Source of the DNA: Sphyrna mokarran
Lineage: Eukaryota
Direction: 5' to 3'
Length of the DNA: 64,000 bases
NCBI GenBank assembly: GCA_024679065.1
Contig: JAGIQG010000001.1
Span: 101,246,001 to 101,310,000, forward strand
Part shown: positions 1 to 64,000 of the stretch, piece by piece
Layout: each line of letters opens with the position of its first letter
How positions within the stretch are numbered: position 1 is the first letter of the stretch
The notes under the pieces: model-generated
The model's database searches: none
Told to the model about the DNA's origin: nothing
Seen by the model: the letters and a program-made list of their open reading frames with translations, nothing else
Program-made: the position numbers and the translations under genes

Positions 1-74
1 ACCCCTGCTCCAATTTTAACTTTATGTAGGGATAATATAGCTTTTGACTGAGATAAAATTCTTCCCATATTTCT

Positions 75-410
75 ACTTTTTTTATTTGTTCTTGGGATGT
101 GCGTCATGTTGGCAGACCTATGTTTATTACTGTTTTGATTCCATACTAATAGTTGTGTTGACCACTTCAAAGAAATTTACAACAAACCACCTAGGAGTCA
201 CTTATAGCTCGGGCTGGCAGATCTCCTTCCCTAAGTTATGTTGGTGAGCCAGTTTGGCAATCTGATTCTTTTTCTTGGTTATGTTTCTGATACCATCCCA
301 CAGATCATCAGATTTATTGAATTCAATTTCACAACTTGTATAGATAGGATTTCGATTCCTGACCTCTGGATTGCAAGCCCACTATCGTGACAATGAGGCC
401 ACAGTGCATC
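75..410 (-). mobile_element. Decayed tRNA-headed Deu-type SINE (SacSINE1-like)
   Basis: agatttattgaattcaatttc...ggatttcgattcc block shared with 10750-10945; L2-group-like tail at the left end. Confidence 0.5.
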
Positions 411-2271
411 ACTGTTTCATTTAACCCCTTCGGTTCCTAGCAGATCCAGTTCTCTTTATTCTGTGCCCAGGTGGCAATCTGGTTGGCAGAGTGAATGGCT
501 AACTGACCTTTCACTATTAGAAACTCTGTCCAAATCTCCCTTTTATCAGCTGGATGTAAGAGTCTTGTGTGCAGTGGATTTGGGGCAATCTGTGAGGTCA
601 TAGGGTTAAAAAAAAGCTCACTCTGCTATACTATGGGGTGCTGTTCCAAGTTTGGAGCACAAGCATTTTGTTGATGCAAAACAGGGATTGTAGCAAGATT
701 TGATTGATAACACTGAAGCCTTTGCCTGGATATAGTTGCCATGTTTCCAGAGGCCCAAGAAACACAGCTGTAACAGTTAAGTTTGAAAAGTTGGGTTGCC
801 ACGAGGCACGCAGCCTCGTTCTAAAACTTAGTGTTAACTTACCTCCTTGGAAAATAGGTTGGTTGCCTACTCTTTGCCAGATCCAGTCATTTGGTTTTTT
901 ACTGTTAGAATTCCATCTCAAGTGTCTGAAATGGAAAGATTTCCGCTTTCTGGTTCGAAAGTGTCTCTCCATGATGAGCACAATAATCTGAAACTATTGA
1001 TTTTATAAAACTCAAACCTGAAATTCCACATATTTGCACCCACATGTGACTCTTTAAGGTGTTCTTCCTCAACAAATCAGGAAAGAGACTTTTGAACAAA
1101 TATAATTAACTCCAGGCCCTGGAGTCTGACAGTACCCAGAGAAGTAAACCTGCCGACAGTCTGAGAGAGTTAAGAAAGAAAGGCCTTTGTGAGTTTGGAG
1201 ATATCTGACCCAGAGTAATAATTTGGCTTAATTGAATACAACATGTTTTTTGTTGTAAAATGAAAGAAAGGTTTGGGATCATGAGAAACTCTAACCTCCC
1301 CCACTCCGTCTTTTTTCCAATATTCTGTAAAACTACCGTGTATCTTGAAACATAATTTAATAAATTCATCACAAAAATTTCAGCCATTTATGATTTTTGT
1401 AGTTTCATGAAAATCAGCATAGAGAGCAATGGAATCAAAGGGAGGGTGTTACATGTGAGATGGCAGACATGTATGAAATGTATACGTTGGTCTGAAATCA
1501 GTACACACGCATGACTGATGAAGCTGAGATTTTCTGCTGGATAAAAAAAAAATAACCATTAACATATTTTTGGTGTGCCGATTGTGTATGAGTGACTAGA
1601 CTGTGGGTGACAAATAACACGTGCTTCTGCCTTCAGACGAGCAGGAAAAAATAAAATTGAAAGCATAAAATTTCAAAATTTAAGATAATGTTTTACATTG
1701 CATGCATGCAGTTCACCTGGGTCTAGAAAAACGAGAGCAATTTATACACAAGATAAAATCACGGATGGAATGCTAATGACATCATAACCGTCAGAAGCAA
1801 AACATAATGATTTGTGAAGTCACCTGAACTATAAATTTGTGTGGTAATTCTAAATATATTCTGATTTGTTTTATATTTTCATGTAAGACTTGGTAATTGC
1901 TATGACCCATCCATCAGTATTCTTCCTCTTGATTTATATGTTAAATGTGTCAGTGATTGGTAATTTACTCATTCTACATTTAAGCCACTGGGACATTGGA
2001 GAAGAGAGGGATAGAATTTCCAAGATGATGAGGAGGGCAATGTTGGGGTTGGAGTAGTCGTGCTTACAAGGAAACAATCGAACTGAAATTGTTGAATCTT
2101 TTTCCTGTTGGGGATGCAAAGTCATGTCAACAAAAAATAAAATCTGAAATACGAGAATCCTCCTCTTGTCCGCTCCCATCTGCAATCCCATTCCTGAAAA
2201 GATTTTTACCTGTGGAAAACAAAGTGACCTCCTCATAAGAACTTGTTGTATTTTCTGTTGTATTTTGTTAA

Positions 2272-2320
2272 CGCAGTAAGAAGTCTCATTATAGCTGGTT
2301 AAAGTCCAACAGGTTTATTT
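2272..2320 (-). mobile_element. Short fragment of the Penelope-like repeat family at 61745-61878
   Basis: cagtaagaagtctc...aagtccaacaggtttatt shared with 61779-61823. Confidence 0.55.
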
Positions 2321-2702
2321 GTTCTGAAATATTTTGTTAAGGCAGGGAGCTTGTAATTGTTGGTGTAACCCGTGTAAATTACATTGATCAGTCATAAGTA
2401 TCAATTACAAACAGTACTGGCTGCAAAGCTAAACTCTGGGGGAGGATCCCATACACACCATCCTCCAACCTTTGCAATCCAACATAATTCTTCTAACAAG
2501 TACCTCATGTTTTTAGCACTTGACCAGTTTCTTGCCAATTCCAAGATTGCACCAAGTCCCCACAGCTTTGAGCCTAATTCATAAAATTTTGTGTTTTGCC
2601 TTGTCAGTTGATCTTTGGAAGTCTTGTTACCCAATGTTCTATGATTTTCCCATAGTTCACTAGGGTTGCCACTTGCTCACAGAAGTAAAGTAGTTAGAAC
2701 AT

Positions 2703-2948
2703 GTGGTGACTGTAGTTAGTACTGTTACCTTACAGTGTCAGGGTCTCGGGACACTGTCTGTGTGGAGCTTGCACATTCTCCCCATGTCTCCTTCAGTTTC
2801 CTCCCACAGTCTAAGGAAGTGCAGGTTGGGTTGCTTAGTGTCAGAGTAAATACATGAGGTTACAGAACTAGGACCTGGGAGGAACTGTTGTCAGTGCAGA
2901 TGTGATGGGCCAAAGGTCTCTTTCTGCACTGTAGGGATTCTATGATTT
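2703..2948 (+). mobile_element. HE1-like V-SINE with CR1/HER1-type tail, decayed
   Basis: Degenerate tRNA head, V-domain tgtctgtgtggagcttgcacattctcccc, tail gggccaaagg...ctgcactgtagggattctatgatt. Confidence 0.85.
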
Positions 2949-2979
2949 TATAACTCTGGGATTCATCAGATGGAAACAC

Positions 2980-4090
2980 TTGATTTGATTTATTAGTGTC
3001 ACATGTATTAGTACATGGTGAAAAGTATTGTTTCTTGCATGCTATACAGACAAAACATACTGTTCATAAGGAAGGAAAGGAGAGAGTGCAGAATGTAGTG
3101 TTACAGTCATAGCTAGGGTGTAAAGAAAGATCAACTTAATGTGAGGTAGGTCCATTCCAAAATTTGACAGCAGCAGGGAAGAAGCTGTTTTTGAGTTGGT
3201 TGATGTGTGAATTCAGACTTTTGTATCTTTTTCCTAACAGAACAAGATGGAACAGAGTATGTCCAGAGTTTGTGGGGTCCTTGATTATGCTAGCTGTTTT
3301 TCTGAGGCAAAGTGTAGAAGGAGTCAGTGGATGGGAGACTGGTTTGCATGTTAGACTGGCTACGTTCACAACTCTTATTGGTTTCTTGTGGTCTTGATCA
3401 GAACAGGAACCATGCCAAGCTGTAACACATCCAGAAATGTTGCTTTCAATGATGCATCTGCAAAAATTGGTGAAAGTTGTAGCAGATATGTAAATTTCTT
3501 TCACTCTCTGAGAAAATAGAGGCATTGGTGAGCTTTCTTAACTATAATTTTAGCATGGAGGGATTAGGCCAGATTGTCAGTGATCTGGACATCTAGGAAC
3601 TTGCAGCTCTTGACCATTTCTACCTCATCACGGTTGATGTAGACAAGGGCATGTCCTCCACTATGCTTCCTGAAGTTGATGACTATCTCCTTCCTTTTAC
3701 TGAGGGAGAGATTATTGTTGTCACACTACTTCACCAGATTCTGTATCTCTATCTTCTACTCCATCTCATCATTGTTTAAAATCTGACTCACTATGGTGAT
3801 GTCATTGGCAAACTTGAAAATCGAATTGGCCACACAGTCATAAGCGTATAAGGAGTATAGTAAGGGGCTGAAGACACAGCCTTGCACTGGTTTTGATAAT
3901 TGTGGAGAAGATGTTGTTTCCTGTCTTTGCTATTTGTCATCTGTGGATTAAGAGGTCCAGGATCCAGTTGCCGAGGGAGGAGCCACGCCCTAGGCCATGG
4001 AGTTTGAAGATGGGTTTTGTAGAATGGTATCTGCTGTTGACCTGTAGCAGTGATAGGCGAAATATAGTGGATCAGGTAATCTGGAACATC
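2980..4090 (-). mobile_element. Rex1/Babar-type non-LTR retrotransposon, 5'-truncated, decayed
   Basis: ORF 3136..3525(-) has RCIIESNISGCVTAWHG...CLRKTASIIKDP...KNSFFPAA (Rex1 RT C-terminus); 3' end tgtgacactaataaatcaaatca. Confidence 0.85.
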
Positions 4091-5589
4091 CAGTCAATGT
4101 CCTTTTTGATTGCTGGTTGCTAGGTTATTGTTCTACAGGTTATCCTGAAATTTCCTGTTGATTATAGCTATCATTTTTCATCCTTAAAATAACTCTAATG
4201 AGTCTGTGTTTGCTCGTGACTCTAATATGGTATCACATTATCCTGTATCCAGTCTACTGTTGAGTTCCCTCGTCTATGGTTCCCTTGAACTGATTGATGT
4301 GAAATCTGTCATTCCTCTGTATCTGATGTATCCCTGAAGACTGATTTATTTTTCATTCTGTTAAGCTGCCCAGAACTTCCATCTTTGTTGTGTTAACATA
4401 ATTTTGCTTTAAGTATCTCCGTTTTGGAAAGATATTTCTTATGAATTCCCTGGTAAATGTTTGATGTGTGATGAAACTGCCTTTAAAAAACATTGAGGGA
4501 AGCAGCACCTTGTTATACCATCACAGAACAATGTGCGACCATTCTCATGATGGGAAAAGAGGGTGAAACTACAAAAATGCCTTACAAAAGAAATTGTTAA
4601 TTCAGAGCATTCTTAGCCAGCAGTTTCTGTTGGTGAACTGCAGACCCACAATTACCATTATTTTCACTTTTGAATGCTAATCATGGTTGGGCACTGAGTG
4701 TTTATTCTGATACATGTACTGGCCAACAGGATTTCAATCAAAGTTCTGGTAGTGATCTGTGTGCCTATGTTTTAATGTAGCATAGGTTCACTGTGACAGG
4801 TTTGAGTGTTTTCATGTTGAATGTGAATCAAGACCTTCGATTCTATCCTTATACATTTGTCGACATTAACCTCTGCTTATGTGCAGCTTATTCCTGTATG
4901 TCAGGGAGCAAAAAGCTATCTACGTATCATTGATATTGGCATCCTGTATGTATGATGCATGTCCAAGCAGTGGTAAACTCAACCATAACTAGGAACATAG
5001 CATTAAAATAAATTGTGTTTACTTTGAGATTTTAGGTTAAGTAAAACCACAACAAGCATGTGGAATATGAACTTTATCTTTAGTATTGATGCAACAAATG
5101 CTTACTGACCTGAGAATGTGATTGGTTTGCGCATTCTAACTGTCTGCTCAGAGCTGTGCTCGGGTGACCAATTTCAGTCTGTAGTTAAGCAGATATCTCT
5201 TGCTTGGGAGAACTCCAGGGCAGTACGCAGGAGTTTCTTGCATGAAATTTGTGTGTATGTGCCAGCCTACATGTGTGTATGAAGAATGTTACAATTGAAT
5301 TGATCCCCAAAATGTTAGTTTGTTGCATTGCATCTCAGTTCCTGCAGACAAATTGCTGCTCTTGCCTCAGGTAGAGACAGGGATGGGGGGAGTCAGCAGT
5401 GCCTCGAACCCCAGAGTATTTCACAACCAATAGTTGCTACCTGCAGTAATGCATTGGCAGAGGCCGTTCAGGTTCTGAGGATTGCTTTTCTCTTCTGTCA
5501 GCCAGGACATGCTTTGGCAGCCTCCTGGTTATTAAACCAAGAAACTGGATTGGAAAATTTTCTTTTAAAAACTAAGCGGGCCATTTTCA

Positions 5590-5935
5590 GTAACTTAATT
5601 TCATACAGATTTCCTGTTGAGGAAGAATGTGGGACTAGGGGGCCACTACTTCAAGATAAGGAATGGCTCATTTTGGACAGAGTTGCAGAGAATCTTTTTT
5701 CTTTTGAGGGCTGAGTCTCTTTGGAACTCTCTTCTTAAAAGGTGATAGAAACAAAGTCTTGGAAATATTTTTAAGGCACAAGTGGATAGATTTTTGGTAA
5801 GCAAGGGGATAAAAGCTTATCGGGGTCAGCTGGAATGTGGAGTTGAGGTTGAAGTCAAATCAGCCATGATCTGATTGAATGATGGAGCAAGCTTGAGGGC
5901 TCAAGTGGCTTACACTTTTTCTAATTTGTATATTG
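5590..5935 (+). mobile_element. CR1-type LINE 3' fragment
   Basis: ggactaggggcca..., tggatagattttt..., cagccatgatctgattgaatgatggagca CR1 3' motifs. Confidence 0.75.
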
Positions 5936-6419
5936 GCCTCGATATAGAAAATTATGTTTTCAAATGTTAATTTAACGTTTTGTATAACAGGACAGTGGAT
6001 TCAATAGCCAAGTGACCTTTTCTTATTTACTTTGTCTTTTTTTGTGAATATGGGATCTGGAAACTGTATCTGATCTGAGAAGAACATCCCACAGTGCAAT
6101 ATTTTGGATATTTCTATTCCGGGTGCAATGCAGTTATTAGAGTAGTGAATATATTTGATCCTCAGACATTCAGGAAATACTTACTGAAACACGTGATATA
6201 ATAATTGACGTATGCCTAAAGACCCAAACAGTCTGCAGTGGGTAATTGTAGATTGGAGCTGCACTGTTTAATTAGCTTGGTATCTTATTGTTAAGTTTCA
6301 CAGATGTTAGAGTGTGCTTGTAAATACACTATGATTATTTAATGTAGTAAGAAATGAAAGCCCTTAGATGAAAGTAGTGAGGCCAGTAGGTGACTGATGT
6401 GCATAATGTACCCCCACTT

Positions 6420-6655
6420 GCAAGTCTGTCTCCAAGTCACACACCATCCAGACTTGGGACTATATCTCAGTTCCTTCACAATTGCTGGGTCAAAATCCTG
6501 GAACTTCCTGCCAAACAGCACCATGGTTGTGTCTACACCACGTAAACTGCAGCAGTTCAAAATGTTGGTTTACCATCACTTCTCGAGGGCAATTAGGGAT
6601 GGGCAATAAAAGTGCTGGCCAGCCAATGACATCCACATCCCATGAAATAATTTTT
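6420..6655 (+). mobile_element. 3' fragment of L2/CR1-group LINE (same family as 8660-10745)
   Basis: Tail cacttctcgagggcaattagggatgggcaataaa...cccatgaa shared with 10660-10740. Confidence 0.8.
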
Positions 6656-8659
6656 AAAACTGTGTGCAAGATGTTATGTTGAGAAGCATAGAAAATGTGT
6701 CAGAAGAAGTTTTGAATTTATATTGACATAAGTAGAATTTTGGGTTCGTGTACCATTGAGATTGATCTCTTTTTTTTTAATGCCAGTTTAGGGAATGCAC
6801 TTTTGATCATACGTGATGGCAATTAGATCTTGGGCTGAATCTGATTTCTGCAGGTATAACAAAAAACACATTAGTCAGTCAAAGCCAATTGGACTAAAAT
6901 GTGAAAAAGCTACTAGAAGGTTGAAATTATGTTGGAATTTTCTTATATTTAGCTCAATATTATCAGCAAGGAGGGTGCTTGAGCCGACATAGACAGGCAT
7001 TCTAGTCTAAGCAAAAAAATGACATTCCATTTCAGCTATATAAGGCAAGGAAAATATCTCTGGCTTGTTCATGTGCTGTTCCGTTTGCTGTTAATGGCCT
7101 GGAAGTGAATTGCAACGAATTAATGTAGGAGAGAGAAGACAGTGAATACTGTAATAGAATGTGGATAACAAGATAAAATGCGCTGAATGTAATCTGTATC
7201 TTGTAAATAAATAAGCAGATACATGGGTAACATGAATACCAAATTGTTTGGAGGAACATGTTTTTAGTTAGTTAACTTTATTTGTGCAGAACTTGTTAAT
7301 ACTTGAGGCATGTGTTATGCATGTTCCTTTTCATACTGATTATGATATATAGTGACGTGTTGAAAAGGCTTGTTAAAACATTTTTTTTTAATAAGTGCCT
7401 ACTTTATCCTGATAAAAATACAGAAGCACTTGATATATAATGAGTGATTTGCACATTTAGACCTTGCTTGTGTTCTAAGTCCTTCTCTATGTTCTGATGA
7501 TGTGAGCAAAAGAACTTGAATGTTGAACTGTCATTTCAGGTTAATGGCCACATCACTCAAAACTAGCAGAATCAAAATGTGACAAGAAAAAATGATAAAA
7601 ACATACATTAACCTTGAGCCCTTAGCTTTATGAGATACTTTTTCTCTTTTAAAGCTAAGATGGTAAAGGGAAATGGTTAATGTACATTTATCACAATGCC
7701 TTTTTAATTATACAATGCAAATATTAACACTAGATCATTTAGTCCATTTTATGAATCTCTTTTGTCTATTTTTAACTAAAATATTAACCTGCTTATGTGG
7801 CAGATATGAGCCTCATAGAAAATCATTAAGCATTTGCATACTCATATTTATGTTCTGTAATTTTGAGGTCTATGAATAATTGGACGTTGCACTCTACAAG
7901 TGACTTGATTAACCGCATGATGAGCGTTTTGTTACCAGATGGTTCCCAATGGCAGCTTTATAATGTGTGAAGAGTCTTCCAAATTCAAAGAGATTTTTCT
8001 TTGCTTATTGAATTTTTACTTTGATCAGAATTAATGTTTTGGTATATTTAATGGCAATTTTGAAGGGAGGGTGGATGCAGTACATAGGAGTCCCAAGTGA
8101 GGCAGTGAACCCAGCAACATGATGACAAGGTTAATCTTAATGAGCAGACCTCATTGCCTCAGGTTTTTTCACTGGTCCATAAAAACCTGACTCGATCCAC
8201 TCACTGGTTAAAGGTTAGAAGTGGTGATTTGGTAGCTGAATACCTAGGTAAACGACACAGGGCTCTGGCTCGAATCAGTAGTGATTAATTCAACTGTCTG
8301 CAGCAAATTATTAAGATATTATTTCAAGACATGCATGCAATTTCTATATAAGCAGTGAACAGTGAAAATTCTCCAACTATCACTTTATATAAAGAACTCC
8401 ACTGTCAGTGTATGCTGCCCTGGAGTGGGACGAGATGCATCTGCTTAATTACAATGAAGAAAACTGCAACTTGGTCATTTGAACAGACATACTAGAGCTA
8501 CGAAGGCTTGTATTCCTGTTCTCCTGGGTCACAGAGAACCCTCAACTTATATTTAATGACTTAGAGCTTGGACCTCATCTGATTCATAGTCCAGCTCTCA
8601 GCAAGTCTGGCCTGGCAGAGAAATGATTAATGTTCCCCCATCAACTGTCAGTAAACATT

Positions 8660-10745
8660 TCAAACTGATCTAACAACTCAAGATAGGGCATTCAAGAGGC
8701 ACTTTGGACCATCAGCAGCAGTGGATTCGCATACAACCACAGTCTGTAACCTCCTGGCCTGACATGCCTCTTACTCTGCCATTATCACCAAGTTGGGAGA
8801 TCAGCCTTAGTTCAACATAGAGTGCAGCAAGGCATGCCAAGAGCAACATCCTGCAAAATTAAAAATGAGATGTCAGCTTTGTGAGGCTACAACACAGGAC
8901 TACTTGCATGCAAAACCACATAAGCAGCAAGTAGTAGATCAAGTTAAGCAATTCCACTATCAGCGGATCAGATCTAAGCTCTGCAATCCAGATACGTCCA
9001 GTCATGAGTGGTGGTGGACAATTAAACAGCTCACTGGAGGAGGAGGCTTCACAAATATCTCCACCCTGAATGATGGAGGAGTCCAGCACACCGGTGCAAA
9101 AGATAAAGTTGAAGAATTGCAACAATCTTCAGCCTGAATTGCTGAGTGGATGTTCCTCCAGAGATCCCCAGCATCACAAGATATCAGTCTTCAGCCAATT
9201 CAGTTCACTTCACATGATAACAAGAAACAGCTGAAGCACTGGGTATTATAAAGGTTTTGGGCCCTGGTAACATTCTGGCAATGGATCTGTGCTCCAGAAC
9301 TTGCTGCGCTCCTAGCCCAGCTGTTTCTGTGCAGCTACATCACTGGCATCTGTGCAGCAATGTGGAAAGTTATCTAGCTACATACTGTATACAAGTCACA
9401 GGACAAATTCAACCTGGCCAATTACCGCCCATTAGTCTATTCTCAATCATTCATACAATGATGGAAATACTATCAAGCTGCACTTCTTAAGCAATAACCA
9501 GCTCACAGATGGTCAGTTTGGGTTCTGTCCGGGTCACTCAGTTCCTGACCTCATTATAGCCTTGGTTCAAACATGGACAAAAGAGTTGAATGCCAGAGAT
9601 GAGGTGAAAGTGACCATATTTGACCAACTGTGGTATACAGGCATAGCTTCACTCTTGGGTATGAATTCTTTACTAAGAAGGAGCCCTAGCAAAACTGGAG
9701 TCTTTGGGAATCAGTGGGAAATTCCCTGCTGGTTGGAGTTGTGCGTGGCACAAAAGATGATTCTTTTGGTTGGCGGTCAGACATTTCAGCTCCATGACAT
9801 TGTTGCAGAGTTCCTCATGGTAAAATCCTAGACCAAAATGCCTTTAGCTGCTTCATCAATGACCTTCCTTCCATCATAAGGTCAGAAGTGCAGATGACTG
9901 AACAATATTCAGCACCATTCATGACTTCTCAGATACTGAAGCATTCAAGTTCAAATGCAGCAAGACTTGGATAGTATCTAGGCTTGTGCTGACAAGGGGC
10001 AAGTAACATTTGCACCACACAAGGGCCAAGCAATAACCATCTTCAACAAGAGAGGATCTAACCATTGCCCCTTGGCATTCAATGACATCACCATTGCTGA
10101 ACCCCCCACCGTCAACATCCTGGGGTTACTATTGACTAGAACTGGACTGGTCATATAAATACTGTGGCTACCACAGCAGATCAAAGGCTAGGAATCCTGT
10201 GGCAAATAGCTCATCTCCTGATTCCTCACAGCCTGTTCACAAATCAGGAACATGATGGAATACTCTTGTCTGAATGTGTGCAGCTCCAACAACACTGAAG
10301 AAGCTCACTGCCATCAAGAACAAAGCCTGTTTGATTGCTACTCCTTTCACAAACATTCAGTCCTTCCACTGCCAACGAACAGTGGCAGCTGTGTTGCCAT
10401 TTACAAGATACATTGCTGGAACTCGCCAAGTTTCATTAGGTAGCAGCTTCCAAAATCATGACCACGATCACCTAGAAGGACAAGAGCATCAGATACCTGG
10501 GAACATCAGTTGGAGATTCCCCTCAATATCACTCACCATACTGACTTGGGAATCTTTGTCTTTTTTTGCAGTTGCTGGGTTCAAACTCTGCATTCCCTCT
10601 CTAATGATATTGTGGGTCAACCCAAAGCATGTGGCTGCAACAATTCAACAAGGTAGCTCACCATCACCTTCACGAGGGCAACTAGGAATGGGCGATAAAT
10701 GCTGGTCAGTCATGACCTCCATGACCCATGATTGAATAAACAAAA
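8660..10745 (+). mobile_element. L2/CR1-group non-LTR retrotransposon, decayed ORF2 (RT) with 3' tail
   Basis: Broken RT motifs (gccaattaccgccccattagtcta = ANYRPISL; cagtttgggttc = QFGF; ttcatcaatgacctt = FINDL) and 3' tail ending gaataaacaaaa. Confidence 0.85.
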
Positions 10746-10749
10746 TGCT

Positions 10750-10945
10750 AGCCAGATCAAGTAAAGATTTCCACTCCTAAAGGACATCAATGAACTAGAT
10801 GAGTTTTTACAAATCATGGTTTCACGGTCATCATTACATTTTAAGTTCCAGATTTTTATTGAATTCAAATTCAATTGTCAACCATGATAGGATTTGAACC
10901 CCAGGGTCTCCAGATTAATCATTCATCAACAATACCACTAACCCA
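10750..10945 (-). mobile_element. Deu-type SINE (SacSINE1-like), 5' part
   Basis: Reverse B-box ggatttgaaccc; ccagatttttattgaattcaaattc core. Confidence 0.65.
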
Positions 10946-11039
10946 CATTCTCCCCCTCCATAAAAAGGAGAAGCTGTCTTCCGTACATTTTCTTGACTCT
11001 TCTTGACATATCCATTTCTGAGCACAACATTCATTTTTG

Positions 11040-11455
11040 TAAGAAGCCTAATGACCCCCATTATTACCTCAGCACTACCTCTCTGGATTCTTTCGTTGAA
11101 TTATCAGCCTGCTTATCTGACAACGCTAGATGAGCAGAGATTTTCTTCACTTAAATATTGGGAAGACTGAAACTATTTGTTTTCAGACTCTACTCCAAAC
11201 TCTGTACATTTGGTACTGACTCCAATACTCTCCCTGGTAACTGTCTGAGACTAAACTAGATTGTTCACAATCCTGGTGTCATATTTGATGCTGAGTTGAA
11301 ATTCTGACACACGTTCATGGCACCATCAAGATTGCCTATTTACACCATTGTAACATCACCTGACTTCATCCTCGTTTCAGTTCATCTGCTACTGAAATCC
11401 GCATCCATGCTTTTGTTACCTCTTGTTTTCAGTATTCCAGCACGCTGCTGGCTTT
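11040..11455 (+). mobile_element. Old L2 LINE RT fragment
   Basis: cttaaatattgggaagactgaa (LNIGKTE), ggtgtcatatttgat (GVIFD), catgcttttgttacctct (HAFVTS). Confidence 0.75.
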
Positions 11456-12588
11456 AAGACAAATTATGTACTTTTAACGTGAATTACACTTGAACCGTAC
11501 TAACAAGAATAATCAATTGGCAACTGTACACAGATCAGAGCATGATCTGCTTGAGTTGTCAGTCAGAATTTGTTGCCTGGGATGCTGATGAATCAAAGAG
11601 AAAGGAAACATGCAAGCAACCTTTTACATTTTGTGTAGGTAAACTATTTAAATGCAACCTAAAATTAAAGTCAACAGAAGAAGTTGGGAGGAATGGAATG
11701 TTGTCAATAATGCACTGAACTCCATTGCCACTTTCCACTATGGTCCTGACCACGTCTGCTGATTAAGTTTTAGGCATTAGTTTAAACTGGGGGTCAATCC
11801 CTTGTTGCTGCATTAATCAGCAGATTAATGACACTGTCAGTGTCGCTTGTCTACAACTAAATACACAGGTACTAGTGTAGAAATCCAGAGTATAAAGAGG
11901 ATTTTAAGTTTAACTTTTTAAATTTTGAATACACGTTATATACTCTCCAAAAAGAAACTATTTAAATTAACAAAGGATGTGCCAAGAGGAAAGACTTTTC
12001 AAAGCTATCATTTTTACTAGAGTCAGTGTGTGTAAAATCATGGCATGCTGCTCTATTAAATTTGATGTGGGGATGCACTTTATTAAGGGACACTTCAAAT
12101 TTCTTTAAACTTTTTTTTATGTGGTGGTGGTTTTTGTTTTAAGAATTAGAACCTCTTAAACCTTGTATATTTTATGTCTGTTGCCTGCCTTGAAATCCAA
12201 TAATGCAAGAAATGCATCTAACAATCAGCCAGGAATTAACAAAGGGAACATGTGTAATTGATTTCAGCGGGTGAGTGGTGCCAGTTTGCAAATGAACTGG
12301 AAATGTCTGCTGCATTTCCCTAACTGTAAAGAACTGCATTTCTTATGTGTTTACTTTATAAAAACTAGAACACCACAAATGATTTAGTCCTATGATTTAG
12401 ATTTCTTAATATTTTCCCCTTCTTTGTGGGACAATTTTTACAACAGTTTTGTAATCAAACCAATGTTAACACTGCTGCATGGTTTTGTTTAGTAAATTAT
12501 TTCCAAGGTTTCTGAAGTATTTTGTTGCTCAATAGTATGAGAATAAAGGTCTTGAATGTCAAGGTTTGTGGTAGATGGACCAGTACAA

Positions 12589-12875
12589 TGGCACAGTGGT
12601 TAGCACTGCTGCCTCACAGTGCCAGGACGCAGGTTCAATCCTGGCTTGGGTTACTGTCTTTGCAGAGTCTGCACGTTCTCCCTGTGTCAGTGTGGCTTTC
12701 GTCTGGGTGCTCCGGTTTCCTCCCACGGCCCAAATGATGTGCAGGTTAGGTGCATTGGCCGTGATAAATTTTTCTGCGGTGTAGCTGAACAGGTACCAGA
12801 GTGTGATTTTCCACAGTAACTTCATTGCAGTGTTAAGGTAAGCCTGCTTATGACACTGATAAATAGACTTAAACT
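12589..12875 (+). mobile_element. V-SINE variant: tRNA head + V-domain + non-CR1 (Rex1-like) tail
   Basis: A-box tggcacagtgg, B-box ggttcaatcc, V-domain gtgctccggtttcctcccac, tail ttccacagtaacttcattgcagtg...tgacactgataaat. Confidence 0.85.
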
Positions 12876-15314
12876 TTTCTCTGGGCCATCGTGTTCAGAG
12901 CCAGCAGACCTGGAGAATCCCTGACCTCACCCGGTAGACTTCAGCAATTGAAGAAATATTTTGTGTTGCACATTTTTGTAGTTATTGAGAGTAAGGACAA
13001 ACTGTGAACACTTTGACTATTGCACTTATATGAGACAAGATCTTAAATCAGGCAGTTGAATTCAAAATTTATGTTGTTGCTAAAGTCCAGAATTTCTTTT
13101 TCCAGAGCCGCATTTAAAATATGCTGCTTCACAAGTTGTGATCCATTTGGTTAGGCAGAAAATTGATGCATGTCCTACAGCAGCTAGTGGCAGTGAATAA
13201 AATCCAGTAGGGACAGGCAGAGGGGTTAAATAGCCAGTAAAAGGAAATGAGAAGATTAGAAGTAGCTGTTTTCTCATTTTAAGAAGGAACTACCTGAAAA
13301 GGAATTTATAGCAGAGAGAAAATGACAGTGTTAGATAGTTGTAAAATGTAAACTAACTTAAATTAAGAAGTTGAATACAATAGGAAGCATTAAAAAGCCA
13401 GTGAGCAATAATGTGTTTCATTACTTTACTGTGTATGATTGCCGTGTGTTTTTCATCTTTAATGGTGCTGCAGCTAGTTCTCACTCCATCAGGTTTTCCA
13501 TTCTGCAACATTGAGTGCTTTCAGCCCTGACTGTGTGATTCACATTGCTCTTTACCCATTGCTCAATAGTGGTTGTGATCTGGTGATTGAAGGTACCAGC
13601 TGCCATTAACTGCTGGATGTGGGAGGGTCCTGATTTCAGCATTGTGGCAGTGTGTGAATAACATTTCATACTTGGGAATCCCAGAAAAATGTAGATTTCA
13701 GTGATACACAATACAAGGAGAAACAGCAGTGGCTTTTCAAAAACAAACCTGGGTTATTCTATGCAATCCAGACTACCTGACATACAAAAACAAGTGTGCC
13801 AGAATTTTTCTGCCAGTCCCTTGCAGGCTTCGTCAGAGATTGAAAAGCATGGATGATACTATGGTGTGAATGAGTGAGGAGATGCGGGATTCTGATCCTA
13901 ATTATGCCAGTTTTAGGAAACACCAGCAAAGGTCAAGTAATTTCCCACAGGGAGGAAAAGGACGTTAGTTTCTTTATTAACTTGGGCATCTCATATCATA
14001 GGCTCAGCAGCTTTGATAAGCTTGGGAACAGTTTTCCAATTCATTGTTTCAAATAGGGGAAGTGAGTGCAACAGCGGAAGAAAATCCTAACTTAGATTGG
14101 GGAAAAAAAAACAAAGCAGAATGAAATGTAATCTATCTCGTGTTATTGTCAATTCCACCTCTTTTGTAATTTCATGTTTGTTTTTAAATCTTCAGGCATT
14201 TGTGATTAGAAACAATACTTTTTTTCTGGTTAATTAAAATCAGTTTTTATTGTCTTTGTGTTTGTATACATGTTTTCTAGTCAATGGTAGTGGGGTCTGC
14301 CTTGGCGCTGGAGCACTGGATTCTAACTCTAGAGAGTAGAAAATATTTTATTGGGCCTTATCAAGGAGGCTGAAGGTTCACATTTCTTTCTGAGGAGAGA
14401 GGACTGCAGTCAGGGTTCCAGTTCCTTCTGTATTCGCACCTTCACTGTTCCCTCTAAAGTGTGCAATTGTGTAGCAACCCAAATGTTCTGACACAAGCTG
14501 TGCATATGTTAGCCCTTTAAATAATCTTGTTTGCACGGCATGAAAAGACATTTTAGATTCTGTACATCAAAATAACTTGACTGTCCACCACAAAATGAAT
14601 TGCATGTGCCACACTAGATCTGCCTCCAGTAACGCACATGGCTATCAAGATATGTAAATTAGACAACTTTCTAAGATATCGTGAATCATTGGCAGGGTCA
14701 GCACCTGAGGTTACTGTGGGCCAAATTTTAGCATTTACACTGAGACCTCCAGCCAGTGGGTTTGTGGACTCCCATCTTTGTTGTCGTGGCTTCAACCACT
14801 TGATTGACTGTTGTGGGAGCGGGATACAAATTGTTAGAGATTATACACAAAGGAACAGATGTGATTTTGCTGTCAGCAACATTGCTTAAATATGTTACTT
14901 GAACCAGACTTAGAATGATGGCTTTAGTCTACAGGGGGCTTTCCATGTGTTAACAGTATCTGTGACCTGCTGCTCTTTTGCCAGGCTTAAGTCAAAATTG
15001 AAGACAGATACTTGCAGCATTGAGTGTCATTTTCCCTATACCATCTTTAAAAAACACACTTCAAGCTCTCATGATAAGGCCAAGTTTCTCCTTAAATGCA
15101 AAACCTAAATAGCATTGTTTTTGTTGAATCAGTGTTGTACATGAATAAACCATTCAACTTTTCCAGTCGGCTGCAGCATTCAATAAAATTAGGATTGAAC
15201 TTCCTTCACAATTCCACTTTCCTGCCCCTTGTCAAATTCCTTGATTCCAAACTGATTAACCACGTAAATGAAAAGCAGGTCAAGTGGGAAATTTGAGGCA
15301 ACTAACTCGGCTTC

Positions 15315-15565
15315 AGGCTTCACAAAGCCTGCCCACTGTGTACAAGGGGCAAGCTATGAAAGAGATGGTGTGCTCTCCACAGCCTCTGACAACACTGAAG
15401 AGGTTCAATACCATCCAGGATGGAGCAGCCTGCATGACTGGCACCTCATTCACTATTTGACTATTCAGTTCCTCCACCACTGATCACTGTGGAAGCAATA
15501 TGTATAGTCTACAGGATGTACTACAGCAACTCACCAGGGTTCCTTCAACAAATCCTTAGCCTCTT
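15315..15565 (+). mobile_element. Internal fragment of the L2/CR1-group LINE family at 8660-10745
   Basis: acaacactgaag...ccatccagga...cagttcctccaccactga parallels 10280-10440. Confidence 0.65.
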
Positions 15566-15589
15566 AAACTTGGATCTCTAAGCAACAAA

Positions 15590-17135
15590 GGTGAACATAT
15601 CGTTTGCCAACTGTTTGTTTGTTATAACTGCATACTAGCTTTCTGTTCCTTGTACCAAGCATATTTAAGTTAGTGTCTCTGAACATCAAAATTTGAAGTT
15701 TCATGTCCTTTTAAACTATTCAGTTTTTATGTTCTTACTGCAAACTGAATAATTTCACATTTCTTCTCATTATATTCCATCTGATACCTCATTGCCCATT
15801 CATTTAATCGCTTTGCAACCTGCTTGTGTGTGTCTCTCAGTCTACATTCCCAACTAACTTTGTATCATCAACAAACTTAGATACGTTACTGTCCATCTCT
15901 TGTCATTAATATAGGTTTAAGAAGCTGAGGCTTCTGTACTAATCATTGTTCACTCCACTCTTAACATCCTGCCAACCTGAAAGTGGCCCATTTCTCCCTA
16001 CCCTTTGCTTTCTGTGCATTAACCAGTCCCCTATTTATGCTAATCTATGAACACAACTCCATGAGTCCTCGCATATTAACTTTGGTTTGTAGCATGTTAT
16101 TGAATGTCTTTTGAAAATCCAAGTTGATACATCTATTGGTCCCCATTTATCTGCATCCCCAAAAAGCTCCAATGAATTTGTCAAAAGGATTCTTCTTTTA
16201 TAAAGTGATGCTGACCTTGTCTGATTGTACTGTGACTGTTTAAAAAATTGTTTATGGAAATTTCCTACGTAATAGGTTCCAGTATTTTCTGATGACTGGT
16301 GTCACAATACCTGGTCAGTACTTGCCTATTTTTTCTGCCTTCTCCAGCAGTGATACCAGAGTTGACTATACCAATCTGCTTGAACAACTATTGAGGCAAT
16401 GGAATTTCAAAAAATGATAACTAATGCATCCACCAATTCTGTACCTATCTTTTTCAAGTCCCTAGAATATAGGCCATCTGATCCATGGGATTTGTTGGCT
16501 TTTTGATCTTGAAATTTTTCCCATTTTTTTATATATTAATTACTTTAAGTTGCTCAGTCCTATCAGTCCTTTGGTTATCCTCTATTTTTAGAATGAATTT
16601 GTGTTTTCCTCCTACTGTGAAGATAGGCAGAAAATATTTGTTCAACGTTTCTACTATTTCTTCATTCTCTATGGTGAGTTCTTCGACCTCTTCCTCAAAG
16701 GGACCTTATTTTAGGCTGCTCTGCTTTTTATATGTTGGGGTGACATGGTGGCACAGTGATTAGCACTGCTGCCTCACAGCGCCAGGGATCTGGGTTCAAT
16801 TCCAGCCTGAGGTCACTGTCTGTGTGGAGTTTATACATTCTCCCTGTGTCTGCATAGGTTTCCTCTCGGTGCTCTGGTTTCCACCCATTGTCCAAAGATT
16901 TGTGAGTAAGGTTGATTGGCCGTGCTAAATTGACGTTAGTGGGGTAATGTGAGGTTATGGGAAGTAGGGCCTGAGTGGAATTGTGGTCGCTGCAGACTCA
17001 ATGGAATGAACGGCCTCCTTCAACACATCAGGATTCTATGTATATAAATGTATAAGCCCTTAGAATCTGCTTTCATGTTCCTGGCTAGTTTATTCTCATG
17101 CTCTTTTTTTTCCCTTTTCTGTTAATTTTTTGGTC
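15590..17135 (-). mobile_element. Old CR1 RT fragment, interrupted by the SINE at 16738-17040
   Basis: Reverse CR1 motifs (tttgtatcatcaacaaact = KFVDDTK, ttttgaaaatcc = DFQK, aggccatctgatcc = GSDGL). Confidence 0.7.
16738..17040 (+). mobile_element. HE1-like V-SINE, near full length
   Basis: ggtggcacagtgattagcactgctgcctcacagcgccaggga, B-box gggttcaattcc, V-domain, CR1-type tail ending ggattctatg. Confidence 0.92.
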
Positions 17136-17539
17136 AATATGTAACATGTTGATGTCACGGATATGATTTGCATGTGTTTCTGAACCAGGCATTTAGTGCA
17201 AAACAGTGGGAATTTTTTTCTTTGCTCATATTTGGGGGGAAATTAGTTATTCTGATTCATTACCTCAAAGATCATAGAAAATGTCATTGGAAATTCATTA
17301 AACAAAGTAATCTTGATGGATTTTAATCAATCCTAAGAGTGAGATAATTCACTTTATTAAACCCAGTTGCTGCCTTTGTTATTCGAAAATTATTGCATTT
17401 TAATGATGATTTGAAACATGATAACCTATGAGGAAATAACATTTTCTAAATGAAATAATATAGTTGAACTGGAATATATGCTAACTTCTTAGACTTCAGT
17501 TTTATCAATGTGGTTACCTTTATATTTTTAAAATTTTCA

Positions 17540-18015
17540 ATTTGTTTATTTGTGTCACAAGTAGGCTTGCATTAACACTGCAATGAAGTTGCTGTGAAAA
17601 TCCCCTAGTTGTCACAGTCCGACATCTATTTGAGTACACTCTGGGAGAATTTAGCATTGCCAGTGCATCTAACCAGCATTTCTTTTGGACAGTGGACATA
17701 CAAGGTGGCAAGGGCCTGGAATGCACTGCCAAGTGAGGTGGTTGAGGCAGACATGTTAGCAACATTTAAGACTTGTCTGGATAGACACATGAACAAGTGG
17801 GAAATAGAGGGATACATGTGGTTGGTGTAGATAGGAAAATGCGATTAGCGCAGACTTGGTGAGCTGAAGGACCTGTTCCTGTGCAGTACTGTTCCTTGCT
17901 CTTTGCTGAAAACAGAGCACCCAGAGAAAACCCATGTGGATGCTGGTAGAACATGCAGACTCTGCACAGATAGTGACCCAAGTCAGGAATCGAACTTGGG
18001 TCCCTGGCACGCTGC
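17540..18015 (-). mobile_element. V-SINE variant (Rex1-like tail) split by a CR1 fragment
   Basis: Same tail as 12589-12875; SINE reads through if 17696-17907 is removed. Confidence 0.8.
17696..17907 (+). mobile_element. CR1 3' fragment nested in a V-SINE
   Basis: KVARAWNALPSEVVEADMLATFKTCLDRHM plus gagctgaaggacctgttcctgtgc tail. Confidence 0.85.
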
Positions 18016-18064
18016 CAGCCATATGTGGTGAACATAGTCAAAATTCCTCCAAAATATGATGATA

Positions 18065-18340
18065 AATGTTGAATATTGCTGAACAGATATGGTGCTGAAG
18101 ATTTTCGTCTGGCACTCACCCAGAGACAAACACAAGAATGCCAAATTTTAAATGACCACAACAATTTATACTACAGGCAAAAAGGAGCACTGATTGATTT
18201 ATAAGTTGATTCTTTGTTGGTTGAGGCATTAACGTAGATCAATCAATGCAAAACTATAGGCTCCCTATGTTTACGGAGGTGATTCAAAGGAGACACAGGG
18301 CTTGAGCACATTCCTTTTGTTTGCAGAGAACTGGTCGCTG
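18065..18340 (-). mobile_element. Penelope-like terminal-repeat fragment with decayed hammerhead motif
   Basis: Aligns by eye with 37185-37480 (gaatattgctgaa..., acaacaatttata, ccttttgt.tgcaga). Confidence 0.65.
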
Positions 18341-18519
18341 TTCAACAATGTATTTTGCTTCTTGTGGACAAAGTGGTGGAAAGATTCCCAAGCAGATTGT
18401 CAGCCTGTTGAACCGCATTACAAACGCTCCTTCCATGGCCAGTAAGTCCTGGCTTCTGATCAAGAGGTAGGGGCCCCATTACTAAGTCACCAAATCTCTT
18501 GATGTTGAGTGAATGTTAT

Positions 18520-18690
18520 AATATCAATTTGGCAAACCTGTTCTGACCTTCCTGTCACTCTAGATTCACAGCAATGTGTTTGGCTCATAAATGCCATCCC
18601 CCTGAAATGGCCAACCAAGACACTCTGTTCACTAGCAAATAAGGATGAGCAAGAGATTTGCCACTGACACCACTGTCGGGAAAAAAAACC
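18520..18690 (+). mobile_element. Deu-type SINE 3' part
   Basis: cacagcaatgtgtttggctc...ctgaaatggccaaccaagacactc followed by L2-group-like tail. Confidence 0.55.
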
Positions 18691-19329
18691 CCACATACTG
18701 TCAAATAATTTTTAAAAAACTGTCATCCCACAAAATTTCAGTGGATGAACATTCAACCAAATAGTCCAGACTGACAAAAACTTTATTATTACTTTAAACT
18801 TTTAAAAAAATCATAAGTGCAACTTAGGGCATGGAGTTATGTTCAATTATTTTTACTTCACTTTGTGCCACTAAATGAGATTTCCAAATAGCAAGTGACA
18901 ATAAAGGGCTGTGCTGTACTGAATACCTGGTCCCACTGTGCTTTGTAGTCGACAGGATATCTTGTATCAATCTATTTACAAATGGAAGCAGCTTGTGTGG
19001 TTGCAAAAACAATCTGTTGGACAGTAAACTGGTGCACCCAGAAGGAAATAGCAGTCGTACTCCCACCCTTTTCCTGTGACTTGCGCAGAGTTCCTTCCAG
19101 GCAACAGTGATGTGCTGCTCATGAATAGCTGATTTATTTTTGAGTTGCTTGTCAGTTTAAATATTATAACACTGCAGAATATATGGGAGAATGTGAGTTT
19201 TGTGTTGGAATAAGGAACTAAGATATCTAAAGCATCAGATAATATCCTGGTGCTTTGATTAGCTTGAAGTTATTCAATTAATTTAGTTTGTGTTGGGACT
19301 GTGCTCCTTGGAGATGTCCATTTGTAAAT

Positions 19330-20165
19330 AGAATAAAAAACAAAAAAACAATACAGCACAGAGGGAAACGGCCCTTAGGCCCTCCAACCCTGTGTTGATC
19401 ATGGTACCTGCTTAAACTAAAGCCGTATGCATTTATGGAGTCCCTATCCTTCATTCCCAACCTAGTCATGTATTTGTCTAGATGCGCCTGAAATGCCACT
19501 AATGTACCTGCTCCCACCACCTCTCTGGGCAGCATGTTCCAGACATTCACCATGCTATGTGTTTTTTAAAAAAAAACAATTTGCCTCGCACATCTCCACT
19601 ACATTTTTCCTCATGCACCTTAAACCAGTGTCCCTTCGTACTTCATTTTTCTAGGAAAGAGCATCTGATTATCCACTCTGTCCGTGCCACGCATAATTTT
19701 GTAAACCTCTATCAGATCGACCCTCAACCTCTGTCGTTCCAGTGAGATCAAATCAAGTTTATCTAAACTCTCCTTGTAGATAATGCCCCCCAGACCAGGC
19801 AATATCCTGGTAAACCTCTTCTTTATCCTCTCCAAAGCATCCACATCCTTCTAGTAATGTGGTGACCAGAATTATACACCTCATTCCAAATGAGGCCTAA
19901 CTCAGGTTCTGAGTATTGAGTATTTTTATACTCAATACTCCGACTGATGAAGGCAAGCATACTGTGTGCTTTCTTGACTATCTTTTTCACCTATGTTGCC
20001 ACTTTCAGTGATCCATGGATATGTACACCAGATCTCTTTACCTGTCAAATCCTAAGGGTTCTACCATTTATTGTATAATTCTACAAGCATTGAATTTTGC
20101 AAAATGCATTACCTCATATTTGTTCAGACTAAACGCTATCTGGCATTTTTCTGCCTAAGTCTGCT
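19330..20165 (-). mobile_element. CR1 LINE 3' fragment
   Basis: ORFs 19278..19553 and 19620..19844 (ALERIKKRFTRILPG, LERQRLRVDLIEVYKIMRG, VWNMLP). Confidence 0.92.
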
Positions 20166-20174
20166 GTCATAAGC

Positions 20175-20975
20175 AATCCTCACAACTCCAGAATCAACCA
20201 GTGAATCATTTCTGTACCCTCTCCAGTGCCAGTTTATCCTTTTTCAAATATGGAGACCAAAACTGTACACTACTCCAGGTGTGGACTCACCAGCACCTTT
20301 ATACAGCTGCAACATTATCTCCCTGTTTTTAAATTCCATTCATTTAGCAATGAAGGACAAAATTTTATTTGCCTTATTAATTACTTGCAAACCAACTCTT
20401 TGTGATTCGTGCAGAAGGACACCCAGGTCCCTCTGCACAGCTGCATATTGCCTTTTTTACCATTTAAATAATTCATTTTGCTGCTGTTACTATCAAAATG
20501 AATAACCTCACATTTACTAACATTTGTACTCCAACTGTCAGATGCTTGCCTGCTTAGACTATCTATGTCCCTTTGCAGACTTTGAGCATCTTCTGCACAT
20601 TTTGCTGTGCTACTCACCCTACTGTCATCTGTGTACTCTGACACACTACGTTTGTTCCCCAACTCCAAATCAGTGATGTAAATTGTAAACAATTGCAGTC
20701 CCAACACCACTCTGGGCACACCACTAGTCACTGATTGTCAACCAGTAAAACACCCCATTTATCCCCTTTACTTACTGTTAATTAACCAATCCTCTATCTG
20801 TGCAAATAAATATTTGTAATGCCATGCCCCTTTATCCTATGCAGCAGCTTTTGTGCGGTATCTTGTTGAATGCCTTCTAGAAATCCAGATATACCATATC
20901 CATCAGTTTCCCATTGTCCACTGCGCTCATAGTGTCTTCAAAGAATTCCAGTAAATTAGTTAAACATGACCTGTC
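20175..20975 (-). mobile_element. Second, older CR1 RT fragment
   Basis: ORF 20381..20731: TSGVPRVVLGLQLFTIYITDL...YTDDS...KCEVIHF. Confidence 0.85.
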
Positions 20976-21239
20976 TTCCTCAGGAAATGTGTAGCATGTT
21001 GATCAAAGCAAATGATACATCCTTTCAACAAGTCTAATTGTAGAATCCTCGATCAGTCATGCAGAATTTAACCAGAAAGTATAAATTAGAACACTTGATA
21101 TAAAATCATGTGTAGAAGGTGAAATGAAGGAAGCAGCAGAAGCTGGGATGAAAAGATAAGAGACCAAAAAAAAAACGGAACAAATACTTAAATGCTGAAG
21201 GAATGAGAGTCTACACTTTTAAAAGTATATTTTTAAGAC

Positions 21240-22110
21240 CCGAGACATTGTTTGGCGTTAATATGACTTGACACGCCATTAAAACTGCTCATACACATGA
21301 GAATAACAGCCTGAGCTTTTTCTGGGCTGTTTAGTGAGCAACTAATATCCTTCATTTTTGTGGACAGTGAGTCTTTTGGCGAGGTACTGAGATGACAAAA
21401 CTTCTGGAAGAACAGAGCAAATTAGGCAGCAACTACATCAAGGCTAATATCCAAAGATATTAGATACTGTAGTGGCATAGGCATGCCTAAGGTTTTAAGC
21501 AGAGGAGACAATTAGATGGAGACAGAGGTGAGCAGTATAAGGAGATGGATTTAAGCCAACTTGCTAATAAACATGACCTGAGGTTTAAAACTCAGCATAA
21601 GATTGAGTCTGGTATCATTTGGTCTGAGCTTTGTGACTTATTGAAGATGTGATTTTGGAGAAGCAGTCTGCTAGCACGGATGCATTTGAAGAGTCGAGGG
21701 AAATGTTGGAGAGAATTGCTGGTATTCATCAATATGCATTCAAAAGTTATCCTTCTGTTTGTGGATGATATTACTTATATACAGTAAGGAGAAGCAGGGG
21801 GTCAAGGATAGATATTTAGGTGACTTCAGAGACTGAAGTGCTGGGGAAAGAAAGTCGTCAATCCTGGAGATGTCCTCTAATTATGTTTGAGTAGGTATGA
21901 ATGGAGCCATGCAGTGGCAGTCTCATGAAGCTGAATGATGAAGGGGTAACATGGGATAGCATGGTAGTGGTATTGAATTCTGTGAAGAGCAAGAATAGGA
22001 TAAGCTGGGTTGTAGTCTCAGAGGATGTTGTTCATAGATTAGCCCAGGGCTATTTGAATCTTTTGACAAGCTTGAAAACCAGAATGGAAGAAATTAAATA
22101 GGGATTTAGG
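21240..22110 (-). mobile_element. Highly decayed L2-like sequence
   Basis: Purine-rich reverse L2-like motifs (gagaagcaggggtcaaggatagat..., ggagatggatttaagcc). Confidence 0.4.
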
Positions 22111-22124
22111 TGAGAAATTGGCAT

Positions 22125-22257
22125 GGACAAAGGGTCATCCTTATTAAAAACATTAGCTGTATTTTCTATCCACAGATGCAGTCAGATCTGCTGAATATTT
22201 TCCAGCATTTTCTGTTTTTCTTTCAAATTCCAGCATCAGCAGTATTTTGGTTTTATC
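22125..22257 (+). mobile_element. Penelope-derived short repeat with decayed hammerhead
   Basis: acaaagggtcatcc...aaacattagct...ccacagatgc...ccagcattttctgtttt...cagtattttg; homologous to 50676-50797. Confidence 0.7.
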
Positions 22258-22342
22258 GCAAAAATATTTAGAATTGACAGGCAGAAAAAAACTAGCTGGT
22301 TTGTCAAGTCTGCCAAGTATCTAGAGCTGGAGCATCAGGTTC

Positions 22343-22680
22343 ACAACAACTTGCATTTATACAGCGTCTTTAACATAATAAAATGTCCCAAGACATTTCA
22401 CAGGAGCATTATCAAAAATATAATTGACACCAAACCAGATAGAGATATTAGAACAGGTGAAAGCATCTTGTAAAGGATCATTGTTAGAGAGACAAAGATT
22501 TGAGGAGGCAGTTGCAGTACATAAGGCCTAGGCAACTGAAGGTGAAGTCATCAATGATGGAGCAATGGGAATCTGAATATGCAAGTCCAGATGTGGATGA
22601 GTGCAGATACCCAAGTGAGTTGTAGGGGTGGAGGAGATAGAATTGGATGTGAATTTTAAAATCAAGGTGTTCAGCCTTTT
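22343..22680 (-). mobile_element. L2 LINE 3' end
   Basis: caacaacttgcatttatacagcg = reverse of the L2-type terminus cgctatataaatgcaagttgttg. Confidence 0.75.
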
Positions 22681-22699
22681 GATGTTCTGTCAGTTTCAA

Positions 22700-23135
22700 T
22701 GAGATTTCCCCCTCATCCTTCTAAATTACATCGAGTACAGATTCAGAATTCTCAAACTCTTTGTACACCAAGCTTTTTATTTCTGGGATTATTCTTGTGA
22801 ACTCCTCTGGATCCTTTCCAAGGCCAATATATACTTCCTTAGATACGGGGCCCAAAACTGCTCACAGTACTCCAAATTTGGTCTGACCAGAGCCTTATGC
22901 AGCCTCAGCAGTACATCCCTGCTTTTGTATTCCAGTCCCCTCGAAATGGATGCTAACATTGCATTTACCTTCCTAACTACCAACTCAATCTGCAAATTAA
23001 CCTTAAGAGAATCCTGAACCAGGACTGCTGAGTCTCAATGTGCTTCTGATTTCTGAACTCTTCCCCATTTAGAAAATAGTCTATGCCTCTATTTTTCCTA
23101 CCAAAGTGCATAACCTCACACTTTCCCATGTTGTA
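22700..23135 (-). mobile_element. CR1 RT fragment
   Basis: ORF 22789..22995: NAMLASISRGLEYKSRDVLLRLHKALVRPNLEYCEQFWAP. Confidence 0.9.
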
Positions 23136-24027
23136 TGAACATGAACCATGTGTTATCTTGAAAGTTATTTATCTTTTATATATTGTCATCTTTTCCCCAA
23201 CCAAGAACTGACTCAGCTGCCTAATTATAAGGAATGCAGAAAGTCAGCACACAACCATCAACATATTGTATAAGGAGAAATGAAACAACACACTTAAGAC
23301 CTTAGAGAAGAAATGGAATTTGGAAATGGTTCGATATTAGGACGGGAAAAAGGTTGTTTTTTTTTGAAGATGGGTGATCTTGGTGGTATGTGGAATGGTT
23401 GTTTAGGAGAGGGAAACCACTGACCAAGTTAATTAACATGGGGATGGGGAAAAGGAATTAAGTGGACAGGAATTGAAATGTTATGTAAAAACAAGTTTCT
23501 TTCTTGTTTTTATATTGTTCTGCGTAATCTCAGTTGATTGAGGTATGTTTATGTTAATAAACCCAAGGTGTGTGAGGGATATTATTAAATATACAAAAAT
23601 TTGGCATGATCAGCAATGACTTTGAGAAAAAGATACGAGTCATGAAGCTCATTTCAGGGTCAAACAGCTCAAAGACGATTAGATGGAACGGCGGCATGGA
23701 TACTGAAGTCATCCATTGAAACTGCTAATTGTAAACCTGAGAGTAACACCATGTGGGAGAGGTGCTGAAGAAGGATGAAATAGTTGACTTGTTGAAGGCT
23801 GGAAGGACTTTAAAGATGATAACAAAGAGCCAAGTGCTATGATTGTAATCACAAGCACCAGTGTTACTGTCTGACTAGGACAGTTGAGTGCTGTAGTCAT
23901 ACCTAACTGAAGAGATTTGAACTAGTTAGGTGAAGCTCTGATTGGCAATAACTGGTTTGTGGAGATTTGAGAAAAGGAGTGGTCATTGGCTCAAGAATAT
24001 AAGAACTGGATTTTTAAGGGGCAAATG

Positions 24028-24600
24028 AGATAAAATGTGTAGTGGTCCATTTTGGCAGGAATACTGGGATGAAGGAGTAAATATAAGGGGTAGGAAACTT
24101 AGCTGTGTTGTAGAGCAGAAGGATCTCGGGGTCCGGGTCCATAGGACTCTTAAATCGGCCTTGCAGGTGGAGGAAGTGGTCAAGAAGGCGTACGGTGTAC
24201 TGGCCTTCATTAATCGAGGAATAGAGTTTAGGAGTCAGGAGGTAATGATGTAGCTCTATAAGACTCTTGTCAGACCCCAGTTGGAGTATTGTGCGCAGTT
24301 CTGGTCGCCTCATTATAGGAAGGATGTAGAGGCCATTGAGAGAGTTCAGAGGAGATTTACAAGGATGCTGCCTGGATTGGGAGGCAGGCCTTATGAAGAT
24401 AGGTTGAGGGAGCTGGGACTCTTCTCACTGGAGCAACGTAGGTTGAGAGGCGACCTGATAGAGGTTTATAAAATGTTGAGAGGGATAGATAGGGTGGAGT
24501 CTCAGAGACTATTTTCCCCGAGCTGAAATGGTCACTACGAGAGGACACAGATTTAAGGTGCAGGGAAGCAAATACAAAGGAGATGTCAGAGGTAGGTTTT
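24028..24600 (+). mobile_element. CR1 LINE, left part of host element interrupted at GRF|FTQRVV
   Basis: EQKDLGVRVHRTLK...[15 protein letters not shown]...TRGHRFKVQGSKYKGDVRGRF. Confidence 0.95.
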
Positions 24601-26896
24601 TTTTTTTAGCATTAAGCAACACAGCACGGGAAACAGGCCCTTCGGCCCAACGAGCCCGCGCCACCGTAATACCAAATCATTATCCTATTTTAATATTCCT
24701 ATATAATAATATATATATTAATCCTAATTTGGAAAATTTTCACCATAGGGACAATTTGTTACCCAATCAGCCTAAGAGCGAATTTTTGGGTTGTGGGAGG
24801 AAACCGGAGTGCCCGGAGAAAACCCACGCAACCACGGGGAGAACGCGCAAACTCCCGCAGACACCGGCCCAATTCCAAGTGTCTGCACAGCCACATCGAT
24901 AGTCTCTGAGCTGTCATGGTGCCCTTCAGGTGGTCCACATAAAGCACTCATATACGACATGAGGTACCAGGCAACCCATGAATCAACATCCAAGAGCTGT
25001 ACCCGCACCACCTGCCGAATGCGTGCTCAAATTATGGACCGAATTACCTGTGGAAAAAAGCCGTAGTTAAACAGTCCTAATATATCCCTCTATCTGCATA
25101 CCGCTCATGTGGCTGTCCAAGAGACCCTTAAACAGCCCCAGCGTGCCTGCTCCCACCACCTTACTCGGCAGTGCATTCCACACCCCCACTACCCTTTGTG
25201 TGAAAAACTGCCCTCTAATATTCGTCCTATACATAGCCCCCCTCACCCTATGGCCATGACCTCTCGTCCTATCCATTTCTAAAGGTGGAAAAAGTTTACC
25301 TCCATTTACTCTATCTATACCCCTTATAATCTTATACACCTCTATGAGATCCCCTCTAAGCCGACGTCTTTCAAGGGAAAACAACCCCAGTCTATCTAAT
25401 CGTTCCTCATAAGACAGTCCTTCCATACCAGGCAGCATCCTGGTAAACCTCCTCTGCACTCTCTCCAAGGACTCCACATCCTTCCGATAGTACGGAGACC
25501 AGAACTGGGCGCAGTATTCCAAGTGAGGCCTAACCAACGTTGTATACAACTGCAACATCAAACTCCTACTCTTATATTCTATACCCTTTTCTATGAAAGC
25601 TAACATACTATACGCCTTCTTTGTCACCTTCTCCACCTGTGAGGACACCTTCAGAGACTTGTGAACCTGCACCCCCAAGTCTCTCTGCGTCTCTATGCTC
25701 TTTATAGTTTTACCTTTTATCCTATAATTCTCTTCTACATTTTTCCGGCCAAAATGCATCACCTCGCATTTTTCCGGATTAAATTCCATTTGCCATCTAT
25801 CTGCCCAATCTACCAACCTGTCTATGTCCTGTTGTATTGCCTGACACTGCTCTTCTGTACCCGCCAATCCAAGCATCTTGGTGTCATCAGCAAATTTGCT
25901 GATCTCACCACCTACCCCTACTTCCAAGTCGTTTATGTAGACCACAAATAGAAGAGGACCTAGTACTGAGCCTTGTGGCACTCCACTAGTGACAGGCTTC
26001 CAGCCGGAAAAAGAGCCTTCCACTACTACCCTCTGTCTCCTCCTTCCGAGCCAGTTTTCGACCCATCTACATACCCGACCCTGTATCCCATGCGCCTTCA
26101 CCTTCTCTATCAGTCTACCATGAGGAACCTTGTCAAACGCCTTACTGAAATCCATGTAGACGACATCAACAGCCTGTCCTTCATCAACTGTTTTTGTCAC
26201 TTCTTCAAAAAATTCCACCAGATTCGTAAGACAAGACTTCCCCTTGACGAAGCCATGCTGCGTATCCCTGATCAGATCGCAGCGCTCCAGATGCTCATAC
26301 ATCCTGTCCCTAAGGATCCTCTCCATTAGCTTACCTATAACTGAAGTCAAGCTCACCGGCCTATAGTTCCCTGGGTGATCCCTCTGACCTTTTTTAAACA
26401 ACGGTACTACGTTTGCTATCCTCCAGTCCTCTGGGACCTCACCTGTGTCCAAGGAAGAGACAAAGATTTGCGTCAGAGGCCCAGCCAAGTCTTCCCTCAA
26501 CTCCCTTAGCAGCCTGGGGTAAATGCCATCAGGCCCCGGAGCTTTATATGTCTTTAAGCTGCCTAACAGCCCCAACACCTCTTTCCTCGTAATCCTTATT
26601 TCCCTCAACCGATCCTCAACTTTGTCAACATCAGGCACAGACATCTGTCCAGTCTCCTGCGTGAATACCGACGCAAAGTATTCATTCAGGATCTCCCCCA
26701 TTCCCTCAGGCTCTAAGCATAGATCCCCTCCACTGTCCCTAAGAGGTCCAATCTTGCCTCTAACCATCCTTTTGCTCCTTACATAGGTGTAAAATGCCTT
26801 TGGATTTTCTTTAATCCTACCTGCCAGAGCCACCTCATGGCCCCTTTTTCCCTTTCTAATACCCCTTTTTAGATCCCGTCTACACTCTCTATAAGC
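24601..26896 (-). mobile_element. Young 5'-truncated CR1 LINE with open RT frame and ~460-nt V-domain-containing 3' UTR, nested antisense in another CR1
   Basis: Open frame to stop at 25067; UTR 25066-24608; gggccgaagggcc tail hairpin, then an A-run opposite the T-run at 24597-24607. Confidence 0.95.
25067..26896 (-). CDS. CR1 ORF2 reverse transcriptase, 5'-truncated (no endonuclease domain, no true start)
   Basis: KAPGPDG, NYRPVSLTS, QHGF, DFSKAFD, GVPQGSVLGP, KFADD, no stops. Confidence 0.9.
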   Translation of the reverse strand, partial: AYRECRRDLKRGIRKGKRGHEVALAGRIKENPKAFYTYVRSKRMVRGKIGPLRDSGGDLCLEPEGMGEILNEYFASVFTQETGQMSVPDVDKVEDRLREIRITRKEVLGLLGSLKTYKAPGPDGIYPRLLRELREDLAGPLTQIFVSSLDTGEVPEDWRIANVVPLFKKGQRDHPGNYRPVSLTSVIGKLMERILRDRMYEHLERCDLIRDTQHGFVKGKSCLTNLVEFFEEVTKTVDEGQAVDVVYMDFSKAFDKVPHGRLIEKVKAHGIQGRVCRWVENWLGRRRQRVVVEGSFSGWKPVTSGVPQGSVLGPLLFVVYINDLEVGVGGEISKFADDTKMLGLAGTEEQCQAIQQDIDRLVDWADRWQMEFNPEKCEVMHFGRKNVEENYRIKGKTIKSIETQRDLGVQVHKSLKVSSQVEKVTKKAYSMLAFIEKGIEYKSRSLMLQLYTTLVRPHLEYCAQFWSPYYRKDVESLERVQRRFTRMLPGMEGLSYEERLDRLGLFSLERRRLRGDLIEVYKIIRGIDRVNGGKLFPPLEMDRTRGHGHRVRGAMYRTNIRGQFFTQRVVGVWNALPSKVVGAGTLGLFKGLLDSHMSGMQIEGYIRTV

Positions 26897-27096
26897 TTCA
26901 CTCAGAGGGTGGTGAGTGAATGGAACCGACTGCCGTCGGAGGTTGTTGAGCAAACTCACTGAGGTCTTTTAAGAGACTTCTGGATGAGTATATGGAAAAG
27001 AATAGGATAGGGGGTTATAGATAGGTCTGTGGATTGGTAGATGTGATCGGTGCAACTTGTGGGCCGAAGGGCCTGTTTGTGCTTTTGTGTTCTATG
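26897..27096 (+). mobile_element. CR1 LINE, right part of the interrupted host
   Basis: Resumes ttc act cag agg gtg gtg (FTQRVV) and ends gggccgaagggcctgtttgtg...ttctatg. Confidence 0.93.
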
Positions 27097-27519
27097 AGTG
27101 ATGAAGAGGTGGAAGCAATATCAGTAGAAAGGGGACCATTTTGTAATCACATGGACTAAAGTGGTTTGCGATGATGGCTCACCACCATCTTCTCAAGGGT
27201 AGTTAGGGATGGCAATAAATGCTGACGTGGTCTATGATGCCACATCCACTAAAATAATATGATTGTGGCAAACAGTGGACCAAGAAAAGATACTAGGTCA
27301 TCATGACATGGGATAAGGTAGCTTTATGTCCTTCTGTCAACCTATGCAAAACTCATTGGCACATGCTAATGTCTGTAATATAATCAGTTAATTTACAAGT
27401 GGGGAAATTCATTTTTGATATTTAAGTGCTGCTTGACATGCTAAGATATGAAATGTTGTAAATAATAATATTGTAAGTAGCAATTTCATTTAGATGACTT
27501 GGTCAATTCTTACACAGCA

Positions 27520-28390
27520 ATTAGGAGCAGAAGTAGGCAATTCAGGCCTGCTTCGTCATTCAAACAGATCATCGCTGATCTCTTCTGGTCTCAAATCCAC
27601 CTACCTACCTGTTCCCCATATCTCTTTCAATCTGTTTCTTTACTAGAAATATATCTATCTCCTTGAAACCATTTAATGACTCAAACTGAACTGCACTAAG
27701 GGGCAGTGAGTTACACAAATCCACGACCCTCTGAGTTCCTCTTCATTTCAGTTGTAAATCTACCACCCCTCAACCTATACCTTTGACCTCTTGCTCTAAA
27801 TTACCCCACAAGGGGAAACATTTGGTCTATACTTACTTTATCAATCACTTTTAGTATTTTATATACCTGATCAGATCTCCCCTCACTCTTCTGAAGTCCA
27901 GCGATTTTAAACCCAGAATTGTTTAATCAGTACTCGTATATCAATCCTTTCATTCCCGGAATCAAGATGATGAGCCTCCTCTGAATTGCTTCTAATGCCA
28001 TCACATTCTTCCTCAAATAAAGAGACCAAAACTGGGCACGATACACCAGATGCGATCTCACCAAAACCCTGCACAATTGTAGCAATACTCCTCTGCTTTT
28101 ATACTCCAGTCCTTTTGCAATAAATGCTAACATTCCATTTGCTTTTTTTTATCGCATGCTATGCCTGCATACTGACTTTCTGCGGTTCATGGACAAGGAC
28201 ACCAGATCCCTCTGTACAGATGCATTTTGAGTCTGCTTTCTATTTAGATAATAATTTGCTTTTCTGTTTTTTTCAGCCAAAATGGATAACTTCACACTTA
28301 TTCACATTAAACTCCATCTGCCAAATTTTGGCCCATTCTCTTAGCCTTTCTATATCCGTCTGTAAAATCTTTATCTCCTTTTCACTACAT
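27520..28390 (-). mobile_element. CR1 LINE 3' fragment
   Basis: ORF 27927..28133: MLAFIAKGLEYKSRGVLLQL...AQFWS; tail attaggagcagaagtaggc. Confidence 0.9.
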
Positions 28391-30697
28391 AGCAGCTATT
28401 ACTGCAAACAGCTGAACACCCCATGTGGACTGACAAATGGAGTATACTTAGTGACTTTAAACAGTTTTAAAGTGCCAGATTTTCCAACCATAAACAGTCA
28501 TATAGCAAGGATACATTTAAATATGTAGAGAACCATTCCTGGACACACGTGTCACACACTCTACATTCAGATATTTCAGTAGTCTCTTGAGGTGCTCCAA
28601 GATGATAGGGACTATGCTAATGCGCAAAGGGGCAACATACTCCAGAGTCATCTGCTGTATATTCTCTCAGCTGTCATGTTTTCTGTTTACTACTTTATCA
28701 GATGCTGTGCTTGGTTCTGAGACCTGAATGTTCACAGTGTGTTTGTCTCATGCTTCAGTGCTCTTTTGAGACTTCCTTCATGTAGATATAATTGAATAAT
28801 GGCAACCTCTGATTTTAAGTGCCCTTTCATAAACCTGTAATAGATACTTGTCAAAGTGGCCATCTTACACTTTGAATCCCACTGAGAGAAAATGATTAAC
28901 ACGTGGTTTTGAAAATGCATTTTTGATAGATGTCTTTCTGTAAGTAATGAGCAAATCAATTTACAATGTTTGTTTATTACGATTGCATCATAGAAGAAAT
29001 CAGTGCATTCTCAGAATCTGATTGAACATACATTCGACAAATGCATGCTGCTTTCTGAATACAGCAATCAATCATGCACTTAATCCACCTTTGAGAACAA
29101 ATTGATTTACCCAAGAAGTCAGTGGAAAAGCTTATCTCTCTGATACTGTAATCACGTGCAGGGTCACTGTAACAACTGCTGGGAGTAGTCGTAGCAATGA
29201 CCAGAGGTAACCACATGGCTTTTCACAGATGCTGCTTCCAGAATTTGAGTGGGAGAAAATAGAAGTGGCATAAGAGCTACGTATTCTCATTGAATGCGGT
29301 TCCTTCATTATTCTCTGGAAAGCAAACCTTCAATAGCTTGACAAGCAGCGCATGTTTCACTATGGTTCAAGGGTGACATTATTTCATTACATCCTCACAT
29401 TTATTCTCCTTTTAGTAACATTAGTATTCACAAGAAAGCTGTGTGATATGCAAATAAATATAACATAATTGCAACAAGGGAATTCAACATTAGTTCTCAA
29501 AGTGTTCATCAGAAAGTGAAGGGAGACAATCTCCCCCGAGTTCACCTGGGTTCAGGGAATTGAGTTCTACCAGCATCTCTCAAACCTCATCTTAATCCCT
29601 TGTGTTCTCATATGGCGATGGAGTGCATGTGTGAAGGAGTTTGTTACATTTCAGAGCAAATATAATGATGTATTCTATTGCCCCCATTTTGGCAAAGGCT
29701 TTAGATTTCCATTTTTTTGTTGGCAAAGTTCCAGCTATATCCTTAGTCTGTTCTGTTGTTTGAAACCCATATAGTAGGAGACTTTGTTTTAATATCATGT
29801 ATAAAGTGCAGCGAATTCCACTTCGTATCTATGGGTCGATTTGATATGGTTTTGTAAGGGCGAAGTAGGAATTGTTTGGTCATGAAACTAAATGTTTATG
29901 ACTATACCATCAGTGTACGTACAAGAACATTCATTCAAATTTCAAGTTATTAGAGAGCCATTTTGTGTGTATCATGTGACTGTTTTTGCTTTTTTTTTAT
30001 GCATATGATCAGTGCATTCTGTTCTCAATTACTGCTCCTAAGCTAGATAATTTGGTGATGTCAGTAATCATTAATACTAACTTTCTTTTACTTCCTGGAA
30101 CTTATAGCCTGGATCCATTTAAAAATAAGTGAACCCTAGTTTTTTGAAACTCAAGAATTAAATGAAATGCACATTGTTGAATAAAAATGGAAAAAGTGCA
30201 CAATGAAGTTAGCTTTTTAAAATCTCGTTCAGTGTCTGTGAAATTATTTATTTATATGAATCTACCATTCTGTTACACACAACGATTCAGACCAAGTGCA
30301 GAATTAAGGCCGTGCATGGCAAAATATGAAGGAACATTGGCGGGAGCAAAAGTATGAGAACTGCATCAATGAATGGAAAGCTAGCAAAATCTGGTTGGGT
30401 TGCAGAGGAAGGGGGTGGTGAACAAAACTTCTCTTCTGCCATGGATAGTGTTTCATCCCATTAATGGAGGCAGAGGGGATGACCTCATGCCGTGACTGAT
30501 GTCCGGTTTCTTTTTCCGGGTTGTTGGGAGGGAGGAGGGGTGTTGGTTTACACAACTATATAGATCTCAATTAAATAGGTATAAAATCACAGGCAGCGAG
30601 TGCAGGGGCATTGGGCTGCGTAGTTTTTGGCTGCATTGTTTTGAGAGGCTTTACAGCGAAAGTGGGATTGGAGAATGGTCATTAAAGGTGAATGTTT

Positions 30698-32641
30698 CAT
30701 AGAACATAGAACATAGAACATTACAGCACAGAACAGGCCCTTCGGCCTTCGATGTTGCGCCGACCAATATAAAAAGCAATGCCCCTCCAAACTAAACCAT
30801 TCCCTTCTCTTCCATATACTTATCAACTAACCTCTTAAACGCCACCAAACTTGGCGCATCTACAACTGCTGCAGGCAGGGCATTCCACTCCCGAACCACC
30901 CTTTGGGTAAAGAACCTGCCTCTGATATCCGTCCTATAACTATCACCCCTTAATTTAAAGCTGTGTCCCCTCGTGCTAGCTTTTTCCATCCTAGGAAAAA
31001 GGCTATCACTGTCCACCCTATCTAAACCTCTAATCATCTTATATGTTTCGATCAGGTCCCCTCTTAGCCTCCTCCTTTCTAACGAAAACAACCTCAAATC
31101 CCTCAGCCTCTCCTCATAAGACCTGCCCTCCATACCAGGCAACATCCTGGTAAACCTCCTCTGTACCCTCTCCAATGCCTCCACATCTTTCTTATAATGC
31201 GGGGACCAGAACTGCACACAATACTCCAAGTGCGGCCGCACTAGAGTTTTGTACAGTTGCAACATGACGTTGCGGCTCCGAAATTCAATCCCCCTACCAA
31301 TAAAAGCCAAGACTTCATATGCCTTCTTAACAACCTTCTCGACCTGACTGCCTACTTTCAGGGATCTATGCACATACACACCAAGATCCCTCTGTTCATC
31401 TAGACTACTAAGAATCCTACCATTTGCCCTATACTCTACACATTTATTATTTCTGCCATAGTGCATTACCTCACACTTTTCCACATTAAACTCCATTTGC
31501 CACCTCTCGGCCCAGCTCTGCAACTTGTCCAAGTCCCTCTGCAAACTATAACACCCCTCTTCACTATCTACCACTCCACCGACTTTAGTGTCATCTGCAA
31601 ATTTACTAATCCATCCTTCAATACCCTCATCCAGATCATTTATAAAAATTACAAACAGCAGGGGCCCCAAAACAGACCCCTGAGGTACACCACTTGTCAC
31701 CGAACTCCAAGATGAATATCTCCCATCAACCACCACCCTCTGTCTTCTATCTGCTAGCCAATTCCTAACCCAATTAGCTAAATCACCCTCTATCCCATAC
31801 ATCTGCATTTTCTGCAGAAGTCTTCCATGGGCCACCTTATCAAACGCCTTACTAAAGTCCATATATACCACATCAACCGCCCTACCCCCATCCACCTCTT
31901 TAGTCACTTTTTCAAAAAACTCAATGAGGTTAGTAAGGCACGACCTACCCTTCACAAAACCATGCTGACTATCCCCAATCAATTCATTTCTCTCTAAATA
32001 ACTATAAATCCTATCCCTAATAATTCTCTCCAATACTTTGCCCACAACAGAAGTAAGACTCACTGGCCTATAATTCCCTGGAAGGTCTCTCTTCCCCTTC
32101 TTGAACAATGGGACCACATTCGCTATCCTCCAGTCCTCCGGAACCACACCCGTAACCAACGACGACCTGAAGATCAGAGCCAGAGGCTCTGCAATCTCCT
32201 CTCTTGCCTCCCAGAGAATCCTAGGGTAAATCCCGTCCGGCCCAGGGGACTTATCCAACTTCAAACCCTCGAGAATATCTAGCACATCCTCCCTATCTAC
32301 TTCGATACCTTCCAGTTTGCTACCCTGTACCTCAGTGTTCTCCATAACTACATTTACATCACCCTGCGTGAATATCGAAGAGAAATATTTATTCAGTGCC
32401 TCTCCAATCTCTTCAGGCTCCACGCACAACTTCCCACTGCTGTCTATAACTGGCCCTAATCTTGTCCTAACCAATCTTCTATTCTTAACATATCTAAAGA
32501 AAGCTTTAGGATTCTCCCTAATCCTATCAGCCAAAGTCTTCTCGTGTCCTCTCTTCGCTCTCCTCAATTCACTCTTTAGCTCCCTCCTGGCTAATCTATA
32601 GCTATATCCATCTATATGGATATATATCTATAGCTTTCCTG
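30698..32641 (-). mobile_element. Young 5'-truncated CR1/HER1-type LINE with open RT frame, short 3' UTR, (TTCTATG)n tail
   Basis: 591-aa frame 30792..32567 with all RT motifs; three catagaa units at 30698-30718. Confidence 0.97.
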
Positions 32642-33304
32642 ACAAGATCTTTCAGATTTTACATTGCTGCAAGTATATTGAAGAGTGACAATGCCTCAGT
32701 GATGGTGCTTTTGGTTTATCCACTGAAACATCACAACTAAGGGCTTTACAAATTAGCAAATAGCTTTGGGCAAGATATGTCTCAAATTATGAGGCTGGTT
32801 TGGTTATTCAGCTGCAGAGGTAAGTGAGGTTTGTGATGGGACTGGTCTGATTGGGGAGGGTAAGGAAATTGATTATTTTAAAAAAAAAAGAAATAAATTT
32901 CTTAAAAAGCAAAGTCACTTGCAGAACAGATTTAGTATACAAGTGAGTGATTGTCACATGCCTGTTTAAGAACAATTAGATTCAAGTTGCAGACACTGAG
33001 GGCAAAGAGTTATTGGCTGAATCATTCAAAGTGTGCATTCACTTAGAAGTGTACAGTGTGCAGTCACTTTGAAGTTGATGGGACGGTGCATAGTCACAAT
33101 ATGCCACGCCACGTGGGAAGGAGAGGATGATAAATTCACCAGACCTACTTGCCCCACCATCTTTAACACATGAAGCCCCTGCCCCAAACTCCTTGTCAAA
33201 CATTTTGTTTAATATACCAGGGAAAATGGGGTGACCTGTGAGAGTTAAAGGATCAGTGGTTTTTAAAACTTCCCAAGTGTGTAGGTATCTTAAAAAAGTA
33301 AGAA

Positions 33305-33645
33305 ATTAAAATCATGTGGGGCATAGATAGGATGAATAGTCTTTTTCCCAGGGAAAGAGAATTGAAAACCAGAGGACATAGGCCCAAGGTGAGAGGGAAA
33401 AGATTTGAAAGGGACCCAAGGGGCAATTTCTTCATGAAGAGGTAGTGTGTATATGGAATGAGCTAGCAGAGAAAATGGTTGAGATGGGGAAAATAGCAAC
33501 ATTTAAAAAGCATTTGGATATGTACATGGATGGGAAAGGATTAAAGGGATATGGGCTAAACGCAGGCAACTGGAGGGCTTCATGGCTGGCTTGTGCTGAG
33601 AGGCCTGTTTCTGTGCTGTATTGGTCTGTTACTCTATAACTCTTT
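33305..33645 (+). mobile_element. CR1 3' fragment
   Basis: IWNELAEKMVEMGKIATFKKHLDMYM; tail aggcctgtttctgtgctgt...actctataactct. Confidence 0.9.
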
Positions 33646-34009
33646 GCTGTATGGCTATCTGACCACTTGGAAAGTACCATTAACCCATGGACTTAAAGGA
33701 CAGTTTGTTGAAATAATTAAAAAAGAATTTTAAGATAAAGCTGGATGAATGAGTGACACACTTGATATTGAAAACTTCAGAAACAACATCATTTACAAGC
33801 ATAACAGATACTACACAGTATTATTGGCTTTCCCATTGTGACAAGATTCTTGTGCATGTTATTGATGAAACACAGGTCCACTATGTTGAAGTTTGTGTGC
33901 AATAGATATTTGGCCTTTAGCATATTCAATATCTGTAAGTTATATGGAAGCCAGTAAATAGTTGCATCATTAACACAGATTCCACACAAAACGTACCAAA
34001 GTTACTATT

Positions 34010-34370
34010 GTGTGGGTTTATGCAGCAGCGGAGAGGAAACAGAAGAGAAGGAAGTTTCAGGATGAGGTACTAAACTACGATATCAAAATACTAATTGGTG
34101 ACCTCAATGCTACACTCGATGGCAACTGGCAAGGACTGAACAGTATGAAAAGACCCCATGGATCAGCAAGTATGCTTGCTAGAGATGACAAACATTTGCT
34201 GGGCTCCTGCAACAGCAATAGGCTCAGCAGCTTCAAACATAAGGTCGTTCACAAAAAGAATACCCTGAATGAGTTTGACTATATATGCATCAGCAGTAGT
34301 TGAAAGACTTTTCTGTAGCATATCTGAACTTGTCAAAGTGCTGATGTAGGATTAGAGTACTACCTTGGGT
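34010..34370 (+). mobile_element. RTE-clade AP-endonuclease fragment, decayed
   Basis: IKILIGDLNA...PHG...FKHKVVHK...NEFDYICIS then ADVG after the stop; RTE-like APE motif order. Confidence 0.7.
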
Positions 34371-35544
34371 CAAGACCACAGACTCCTTCAATATCATTAC
34401 AGGCGTATGTCAGGCTGATATTCAGCTGTTGAGCCACAGTGCTGTCACCAAATCCAAAAGTGGAACTGGGGTTGGACTGATTGAGGATCTTCTGATTTGT
34501 GTTCCACCCACATCCAGCACCTCATCAGTCAATAGCATCCTTGTCCTAATTTGGTACAGTAGGGTTGCGTCAGTCGGTTCCCATGCTTGACTTATACTTG
34601 TAAATGGCAGAGAAGCTTTGGGAGTCAACAGCGAAGTTACCTGCCACAAAATTCCCAGTCTGATCTCAGCTGCTCTTTCTTGCTTTGAAATAGTTCATCT
34701 GTTATATACAAAATACCCGAATATAAGTGGCTATTAGCCTCAATCATTGGAAAACAGCAAATTCTCCATTTTACTACGACACAAAATGATGAAAAATCCA
34801 CCAACGGAAATATTCAATATTGAAGTAGTACCCACTGGAGGTGGTAGATTAAATCAAAACTTTTATATGTTGTTTCAAATACCATCTTTAAGTTAAAGAA
34901 TGAAATTAACTGTATGAAAATACTAAATTGTTAATTGGTTGATTGGCAGGTTTTAAGAAGCTCTCATTATTCTAAATGATCATGTGAATGAATCATGTGT
35001 TAGACATCTGTTTAGTGGAGATAATGTCTAGGTAATAAATCTTTAAGTTATGAAGTGAAATTGGAAGTCAGGTCCATGATGGAATGATTCATTCTGCTTA
35101 ATCTTTCACTGCAGTGTAATAAATCTGGAATAGATTAAGAGAAGTCGGAAAGAATTTGAAATGCTTCCTCCAGAAGATGTTTACTTGGTCCTGCATATTT
35201 GTTCAAAATAAACAGCTGTTAGATTTACTATATATTCTTCCTCCTTGTCTGTGTTAATATTTCCAGTTTTTATGTTGTTCTCAGTATGGTCTAAATCCAC
35301 ATGGATCTGCTTCCTTATTGTTCTGGTAACTAGCAAAGAATAAATAGATCCACAAAGGATGTAAAACCAGTGAACCATCCCTCCTCCCCCAAACAAGTAT
35401 TCACGGTAATAACACTTAGCTTTAAGCAGTTTTTTGTTTTGCTCTGGATGCACTGAGATTACCCACAAGGCAGCTCCATACATAGACAGGGGATGACTCT
35501 AAACAATTCTGTGCACTGCACTTTATCAATGGAGGAATGTAATG

Positions 35545-35975
35545 CAGATTTACCAGAATGATACCCAGACCCTTAGGGTTACATTATTAGGAGAATTTAA
35601 CCAATTGAACATTGCATTCCCTAGAATTTAAAAATTTTGAGTAGATTGTAGTTTCAAGATAGGGTAATTAGTGAAACTATTTCTACTGGCTGAGATTTCC
35701 TGGACTAGGGGACATTATTTTAAAAGTAGAGCCAGATTTTTCAGAAATGAAATTAGGAAATATTTCTACACGGAAACAGTGGTAGAAGTTTGGAATGATT
35801 TTCTGAAGTGGCAATTGATGCTAGATCAAAAATTTTAAAATTTAAATCTGAGAATGATAGATTTTTGTTATCCAAAGGTATTAAGGGATATGAAGCAAAA
35901 TGAGGATGTGAAGTTAGGTTGAAGATCAGCCATAAACCCATTTAATAACAAACAGATTCAAGGGGCTAAGTGGCC
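35545..35975 (+). mobile_element. Old CR1 3' fragment
   Basis: agatttaccagaatgatacc (RFTRMIP), ggactaggggacat, gatagatttttg, gatcagccat. Confidence 0.8.
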
Positions 35976-35992
35976 CACCAATATCCCACCGA

Positions 35993-36718
35993 TAGCCTAA
36001 TGCTTTCATGTTGTTAGTATACGCTTGATGCACAGTTCCAGTCATGGAGTCCTAATATTTGTGAATAGGAGCATTACCCATTAGCTTATGTTAAAATATT
36101 GAATTCATGTTTGTAAAGTTCGGAGGTCCACTTACTGTACCCAGCGAAAACTCCAGCCTTGAGGGAGTAAACTCTAGAATGAAACTTGCTTTGTTTGGCT
36201 TTGGTTGAACTTTGGTAAAGAGCCGAATCAGGACTTGTGGATGACATTGATGTATTTGTTTTATCCTACAGGTACTTGGGTCCACCTTGTTGTCTAACAA
36301 GGGGCATACATGCAATGGGTCATGAGAGGACTGCTCTTGGATTTTTCGAGAGTAGCCTAATGCTTTCACGTTGTTAGTATACGCTTGACCTGGACCATTT
36401 GATGGGCAACACGACAGCTCAGTGACTATCGCTGTGCTGTGCAGATACATGGATTTGGGCCTGTGTCTGTGGGAGTTTGCCCATTCTGCCCGTGCTTGCG
36501 TGGGTTTTCTCTGGGTGCTCCAGTTTCCTCCTACATCCCAAAGATGTACTCTTAGGCTGATTGGCAGAACAAATTTTCCCTAAATTGTCTCAAATTTGGT
36601 TCCAATGCATAGATCTATAAACATAGACAAGGATCATGGGTAAAAGTGGGAACATTTGAGGTGGCGGTGTTGGGCCGAAGGGCCTGTTTCCTGTGCTGTT
36701 TTGTTCTTTGTTCTTTGT
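35993..36718 (+). mobile_element. Non-coding copy of the V-domain 3'-UTR retroelement family
   Basis: 36248-36716 closely matches 41878-42360; ends (TTGTTCT)n; 36030-36245 has no counterpart in the window. Confidence 0.85.
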
Positions 36719-37184
36719 TGTCATCCCCTGAGTTGTAATTCCCCTTTTGCAGCAGTGTAAATCAGAAACTGCTCAATTGATGTAAAAGAAATGACAGTTT
36801 AATTGCACTGTATTCATCAAACTCAAAGAAGACAGAACTACTCTGAAGGACAGAGGCCCAAGTGAAATAAAATGTTTTTATGCAAAATCTTAGCAATTAG
36901 AATCATTAAAAGATCAAAAAATTTGGTGCTGTGCAGTAGGAGTGCACAATAACATACAGTTTCCTCACAGATTTTTGCCTTCAGGATTAATTCCTGGAAG
37001 CAGTTAATGGAATATATTTTAATGTCATAAATTGAACCTATTACCTGGAACTTGCTTAATATGCAAATGCCATTGGTGACTGTAGTCAGACAATAGCAAG
37101 CATGGTAAAGGGTACAAACTGCTTTATGGATGCAGGATTTCAACAATAAATATAACAAGTAGTCATTTGGTAGAACAGAATGTG

Positions 37185-38495
37185 AATATTGCTGAAAAAA
37201 AGAGATGCTGTCAAAGCTTTTTGTCTTGTACTCCCCAGGACAAAGGGAACAACAATTTATATTGCATGAGAAGAGAGTACTGACTGATTGGTAAAGGCAT
37301 TGCTATGAAGAATGCATCAGGGAACGGTTCATGGCTGAACTTTTGTTCAAATTCAAACTGTGGGTTGACTGATTCATCAAGACATTGCCATAATGACTGA
37401 ATGGCTATTACTCAAGCTTTTGTTTGCTTGAAAAAGTTGCAATGTGTGGACCTGCTCCTTTTGTCTGCAGAACCCTGCTTGTGAATATATGGAACTTCTG
37501 GCATGCGTAAATGAACTACACTGGGAGCCTGTCTTGATTTGATTGTCAGTGTAATTCTTAGCACAATTGATTAGCAGTGCTGTTCAATCGCTGAATCACA
37601 CTTAATATTGGATATCAAAGGAAGGATTTTCCAGCCCACCCAGAACTAGGATTGTCCAGTCTCACCTAAAATTTATGGACTTTTGACTGGACTACCAAAT
37701 TTACTGCAGCAGGTCCTGCTAAGATGAGACTGGTAAATGTCAACCTGTCTTTTGAGGTTTACAGGAATGGATGTGTATTTGGTCTGTTAAGAACAGCCGA
37801 TGGTCATGCTGTTTGCTATGATCCTCCATTCTTTGGACGTATCTGGCATCACACCAGCACTGATATTTATATACCACATTATTCATTTTTGTGAGAAATA
37901 GAATGCCTTTTTGGCTTGATGGCAACATCCCGTTACTGGCAAGTATCACTCATGTTGCTATCTCATGGTAGCAGCACTAAACAGCTAATTTCACCCATTG
38001 CTCAAATTTTTGAGACACCTTACCTTTTCAGGGTGACCTGAGGTACACTCAGCACTCTTCAAGAACAAAAGTGGTGGCCTTATAGCCACTCATAAGTTCC
38101 CATGTCAAATTGTGAACAATAATCTGATCAGGGTAACCATTATTTTCCACAGGATACCTTTGATGTGCCCTAGTTCTGCATAAAGCTTACACATTGAGCA
38201 AATGGTTTGGAGACCCTGAAATAAGGTTGCTGATTAGGTCAATCCTTTAACATGTGGAGTGTAGGAATCTCAATGCGTATATTGACCAGTGAAAGTAGGT
38301 TTGCAGTAGACTGTGGTACAGAACCCATTGGCAGATTTTTCAATTAGCTGATCAAGGAAAGGGAGCTCATTTGACTGCTCCAATTCAAAGGTGAATTTGA
38401 ATACAGTTTGGAGTCCATTAAGGTGCAAGGACATTCTTATCATATTTGCTACGATTCAGATATAGTAAACATATTATCTGTGTTGCAAATGCATA
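37185..38495 (-). mobile_element. Penelope-like element: RT C-terminus, GIY-YIG endonuclease and 3' terminal repeat, decayed
   Basis: Minus strand reads LNGLQTVFKFTFELEQSNELPFLD...TTVYCKPTFTGQY and NNVVYKYQCWCDARYV...KQH; hammerhead remnant at 37209-37243. Confidence 0.88.
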
Positions 38496-38504
38496 ACAAC
38501 ATAC

Positions 38505-38750
38505 AAAATAGGAGCAGAGGTAGACTATTCACTCCCTTGAGCCTGCCCTGCTGCTTAATAAGATCATAGCTAATCTGTTTGTGTCTCAAATTCTAAATTG
38601 TTCATCTACTCCTGATAATCTTTGATTCTTTTGCTTAAAAATCCATCCTCTACCTTAAAAATATTCAATGGCTTTGATTCTGCTGCCTTCTGAGGTAGAG
38701 TTCCAAAGCTGCACACCCTCAAAAAAAATTCTCATAACACTTTTCCTCAT
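38505..38750 (-). mobile_element. CR1 3' fragment
   Basis: aaataggagcagaggtagactattc...aataagatcatagct...gagttccaaag. Confidence 0.7.
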
Positions 38751-40096
38751 AAAATTCTTCCTGAGATATTATGCAAGGGGTATTTGGGCATATACAGTGC
38801 TGTTAAAACTCAACTCAACTGTTGAGTTAATAAGTTCAATTAATATTGATTCAGGCAATGATAGTGCACCTGGATTACCATGATGTAAAGTAGTGTAAAT
38901 ATCTATGGCTTCCTTGATGGTACATTGATGAATAGGCTAGCATAGTCAAATAAGCACGTGGAGATGGCAATGCTATTGAATCACAAGGATAACATTAGAA
39001 CCATTTTAGATACAATGGAAAATTTGCTACTTAAGTAGTTATGACCTGTTATAGTCATCCAAATGCAGCACCTCAGTTTCATAATCCCTTTTAGAAAGGA
39101 AATCATCACTGGAAAGAGATAGCCTAGGGTTAGAGATTACACCATGATGCCAAGAATCCTGCTCCAAGGATATACAACCTTTATTGATACCATCCAAATG
39201 TAATTATCTGACTACTGAACAGTATCTTCCTGTAATCCTATGATGGAAAGATTTAAAAAGATAAATCAAAAATAGTTGGTATAACATAAAGGTTCTGAGC
39301 ATTTCATCATGTAGTAATAGCATCTTTTCATAGTGCCTGCAGCATACAAGGAATTTAGATCATGACAGAAACCAGAGCCAAAGTGCAACATTTTCTACAG
39401 TGCTCTTGATTCCAAACTTATACGTTGACTTGGAAAATATTCCCAAATCTTTTGTTTCATAGTATCTCTACTTTTCAAATCTATTTTGTTTTCATTCTAA
39501 GGGAGAAAGTCATGCAATTGAAGAAATATTGTTGCAAAGTAGATTAAGTTTGTGTACATGAATTATATTAATCATCTGAATGTTAGAATCTATCTGCTAT
39601 TAAATCTTTTAAATTTACACATTTTAAGAAATGCTTTTCTTTCCAGTTTTGTACACGAATTAGTCTGGCTGAACAATCTTGACCAAAATCAAATGAATGA
39701 ATGATTGGGTAGCCATGTGCAATTAAATAACATGCCGTTTTCTGTGATATGTTACTTTTGATTGTTTCATTTATCCTGATTATAATTGTATTTGAAACAG
39801 TATAAAAAGAAAAGTAAAAATCACATACGTAACACTGATAAGAATTGTCAACAACGCTGAATTTTGGAAGATGTGTACAAGTTGAGGGTAAAAAGCATAG
39901 AACTTTAACTCAGTGGTGTTCAAGTCATGGGCTATGGGAAAAATATGTCCTGTATGATCTGATTTTCAAAGCTTCTGTTCTCACCTTCACTGGTTGTGCC
40001 AGTTTTATTACCCTCAGATTATTTGCTCACAGATTAGGGAAGCAGGTCCCTGATTACTGGATTGTGATCATTTAGGAAGTAGCTTTTATCAGCTCA

Positions 40097-40350
40097 GCAA
40101 CAACTACTTGCATTTATATAGCGCCTTAAAAATGTTCCAAGATGCTTTCTTACAGCATTATCAAACAAAATTTGGCATTGAGATACAGAAGTAAATGTTA
40201 GGATAGGTGATCAAAAAAGTATTTTCTAAGAAGTGTGGTCAAGGATAAGGGAGAAGTTTAAGTAATTCCAGAGCTTTGGTACCAGGTGGTTAAAGTTGTA
40301 GCTGCTGTTGTTGCAGCAAAGAAAATCAGGACGTGTAAGAGCACAGAATT
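40097..40350 (-). mobile_element. L2 LINE 3' end
   Basis: caacaactacttgcatttatatagcgcctt, as at 22343. Confidence 0.75.
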
Positions 40351-41179
40351 GCCAATTTTAAGTACTGAAAGCATCCTTTTCCTGCATCCTAAGCTGCTTT
40401 AATGGTCTCAGCCAAATCTTTGTAGCTGACTTTGTTGGCAGAAGAAATTCTGCCAACAAGGCAGCTACTTACGAAGCAATGATTATACTTCCTGAGTGTA
40501 CTATAAAAGTGGTATATGGCTTCTTGCTGGGCAGAGGATTCAGAATAATAGATAGCTGGAGAGTATACTGCCTGAATTTAGTCTGATGTACCATTTATAC
40601 ATGACCAAACTTCAAATCAGTTAAAGACTATTTAGATGCTTGTGGTGTATCTGCATTGCCTGGATTTGATGACAAATCAGAAGATATCTAGTTTGGATGA
40701 TGTGTTGGAAAGCTGTTACCAGATTGATGAGGTTTAGAATGATGCCATAAACCAAAACTGCAGAGCTCATAAAGTAAATTTACAGATTTAAAGTTGTAAC
40801 ACAGCATCCCAGATGTGTTTGTTTATTAGCACTATGTATAACATTCTGTTGAGGTTAATTTGTTCCTCAATCTTGTTCGCAAGTTTTGTATTTTTTTTGC
40901 TGAATTGCAACTGTATTTGGCCATTTACATGGAAAAGATAATGAGACCCAGTATTATTAAAATCCAAGATAAAGAAATTTCTCACCATGCTTTTAATCAT
41001 CATTGGCTCTTTAATGTTTCGTAATTGTGTGGATTTACTAGTGAAGTTATTAATTAATTATTTACAGTATAGATAATATTTTTAAATCAACATACTTGCG
41101 CTGTTGGCTGAACTTCCCACCAACTTTCCTTATCTACCTTAACTCCAACTTGGAAATACTTTAGTTACTCCATTTTCCT

Positions 41180-41560
41180 GCATGAAGAACAGTCTGAGAA
41201 ATCACAACTAACTATAAAAAAGGGTGTAATGTGTGCATTCACTACTGAAACAGGGAAGAGTGACACAGAGATAGAGTGGGGCAATTTAGAAGAGGATGCC
41301 TACCATTATGCAACAGCTAGTGTCACTGCCGACTGGGGACTCCCACCTTCCTTCCTGGTAGTGGAACATACGGCACCATCTAATCCAGCCCCCATCTCAG
41401 AAAACTTAGTCTCAACTCCTCGTGCTATTCTCATCCCGATAAGTCCAGTCACTAATCCGGTCCCTAAACCAATGAATCCGGTCACTACCTAACGACAGGA
41501 CGGACAGAACCAGAATGTAACTTATGTAACTCCATACACCATGACACAGCTCACTGAATT
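41180..41560 (+). mobile_element. Possible endogenous retrovirus gag fragment
   Basis: One frame with one stop: ...EIEWGNLEEDAYHYA, Pro-rich linker, PMNPVTT*RQDGQNQNVTYVTPYTMTQLTEL (resembles a capsid N-terminus); CpGs retained. Recognition from memory only. Confidence 0.45.
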
Positions 41561-42360
41561 ATGAGGGGTATGGATAGAGTAAACAGAGTTCAGCTTTTTC
41601 CTAGGATGGACTCAAATAGCATCAGGTGTCAGAGGCTTAGAGTGAGGGGAGTAAAGTATAATTTGGATGCTAGTGGGAGTTTTTTCACACAGAGGGTGGT
41701 CAGGGTGTGGAACACGCTGCCAAGTAAAGTGGTGGAGGCAGGCACTCTGGAGTTATTTAAGAAATACTTAGATGGGCACATGAACAGAATTGGAATGGAG
41801 GGATATAGAAAACTGATTTAAAATAGGGATCGTGAGCCTTGGGAGTTCCCTGGGAAGTGTGTAAATAGTCGATAATATCGATGTATTTGTTTTTATCCTA
41901 CAGGTACTTTGATCCGCCTTGTTGTCTAACAAGGGGCATACATGCAATGGGTCGTGAGAGGGCTGCTCTTGGATTTTTTTTTTCAAGAGTATCCTAGTGC
42001 TTCACGTCGTTAGTGTACACTTGACCTGGACCATTTGATGGGCAACACGACAACTCAGTGACTATCGCTGTGCTGTGCAGATACATGGATTTGGACCTGT
42101 CTCTGTGGGAGTCTGCGCATTCTCCCCGTGCTTGCGTGGGTTTTCTCCGGGTGCTCAGGTTTCCTCCCACATCCCAAAGATGTGCTCTTCAGCTGATTGG
42201 CAGAACAAATCTCCCTAAATTGTCTCAAATTTGGTTTCAATGCATAACTCTATAAACATAGATAGGGATCATGGGGTAGAAGTGGGAACATCGAGGTGGC
42301 GGCGTGGGCTCGTTGGGCCAAAGGGCCTGTTTCCCGTGCTGTTTTGTTCTTTGTTCTTTG
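41557..42360 (+). mobile_element. CR1 3' end with ~540-nt V-domain-containing 3' UTR
   Basis: MRGMDRV...FFTQRVVRVWNTLPSKVVEAG...stop 41821; acceptor 41902-03; V-domain ~42100-42220; (TTGTTCT)n tail. Confidence 0.92.
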
Positions 42361-42494
42361 TAACTCAGTATTGTATTTCATTGCAACTTCTAATTGCCAG
42401 TGGGAACCAAATTCAAATTGGTTTGTGACTTATGTGTACCTGTGTCATGAAAAAACTGACTTTTGCGAGCCTAAGTTAGAGCAGATTTCTGAAA

Positions 42495-42745
42495 GCCTGA
42501 AATCATACAATCTCTACAGTGCAGAAGGAACCTGTTGGGCCAATCGAGCCTGCACTGATGACAGTTTCACCCGGGCCTTATTCCTGGAACCCATATATTT
42601 ACCTTGCTAATCTGCCCTGGGCAATTTAGCATAGTCAATCAACCAGACATGGGGTGAATGTGCAAACTCCATACAGAGAGTGACTTGAGGCTGAAATCGA
42701 ACCTGGGTCCCTGATGCTGTGAGGAAGCAGTGCTAAACATTGTGA
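42495..42745 (-). mobile_element. HE1-like V-SINE, internally deleted
   Basis: Reverse tRNA head (aatcgaacctgggtccctg...gcagtgctaa), partial V-domain, CR1-type tail. Confidence 0.85.
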
Positions 42746-43498
42746 CAGATATGATTATTTATTATCAACCCTTCTTAAAATTTTGAAATTATTTTAGGCA
42801 ATTTCAACTATCTCTAGTTCTTTTCAAGTAATAAATCTCAAGAAATAACTTATTTGTTTATGCTTCAGTATCAGATTGGCCCAAAATGTTTTGCAACTGG
42901 ATAAACCAAGCTGGAAAGTGGGTGGATTGTCTTAACTAGTGAAAATTGATAAATGGAATTATAGAATAAATTTTAAGTTCTGTCATTCATCATTCTTAAT
43001 TTACAATAAATAGCCTAGTTTTTTTAAATCTACGGAAAGGTTGGTTTCTGCCTCTCATCAACCCCATCAGCTTTAGATTTTGCCTGAGAGGAATTGAAAT
43101 GACTTAATCTTTCTGAAAATTTAAAACTGACTTCCATTATTCTCACTTTATATTTTTGAAGTATCGTCACTTTTGAAAGAAAGGAAACATTGTACAGATA
43201 CTGTCTCTCAAATCCAGCAGTTCAAAAACTGTCCATTTTCAGAATGTGCCATGCATTGATTTTGATTGAGTACAATTTAGAAAAAAAAGTAACCAACCTG
43301 GATAGTTTGGTGAGATGCTGCATTGGCAAGGTATGGTATTAACTAGTTATCCTCTTCACCAGTTTATTCTGCACTGCAAGCGACCTTTGACCCAACCCTA
43401 CGTGATTTGTCTTAACCTGAACTGTCCAACGTGAAACCTTGCAAAATCCAAAATCCAGCATGACATAGGTCCCAATGTTGCTACTTTTGAGATATGTG

Positions 43499-46410
43499 GA
43501 ACATAGAACATTACAGCGCAGTACAGGCCCTTCGGTCCTCGATGTTGCACTGACCAATGGAACCAGTTTTATGATTCTCTAACCTAAACTATTCCAATGC
43601 TATCTATATGCCTATCCACTGACCATCTGAACACCCTTAAACTTGGCAAGTCCACAACTGCTGCAGGTAGGGCATTCCACGCTCTTACTACCCTCTGAGT
43701 AAAGAACCCACCTCTAACATCCATCCTATAACTACCACCCTTTAATTTAAAGCTATGTCCCCTCGTGTTAGCCGTCTCCATACGAGGAAAAAGGCTCTCA
43801 CTATCCACCCTATCTAACTCTCTGATCATCTTATATGTCTCAATTAGGTCACCTCTTTGCCACCTTCTCTCTTTTAAAAAAAAACCTCAAGTCCCTTAGC
43901 CTTTCCTCATAAGACCTACCCAGGCAACATCCTGGTAAACCTCCTCTGCACCCTTTCCAATGCCTCCACATCTTTCTTATAATGTGGCGACCAAAACTGT
44001 ACGCAATGCCGCAAGTGCAGACGCACCAGAGTTTTGTACAGTTGCCACATGTCTCGGCTCTGAGGTTCAATTCCTCTACCAATAAATGCTAACACACTGT
44101 ACGCCTTTTTAACAACCTTATCAACTTGAGTACCAACTTTCAGAGATCTATGCATTTGTATACCAAGATCTCTCTGCTCATCTACACTACTAAGAGTCCT
44201 ACCGTTAGCCCTACATTCTGTACACATATTACTCTTACCAAAGTGAATCACCTCACACTTTTCTGCATTAATCTCCATTTGCCACCTCTCGGCCCAACTC
44301 TGCAACTTATCTATGTCCCTCTGCAAACTGTAACATCCATCCTCACTGTCTACAACTCCTCCGACTTTGGTGTCATCAGCAAATAACCCATCCCTCTATA
44401 CCTTCATTCAGGTCATTTATTAAAAAAAACAAACCACAGTGGCCCCAAAACAGATCCCTGAGGTATACCACTAGTAACTAAACTCCAGGTTGAGTATATC
44501 CCATCAACCACCACCCTCTGTTTTCTATCAGCTAACCAATTCCTAATCCAAATTGCTAAATCACCCCCAATCCCATGCATCTGCATTTTCTGCAGTAGTC
44601 TTCCATGGGGAACCTTATCAAACGCTCTGCTAAAATCCATATACACCACGTCAACTGCCTTACCCTTATCCACCCGTTTGGTCACCTTTTCAAAAAACTC
44701 GATAAGGTTTGTGAGGCACGACCGACCCTTTACAAATCCATGTTGACTATCCCTAATCAATTCATTTCTCTCTAGATGACTATAAATCCTATCCCTTATA
44801 ATTCTTTCCAAAACTTTCCACACAACAGATGTAAGGTTCACCGGTCTATATAATTTGCAGGATGGTCTCTACTCCCCTTCTTAAACAAGGGGACACCATT
44901 TGCCATCCTCCAGTCTTCCGGGACTATACCTGTAACCAATGACAACATGAAGATCAAAGCCAAAGGCTCTGCATTCTCCTCTCTAGCCTCCCAGAGCAAC
45001 CTGGGATAAATCCCATCTGGCCCAGGGTACTTATGTATTTTCATACTCTCAAGAATAGCTAACACCTCCTCCTCATGTACCTCTATCCTGTCTAGTCTAC
45101 AACCCTGCATACCAGTATTCTCCTCGACTACATTGACATTTTCCCGCGTGAAGACTGACGAAAAATGCTCATTCAGTGCCTCTCCAATCTCTACAGGCTC
45201 CACGCACAACTTCCCACTGCTGATTCTGACTGGCCCTAATCTTGCCCTAACCAATCTTTTATTCTTAATATATCTATAAAAAGCTTTAGGGTTCTCCTTA
45301 ATCCTATCCGCCAAAGTCTTCTCGTGCCCTATTCTAGCTCTTCTTAACTCCCTCTTTAGCTCCCTCCTGGCAAATTTATAACTCTCCTGTGCCCTAACCG
45401 AGCCTTCACGTGTCATCTTTATATATGCCTCCTTTTTTCTCTTCACCAGAGGACCAACTTCCTTAGTACACCACAGTTCCCTCGCTCTACCACTTCCTCC
45501 TTGCCTGACAGGTACATATTTGTCAAGGACTCGCAGCAGCTGTTCCTTGTATAACTTCCATATTTCAGATATTCCTAGCCCCTGCAGTTTCCTACTCCAA
45601 CCTATGTATCCTAAATCTCGCCTAATAGCCTCATAATTACCTTTCCCTCAGCTATAATTTCTTCCCTTCGGTATATGCCTATCCCTTCCCATCACTAAGG
45701 TAAACGTAACCAAATTGTGGTCACTGTCACCAAAGTGCTCAACTACCTCCAAGTCTAACACCTGGTCTGGTTCAGAACCAAATCCAATGACGTCTCACCT
45801 CTTGTTGGCCTATCTACATACTGAGTCATAAAACCCTCCTGTGCACATTGTACAAAAACTGACCCCTCTAATGTGTTTGAGCTATAGCTTTTCCAATCAA
45901 TATTTGCAAAGTCCCCCATAACAACTACCCTGTTACCTTTCCCTTCTGTCCAGAATCATCCTTGCAATGCTTTCCTCTACATCTCTGGACCTTTTTTGGA
46001 GGCCTACAAAAAAACTCCCAACAGGGCGACTCTCCTATCCATTTTCTAATCTCAGCCCAACTACCTCAATAGACAGGTCCACATCAAATGTCCTTTCTGC
46101 CACCGTAATACAGATTTTGACTAACAATGCCACACCTCCTCCTCTTCTACCACCTATTCTGCTCTGACTGAAACATCTCAACCCCGGAACCTGGAACAAC
46201 CATTCCTGTCCCTACTCTATCCATGTTTCTGAAATGGCCACAACATCGAAGTCCCAGGTATTAATCCAGGTTGCAAGTTCATCCACCTTATTGTGTATGC
46301 TCCCCACATTGAAGTATACACAGTTCAAACCACCCTCCCGCCTACCAGTACACTGCTGTGACCCAGAAACCTTATCCATTTCCTTTCTATTCCCATCCTC
46401 CTGTACATTT
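43499..46410 (-). mobile_element. CR1 LINE spanning essentially all of ORF2 (APE + RT), frameshifted
   Basis: GLNCVYFNVGSIHNKVDEL...VVAISETW (APE start, ~46220-46340); RT split over ORFs 43584-45446; (TTCTATG) tail. Confidence 0.96.
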
Positions 46411-46411
46411 G

Positions 46412-46675
46412 TGCCACAAAATATACGAATCATGTGAGCTCTTTGGATAACAGGTACAAACTTGAAGAATTTGAGTCCTGTGGCCACAAACAACCTGCAC
46501 GTGGACCAAACAGTTACCCTTCCTGCTGATGAAAGCTCCCAGCTCTTCTGCTGGTGCCCTGATGGCCACATGCGTGCTGTCTATACCATCCTGGATGCTG
46601 GGGAATCCAGCCATTGCCGCAAAGCCTTTGTCTTGCTGCTCATCTGTCTAGTAGTGGATAAATATGCAGACATGG
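46412..46675 (-). mobile_element. PIF/Harbinger DDE transposase fragment
   Basis: GFAAMAGFPSIQDGIDSTHVAIRAP...FISRKG...VQVVC...YPKSSHDSYIL matches the GAIDxTH / NRKG / PGSxHD motifs of DDE_Tnp_4. Confidence 0.9.
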
Positions 46676-46716
46676 TTGAAGATGGCCCTGATACTAGCTT
46701 CACTTGTGAAGGAAAA

Positions 46717-46760
46717 AACAGAGTTAACATTTTGAGTCCGTACAACTCTTCTTCAGAGCT
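46717..46760 (-). ncRNA. Decayed minimal type-I hammerhead ribozyme (Penelope-like repeat remnant)
   Basis: Minus strand CTGAAGA-A-GAGTT-gtacg-GACTC-AAAATGTT; explained by two CpG transitions from GAAACGTT. Confidence 0.6.
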
Positions 46761-47254
46761 GTGTGAAAGGAGCTTGTGCTATAAATAGCTACAGCATCTC
46801 ATCAAGGTCTCATAATTAACTTCTCCCAGTGCAGGAAAAATAAAGTGAGAATAATGGAAGTCAGTTTTAAATTTGCAGAAAGACCAAATCATTTCAACTC
46901 CTCTCGTCAAAATCCAAAGCTGGTGGGGCTGATGTGAGGTATAAAGCGACCTTTCCATAAGTGCAAATAATTGAGTTATTTACTGTAAATTCAGAATGAT
47001 GAATAACAGAACTCAAAATTTATTCTACAATTACATTCATCGATTTTCACTGGTTAAGACAATCCACCCAATTTCCAATCAAGTCTGTTGCATTTTTATT
47101 TCCTTCACAGCATTTAATGCCAGAAGCAATGTGGTCTCCATACAGCAGAAGATTTAAAATTCCCACTTTGTAGAGCCGCTGCAGCCTTCAAGTGCTACTA
47201 TGCTCAATACTTGACTTACTCCACCAATCAGGAGATCAAATTGTACAAGAAGAT

Positions 47255-47500
47255 TTTGATTGGATTTATTATCGTCACAGGTATTGGGATACAATGAAAA
47301 GTATTCTTCTTGCATGCTGTACGGACAAAGCATATTGTTCATACAGTACATAGGGAAGAAGGGGAGGGGGCAGAATGCAATGTTACAATCATAACTAGAG
47401 TGAAAAGATAGATCAGCATAATGTTCGATCTATTCAAAAGTCTGATGGCAGCAGAGAAATAACTGTTCCTGAATAGATTGGTACATGATCTTACCTTTTG
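47255..47500 (-). mobile_element. Rex1/Babar 3' fragment
   Basis: ttgattggatttattatcgtcac...aaaagtctgatggcagcag, as at 2980-3200. Confidence 0.8.
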
Positions 47501-47699
47501 CATTAGAGACTGCTACTACAGGATAAAGTATTCACTTAGCTGCATTTCCCAGAGGGGAACTAAAATCTTGGGGGGAAAATTTGCCAATGCTATTTAGAGG
47601 GGAGGTTGGGGGATGGGGTGGTTAAACTGATTCAGATGTCTAGACTGATCTGGAGAGCTTTGCAGCATTCTCCAGAGCATGTTTCCCTCACAATCATAG

Positions 47700-50250
47700 A
47701 TGTTGCACCCTACAAAATTTAGCTCTCATGAAAGGGAACCCTGTGAGGAAAGCAAGACAGCTCCACAGGCCCAGGAGGACACTCCAGTGAAGGCTCAGAG
47801 GAGGAGGCCAGCAATGTATAATGTTAGGCCATAAGGTAAGAAATGATGACCTTATGTCCACCAACGTGTGATTATCTGCATTGGTGCAAGGTGCTGAAAG
47901 ACAGCATGGCCCAGGCGCAGGAACAGCATTTTCCAGCATGCCGAATGTAGGGTCCTCTGGCTCACCTAATGACAGATCTGCAAAAGGAAAGCACAAATCA
48001 GTAACTTCAGTCATCATCATTGCCATACAAGCTAGGTGAATGGATAGATGCTGCATGGTGACATCTGTATTAAAACTTCAGTGCACGGTCTGGCTGCAAC
48101 AGCTCACTTTCTGACGAGAGGAGCCTGTGATATTTTCCATTCCCTTGACACGTACATCTGGGTCCTGTACTTTTGTTGACATCCCTGAGCCTCACCCTAC
48201 CAAGCTTGGCGGGCGAGAACTGGGCAATGACATTCCAGCTACAGAGCATCACTGTCATTCCAAGCCAGGATTAATAGATGGAGACTCACTTTCTGATTTG
48301 GCTATGCTCTGCAATTTTGTGACTTGTGTTCTCCTGACAGGAAACGAGTGGTCATTAATGTTCCCCATCTTCTGTAAGGTCCATTCTAGATGCCCCCATC
48401 CCTATCTAGCCATTTAAGCCATTTCACTTTACCATAACACTCTGTCCAATGCTCTGCAGCCTGTTGTATTAACAGCCCAGCCTTGGCAGATCAAGCTTCA
48501 GTGCTAGTTGGCAAACACACTCACATCCTCGATTAAGACTTTCCATGTGGCTGATGTCATCTCTGCACTTACCCTTGCCATGTGCAGAATATCTTTTAAC
48601 CTTTTGCAGCACTGAAGCCAGGTGACAGATAATATTGCGTCTACTGATCTTTGATTTGATTTATTATTGTCACATGTTAGTATACAGTGAAACGTATTGT
48701 TTCTTGCGTGCTGTACAGACAAAATATACTGTACCTTTGAGAAGGAGAGTGTGCAGAATGTAGTGTTACAGACATAGAGCGTAGAGAAATATCAACTTAA
48801 TGTGAGGAAGGTCCGTTCAAAAGGCTTTTTTTTAACTATAGTGTCAGCATGGAGGGACCAGGACAGATTGTTGGTGATCTGGACTCTTAAAAATCCGAAG
48901 CTGTCAACCATTTCTATGTCATCCCCTTTGATGTAAATAGGGACATGTTCTCTTCTATGCTTCCTGAAGTCGGTGACTTTCTCCAATGTTTTGCTGACAT
49001 TGAGGGAGAGATTATTCTTATTGTACTAGTTCACCAGATTGTCTATTTCCTATAATCTGTCTCATCATTGTTTGAGATCTGACTCACTTCAGCGATGTCA
49101 TCAGCAAATTTGAAAATCGAGTTTGAAGGGGAATTTGGCCACACAGAAATGGGTATACAAAGGGCGTAGTAAGGGATTGAGGAAAAAATCTTCAGGGCAC
49201 TGATGTTGAGGATAATCATGGAGGAGGTGTTGTTGCCCATTCTTACTGATTGCAGCTGTGGGTTAGGAAGTTCATGATCCAGTGCAGAGGGAGGAGCTGA
49301 GCCCCAGGCCATGGAGTTTGGAAATGAGTTTCGTAGAAATAATAGTGTTGAAGGTTGGGATGTAGTCAATAAATATGAGTCTTACATAGTGTGTTTGTTA
49401 TCTGGGTGTTACAGGGTTGAGTGTAGGGCCAAGGAGATGGCTTTTGCTATGGGTCTCTTGCAGCGATAGGCGAACTGTAATTGATCCAGGTAATTTGGAA
49501 GGCTGCAGTTGGTTCGTGCCATGACCAACCTTTCGAAGCACTTCATAATGATGGATGTCAGAGCCACTGGATGACAGTCATAAAGGCAAGCTGCTTGGCT
49601 TTTCTTTCATACCGGGATGATGGTCTTTGTCATGAAGCAGATAGGGAACTCAGATTGGTGTAAAGAGAGGTTAAAAATGTCTGCGAATACCTCAGCCAGT
49701 TGGTCCACGCAGGATCCGTGAGCGTGTATAGGTATACCTTCCGGGCCAGTTGCTTTGACTTCTGAGAAGGCAGCTTTGACTTCTGCGATACAAAGGCGAC
49801 CTTGGATACAGTTTATCCAAGGCTTTTGGGATGGCCCTTGCTGACATCTTGCTCAAAACATGTATAGAATTCAGTGAGCTCATTGGGACGGGTGCATTGG
49901 TACCAACTATTTTACATATCTTCATCTTGTAGCCTGTTATGTCTTGTACACCTTTGCCATACTGCGGCTAGCCAGGGATTCTAACTTGGTCCAGTGCTGT
50001 CTTTTGGCATCTTTGATAGATCTTGGTAGACCGTATCTGGCTTTTTCCTATATGTCAGGGTCACATGACCTGAACGCCTCAAACCTGCTTGAGCAGCAAC
50101 CTCTGACCAAACCTCCTTTGTCAAGTAGCACAGCCTTCTCTTGCCATTTCCAGGCATCAGAATGTGATGCCTGCAACTGATCACCTCGTCACTTGGTCAG
50201 TTTCAGGCTGTCATTGGTGAAATAGGGGAGCACTTAGTCCATCTCGACAT
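47700..50250 (-). pseudogene. Harbinger Myb/SANT-like DNA-binding gene, multi-exon, decayed and split by Rex1 (48645-50088)
   Basis: LPYFTNDSL...RHHILMPGNGKRR...TKEVWSEVAAQ joined to VDAILSVTWLQCCKRLKDILHMAR; GTAAGT donor at 48572; acceptor at 48335-34. Confidence 0.7.
48645..50088 (-). mobile_element. Rex1/Babar LINE, 5'-truncated with internal deletion
   Basis: AFRSCDP...KARY...IKDAKRQ at the 5' end, IFKFADD, SFGFLRVQITNNLSWS, tail tgtgacaataataaatcaaatc. Confidence 0.9.
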
Positions 50251-50675
50251 GCCCACCCGCCTTCTATAATCTGGTGCTGATGTCATTACTGTTCACAAAA
50301 TACCTTGTAGATGTCAAAGTGAGCTCCCTCTGCCTCCCCCAAAATTCTTGGCAACCTTCAGGGAGCTGCCTCCTCCAGTTTTAAACTCCTGACCCCATTG
50401 CGAGCTGAATCAATAGATCTGGTGCCTGCTGAGAGGATTTTAATTGGCCACCTAGCATAAAATCATGTGAACTATGCAATCTTGGGTGGGAGCAAATTTC
50501 ACATCCACTTCCGCCCAAGCTTTCTTTGGGTCTCTCTATCATTTGCCCAATCACTTACTCAAAATAACTGGACCTTGCTGGATCCTGGAGGTATGCTTAA
50601 GACTGTTTTGGATAGTGGAAAAAAAGAGTGAACTGTAATCATGTCTCGTCTCATCTCGTCATGATGCTTGTAATA

Positions 50676-50797
50676 TAAAAGCAAAATACTGTGGATGCTG
50701 GAATCTGAAACAAAAACAAAAAATACTGAGAAGTCTCATGTGTGATAGCATCTGTGTGGAGAGAATAGAGCCAATTGAATCTTGATGACCCTTCAAC
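50676..50797 (-). mobile_element. Penelope-derived short repeat (family of 22125-22257)
   Basis: aaagcaaaatactgtggatgctggaatctgaaacaaaaac...gagagaatagagccaa...gatgacccttc. Confidence 0.75.
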
Positions 50798-50934
50798 TTG
50801 ATAAATAATTGTGACTTATGATAGTGGAGATCATGAAAATTGTTTTAAAGGAAATAGAATAAATAAGTGCAAAGAAGAACAAATTAACACATTAGCTGAA
50901 GATTTGCTGTAAAAATAAACACACCTTCAGAAAA

Positions 50935-51270
50935 TATAATGTCCAAGAACAGAGAATGCTGGAAAAAATCTGCCAGAATCTGTAAGGAGAGAAAACATTA
51001 TTGTTTATGTAATAACCCTCCATACCTCTCTCTGCACGCACCCCCACCCCCCGCCCAAAAAAAATTTCACCTCAGGACAGATATGTTCTTAATGCTGTCA
51101 CATCTTCTTACAATCTCTCTCAGCTACAATTTAATATTTAACACATTTGTTCTGGTAAAGAGAGAAAGGGGTTTGAAACACTAACTCTGTTTCCTCTATC
51201 TACAGGTGCTGCCAGATTGCTAAATTCTTCTCTTGTTTAAGATTCAGCACCTGTAGTATTTTGCTTATTA
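50935..51270. mobile_element. Two decayed Penelope-derived repeat pieces in opposite orientation
   Basis: acagagaatgctggaaaa...ggagagaaaac (50950-51000) and gaaacactaactctgtttcctct...gtagtattttgctt (51175-51267). Confidence 0.5.
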
Positions 51271-52910
51271 TGATGTCTAAGAAAACTGGTTTTGATTAAT
51301 CTTTCTTGAAGTTTGCCGAGATAAAAGCAATTACTTATATCAAAAATTATTCATTTAAAGTGATAGGGTGCAGTGTGAGGATATTTTTTGTTCAACCTTG
51401 AAGGTGTGGAATCAATCACCTTACCCAATTTGTTATGGTTTGTGAAATTTATAAGTAAATAATTAAACACACTTGTTAATGTTTTGTGTGGTGTTGTCAG
51501 TGGGGAGAAGTTTTCCCAATGTGCTTTATGTAATATAAACCTAAAAACCCTTCCTTTTTATTTTATTACAAATCATGCACAGAAGAACTTTTCACTTCTG
51601 GTGTTTAAAATTTGTAACAAATCATTTTGTTTTGCTGTGGTTTGGACAATTTGCAACAAGGACATGTTAGGAAACAATACACTAACAGGATCTAACACTA
51701 CATCTAACAGGCCCCTGGTGTAAAACTAAGTTGACCGAAAATAACTGGATTGGATTTTGTGGTCAGGGGCTTGTAAATGGCACCAGCCGTTCATTTCATT
51801 TGCAATTGCCAAAAGATTTTTGGATTAAAACTTGGTGTAAATTAGACAGCTAAAAATCAGAATGACCTTTCTAGTGGATCTGGGATTTGAGAACAGAGCA
51901 AACATTGTTACTGCACTAATCAATCAGATTGAAGAATTGAATGGGGTGTCAGAACATTTAATTTTATGTCAAATTAGCTACAGGTAGCAAAATAGAGAGG
52001 GGGCAAAAGATTGGATTTATGAAGGGTGGTTAAAAGGGACAGAAAAATATTTAAAATTCTTTTTTCCAAATCTCCAACAATAATTAAAATCTGAATAAAT
52101 CAGACTCTGTACTCTTGGGACCAGAGAGGTCATTTGGAAGTAATTAAGACTTAATGAGTCATTAAAAGGTTACTCATACTGAAATAATCAAACCTGGCTG
52201 TTCAGTGTATTTGAATAATTAATCTGTTGGTGAGATATCATGATTGCACATTAGGACAGGACATCATGGACAGCAATTTCCTGATGTTTGCACTTAATTG
52301 TGTATTGTCATGAATACTGTAATCACAGAAAATGCTTCATTTTCAAGGGTGAAGAACATTCTGGAAGAATTTGTGTTTTAAAAGGCACTTCTGTAAAGAA
52401 TGAATGCAAAAACTCTGATTCCTTTTCTTGGAAGAGACATCCATGTACAAGGAAAGGTAATTGAGCAGCCTTCAAGAAGCTGGAAACCTCTTGAATCTGG
52501 TGGACTGTGTACAAAATGGGACACGTGATAGTTCATGGCTCTGAAAGCAAATATGCCTGAAAAACTGTTTACAAGTTGGTTTTGATTTGAGGAGGACCAA
52601 TTGCTGGTGAAAAGAGGGCAGCAGTCTTTCTGCAGTGCGCAGCGATTCCATAGCCAGATGATAGTAGAAGCTGCTTCTCAATTATTCTACATGCTGGGAT
52701 TAGGCACCTGCAAGTGTTCCTTAAGCCCATCTGAAAAGCAACGTAAGAGACGTCAATTGTTTCACAGGTCAGTGCAGAGGGAACAACCATGTAAGCCAGA
52801 CACAATTTCAAGGACTTCATGACCTTTCCTTTTCATTTGTACCGTTGGTTTTTAACCTTTGGGTATCTCAAAAGAATAATTAGTATACTTACATATTTCA
52901 TTCTATATTG

Positions 52911-53195
52911 TGTGGCACAGTGGTTAGCACTGCTGCTTTACAGTGCCAGGGACCTGGGTTCAATTTCAGCCTCAGTGACACTGTGGAGTTTTCATGTTCT
53001 CCCCATGTTTGTGTAGGTTTTTTTGGGTGCTCTGGTTTCCTCTCTCAATTCAAATATGTGTGGGTTAGGTTGACTCGTCATGATAAATTGCCCCTTAGTG
53101 TCAAGAGGATTAGAAGGGTAAATAGTAGGGATAGAATCTGCATGGGATTGTTGTAAGTATAGACTAGATGGGCCACATGACCTTCTTATGTAGAT
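52911..53195 (+). mobile_element. HE1-like V-SINE
   Basis: tggcacagtggttagcactgctgc, gggttcaatt, V-domain, gatgggccacatgacc tail. Confidence 0.9.
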
Positions 53196-53629
53196 TTGAT
53201 GTTAATCAGCTTTGCTTTTCTATATGACAAGACTGGTTTTATGATAACTTTATTTATTGAAAGAATCCTGGTTAAAGTCAGTGTTATTCAGGGTAACAGT
53301 CGTGAAGGTAAATAATTGAAGGTAAGCTATTGGTGTGACCTGTAGAGTAGTGGGGTGGTCATACTGTGCATTTGTCCTATCCTAGTGGTGGAAATACGTG
53401 TGCAGTTGTGGACAAGTTGCTGAACGATCCCCACGTTAATGACAAAAAGTACTGTGGGCCTCACCATTATTTCACCCCCAAAGTTCTAGCCTGTTGCTGA
53501 GGTAACCAACTCCCAGAGGATCTATCAAAAAGCCTGAAATGTTCAACCAGCAGAAAACTGTGAATAAGATTTAATGTCTTTGGTAAATCGGATCCAAAGT
53601 CAAAACCTCTGAAACTCCCATCTTATTGA

Positions 53630-53765
53630 CAAGAAAGTTGATGGTTATTGGGAAAGAGGTAGGAAAATAGTGTTAAGGTCACAATCAGATTAGCCATGAT
53701 CGTATTGAATGGCAGAGCAGATTCAAATGGCTGAATGACTTACTCCTGCTCCTATTTCTTATGAT
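53630..53765 (+). mobile_element. CR1 3' UTR fragment
   Basis: cagattagccatgatcgtattgaatggcagagcag...tactcctgctcctatttcttatg. Confidence 0.75.
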
Positions 53766-54246
53766 ATTATAAACCTAACACTGGATCTGAGAGAAGAATG
53801 AACATAGTGGATGAAAAGTAAGATCAATAATTTTCCCTGAAGAATGAAACATAGGGTTCTGCCATTCCCCTACATGGGAATATTTTCAAATCTTTCAGCA
53901 CTTAAATATTTCCAGTCTGGTGCACAATAAGGTTATTATTTTGGTATTTGGATGCTGGAAGTGGCCTCACTGTTACCCATTTCCAATAAAAGCAAGTTGC
54001 ACATGAAATGCAGCTGAGTATCATGCATCAGCTGAGTATCACACATCACCTGATTTCAAACAGGATGCCTCTGCAATACTTGTCATTGCATCTAAGAAGA
54101 TAATGTGTTATAAGTTTTTAACTTTTTTTTTAAGAAAGTAAGAATGTTGTAAATTTATATTTATAAAAATTAATTAAGGAAGAAGTAATGGGATAACTCA
54201 ATGTTGTGTCCTTTAGAATTAGTTATATTGCTATACAGAGATGTAT

Positions 54247-54359
54247 GAACAAAGAACAAAACAGCACGGGAAACAGGTCCTTCAGCCCAACGAGCCCACG
54301 CCGCCACCCCAATGTTCCCACCTCTACCTGTGATCCCTGTCTATGTTTATAGATCTATG
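54247..54359 (-). mobile_element. Terminal ~110 nt of the V-domain-UTR CR1 family
   Basis: Reverse complement matches ~36608-36716 and ~42243-42357. Confidence 0.85.
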
Positions 54360-56054
54360 AAATCATGTCACGAAAAGTCATACAATTTAAGTCAACGTAA
54401 TTCATGAAGTGATAACAATTTAGCTTTGATAACAGGTAATACTGGATCTTTTTTTAACATAGAACAGCATCAACATCTGCTTTGTAAATTATACAAAAAT
54501 GTTCTTGTATTGAAATCAGGTTAGGCTGCAATACATCCCATCATTTGTTCACCATTTTCATTGTTGTTGGTTATGAATTGACTGTACCTGCTCATTGTTG
54601 CTTATTTACTGCATATCAAAACCTGTGGATTCTTTTCGTAAATCCTAAAGACTGTCTTCCTGTGATCCTTTCTACAAAGTGCTCTGACACATCTGTAAAT
54701 TATTTTGACAAGAGTGATATGTGGAAATCAATACCAGTTTATCAGGTGTCATCAAGTGGACATTCAAGCTAGTTGGCCTGATATAGGACCTCTTCAAGAG
54801 GTCCTGTGTAATTGAATAGGGCTGAGGCCACAGAAAGTGCCGATTGCTAACTGACACTAATAAATATCCTTTCAGCAGCTTTGCTGCAGCCACATTTGAT
54901 GTGTATACTGAACACAAAATCACAACTCACTCAAGATTCTCTTTCAGGACGACTACTTTCGTGCTCAGTCCTTTATCAAGTGCTCTTTCCAATGTTGTCT
55001 TTGGTTCTGTTTATCCTTACTGCTTATTTTACAGCAGGTTATCGAAAGAGGATTTATTGCCCAAGTTGAGATTATAATGGAAAAGTACACATGAAGTCTT
55101 TAGAATTTAAAAATAAGTATTTGGCTGCTGTCTTGTGTCAGTTTATTGAGTTGAAGCAAAATTAATTTCCTTTGGTGTTACCCATTTCAATCACTGAATA
55201 TTTAAATTTGCACATCCAGTATTTCATGAAGTCCAGCTCAAATAAATGATTTAACACTTTAGATATTGTATCCTAATGTGCTGACAGTGTTGATCAATGA
55301 GTGTGAGAAGAGCTGTGAAGGTTTCTGTCAGAGCTGGAAGAATGTGCAGAGTGTGGATACCAGTCAGGTATTCTGCTGCAGTGACATCAGTTTTAGTGTC
55401 ACTGTAGTTAATTATCTCATTACTGGACTATAAAGCTATCAGTTGTACTCAAAGAATGGAATAAATTAATTAAATTAAATAAGGAATTATAGTAGTTAAC
55501 TGGGTAGAAGTCATGCTGCCCTGACCATTGCAGGAGAAGCAAAATATTATGATCTGGTGCAGCTGCATGATTTAATGTCAGTGTGACTGTTGTAAGTAAT
55601 GTGATAAAATATGCTGTTAAAATGCTTAATTTTCAGTGTGTTAATTTATCATGGGTATTTTTTTTGTGAGGTAGGAACAAAATATATCATTGTTGTTTCC
55701 TTCTGATTGCTTTCCCCAGGGTAAGCATGGTTTAGTGAACCAGTGTCACTCTGGGCAGGTTGCTGGGAAGTAGTTTCTCTCTTTTCTTCTGGGAGATGCT
55801 GAACTTCTTGTCTAATACTATTGAAATAAGGTTGAGAACTTTGTGTTGCTGATCAGGAGCCTGGGCATGTTTTATAAAGTGCCCTGGCATCACACTATCT
55901 AGAAAATAATGGTACTGGATGCCATTGTCTTAATATTCAACATCAGATTGATAATTGACTCCTACTGATCATTTTTTAGAAATCTTTTTTGGTTTTGAAA
56001 TGTACCTATATAAAACATAGTTGTATTGTGGCGCAAATACTTACTTGGATACGG

Positions 56055-56480
56055 GGAAAATAATATCAAAGTTTGCAAATTTCACAAAGTTTGAAAAACA
56101 GTGAGGAGGATAATTGTAGATATCAGGTGCACATAAACAGGTTGGTGAAATAGAAAAAGAGCTGCTAGGTGAAATTTAATGCAGAGAAGTGTGAAGTAAT
56201 AAATTTTGGAAAGAAAAATTAAGGGAGGTAATATAAACTAAATGCTGTAATCTTAAGGGAAGAATATGCAATTAGAGGGACCTTTGGGACTAGTATTTTG
56301 AAGGCAAAGGTGGCAGGGCGAATTCATAAAGCTGTTTGAAAAGCAAATGGGATCCATGGCTTTATATTGTAGAACATAAAAACCAAGAAGTTGTATTAAA
56401 TCTTCATAAATCAGTGAAAGGACATCAGCCAGTATTGTGTACAATTCTGGGGACCACATGTTAGACAGATTGTCAAGGTG
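56055..56480 (+). mobile_element. Old CR1 RT fragment
   Basis: aagtttgca (KFA), tttaatgcagagaagtgtgaagta (FNAEKCEV), tattgtgtacaattctgg (YCVQFW). Confidence 0.75.
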
Positions 56481-57274
56481 CAAAAGATGTCGCATAGGGA
56501 CCTTGCTGGAATGGCAATGGGGATGATGGGCTTTGTGCCAATTTTGACGCACTCCTGCTGTCGTTCTTGTTATCTTTGGAAAGTTTCTGTGTTGGATCAT
56601 ACAAATGAAAATCCTGCTGACGAAACTAGCCACATCCCCAGATCAAATTAATCACCAGGTTGTGTTTGCATTATCTGCACTTGTTTGCAAGCTTTCAATA
56701 AGGCTGTTAAAATGAAGGAGGTTTTTTTTTAGGTTGAAGGGCACGTTTTGGTGCAGAATAAAGTGCTAACTTCGAAAACATTTCCTGATTTCGCGACTGT
56801 GTGGACAATTTGATGTGTGATTATGCAAATGAGTCTGAGCAGTAACTTGAGCCATAAAATCAATTTGAAAACTAATGCAATTTGTGCTTGGATTGCTGAC
56901 TGCTTCTAAAGCAGAAACTCTACTGTAAGATATTTAATCTATTTTAGATGATGTACTTCCTCATACTATCATAACATTTCATACACTCTGCTTAGAAAGT
57001 TGATGACAATATGGTATTGCTGGAGCAGATGTTATTTTACAGGAACTGTAAAAGATTGAAGAGTTACACTGATAATTTATACTGCTAATGCCTTTTAAAC
57101 ATTTTGTTTTTGGGGTGTGGTTGACCTTGGCGCCATTATATTTCATGTCCATCCTTAGTTGTCATATTGGACTTTTCCCTTGAATTATGTGGGTTACGCT
57201 TCCATAGTGGTGTTAGGTTAAAGCCATCGAGATGTTGGACCAGAAGTGATAAAGAAGCTAAACTGGTGTATAAC

Positions 57275-57373
57275 ATGGATGGGGAGCTTGGAGATGATGG
57301 TGTTTCCACAACATTGCTACTTGTTTGTTTCTTGACGATAGAGGTAGGGGAAAGGAACAACATTTTTATCAAA
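57275..57373 (+). CDS. LDB2: Candidate alternative 5' coding exon of LDB2 (MDGELGDDGVSTTLLLVCFLTIEVGERNNIFIK)
   Basis: aacATGg Kozak context at 57275, 33 open codons, AAA|GTAAGT donor at 57374 in phase 0, in frame with the acceptor at 58873; non-repetitive sequence. No transcript evidence available. Confidence 0.5.
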
Positions 57374-57864
57374 GTAAGTCAATGGTAGATTATTCACATT
57401 GCGTCCATTGTGGTGACTGTTGAGTCTTGTGGCGGTGCTATCATTCATACACATTTTGTCCAAAGTGTGTCACATTTAGTATTTGGTGGCTGTACCTTTT
57501 TATTTCTTCTTTTCTTCCATGTCTGCTTTTTTTTAACCTCTAATTTTCCTTCACTATTTAGTGGCATATTTAATTCATTGCTCCAGAAGAGTGTGTTTTA
57601 GACTTATTTGTGAGGGATAAACATGGACCCTTGGGGAAGCCTGGATGAAATTAAAGAATGGAACCTAGTTCACCTTTCAAATAGAGGGGGATTAGTACTT
57701 TTTCTAGCTTGAGTTTTTTACAGTTTGCTATTGTTATCATTTGTAACTTTTCTCAGTTGGTGACAACATTGCTTTTTTCTTCTTTAAGTTATTCTGTGTT
57801 TTGTGGAATATGGATGTACTGCCATTGTGATATGACAGAATGTTGTCTTTGAAATCTTCATCTG

Positions 57865-58465
57865 TCAGGGCATTGAGTATAGAAGTTGGGAAATTATGTT
57901 GCAGCTGTACAGGACATTGGTAAGGCTACATCTGGAGTATTGTGTTCAGTGCCTTGCTATAGGAAAAATATTATTAAACTGGAGAGAGTGTAGAAGAGAT
58001 TTATAAGGATGTTGCCAAGACTCGAGGGACTGAGCTAAAAGGAGAGATTGTATAGGCTAGGACATTTTCATTTGGAGTGTAGGAGACTGAAGGGTGATCT
58101 TACAGAGGTGTACAAGATCATGTGAGGCATGGATAGGGTGAATGCACTCTCTTTTTCCCGAGGTTAGGGAATCAAGAACTAGAGGGCAGCGGGTTAAGTT
58201 GAGAGGGGAAAGAATTAATGGAAATCTGAGGAGCAACTTTTTTTTTGCATTGAGGATAGTATGTATGTGCAATGAGCTGCCGGAAGAAGTGGTTGAGGCA
58301 GGGACATTGACAACATTTAAAGGCATTTGGACAGATACGTGGATAGAAGAGGTTTGGAGTGTTACAGACCAAATGCAGGCAAACGAGATTAGCTCAGATG
58401 GCCATTTTAGTCGACGTGGATCAGTTTGGGCCAAAGACTCTGTCTCTGTGCTGTAGATTCTATGA
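57865..58465 (+). mobile_element. CR1 3' fragment
   Basis: GIEYRS..., LEYCVQ, TRGQRVKLRGERING...NELPEEVVEAGTLTTFK; ends gattctatgatt. Confidence 0.92.
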
Positions 58466-58872
58466 TTTGAAGTTGCAGTGCTCCCACTTTTGTCATTATC
58501 AGTGTGTAAAGTGCAGAGTTATTTCTGTCTCCTTTGAAAAATAGTGAAGGATTTGGGAAATGTAGAGTGGAAACATTGGGATAAATGTTCATCTTCACCA
58601 ATTGGGTGACATTCCATTGGAACAGATTATGTCCATTGTAGAACCCACAATAGCACTCCACTGTTGAAATGGAAATAAGATGGGTTCTATAACCACTGCA
58701 CACATTGAAGGCATACCTCTAACTGTGTTCTCTCTGAAATGTGAAAAAAATACAGTGCTTGAATTTTAAAGCTTCATATTGAGCATATTCTGTGCATAGT
58801 TTTATGTTCTACCTAAATCAGTTGAATACTTGGCACTGATTTGTCCCCTTTTTGAAAATTCTTTGTCCACAG

Positions 58873-58975
58873 GATAGTGACAATCTGTGGTGGGACGCCT
58901 TTGCTACAGAATTTTTTGAAGATGATGCAACATTAACACTTTCATTCTGTTTGGAAGATGGACCAAAGAGATACA
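58873..58975 (+). CDS. LDB2: LIM domain-binding protein 2, internal coding exon (N-terminal dimerization domain); 103 nt, phase 0 start, phase 1 end
   Basis: ttctttgtccacAG acceptor at 58871-72; reads DSDNLWWDAFATEFFEDDATLTLSFCLEDGPKRY+A; donor GTAAGA at 58976. Matches vertebrate LDB2 as I recall it; LDB1 differs (ECDNLWWDAFTTEFFEDDAMLTITF). Missing from the ORF track because it is a short exon. Confidence 0.96.
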
Positions 58976-59828
58976 GTAAGATGGCTTTTTATCTGACTTA
59001 GACTAACTAGCATCAGTGTTCTGAATTGTCCTTTGAGATAGGAGATTGGAGGGCAAAGAAAACCTGTCCATAATTCGTTTTATTCACCATTGCAATGTTG
59101 ATCTTTTAGCTCTTATTCAGATTACTGTTGCTTGGTTGTTGCTTTTATAATTATAGTTTTGTTATTCTATGGATAAGTATTCAGCTATAATCATGAGACT
59201 TCATAGACCAGTGAGGAAATTTATGTTCCTTTCATGCATTTTTCAAAATAATTAATGGTTAAAATAGAAGTAGTTTCCCTGTATCAAAATTTAAAATTGT
59301 CAATGGAAGCGCAAGCAGTGATTTTGTTCAGGAAAAATTAAGTTAAAGTTAGGTTTGGAATTGCTGTTTTGGGACGTTTAAAAAAAATCAGTTGTTGGAT
59401 AAAATTATTCTAATCTTTTGGGGTGCTAATTTTATCTCAACCAACCAACCAGTTTGTGACTTCAGTTTCAACCAAATACCAAGATGACTTGATTATCATA
59501 TAACAAAGAAACTACTGTTCTTATATATTTTTTAAAAAGCGTGATGGCACAACACTTGCTCTTACAATAAATAATGAGCATCCATATAATTTAGGGAGAA
59601 TTTTGTGTTCCGCAGTTCCATTTTGCAGGTGCTGTATCATGATGGGATGCCCCAACCACCCTCAATTTCAATCTAAAATATCCATTCAAATCTGTTGCTG
59701 CACAATTGGGAAGAAAAGAACAAGTGTTTTGGATTTTGTTGGTTAATATTTGCATCGCACAAAAATTACTTGCTGTTTGCAGCCCAAGCCTGGATGTTAT
59801 CTAGGTCTTGTTGCAGTGTATCATTTAT

Positions 59829-61168
59829 TAGAACATAGAACATTACAGCGCAGAACAGGCCCTTCGGCCTTCGATGTTGCGCCGACCAATTAGGAAAAAG
59901 CAATGACCCTCTAACCTAAACCATTCCCTTTTCGTTCATAAACTTATCTACTAACCTCTTAAACGCCACCAAACTTGGCGCATCTACAACTGACGCAGGC
60001 AGGGCATTCCATACCCTTACCACCCTCTGGGTAAAGAACCTACCTCTGACATCTGTCCTATAACCACCACCCCTTAATTTAAAGCTATGTCCCCTCGTGC
60101 TAGCTTTCTCCATCCTAGGAAAAAGGCTATCATTGTCCACCCTATCTAAACCTCTAATCATCTTATATGCTTCAATAAGGTCTCCTCTTAGCCGCCTTCT
60201 TTCTAACGAAAACAACCTCAAATCCCTCAGCCTCTCTTCATAAGACCTGCCCTCCATACCAGGCAACATCCTGGTAAACCTCCTCTGTACCCTCTCCAAT
60301 GCCTCCACATCTTTCTTATAATGTGGGGACCAGAACTGCACACAATACTCCAAGTGCGGCTGCACTAGAGTTTTGTACAGTTGCAACATGACGTTGCGGC
60401 TCCGAAATTCAATCCCCCTATCAATAAAAGCTAAGACTCCGTATGCCTTCTTAACAACCTTATCGACTTGATTGCCAACTTTCAGGGATCTATGCACATA
60501 TACACCAAGATCCCTCTGTTCATCAACACTATTAAGAGTCCTACCATTAGCCCTATACTCTACACATTTGTTATTCCTGCCAAAGTGAATTACTTCACAC
60601 TTTTCCACATTAAACTCCATTTGCCACCTCTCGGCCCAGCTCTGCAACTTGTCCAAGTCTCTCTGCAAACTATAACACCCCTCTTCACTATCTATCACTC
60701 CTCCGACTTTGGTGTCATCCGCAAATTTACTAATCCATCCCTCAATACCCTCATCCAGATCATTTATAAAAATTACAAACAGCAGGGGCCCCAAAACAGA
60801 TCCCTGAGGTACTCCACTAGTAACCGAACTCCATGATGAATATCTTCCATCAACCATTACCCTCTGTCTTCTATCAGCTAGCCAATTCCTAATCCAATTA
60901 GCTAAATCACCCTCAATCCCATACATCTGCATTTTCTGCAGAAGCCTTCCATGGGCCACCCTATCGAACGCCTTACTAAAGTCCATATGTACCACATCAA
61001 CTGCCTTACCCCCATCCACCTCTTTGGTCACTTTTTCAAAAACCTCAATAAGTTTAGTAAGGTGTGACCTACCCTTCACAAAACCATGCTGACTATCGCC
61101 AATCAATTCATTTCTCTCTAAATAACTATAAATCCTATCCTTAATAATTCTCTCCAATACTTTGCCCA
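59829..61168 (-). mobile_element. Young 5'-truncated CR1 (same subfamily as 30698-32641) with open RT frame
   Basis: Frame 59916..61211 from GKVLERII onward is nearly identical to the 591-aa ORF; (TTCTATG) tail. Confidence 0.97.
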
Positions 61169-61744
61169 AAATACCAGGGTACATCTGGTACAATGGTACA
61201 TCTAATACCATTTTTTACCAAAATGGTATTAGATGTACCATTTAATTTTAAATACTCCCAGTATCTTGTGTCTTTATTCTCTATTGAACTTGTAAGTAAA
61301 TCATGAGCCTTCATGTAGTAATGTAATATCAGAGTGTCCTCGCCCTTTGAAAAAGACAGTGAAGTATAGTGACCGTCCCACATAATGTCAAGTGAGGAAA
61401 ATACTTCAATTTGGGGTTCGTTGTTAAATCTGTGTACACTAACCCCTGTTCAGTATGTTCCAATTTTGTAGGTCATTAAGTATGCTTGTTTCAAAAGGTT
61501 TTGGGAAAAGCCAATTGCTTTTCTTGTACTATATTCAATTACCTCCTCCACCTCAACCAGAAATGATCACTTGTACAATCAAAAATATTTTTTCTCCCAA
61601 AGTACCATCAGTGTTTGTTGATACTCAGTGAGTAGCATCAAAGTGGCTGCAGTTACATCAAACATTGTGCATGGCAAAGCACGGGACAGGTGATGGAGAA
61701 GCAGCATGCATTTGCAAGATAACACCATGTCTGCTGTGACATTG

Positions 61745-61878
61745 ATGTGGAGATACTGGTGTTGGACTGAGGTAAACACAGTAAGAAGTCTCTCAACACC
61801 AGATTGAAGTCCAACAGGCTTATTTGGTAGCAAACACCACTAGCTTTTGGGGGCTGCACCCCTTTGTCGCGTGAGTCA
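61745..61878 (-). mobile_element. Penelope-like terminal repeat with decayed hammerhead
   Basis: Minus strand gcgacaaaGGGGtgcagCCCCcaaaagctag fits a decayed CTGACGA-stem-GAAAGCT motif. Confidence 0.6.
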
Positions 61879-62145
61879 CCTTACTACTTACTGCAAGATT
61901 GCCACATTGTTGGGTTGTCTGGCTGGCCTCAATCCAGAAGTAAGTTAGAATAGTGAGGAGGCTGTAAGGGGCAGAGTGTTTCTAGTTCAGAATATTCATC
62001 TGCGTGCAATCTATCATACTTAACACCTAAGTGTCTGCTTTATTCCTATAAGCTTGTTCTACTCATTATTCTTAATGAATATTTTGTTCATCTTCATAAA
62101 AGAGGGAACCGAGGGAGGGGAGAAAAATATTGGAGTGGGGTAGTG

Positions 62146-62502
62146 AGTGGAAATTTTCCTTTTTTTTGGTGGTGTCATCTTGGGTGGAAAAGTGGAGAGT
62201 AGCCTGCCAGCAGGTGGCATTGTCCAGTTTTCTCACCATATTTTAAACAAATTGAGAAAAAACTAAGTAATAGGAAGGTCCCATGACATGTCAGTGGGGT
62301 GGAGTCATCCTGCCAGCAAATAAAGTTTGTAAAACATTGATTTCCCTCCCCTCCCACCCCCGAACTCTACTCTGGAATGTTCTGCTTGCCAGGCACATGT
62401 TGTGGGGGAGCTGTTGTGGATTCATGTCGGTATGAATTGGCAATTTAACATGGGTGGTCCATCAGGTGTGAAGTTAAACACTCGAATGGGGAAATTCTGC
62501 CA
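62146..62502. mobile_element. Possible non-autonomous DNA transposon (MITE/Harbinger-like) remnant
   Basis: GC-richer block bounded by imperfect inverted ends gtggaaattttcc ... gggaaattctgcc. Confidence 0.35.
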
Positions 62503-62523
62503 ACATAAAAGCCGTTTTGGGAC

Positions 62524-62525
<2 letters not shown>

Positions 62526-62555
<30 letters not shown>
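62526..62555 (+). repeat. (AC)15 microsatellite
   Basis: Perfect dinucleotide run read directly. Confidence 0.98.
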
Positions 62556-62557
<2 letters not shown>

Positions 62558-62559
62558 CA

Positions 62560-63290
62560 AATAAAGTGGAAAAATTCCTCAACAGTGAAAGAGGAAATAT
62601 GAAGGGGTTTAGCATCTTTGGAAGGAGATAAATTGCCAGAATTGGCTGAAGTGCATCCCTGGCTGCTAATAGACATGAGGAAGGAAATAGGGCTGGCACT
62701 GATTATTTTACAATCCTCCCTGTCTGTAGACTGGTGGAATATATCATTGCTTGAAAAAGTGAAGGAAGGATTAACCACACCTAACCTCTATGATGGGCAA
62801 ATTATTGGAAAGATTCTGGGAGAGACTATAAATTATCATTTAGAAAGGCTTAAATTAATCAAGAGCAGTCTGAAAGGATTTGACAAGGGCCGGGCCTGAT
62901 GAACTTGACTTAATTGTTTGAGGAAGTAACAAGTTGGTTGATGCAGATAGAACGTTTGATGTTGTCGTAAGGATTTTAGCAAAGCTTTCCTCAACATATC
63001 CCATGCAGACTAGCCAAAAAAGATAAAAGCCCTTGGCACCCGAGGGAAAGTGATAAGTTGGATCCAAAATTGACTCAGTGTCAGAAAGCTAAGTGTTAGT
63101 GGTAGATGGGCATTTTTGTGACTGCTGTGCAGTTAGGACAGTGCTATGTTCCTTGCTGTTCGTGGTACAGACATAAATGCGAAGAGGTGGTTAACAAGTT
63201 TTTAGATGATATGAAAATTGGCCAGTTGGCTGAGAATGAGACAGGAAGTGCAGACTGCAGGAATCTGTCAATGGTCTGTTTAGGTGGGCA
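62560..63290 (+). mobile_element. Old CR1 RT fragment
   Basis: HPWLL..., GFDKGRA, gattttagcaaagctttc (DFSKAF), KFLDDMKIG. Confidence 0.8.
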
Positions 63291-64000
63291 AAATGTTGCT
63301 ATGTTTCTAAAATGGATAGGGTGCAAGCAAATTTCTAGGCCATCGTATCAAAAACAAGAAAATGTGATAAGACACTACATTTTTGAGCACGTCAGTACAC
63401 TTTGCGTCATGTAGGAAGCCTGAAGATCTTCTCCAGTGTGTTTAAAATGTCAGCATTATCAATCTTCTGTCTTCAACAAGTGAGAAAATCAGAGAATTCT
63501 GTTACATTTGTACTCTGTAATGCAAAATTAAGATGACGTTTGTAATTTTGGAGATGTGATCTGCTATGAATGACAGGACATGCGGGTGAAGAATGCTTGT
63601 GAATTATTAAAGAAAAAAGACCCCAGCAGATATATTTTGTCCATATTATATTCAATGATTAGGATAGGAGTTAAACAAACACTTAATGGATTGATTCTTT
63701 GTGGGGCCCGGATTGAACTTTTCTCAGCTTAAATATGATTTGTTTTTAGATTTTATTGGAAAACAATTAGTCCTTTACAGAGTTGCAGGCTATGTGTATT
63801 TAAATAATAAATTGGAGGGAAAGAAAAAGCAAACTGATAAGTGAGGTTTATATTTCGTGACCTATTAGTCTCATGATTAAAAATCCTCGAATGGGATTAA
63901 CCAGTTCAGTGACTGAGCAAGTCAACTTCTATTTTTCATGTGGAAATTCTTAATTTATGTTTATGTTTAATGAAACTCATTCCAGGACCCTTCCTATTTG

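What the first reader, a model, noticed from the sequence alone, without database searches (positions are those of the whole stretch)
24608..25066. CR1 LINE lineage carrying the V-SINE central domain inside a long 3' UTR, with no tRNA head
Seen: after the RT stop at 25067 this young element has a ~460-nt UTR, whereas sibling CR1s at 30698 and 59829 have under 100 nt. At ~24745-24865 the UTR contains gtgtctgcgggagtttgcgcgttctccccgtg...ctccggtttcctcccac...aggctgattgg...aaattgtccct, the same block as in the V-SINEs at 12589, 16738 and 52911, but with no A/B boxes in front. The same layout follows a clearly divergent RT C-terminus at 41557-42360 and recurs at 36248-36716, so it is a propagating lineage feature and not a one-off SINE insertion. 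Known: HE1 V-SINEs share only their 3' tail with HER1/CR1 LINEs, and the origin and function of the V-domain are unresolved as far as I know. Inference: either an autonomous LINE captured and kept a V-SINE body, or LINE UTRs of this kind are a source of the V-domain.
Basis: partly seen in the sequence, partly recalled or inferred. Interest (0 to 1): 0.8.

Follow-up and report, generated by a model that had tools for sequence, protein, structure and literature searches.

The report
LINE that swallowed its SINE parasite
In this shark- or ray-like genome, one lineage of self-copying jumping genes has taken up a disabled copy of the small parasite element that normally exploits it and seems to have kept its folded RNA part, offering a way to test what that long-puzzling conserved part does.

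Summary
The architecture is real: a CR1 ORF2 (open for 603 codons, stop at 25067) is followed by a 459-nt 3' UTR holding a V-SINE central block. Related copies lie at 36237-36718, 41558-42361 (with its own RT end) and 54247-54359. 'No tRNA head' is wrong: a remodelled head sits in register before the V block, with a mutated A box and an 18-nt deletion over the B box shared by all three long copies. A model built from that remnant alone finds one V-SINE head as its only non-self match under E 0.1 (1 of 5 heads). The terminal stem-loop is of the LINE type. So a LINE captured a whole V-SINE once; the UTR is not the source of the V-domain. Between the two sublineages head plus V is 82% identical against 64% (spacer), 45% (linker) and 70% (RT end), with some pair-preserving changes, which suggests selection on an RNA fold; a later module swap is not excluded. 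Nine literature searches found no LINE with a V-domain; Repbase/Dfam and the 3' ends of published consensuses could not be checked. Evidence comes from one window.

The parts
25067..26878 (-). Copy A: 5'-truncated CR1 ORF2 (linker, RT, C-terminus), 603 codons without stop or frameshift; stop TAA 25069-25067
   Evidence: (RVT_1 E 1.6e-34)
24925..25066 (-). Copy A: spacer between stop and SINE-derived part; homologous to the spacer of B and C; holds a pyrimidine tract + CAG|GTA motif at 25050
24868..24924 (-). Copy A: remodelled tRNA-derived V-SINE head; A-box position 24913-24903 mutated; 18-nt deletion over the B box between 24868 and 24867
24748..24867 (-). Copy A: V-domain, with a predicted hairpin with internal loop at 24827-24793
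24668..24747 (-). Copy A: A+T-rich linker, poorly conserved; no recognisable SINE tail
24608..24667 (-). Copy A: CR1-type terminal stem-loop (GGGCC-GAAG-GGCCU) followed by 6-8 extra A
24024..27096 (+). Older, frameshifted short-UTR CR1 into which copy A is inserted in opposite orientation (arms 24024-24607 and 26879-27096)
36237..36718 (+). Copy B: truncated within the spacer; head remnant 36404-36459, V 36460-36583, tail with (GTTCTTT) repeats
41558..42361 (+). Copy C: 87-codon RT C-terminus (stop 41819-41821), longer spacer, head remnant 42040-42095, V 42096-42217, tail; candidate 8-nt target-site duplication at 41525-41532 and at the 3' end
54247..54359 (-). Copy D: last 113 nt of the B/C subfamily (linker and tail only)
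16738..17040 (+). Reference V-SINE S2 with A box (1 mismatch) and B box; others at 12589 (+), 52911 (+), 42750-42500 (-), about 2700-2945 (+), and a split copy at 18010-17645 (-)

Best explanation
A V-SINE entered the 3' UTR of an active CR1 once, in sense orientation, upstream of the LINE's own terminal stem-loop (by ordinary insertion or by template switching; the route is not determined). SHOWN from sequence: whole head plus V-domain taken up, A box mutated, B box deleted, SINE tail not recognisable, LINE-type tail kept, one origin for the module, copies made with staggered 5' truncation. INFERRED: loss of the Pol III boxes stops the insert from launching short transcripts that would compete for the LINE's ORF2 protein; the remaining sequence folds in the LINE RNA into a four-way junction (5' leader paired with the start of V, D-arm-derived hairpin, a stem lengthened where the T arm was lost, a small V hairpin) followed by the conserved V hairpin, about 125 nt before the stem-loop that ORF2p is expected to bind; this fold has been kept by selection because it helps the RNA in cis (stability or loading into the ribonucleoprotein), probably the job it does for SINEs. 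My odds: capture 0.93, single origin of the module 0.88, selection on it inside the LINE 0.6.
For: Head in register and B-box gap. Head-only covariance model from A/B/C: the V-SINE head 16738-16790 is the only non-self match under E 0.1 in 64 kb, both strands (E 0.0034, rough); a sequence-only profile ranks it 1-2 of about 2,370 peaks, two other heads 45-106, spacer controls none better than 341. 35 of 148 SINE-conserved columns carry the same derived state in A, B and C. Tail scores +33 to +42 log2 for LINE over SINE type in 4 of 4 copies; leave-one-out put 8 of 8 LINE and 4 of 4 SINE tails on the right side. A vs B identity: head 48/57, V 102/125, tail 42/52, spacer 84/132, linker 34/75; Fisher p 2e-4 and 7e-9; A vs C head+V 148/181 against RT end 176/253, p 0.005. 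On a fold predicted from A alone, differences to B and C break 4 and 5 pairs against 9.7 and 11.6 expected (11 and 4 of 5000 randomisations). 8 of 44 named pairs show a change on both sides across 3 LINE and 3 SINE copies (10 of 500 shuffles). Candidate 8-nt duplication around C. A and C fall with 4 database proteins in one branch, 95/90, among 88 rows.
Against: An unanchored nhmmer search with a SINE-head profile misses all three remnants at E up to 10; anchored local scores are weak for A (29-97 of 300 shuffles as good), better for B (2-5) and C (8-10); a first pairwise test gave 634, 21 and 120 of 1000; the head-only model finds 1 of 5 heads. The pair-breaking test is null when the fold is taken from B or C (2617 and 2091 of 5000); C folds no better than shuffles (z 0.22; A z -2.35); the structure counted was derived from the LINE copies. 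Only two independent sublineages. Neutral yardsticks are loose: third positions 45/85, four-fold sites 14/20. RT monophyly of A and C is not shown: 43/66 support, AU p 0.32, and in a second tree two short-UTR fragments could not be shut out of their group. No copy from another genome with its UTR was obtained. No functional data.
Confidence: 0.58

Rival explanations
1. Same single capture, but the insert is a neutral passenger; its high identity between A and B/C comes from a later swap or gene conversion of the module between CR1 subfamilies (the V-domain as recombination hot spot).
For: RT grouping of A and C is not firm; V-domains have been proposed as exchange points (PMC5804259, passage); structure tests are mixed.
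Against: Identity alternates low-high-low-high along the UTR (spacer 64%, head+V 82%, linker 45%, tail 81%), so one swap does not explain it; the spacer is shared by descent too; differences avoid breaking pairs of the A fold.
Confidence: 0.24
2. A separate non-autonomous family (spacer + remodelled head + V + CR1 tail, like copy B) exists, and A and C are independent fusions of it to different CR1 RT ends.
For: B has no RT and begins near where homology among the copies begins; C has about 60 nt more than A between stop and pyrimidine tract.
Against: A and C are alike through the ORF end and stop (listing); C is framed with its RT end by a candidate duplication; B and C are 88.5% identical, as expected for a truncated copy; no Pol III boxes to drive such a family.
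Confidence: 0.08
3. The insert is kept for a DNA-level or splicing role (enhancer, promoter, or the acceptor-like site in the spacer) rather than as an RNA fold.
For: Pyrimidine tract + CAG|GTA kept in 3 of 3 copies; conserved SINE domains have been exapted as regulators (PMC5786205, Discussion).
Against: 20 such motifs occur in 128 kb, 3 of them these; pair-preserving changes point to RNA.
Confidence: 0.07
4. LINE UTRs of this kind are the source of the V-domain.
For: LINE UTR pieces are known to have become SINE bodies (RTE and Vingi 5' UTRs; PMC5786205, main text).
Against: The UTR carries a damaged tRNA-derived head; 8 other CR1 ends in the window and L001 have short UTRs without V; V-SINEs span cnidarians to vertebrates (PMC4824008, PMC5804259, passages).
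Confidence: 0.02

Closest known systems
Elasmobranch CR1 LINEs (HER1 type) and their partner HE1 V-SINE
   Same: CR1 ORF2 68-70% identical to proteins annotated in Mustelus asterias (P0096) and Stegostoma tigrinum (P0119), about 50% to bird CR1; related terminal stem-loop. HE1/HER1 pairing seen in the table of PMC3747384.
   Different: HE1 and HER1 are listed as SINE-LINE partners; sharing only the tail is recalled (the 1999 and 2002 papers were not read). Here the LINE holds the SINE head remnant and V-domain as well.
MER6 / MER6A (mariner-derived MITE carrying an Ac1-like V-SINE)
   Same: A V-SINE inserted into another element, lost its own transcription and was spread by the carrier (PMC6887750, first fifth of the text and passages).
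   Different: MER6 is a non-autonomous DNA element and lost the head; here the carrier is a protein-coding retrotransposon copied through RNA, the head is remodelled rather than lost, and the insert sits just before the RT-recognition tail.
Ingi-3_AC (Ceph/RTE-like piece in 5' UTR) and RTE-1_DAn (tRNA-like sequence)
   Same: LINEs holding SINE-like or tRNA-like sequence; recombination with a SINE suggested for Ingi-3_AC (PMC5786205).
   Different: Other clades; the Ingi piece is in the 5' UTR and is RTE-derived; neither involves the V-domain or a whole head plus body.
Vhc subdomain of V-SINEs
   Same: Described as a 39-40 bp hairpin with an internal loop kept in many SINEs (PMC4758252, section 11 part 1); a 35-nt hairpin of that form is predicted here.
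   Different: Reported there only in SINEs; the published consensus was not aligned here, so the match is by description and by likeness to the window's own SINEs.

Membership tests
CR1 clade LINE | ORF2 reverse transcriptase related to CR1 | tested here: met
   RVT_1 E 1.6e-34; 65% identity to sibling ORF2; 68-70% to shark and about 50% to bird proteins
CR1 clade LINE | APE endonuclease and esterase-type ORF1 | not testable with these tools
   All copies in the window are truncated 3' of these parts
CR1 clade LINE | 3' stem-loop followed by a microsatellite, no poly(A) | tested here: inconclusive
   Stem-loop in 4 of 4 copies; microsatellite-type end in B, C, D; A ends in 6-8 extra A
CR1 clade LINE | Variable 5' truncation, short or no target-site duplication | tested here: met
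   5' ends at four different points; at most 2 nt duplicated at A, candidate 8 nt at C, none clear at B and D
V-SINE (HE1 type) | tRNA-derived head with intact A and B boxes | tested here: not met
   A-box position mutated and B box deleted in 3 of 3 copies; remnant present; box consensus recalled
V-SINE (HE1 type) | Central V-domain | tested here: met
   Profile from three SINEs of the window, E about 1e-18 to 1e-19; the label 'V' for those SINEs is recalled, not checked against a published consensus
V-SINE (HE1 type) | Short non-coding unit with SINE-type tail | tested here: not met
   A and C are joined to ORF2; tails score as LINE type
Zenon (CR1 group, poly-A tail) | Poly-A tail, no ORF1, separate RT clade (PMC13343379, passages) | tested here: inconclusive
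   Only A has a short A run; its RT is 65% identical to a microsatellite-tailed CR1 of the window, which argues against; no Zenon sequence was compared
HER1 or any catalogued Repbase/Dfam family | Sequence identity to the catalogued consensus over RT and UTR | not testable with these tools
   No such library here; consensus cells in the supplement of PMC13343379 are cut at 400 characters

The most novel reading that the evidence does not exclude
The tRNA-leader-plus-V fold is a portable RNA module that aids retrotransposition whatever polymerase makes the RNA; an autonomous CR1 took it from its own parasite, switched off the Pol III promoter, rebuilt the helices and has kept it by selection across deeply diverged subfamilies. 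That would be a SINE conserved domain working inside a LINE and would explain why the V-domain is conserved.
Probability: 0.4. Interest if true: 0.82.

Novelty: new variant of a known kind. Interest (0 to 1): 0.62.

Why it matters
[quoted passage not shown] A LINE lineage carrying head plus V reverses the usual flow (SINEs borrow from LINEs), gives SINE and LINE about 180 nt of internal homology for tail exchange, and separates the V-domain from Pol III transcription. It makes the domain testable in a cis retrotransposition assay, where no helper element is needed. It also warns that repeat annotation will count such LINE ends as V-SINEs.

Tried and rejected
tRNA scan of the window: 0 genes. 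Rfam at E up to 1: 0 matches. Unanchored head profile: missed the remnants. One scan of bacterial and archaeal genomes for stray CR1 contigs gave 1 locus of 19 candidates, L001, a short-UTR CR1. Search of protein representatives with an antisense reading frame of copy B: 4 weak hits, all on the V part (residues 2-46), none on the lineage-specific part. First protein search was swamped by stork proteins and gives no DNA context; the second found relatives of A at 90% and 81% (P0125, P0126) without UTR. Motif search in the supplement of PMC13343379: 0 occurrences, uninformative because cells are cut at 400 characters. The V-SINE paper of 2002 is not held. In the tree the row for the 17.7-kb CR1 was out of frame and is to be ignored; it was corrected, which dropped database rows under 55% identity (53 kept of 124; one search kept 83 of 124) and whose bootstrap had not settled. 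The likeness of 25 extra bases at the 5' end of C to the head remnant of A ties with one chance match among 4,252 windows: not claimed. Independent SINE insertions rejected (shared deletion and substitutions). Artefact rejected (four dispersed copies, 74-89% identical). Viral and metagenome contig collections stayed unchecked; no eukaryotic genome collection was on hand.

Full report
1. The observation. On the minus strand a reading frame runs 26968-25067. Its first 30 codons belong to an older CR1 on the plus strand, into which the element (copy A) is inserted: the host arms are 24024-24607 and 26879-27096 and join into the usual GRFFTQRV coding stretch. Copy A proper has 603 uninterrupted codons with an RT domain (RVT_1, E 1.6e-34). 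Its UTR is 459 nt; sibling CR1s at 30698 and 59829 have 94 and 87 nt. A profile made only from three SINEs of the window finds their central block in A, in B (36237-36718) and in C (41558-42361) at E 1e-18 to 1e-19 and behind none of 8 short-UTR CR1 ends. A fourth copy D (54247-54359) holds linker and tail only. The name 'V-domain' for the block is recalled; the published consensus was not aligned. Named protein relatives (68-70%) come from sharks, so the window is probably elasmobranch.

2. The head is there, damaged. Alignment puts the 57 nt before the V block in register with the SINE heads, with an 18-nt gap over the B box. The A-box position reads CAGCTCAGAGA, CAGCTCAGTGA and CAACTCAGTGA against TGGCACAGTGG/A in SINEs; B boxes are found in 5 SINE copies and at the homologous place in 0 of 3 LINE copies (box patterns recalled). 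Tests of homology were mixed. Against: pairwise local scores 634, 21, 120 of 1000 shuffles for A, B, C; no nhmmer hit at E up to 10; profile scores 29-97, 2-5, 8-10 of 300. For: a profile of the remnant scanned over both strands ranks the head of SINE S2 first or second of about 2,370 peaks, S3 45-106, S1 79-84, S5 and S6 below 870, while two spacer controls rank no head above 341; a head-only covariance model gives S2 16738-16790, full length, as the only non-self match under E 0.1 (E 0.0034, rough), and misses the other 4 heads; the longer model aligns S1, S2 and S3 from model position 1 and replaces 22 positions by 40 in S2. B and S2 are 37/57 identical in the head and 87/126 in V. Together with its position directly before V, I take homology as very likely.

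3. One capture, then inheritance. Of 148 columns conserved among the SINEs, A, B and C agree with the SINEs in 82 and share a different state in 35 (22 substitutions, 13 gap columns); in 7 they differ in different ways. The spacer upstream is homologous between A and B (87/133, 0 of 500 shuffles), the linker after V barely so (40 and 27 of 500). The tails of A-D score +33 to +42 log2 for the LINE type over the SINE type, with 12 of 12 leave-one-out controls on the right side, two of them narrowly: the LINE kept its own end. C has a candidate 8-nt target duplication that encloses RT end and UTR; A has at most 2 nt; B and D none clear. A and C resemble each other through the stop codon, C then having about 60 nt more. 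RT trees: A+C 43/66 on window DNA; not rejected, AU p 0.32; with 83 of 124 database proteins A and C fall in a 6-row branch, 95/90 (one window row out of frame); with corrected short fragments and 53 of 124 proteins they stay apart from 51 rows (98/94) but the short-UTR fragments at 17.7 and 26.9 kb are not excluded. Kinship of the two RTs is consistent, not proven. Proteins 90% and 81% identical to the end of A exist in public data (P0125, P0126); their UTRs could not be seen.

4. Signs of constraint. A vs B: spacer 84/132, head 48/57, V 102/125, linker 34/75, tail 42/52. Head+V exceeds spacer (p 2e-4), linker (p 7e-9) and, for A vs C, the RT end (148/181 vs 176/253, p 0.005); third codon positions are 45/85, four-fold sites 14/20. 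RNAalifold on A, B, C predicts a closing stem between the leader and the start of V, three hairpins, then a hairpin with an internal loop, the form described for the Vhc subdomain (PMC4758252, section 11 part 1). In the first arm SINE G-C pairs stand against LINE A-U pairs; where the T arm was lost the LINE copies have extra pairs. Over 3 LINE and 3 SINE rows 8 of 44 pairs show a change on both sides (10 of 500 shuffles; structure derived from the LINE rows; slid controls 0-7). With a fold from A alone, differences to B and C break fewer pairs than chance (11 and 4 of 5000); with folds from B or C there is no signal (2617, 2091). A folds better than shuffles (z -2.35), C does not (z 0.22); A looks the youngest (open ORF; UTR CpG observed/expected 0.85 against 0.36 for B). 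This is suggestive, from two sublineages only.

5. How it most likely works. Stringent LINE ORF2 proteins bind the stem-loop of their own 3' tail (PMC4176376, abstract, shown for zebrafish L2). The terminal stem-loop is predicted in A-D as in siblings (z-scores mostly weak). I infer that the captured SINE lost its promoter, which would otherwise release a competing short RNA with a LINE tail, and that its fold was kept because it benefits the LINE RNA in cis. The capture is shown by sequence; the benefit is inference (about 0.6). Rivals: neutral passenger with later module swap (0.24), separate non-autonomous family fused twice (0.08), DNA-level or splicing role (0.07), LINE as source of V (0.02).

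6. What is known. PMC5786205 (main text read, parts 1-4 of 5; supplements not) compared all Repbase SINEs and LINEs and reports only RTE and Vingi 5' UTRs in SINE bodies, a tRNA-like piece in RTE-1_DAn and a Ceph/RTE-like piece in Ingi-3_AC. [quoted passage not shown] PMC6887750 (first fifth and passages) describes a headless V-SINE carried by the MITE MER6, the nearest precedent. PMC4824008, PMC3747384, PMC1513397, PMC11481361 and PMC5499810 were seen as passages and mention no such LINE. PMC13343379 (passages) lists elasmobranch CR1 consensuses whose 3' ends are cut in the supplement as held, so the family may be deposited there without remark. Nine searches found no description; subscription papers, the 1999 and 2002 elasmobranch SINE papers, Repbase and Dfam were not seen.

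7. Verdict. Real feature; CR1 lineage with a captured, promoter-dead V-SINE in its 3' UTR; not a V-SINE by membership and not the source of the V-domain. New variant of a known kind. Interest 0.62; 0.82 if selection on the RNA fold is confirmed (probability about 0.4 for the strong form).

Noticed in passing
window 25050 (-), 36269 (+), 41901 (+): A pyrimidine tract followed by CAG|GTA, like a splice acceptor, is kept in the spacer of all three long copies; 20 such motifs occur in 128 kb. The 5' ends of several shark CR1 consensuses in the supplement of PMC13343379 show donor-like GGTAAG/GGTGAG words (seen by eye).
   Followed up: partly
window 35992-36030 (+): A 39-nt near-copy of B's own spacer lies about 200 nt before B, directly behind another CR1 tail; unexplained.
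   Followed up: partly
window 41533-41557 (+): About 25 extra bases between the candidate target duplication and the RT part of C resemble the head remnant of A; not significant on its own.
   Followed up: yes
window 24597-24608: Copy A ends in 6-8 extra A at a T run of the host, unlike the microsatellite ends of B, C and D.
   Followed up: partly
window 17645-18010: A V-SINE on the minus strand is split by a short-UTR CR1 (17696-17905, +) whose RT end is as close to A and C (67%) as they are to each other: a candidate for the state before capture, and a sign that nesting of the two types is common.
   Followed up: partly
window 12775-12880 (+) and 17645-17530 (-): These two V-SINEs end in a different tail from those at 16738, 52911, 42750 and 2700, so V-SINEs with at least two tail types coexist.
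   Followed up: no
window 30792-32627 (-) and 59916-61214 (-): Two further long open CR1 ORF2 frames, 93% identical, point to recent activity of a short-UTR family beside the long-UTR one.
   Followed up: no
L001 1-547; proteins P0075, P0077, P0114: Fish-like CR1 sequence filed under bacterial names in public records, probably host DNA contamination.
   Followed up: no
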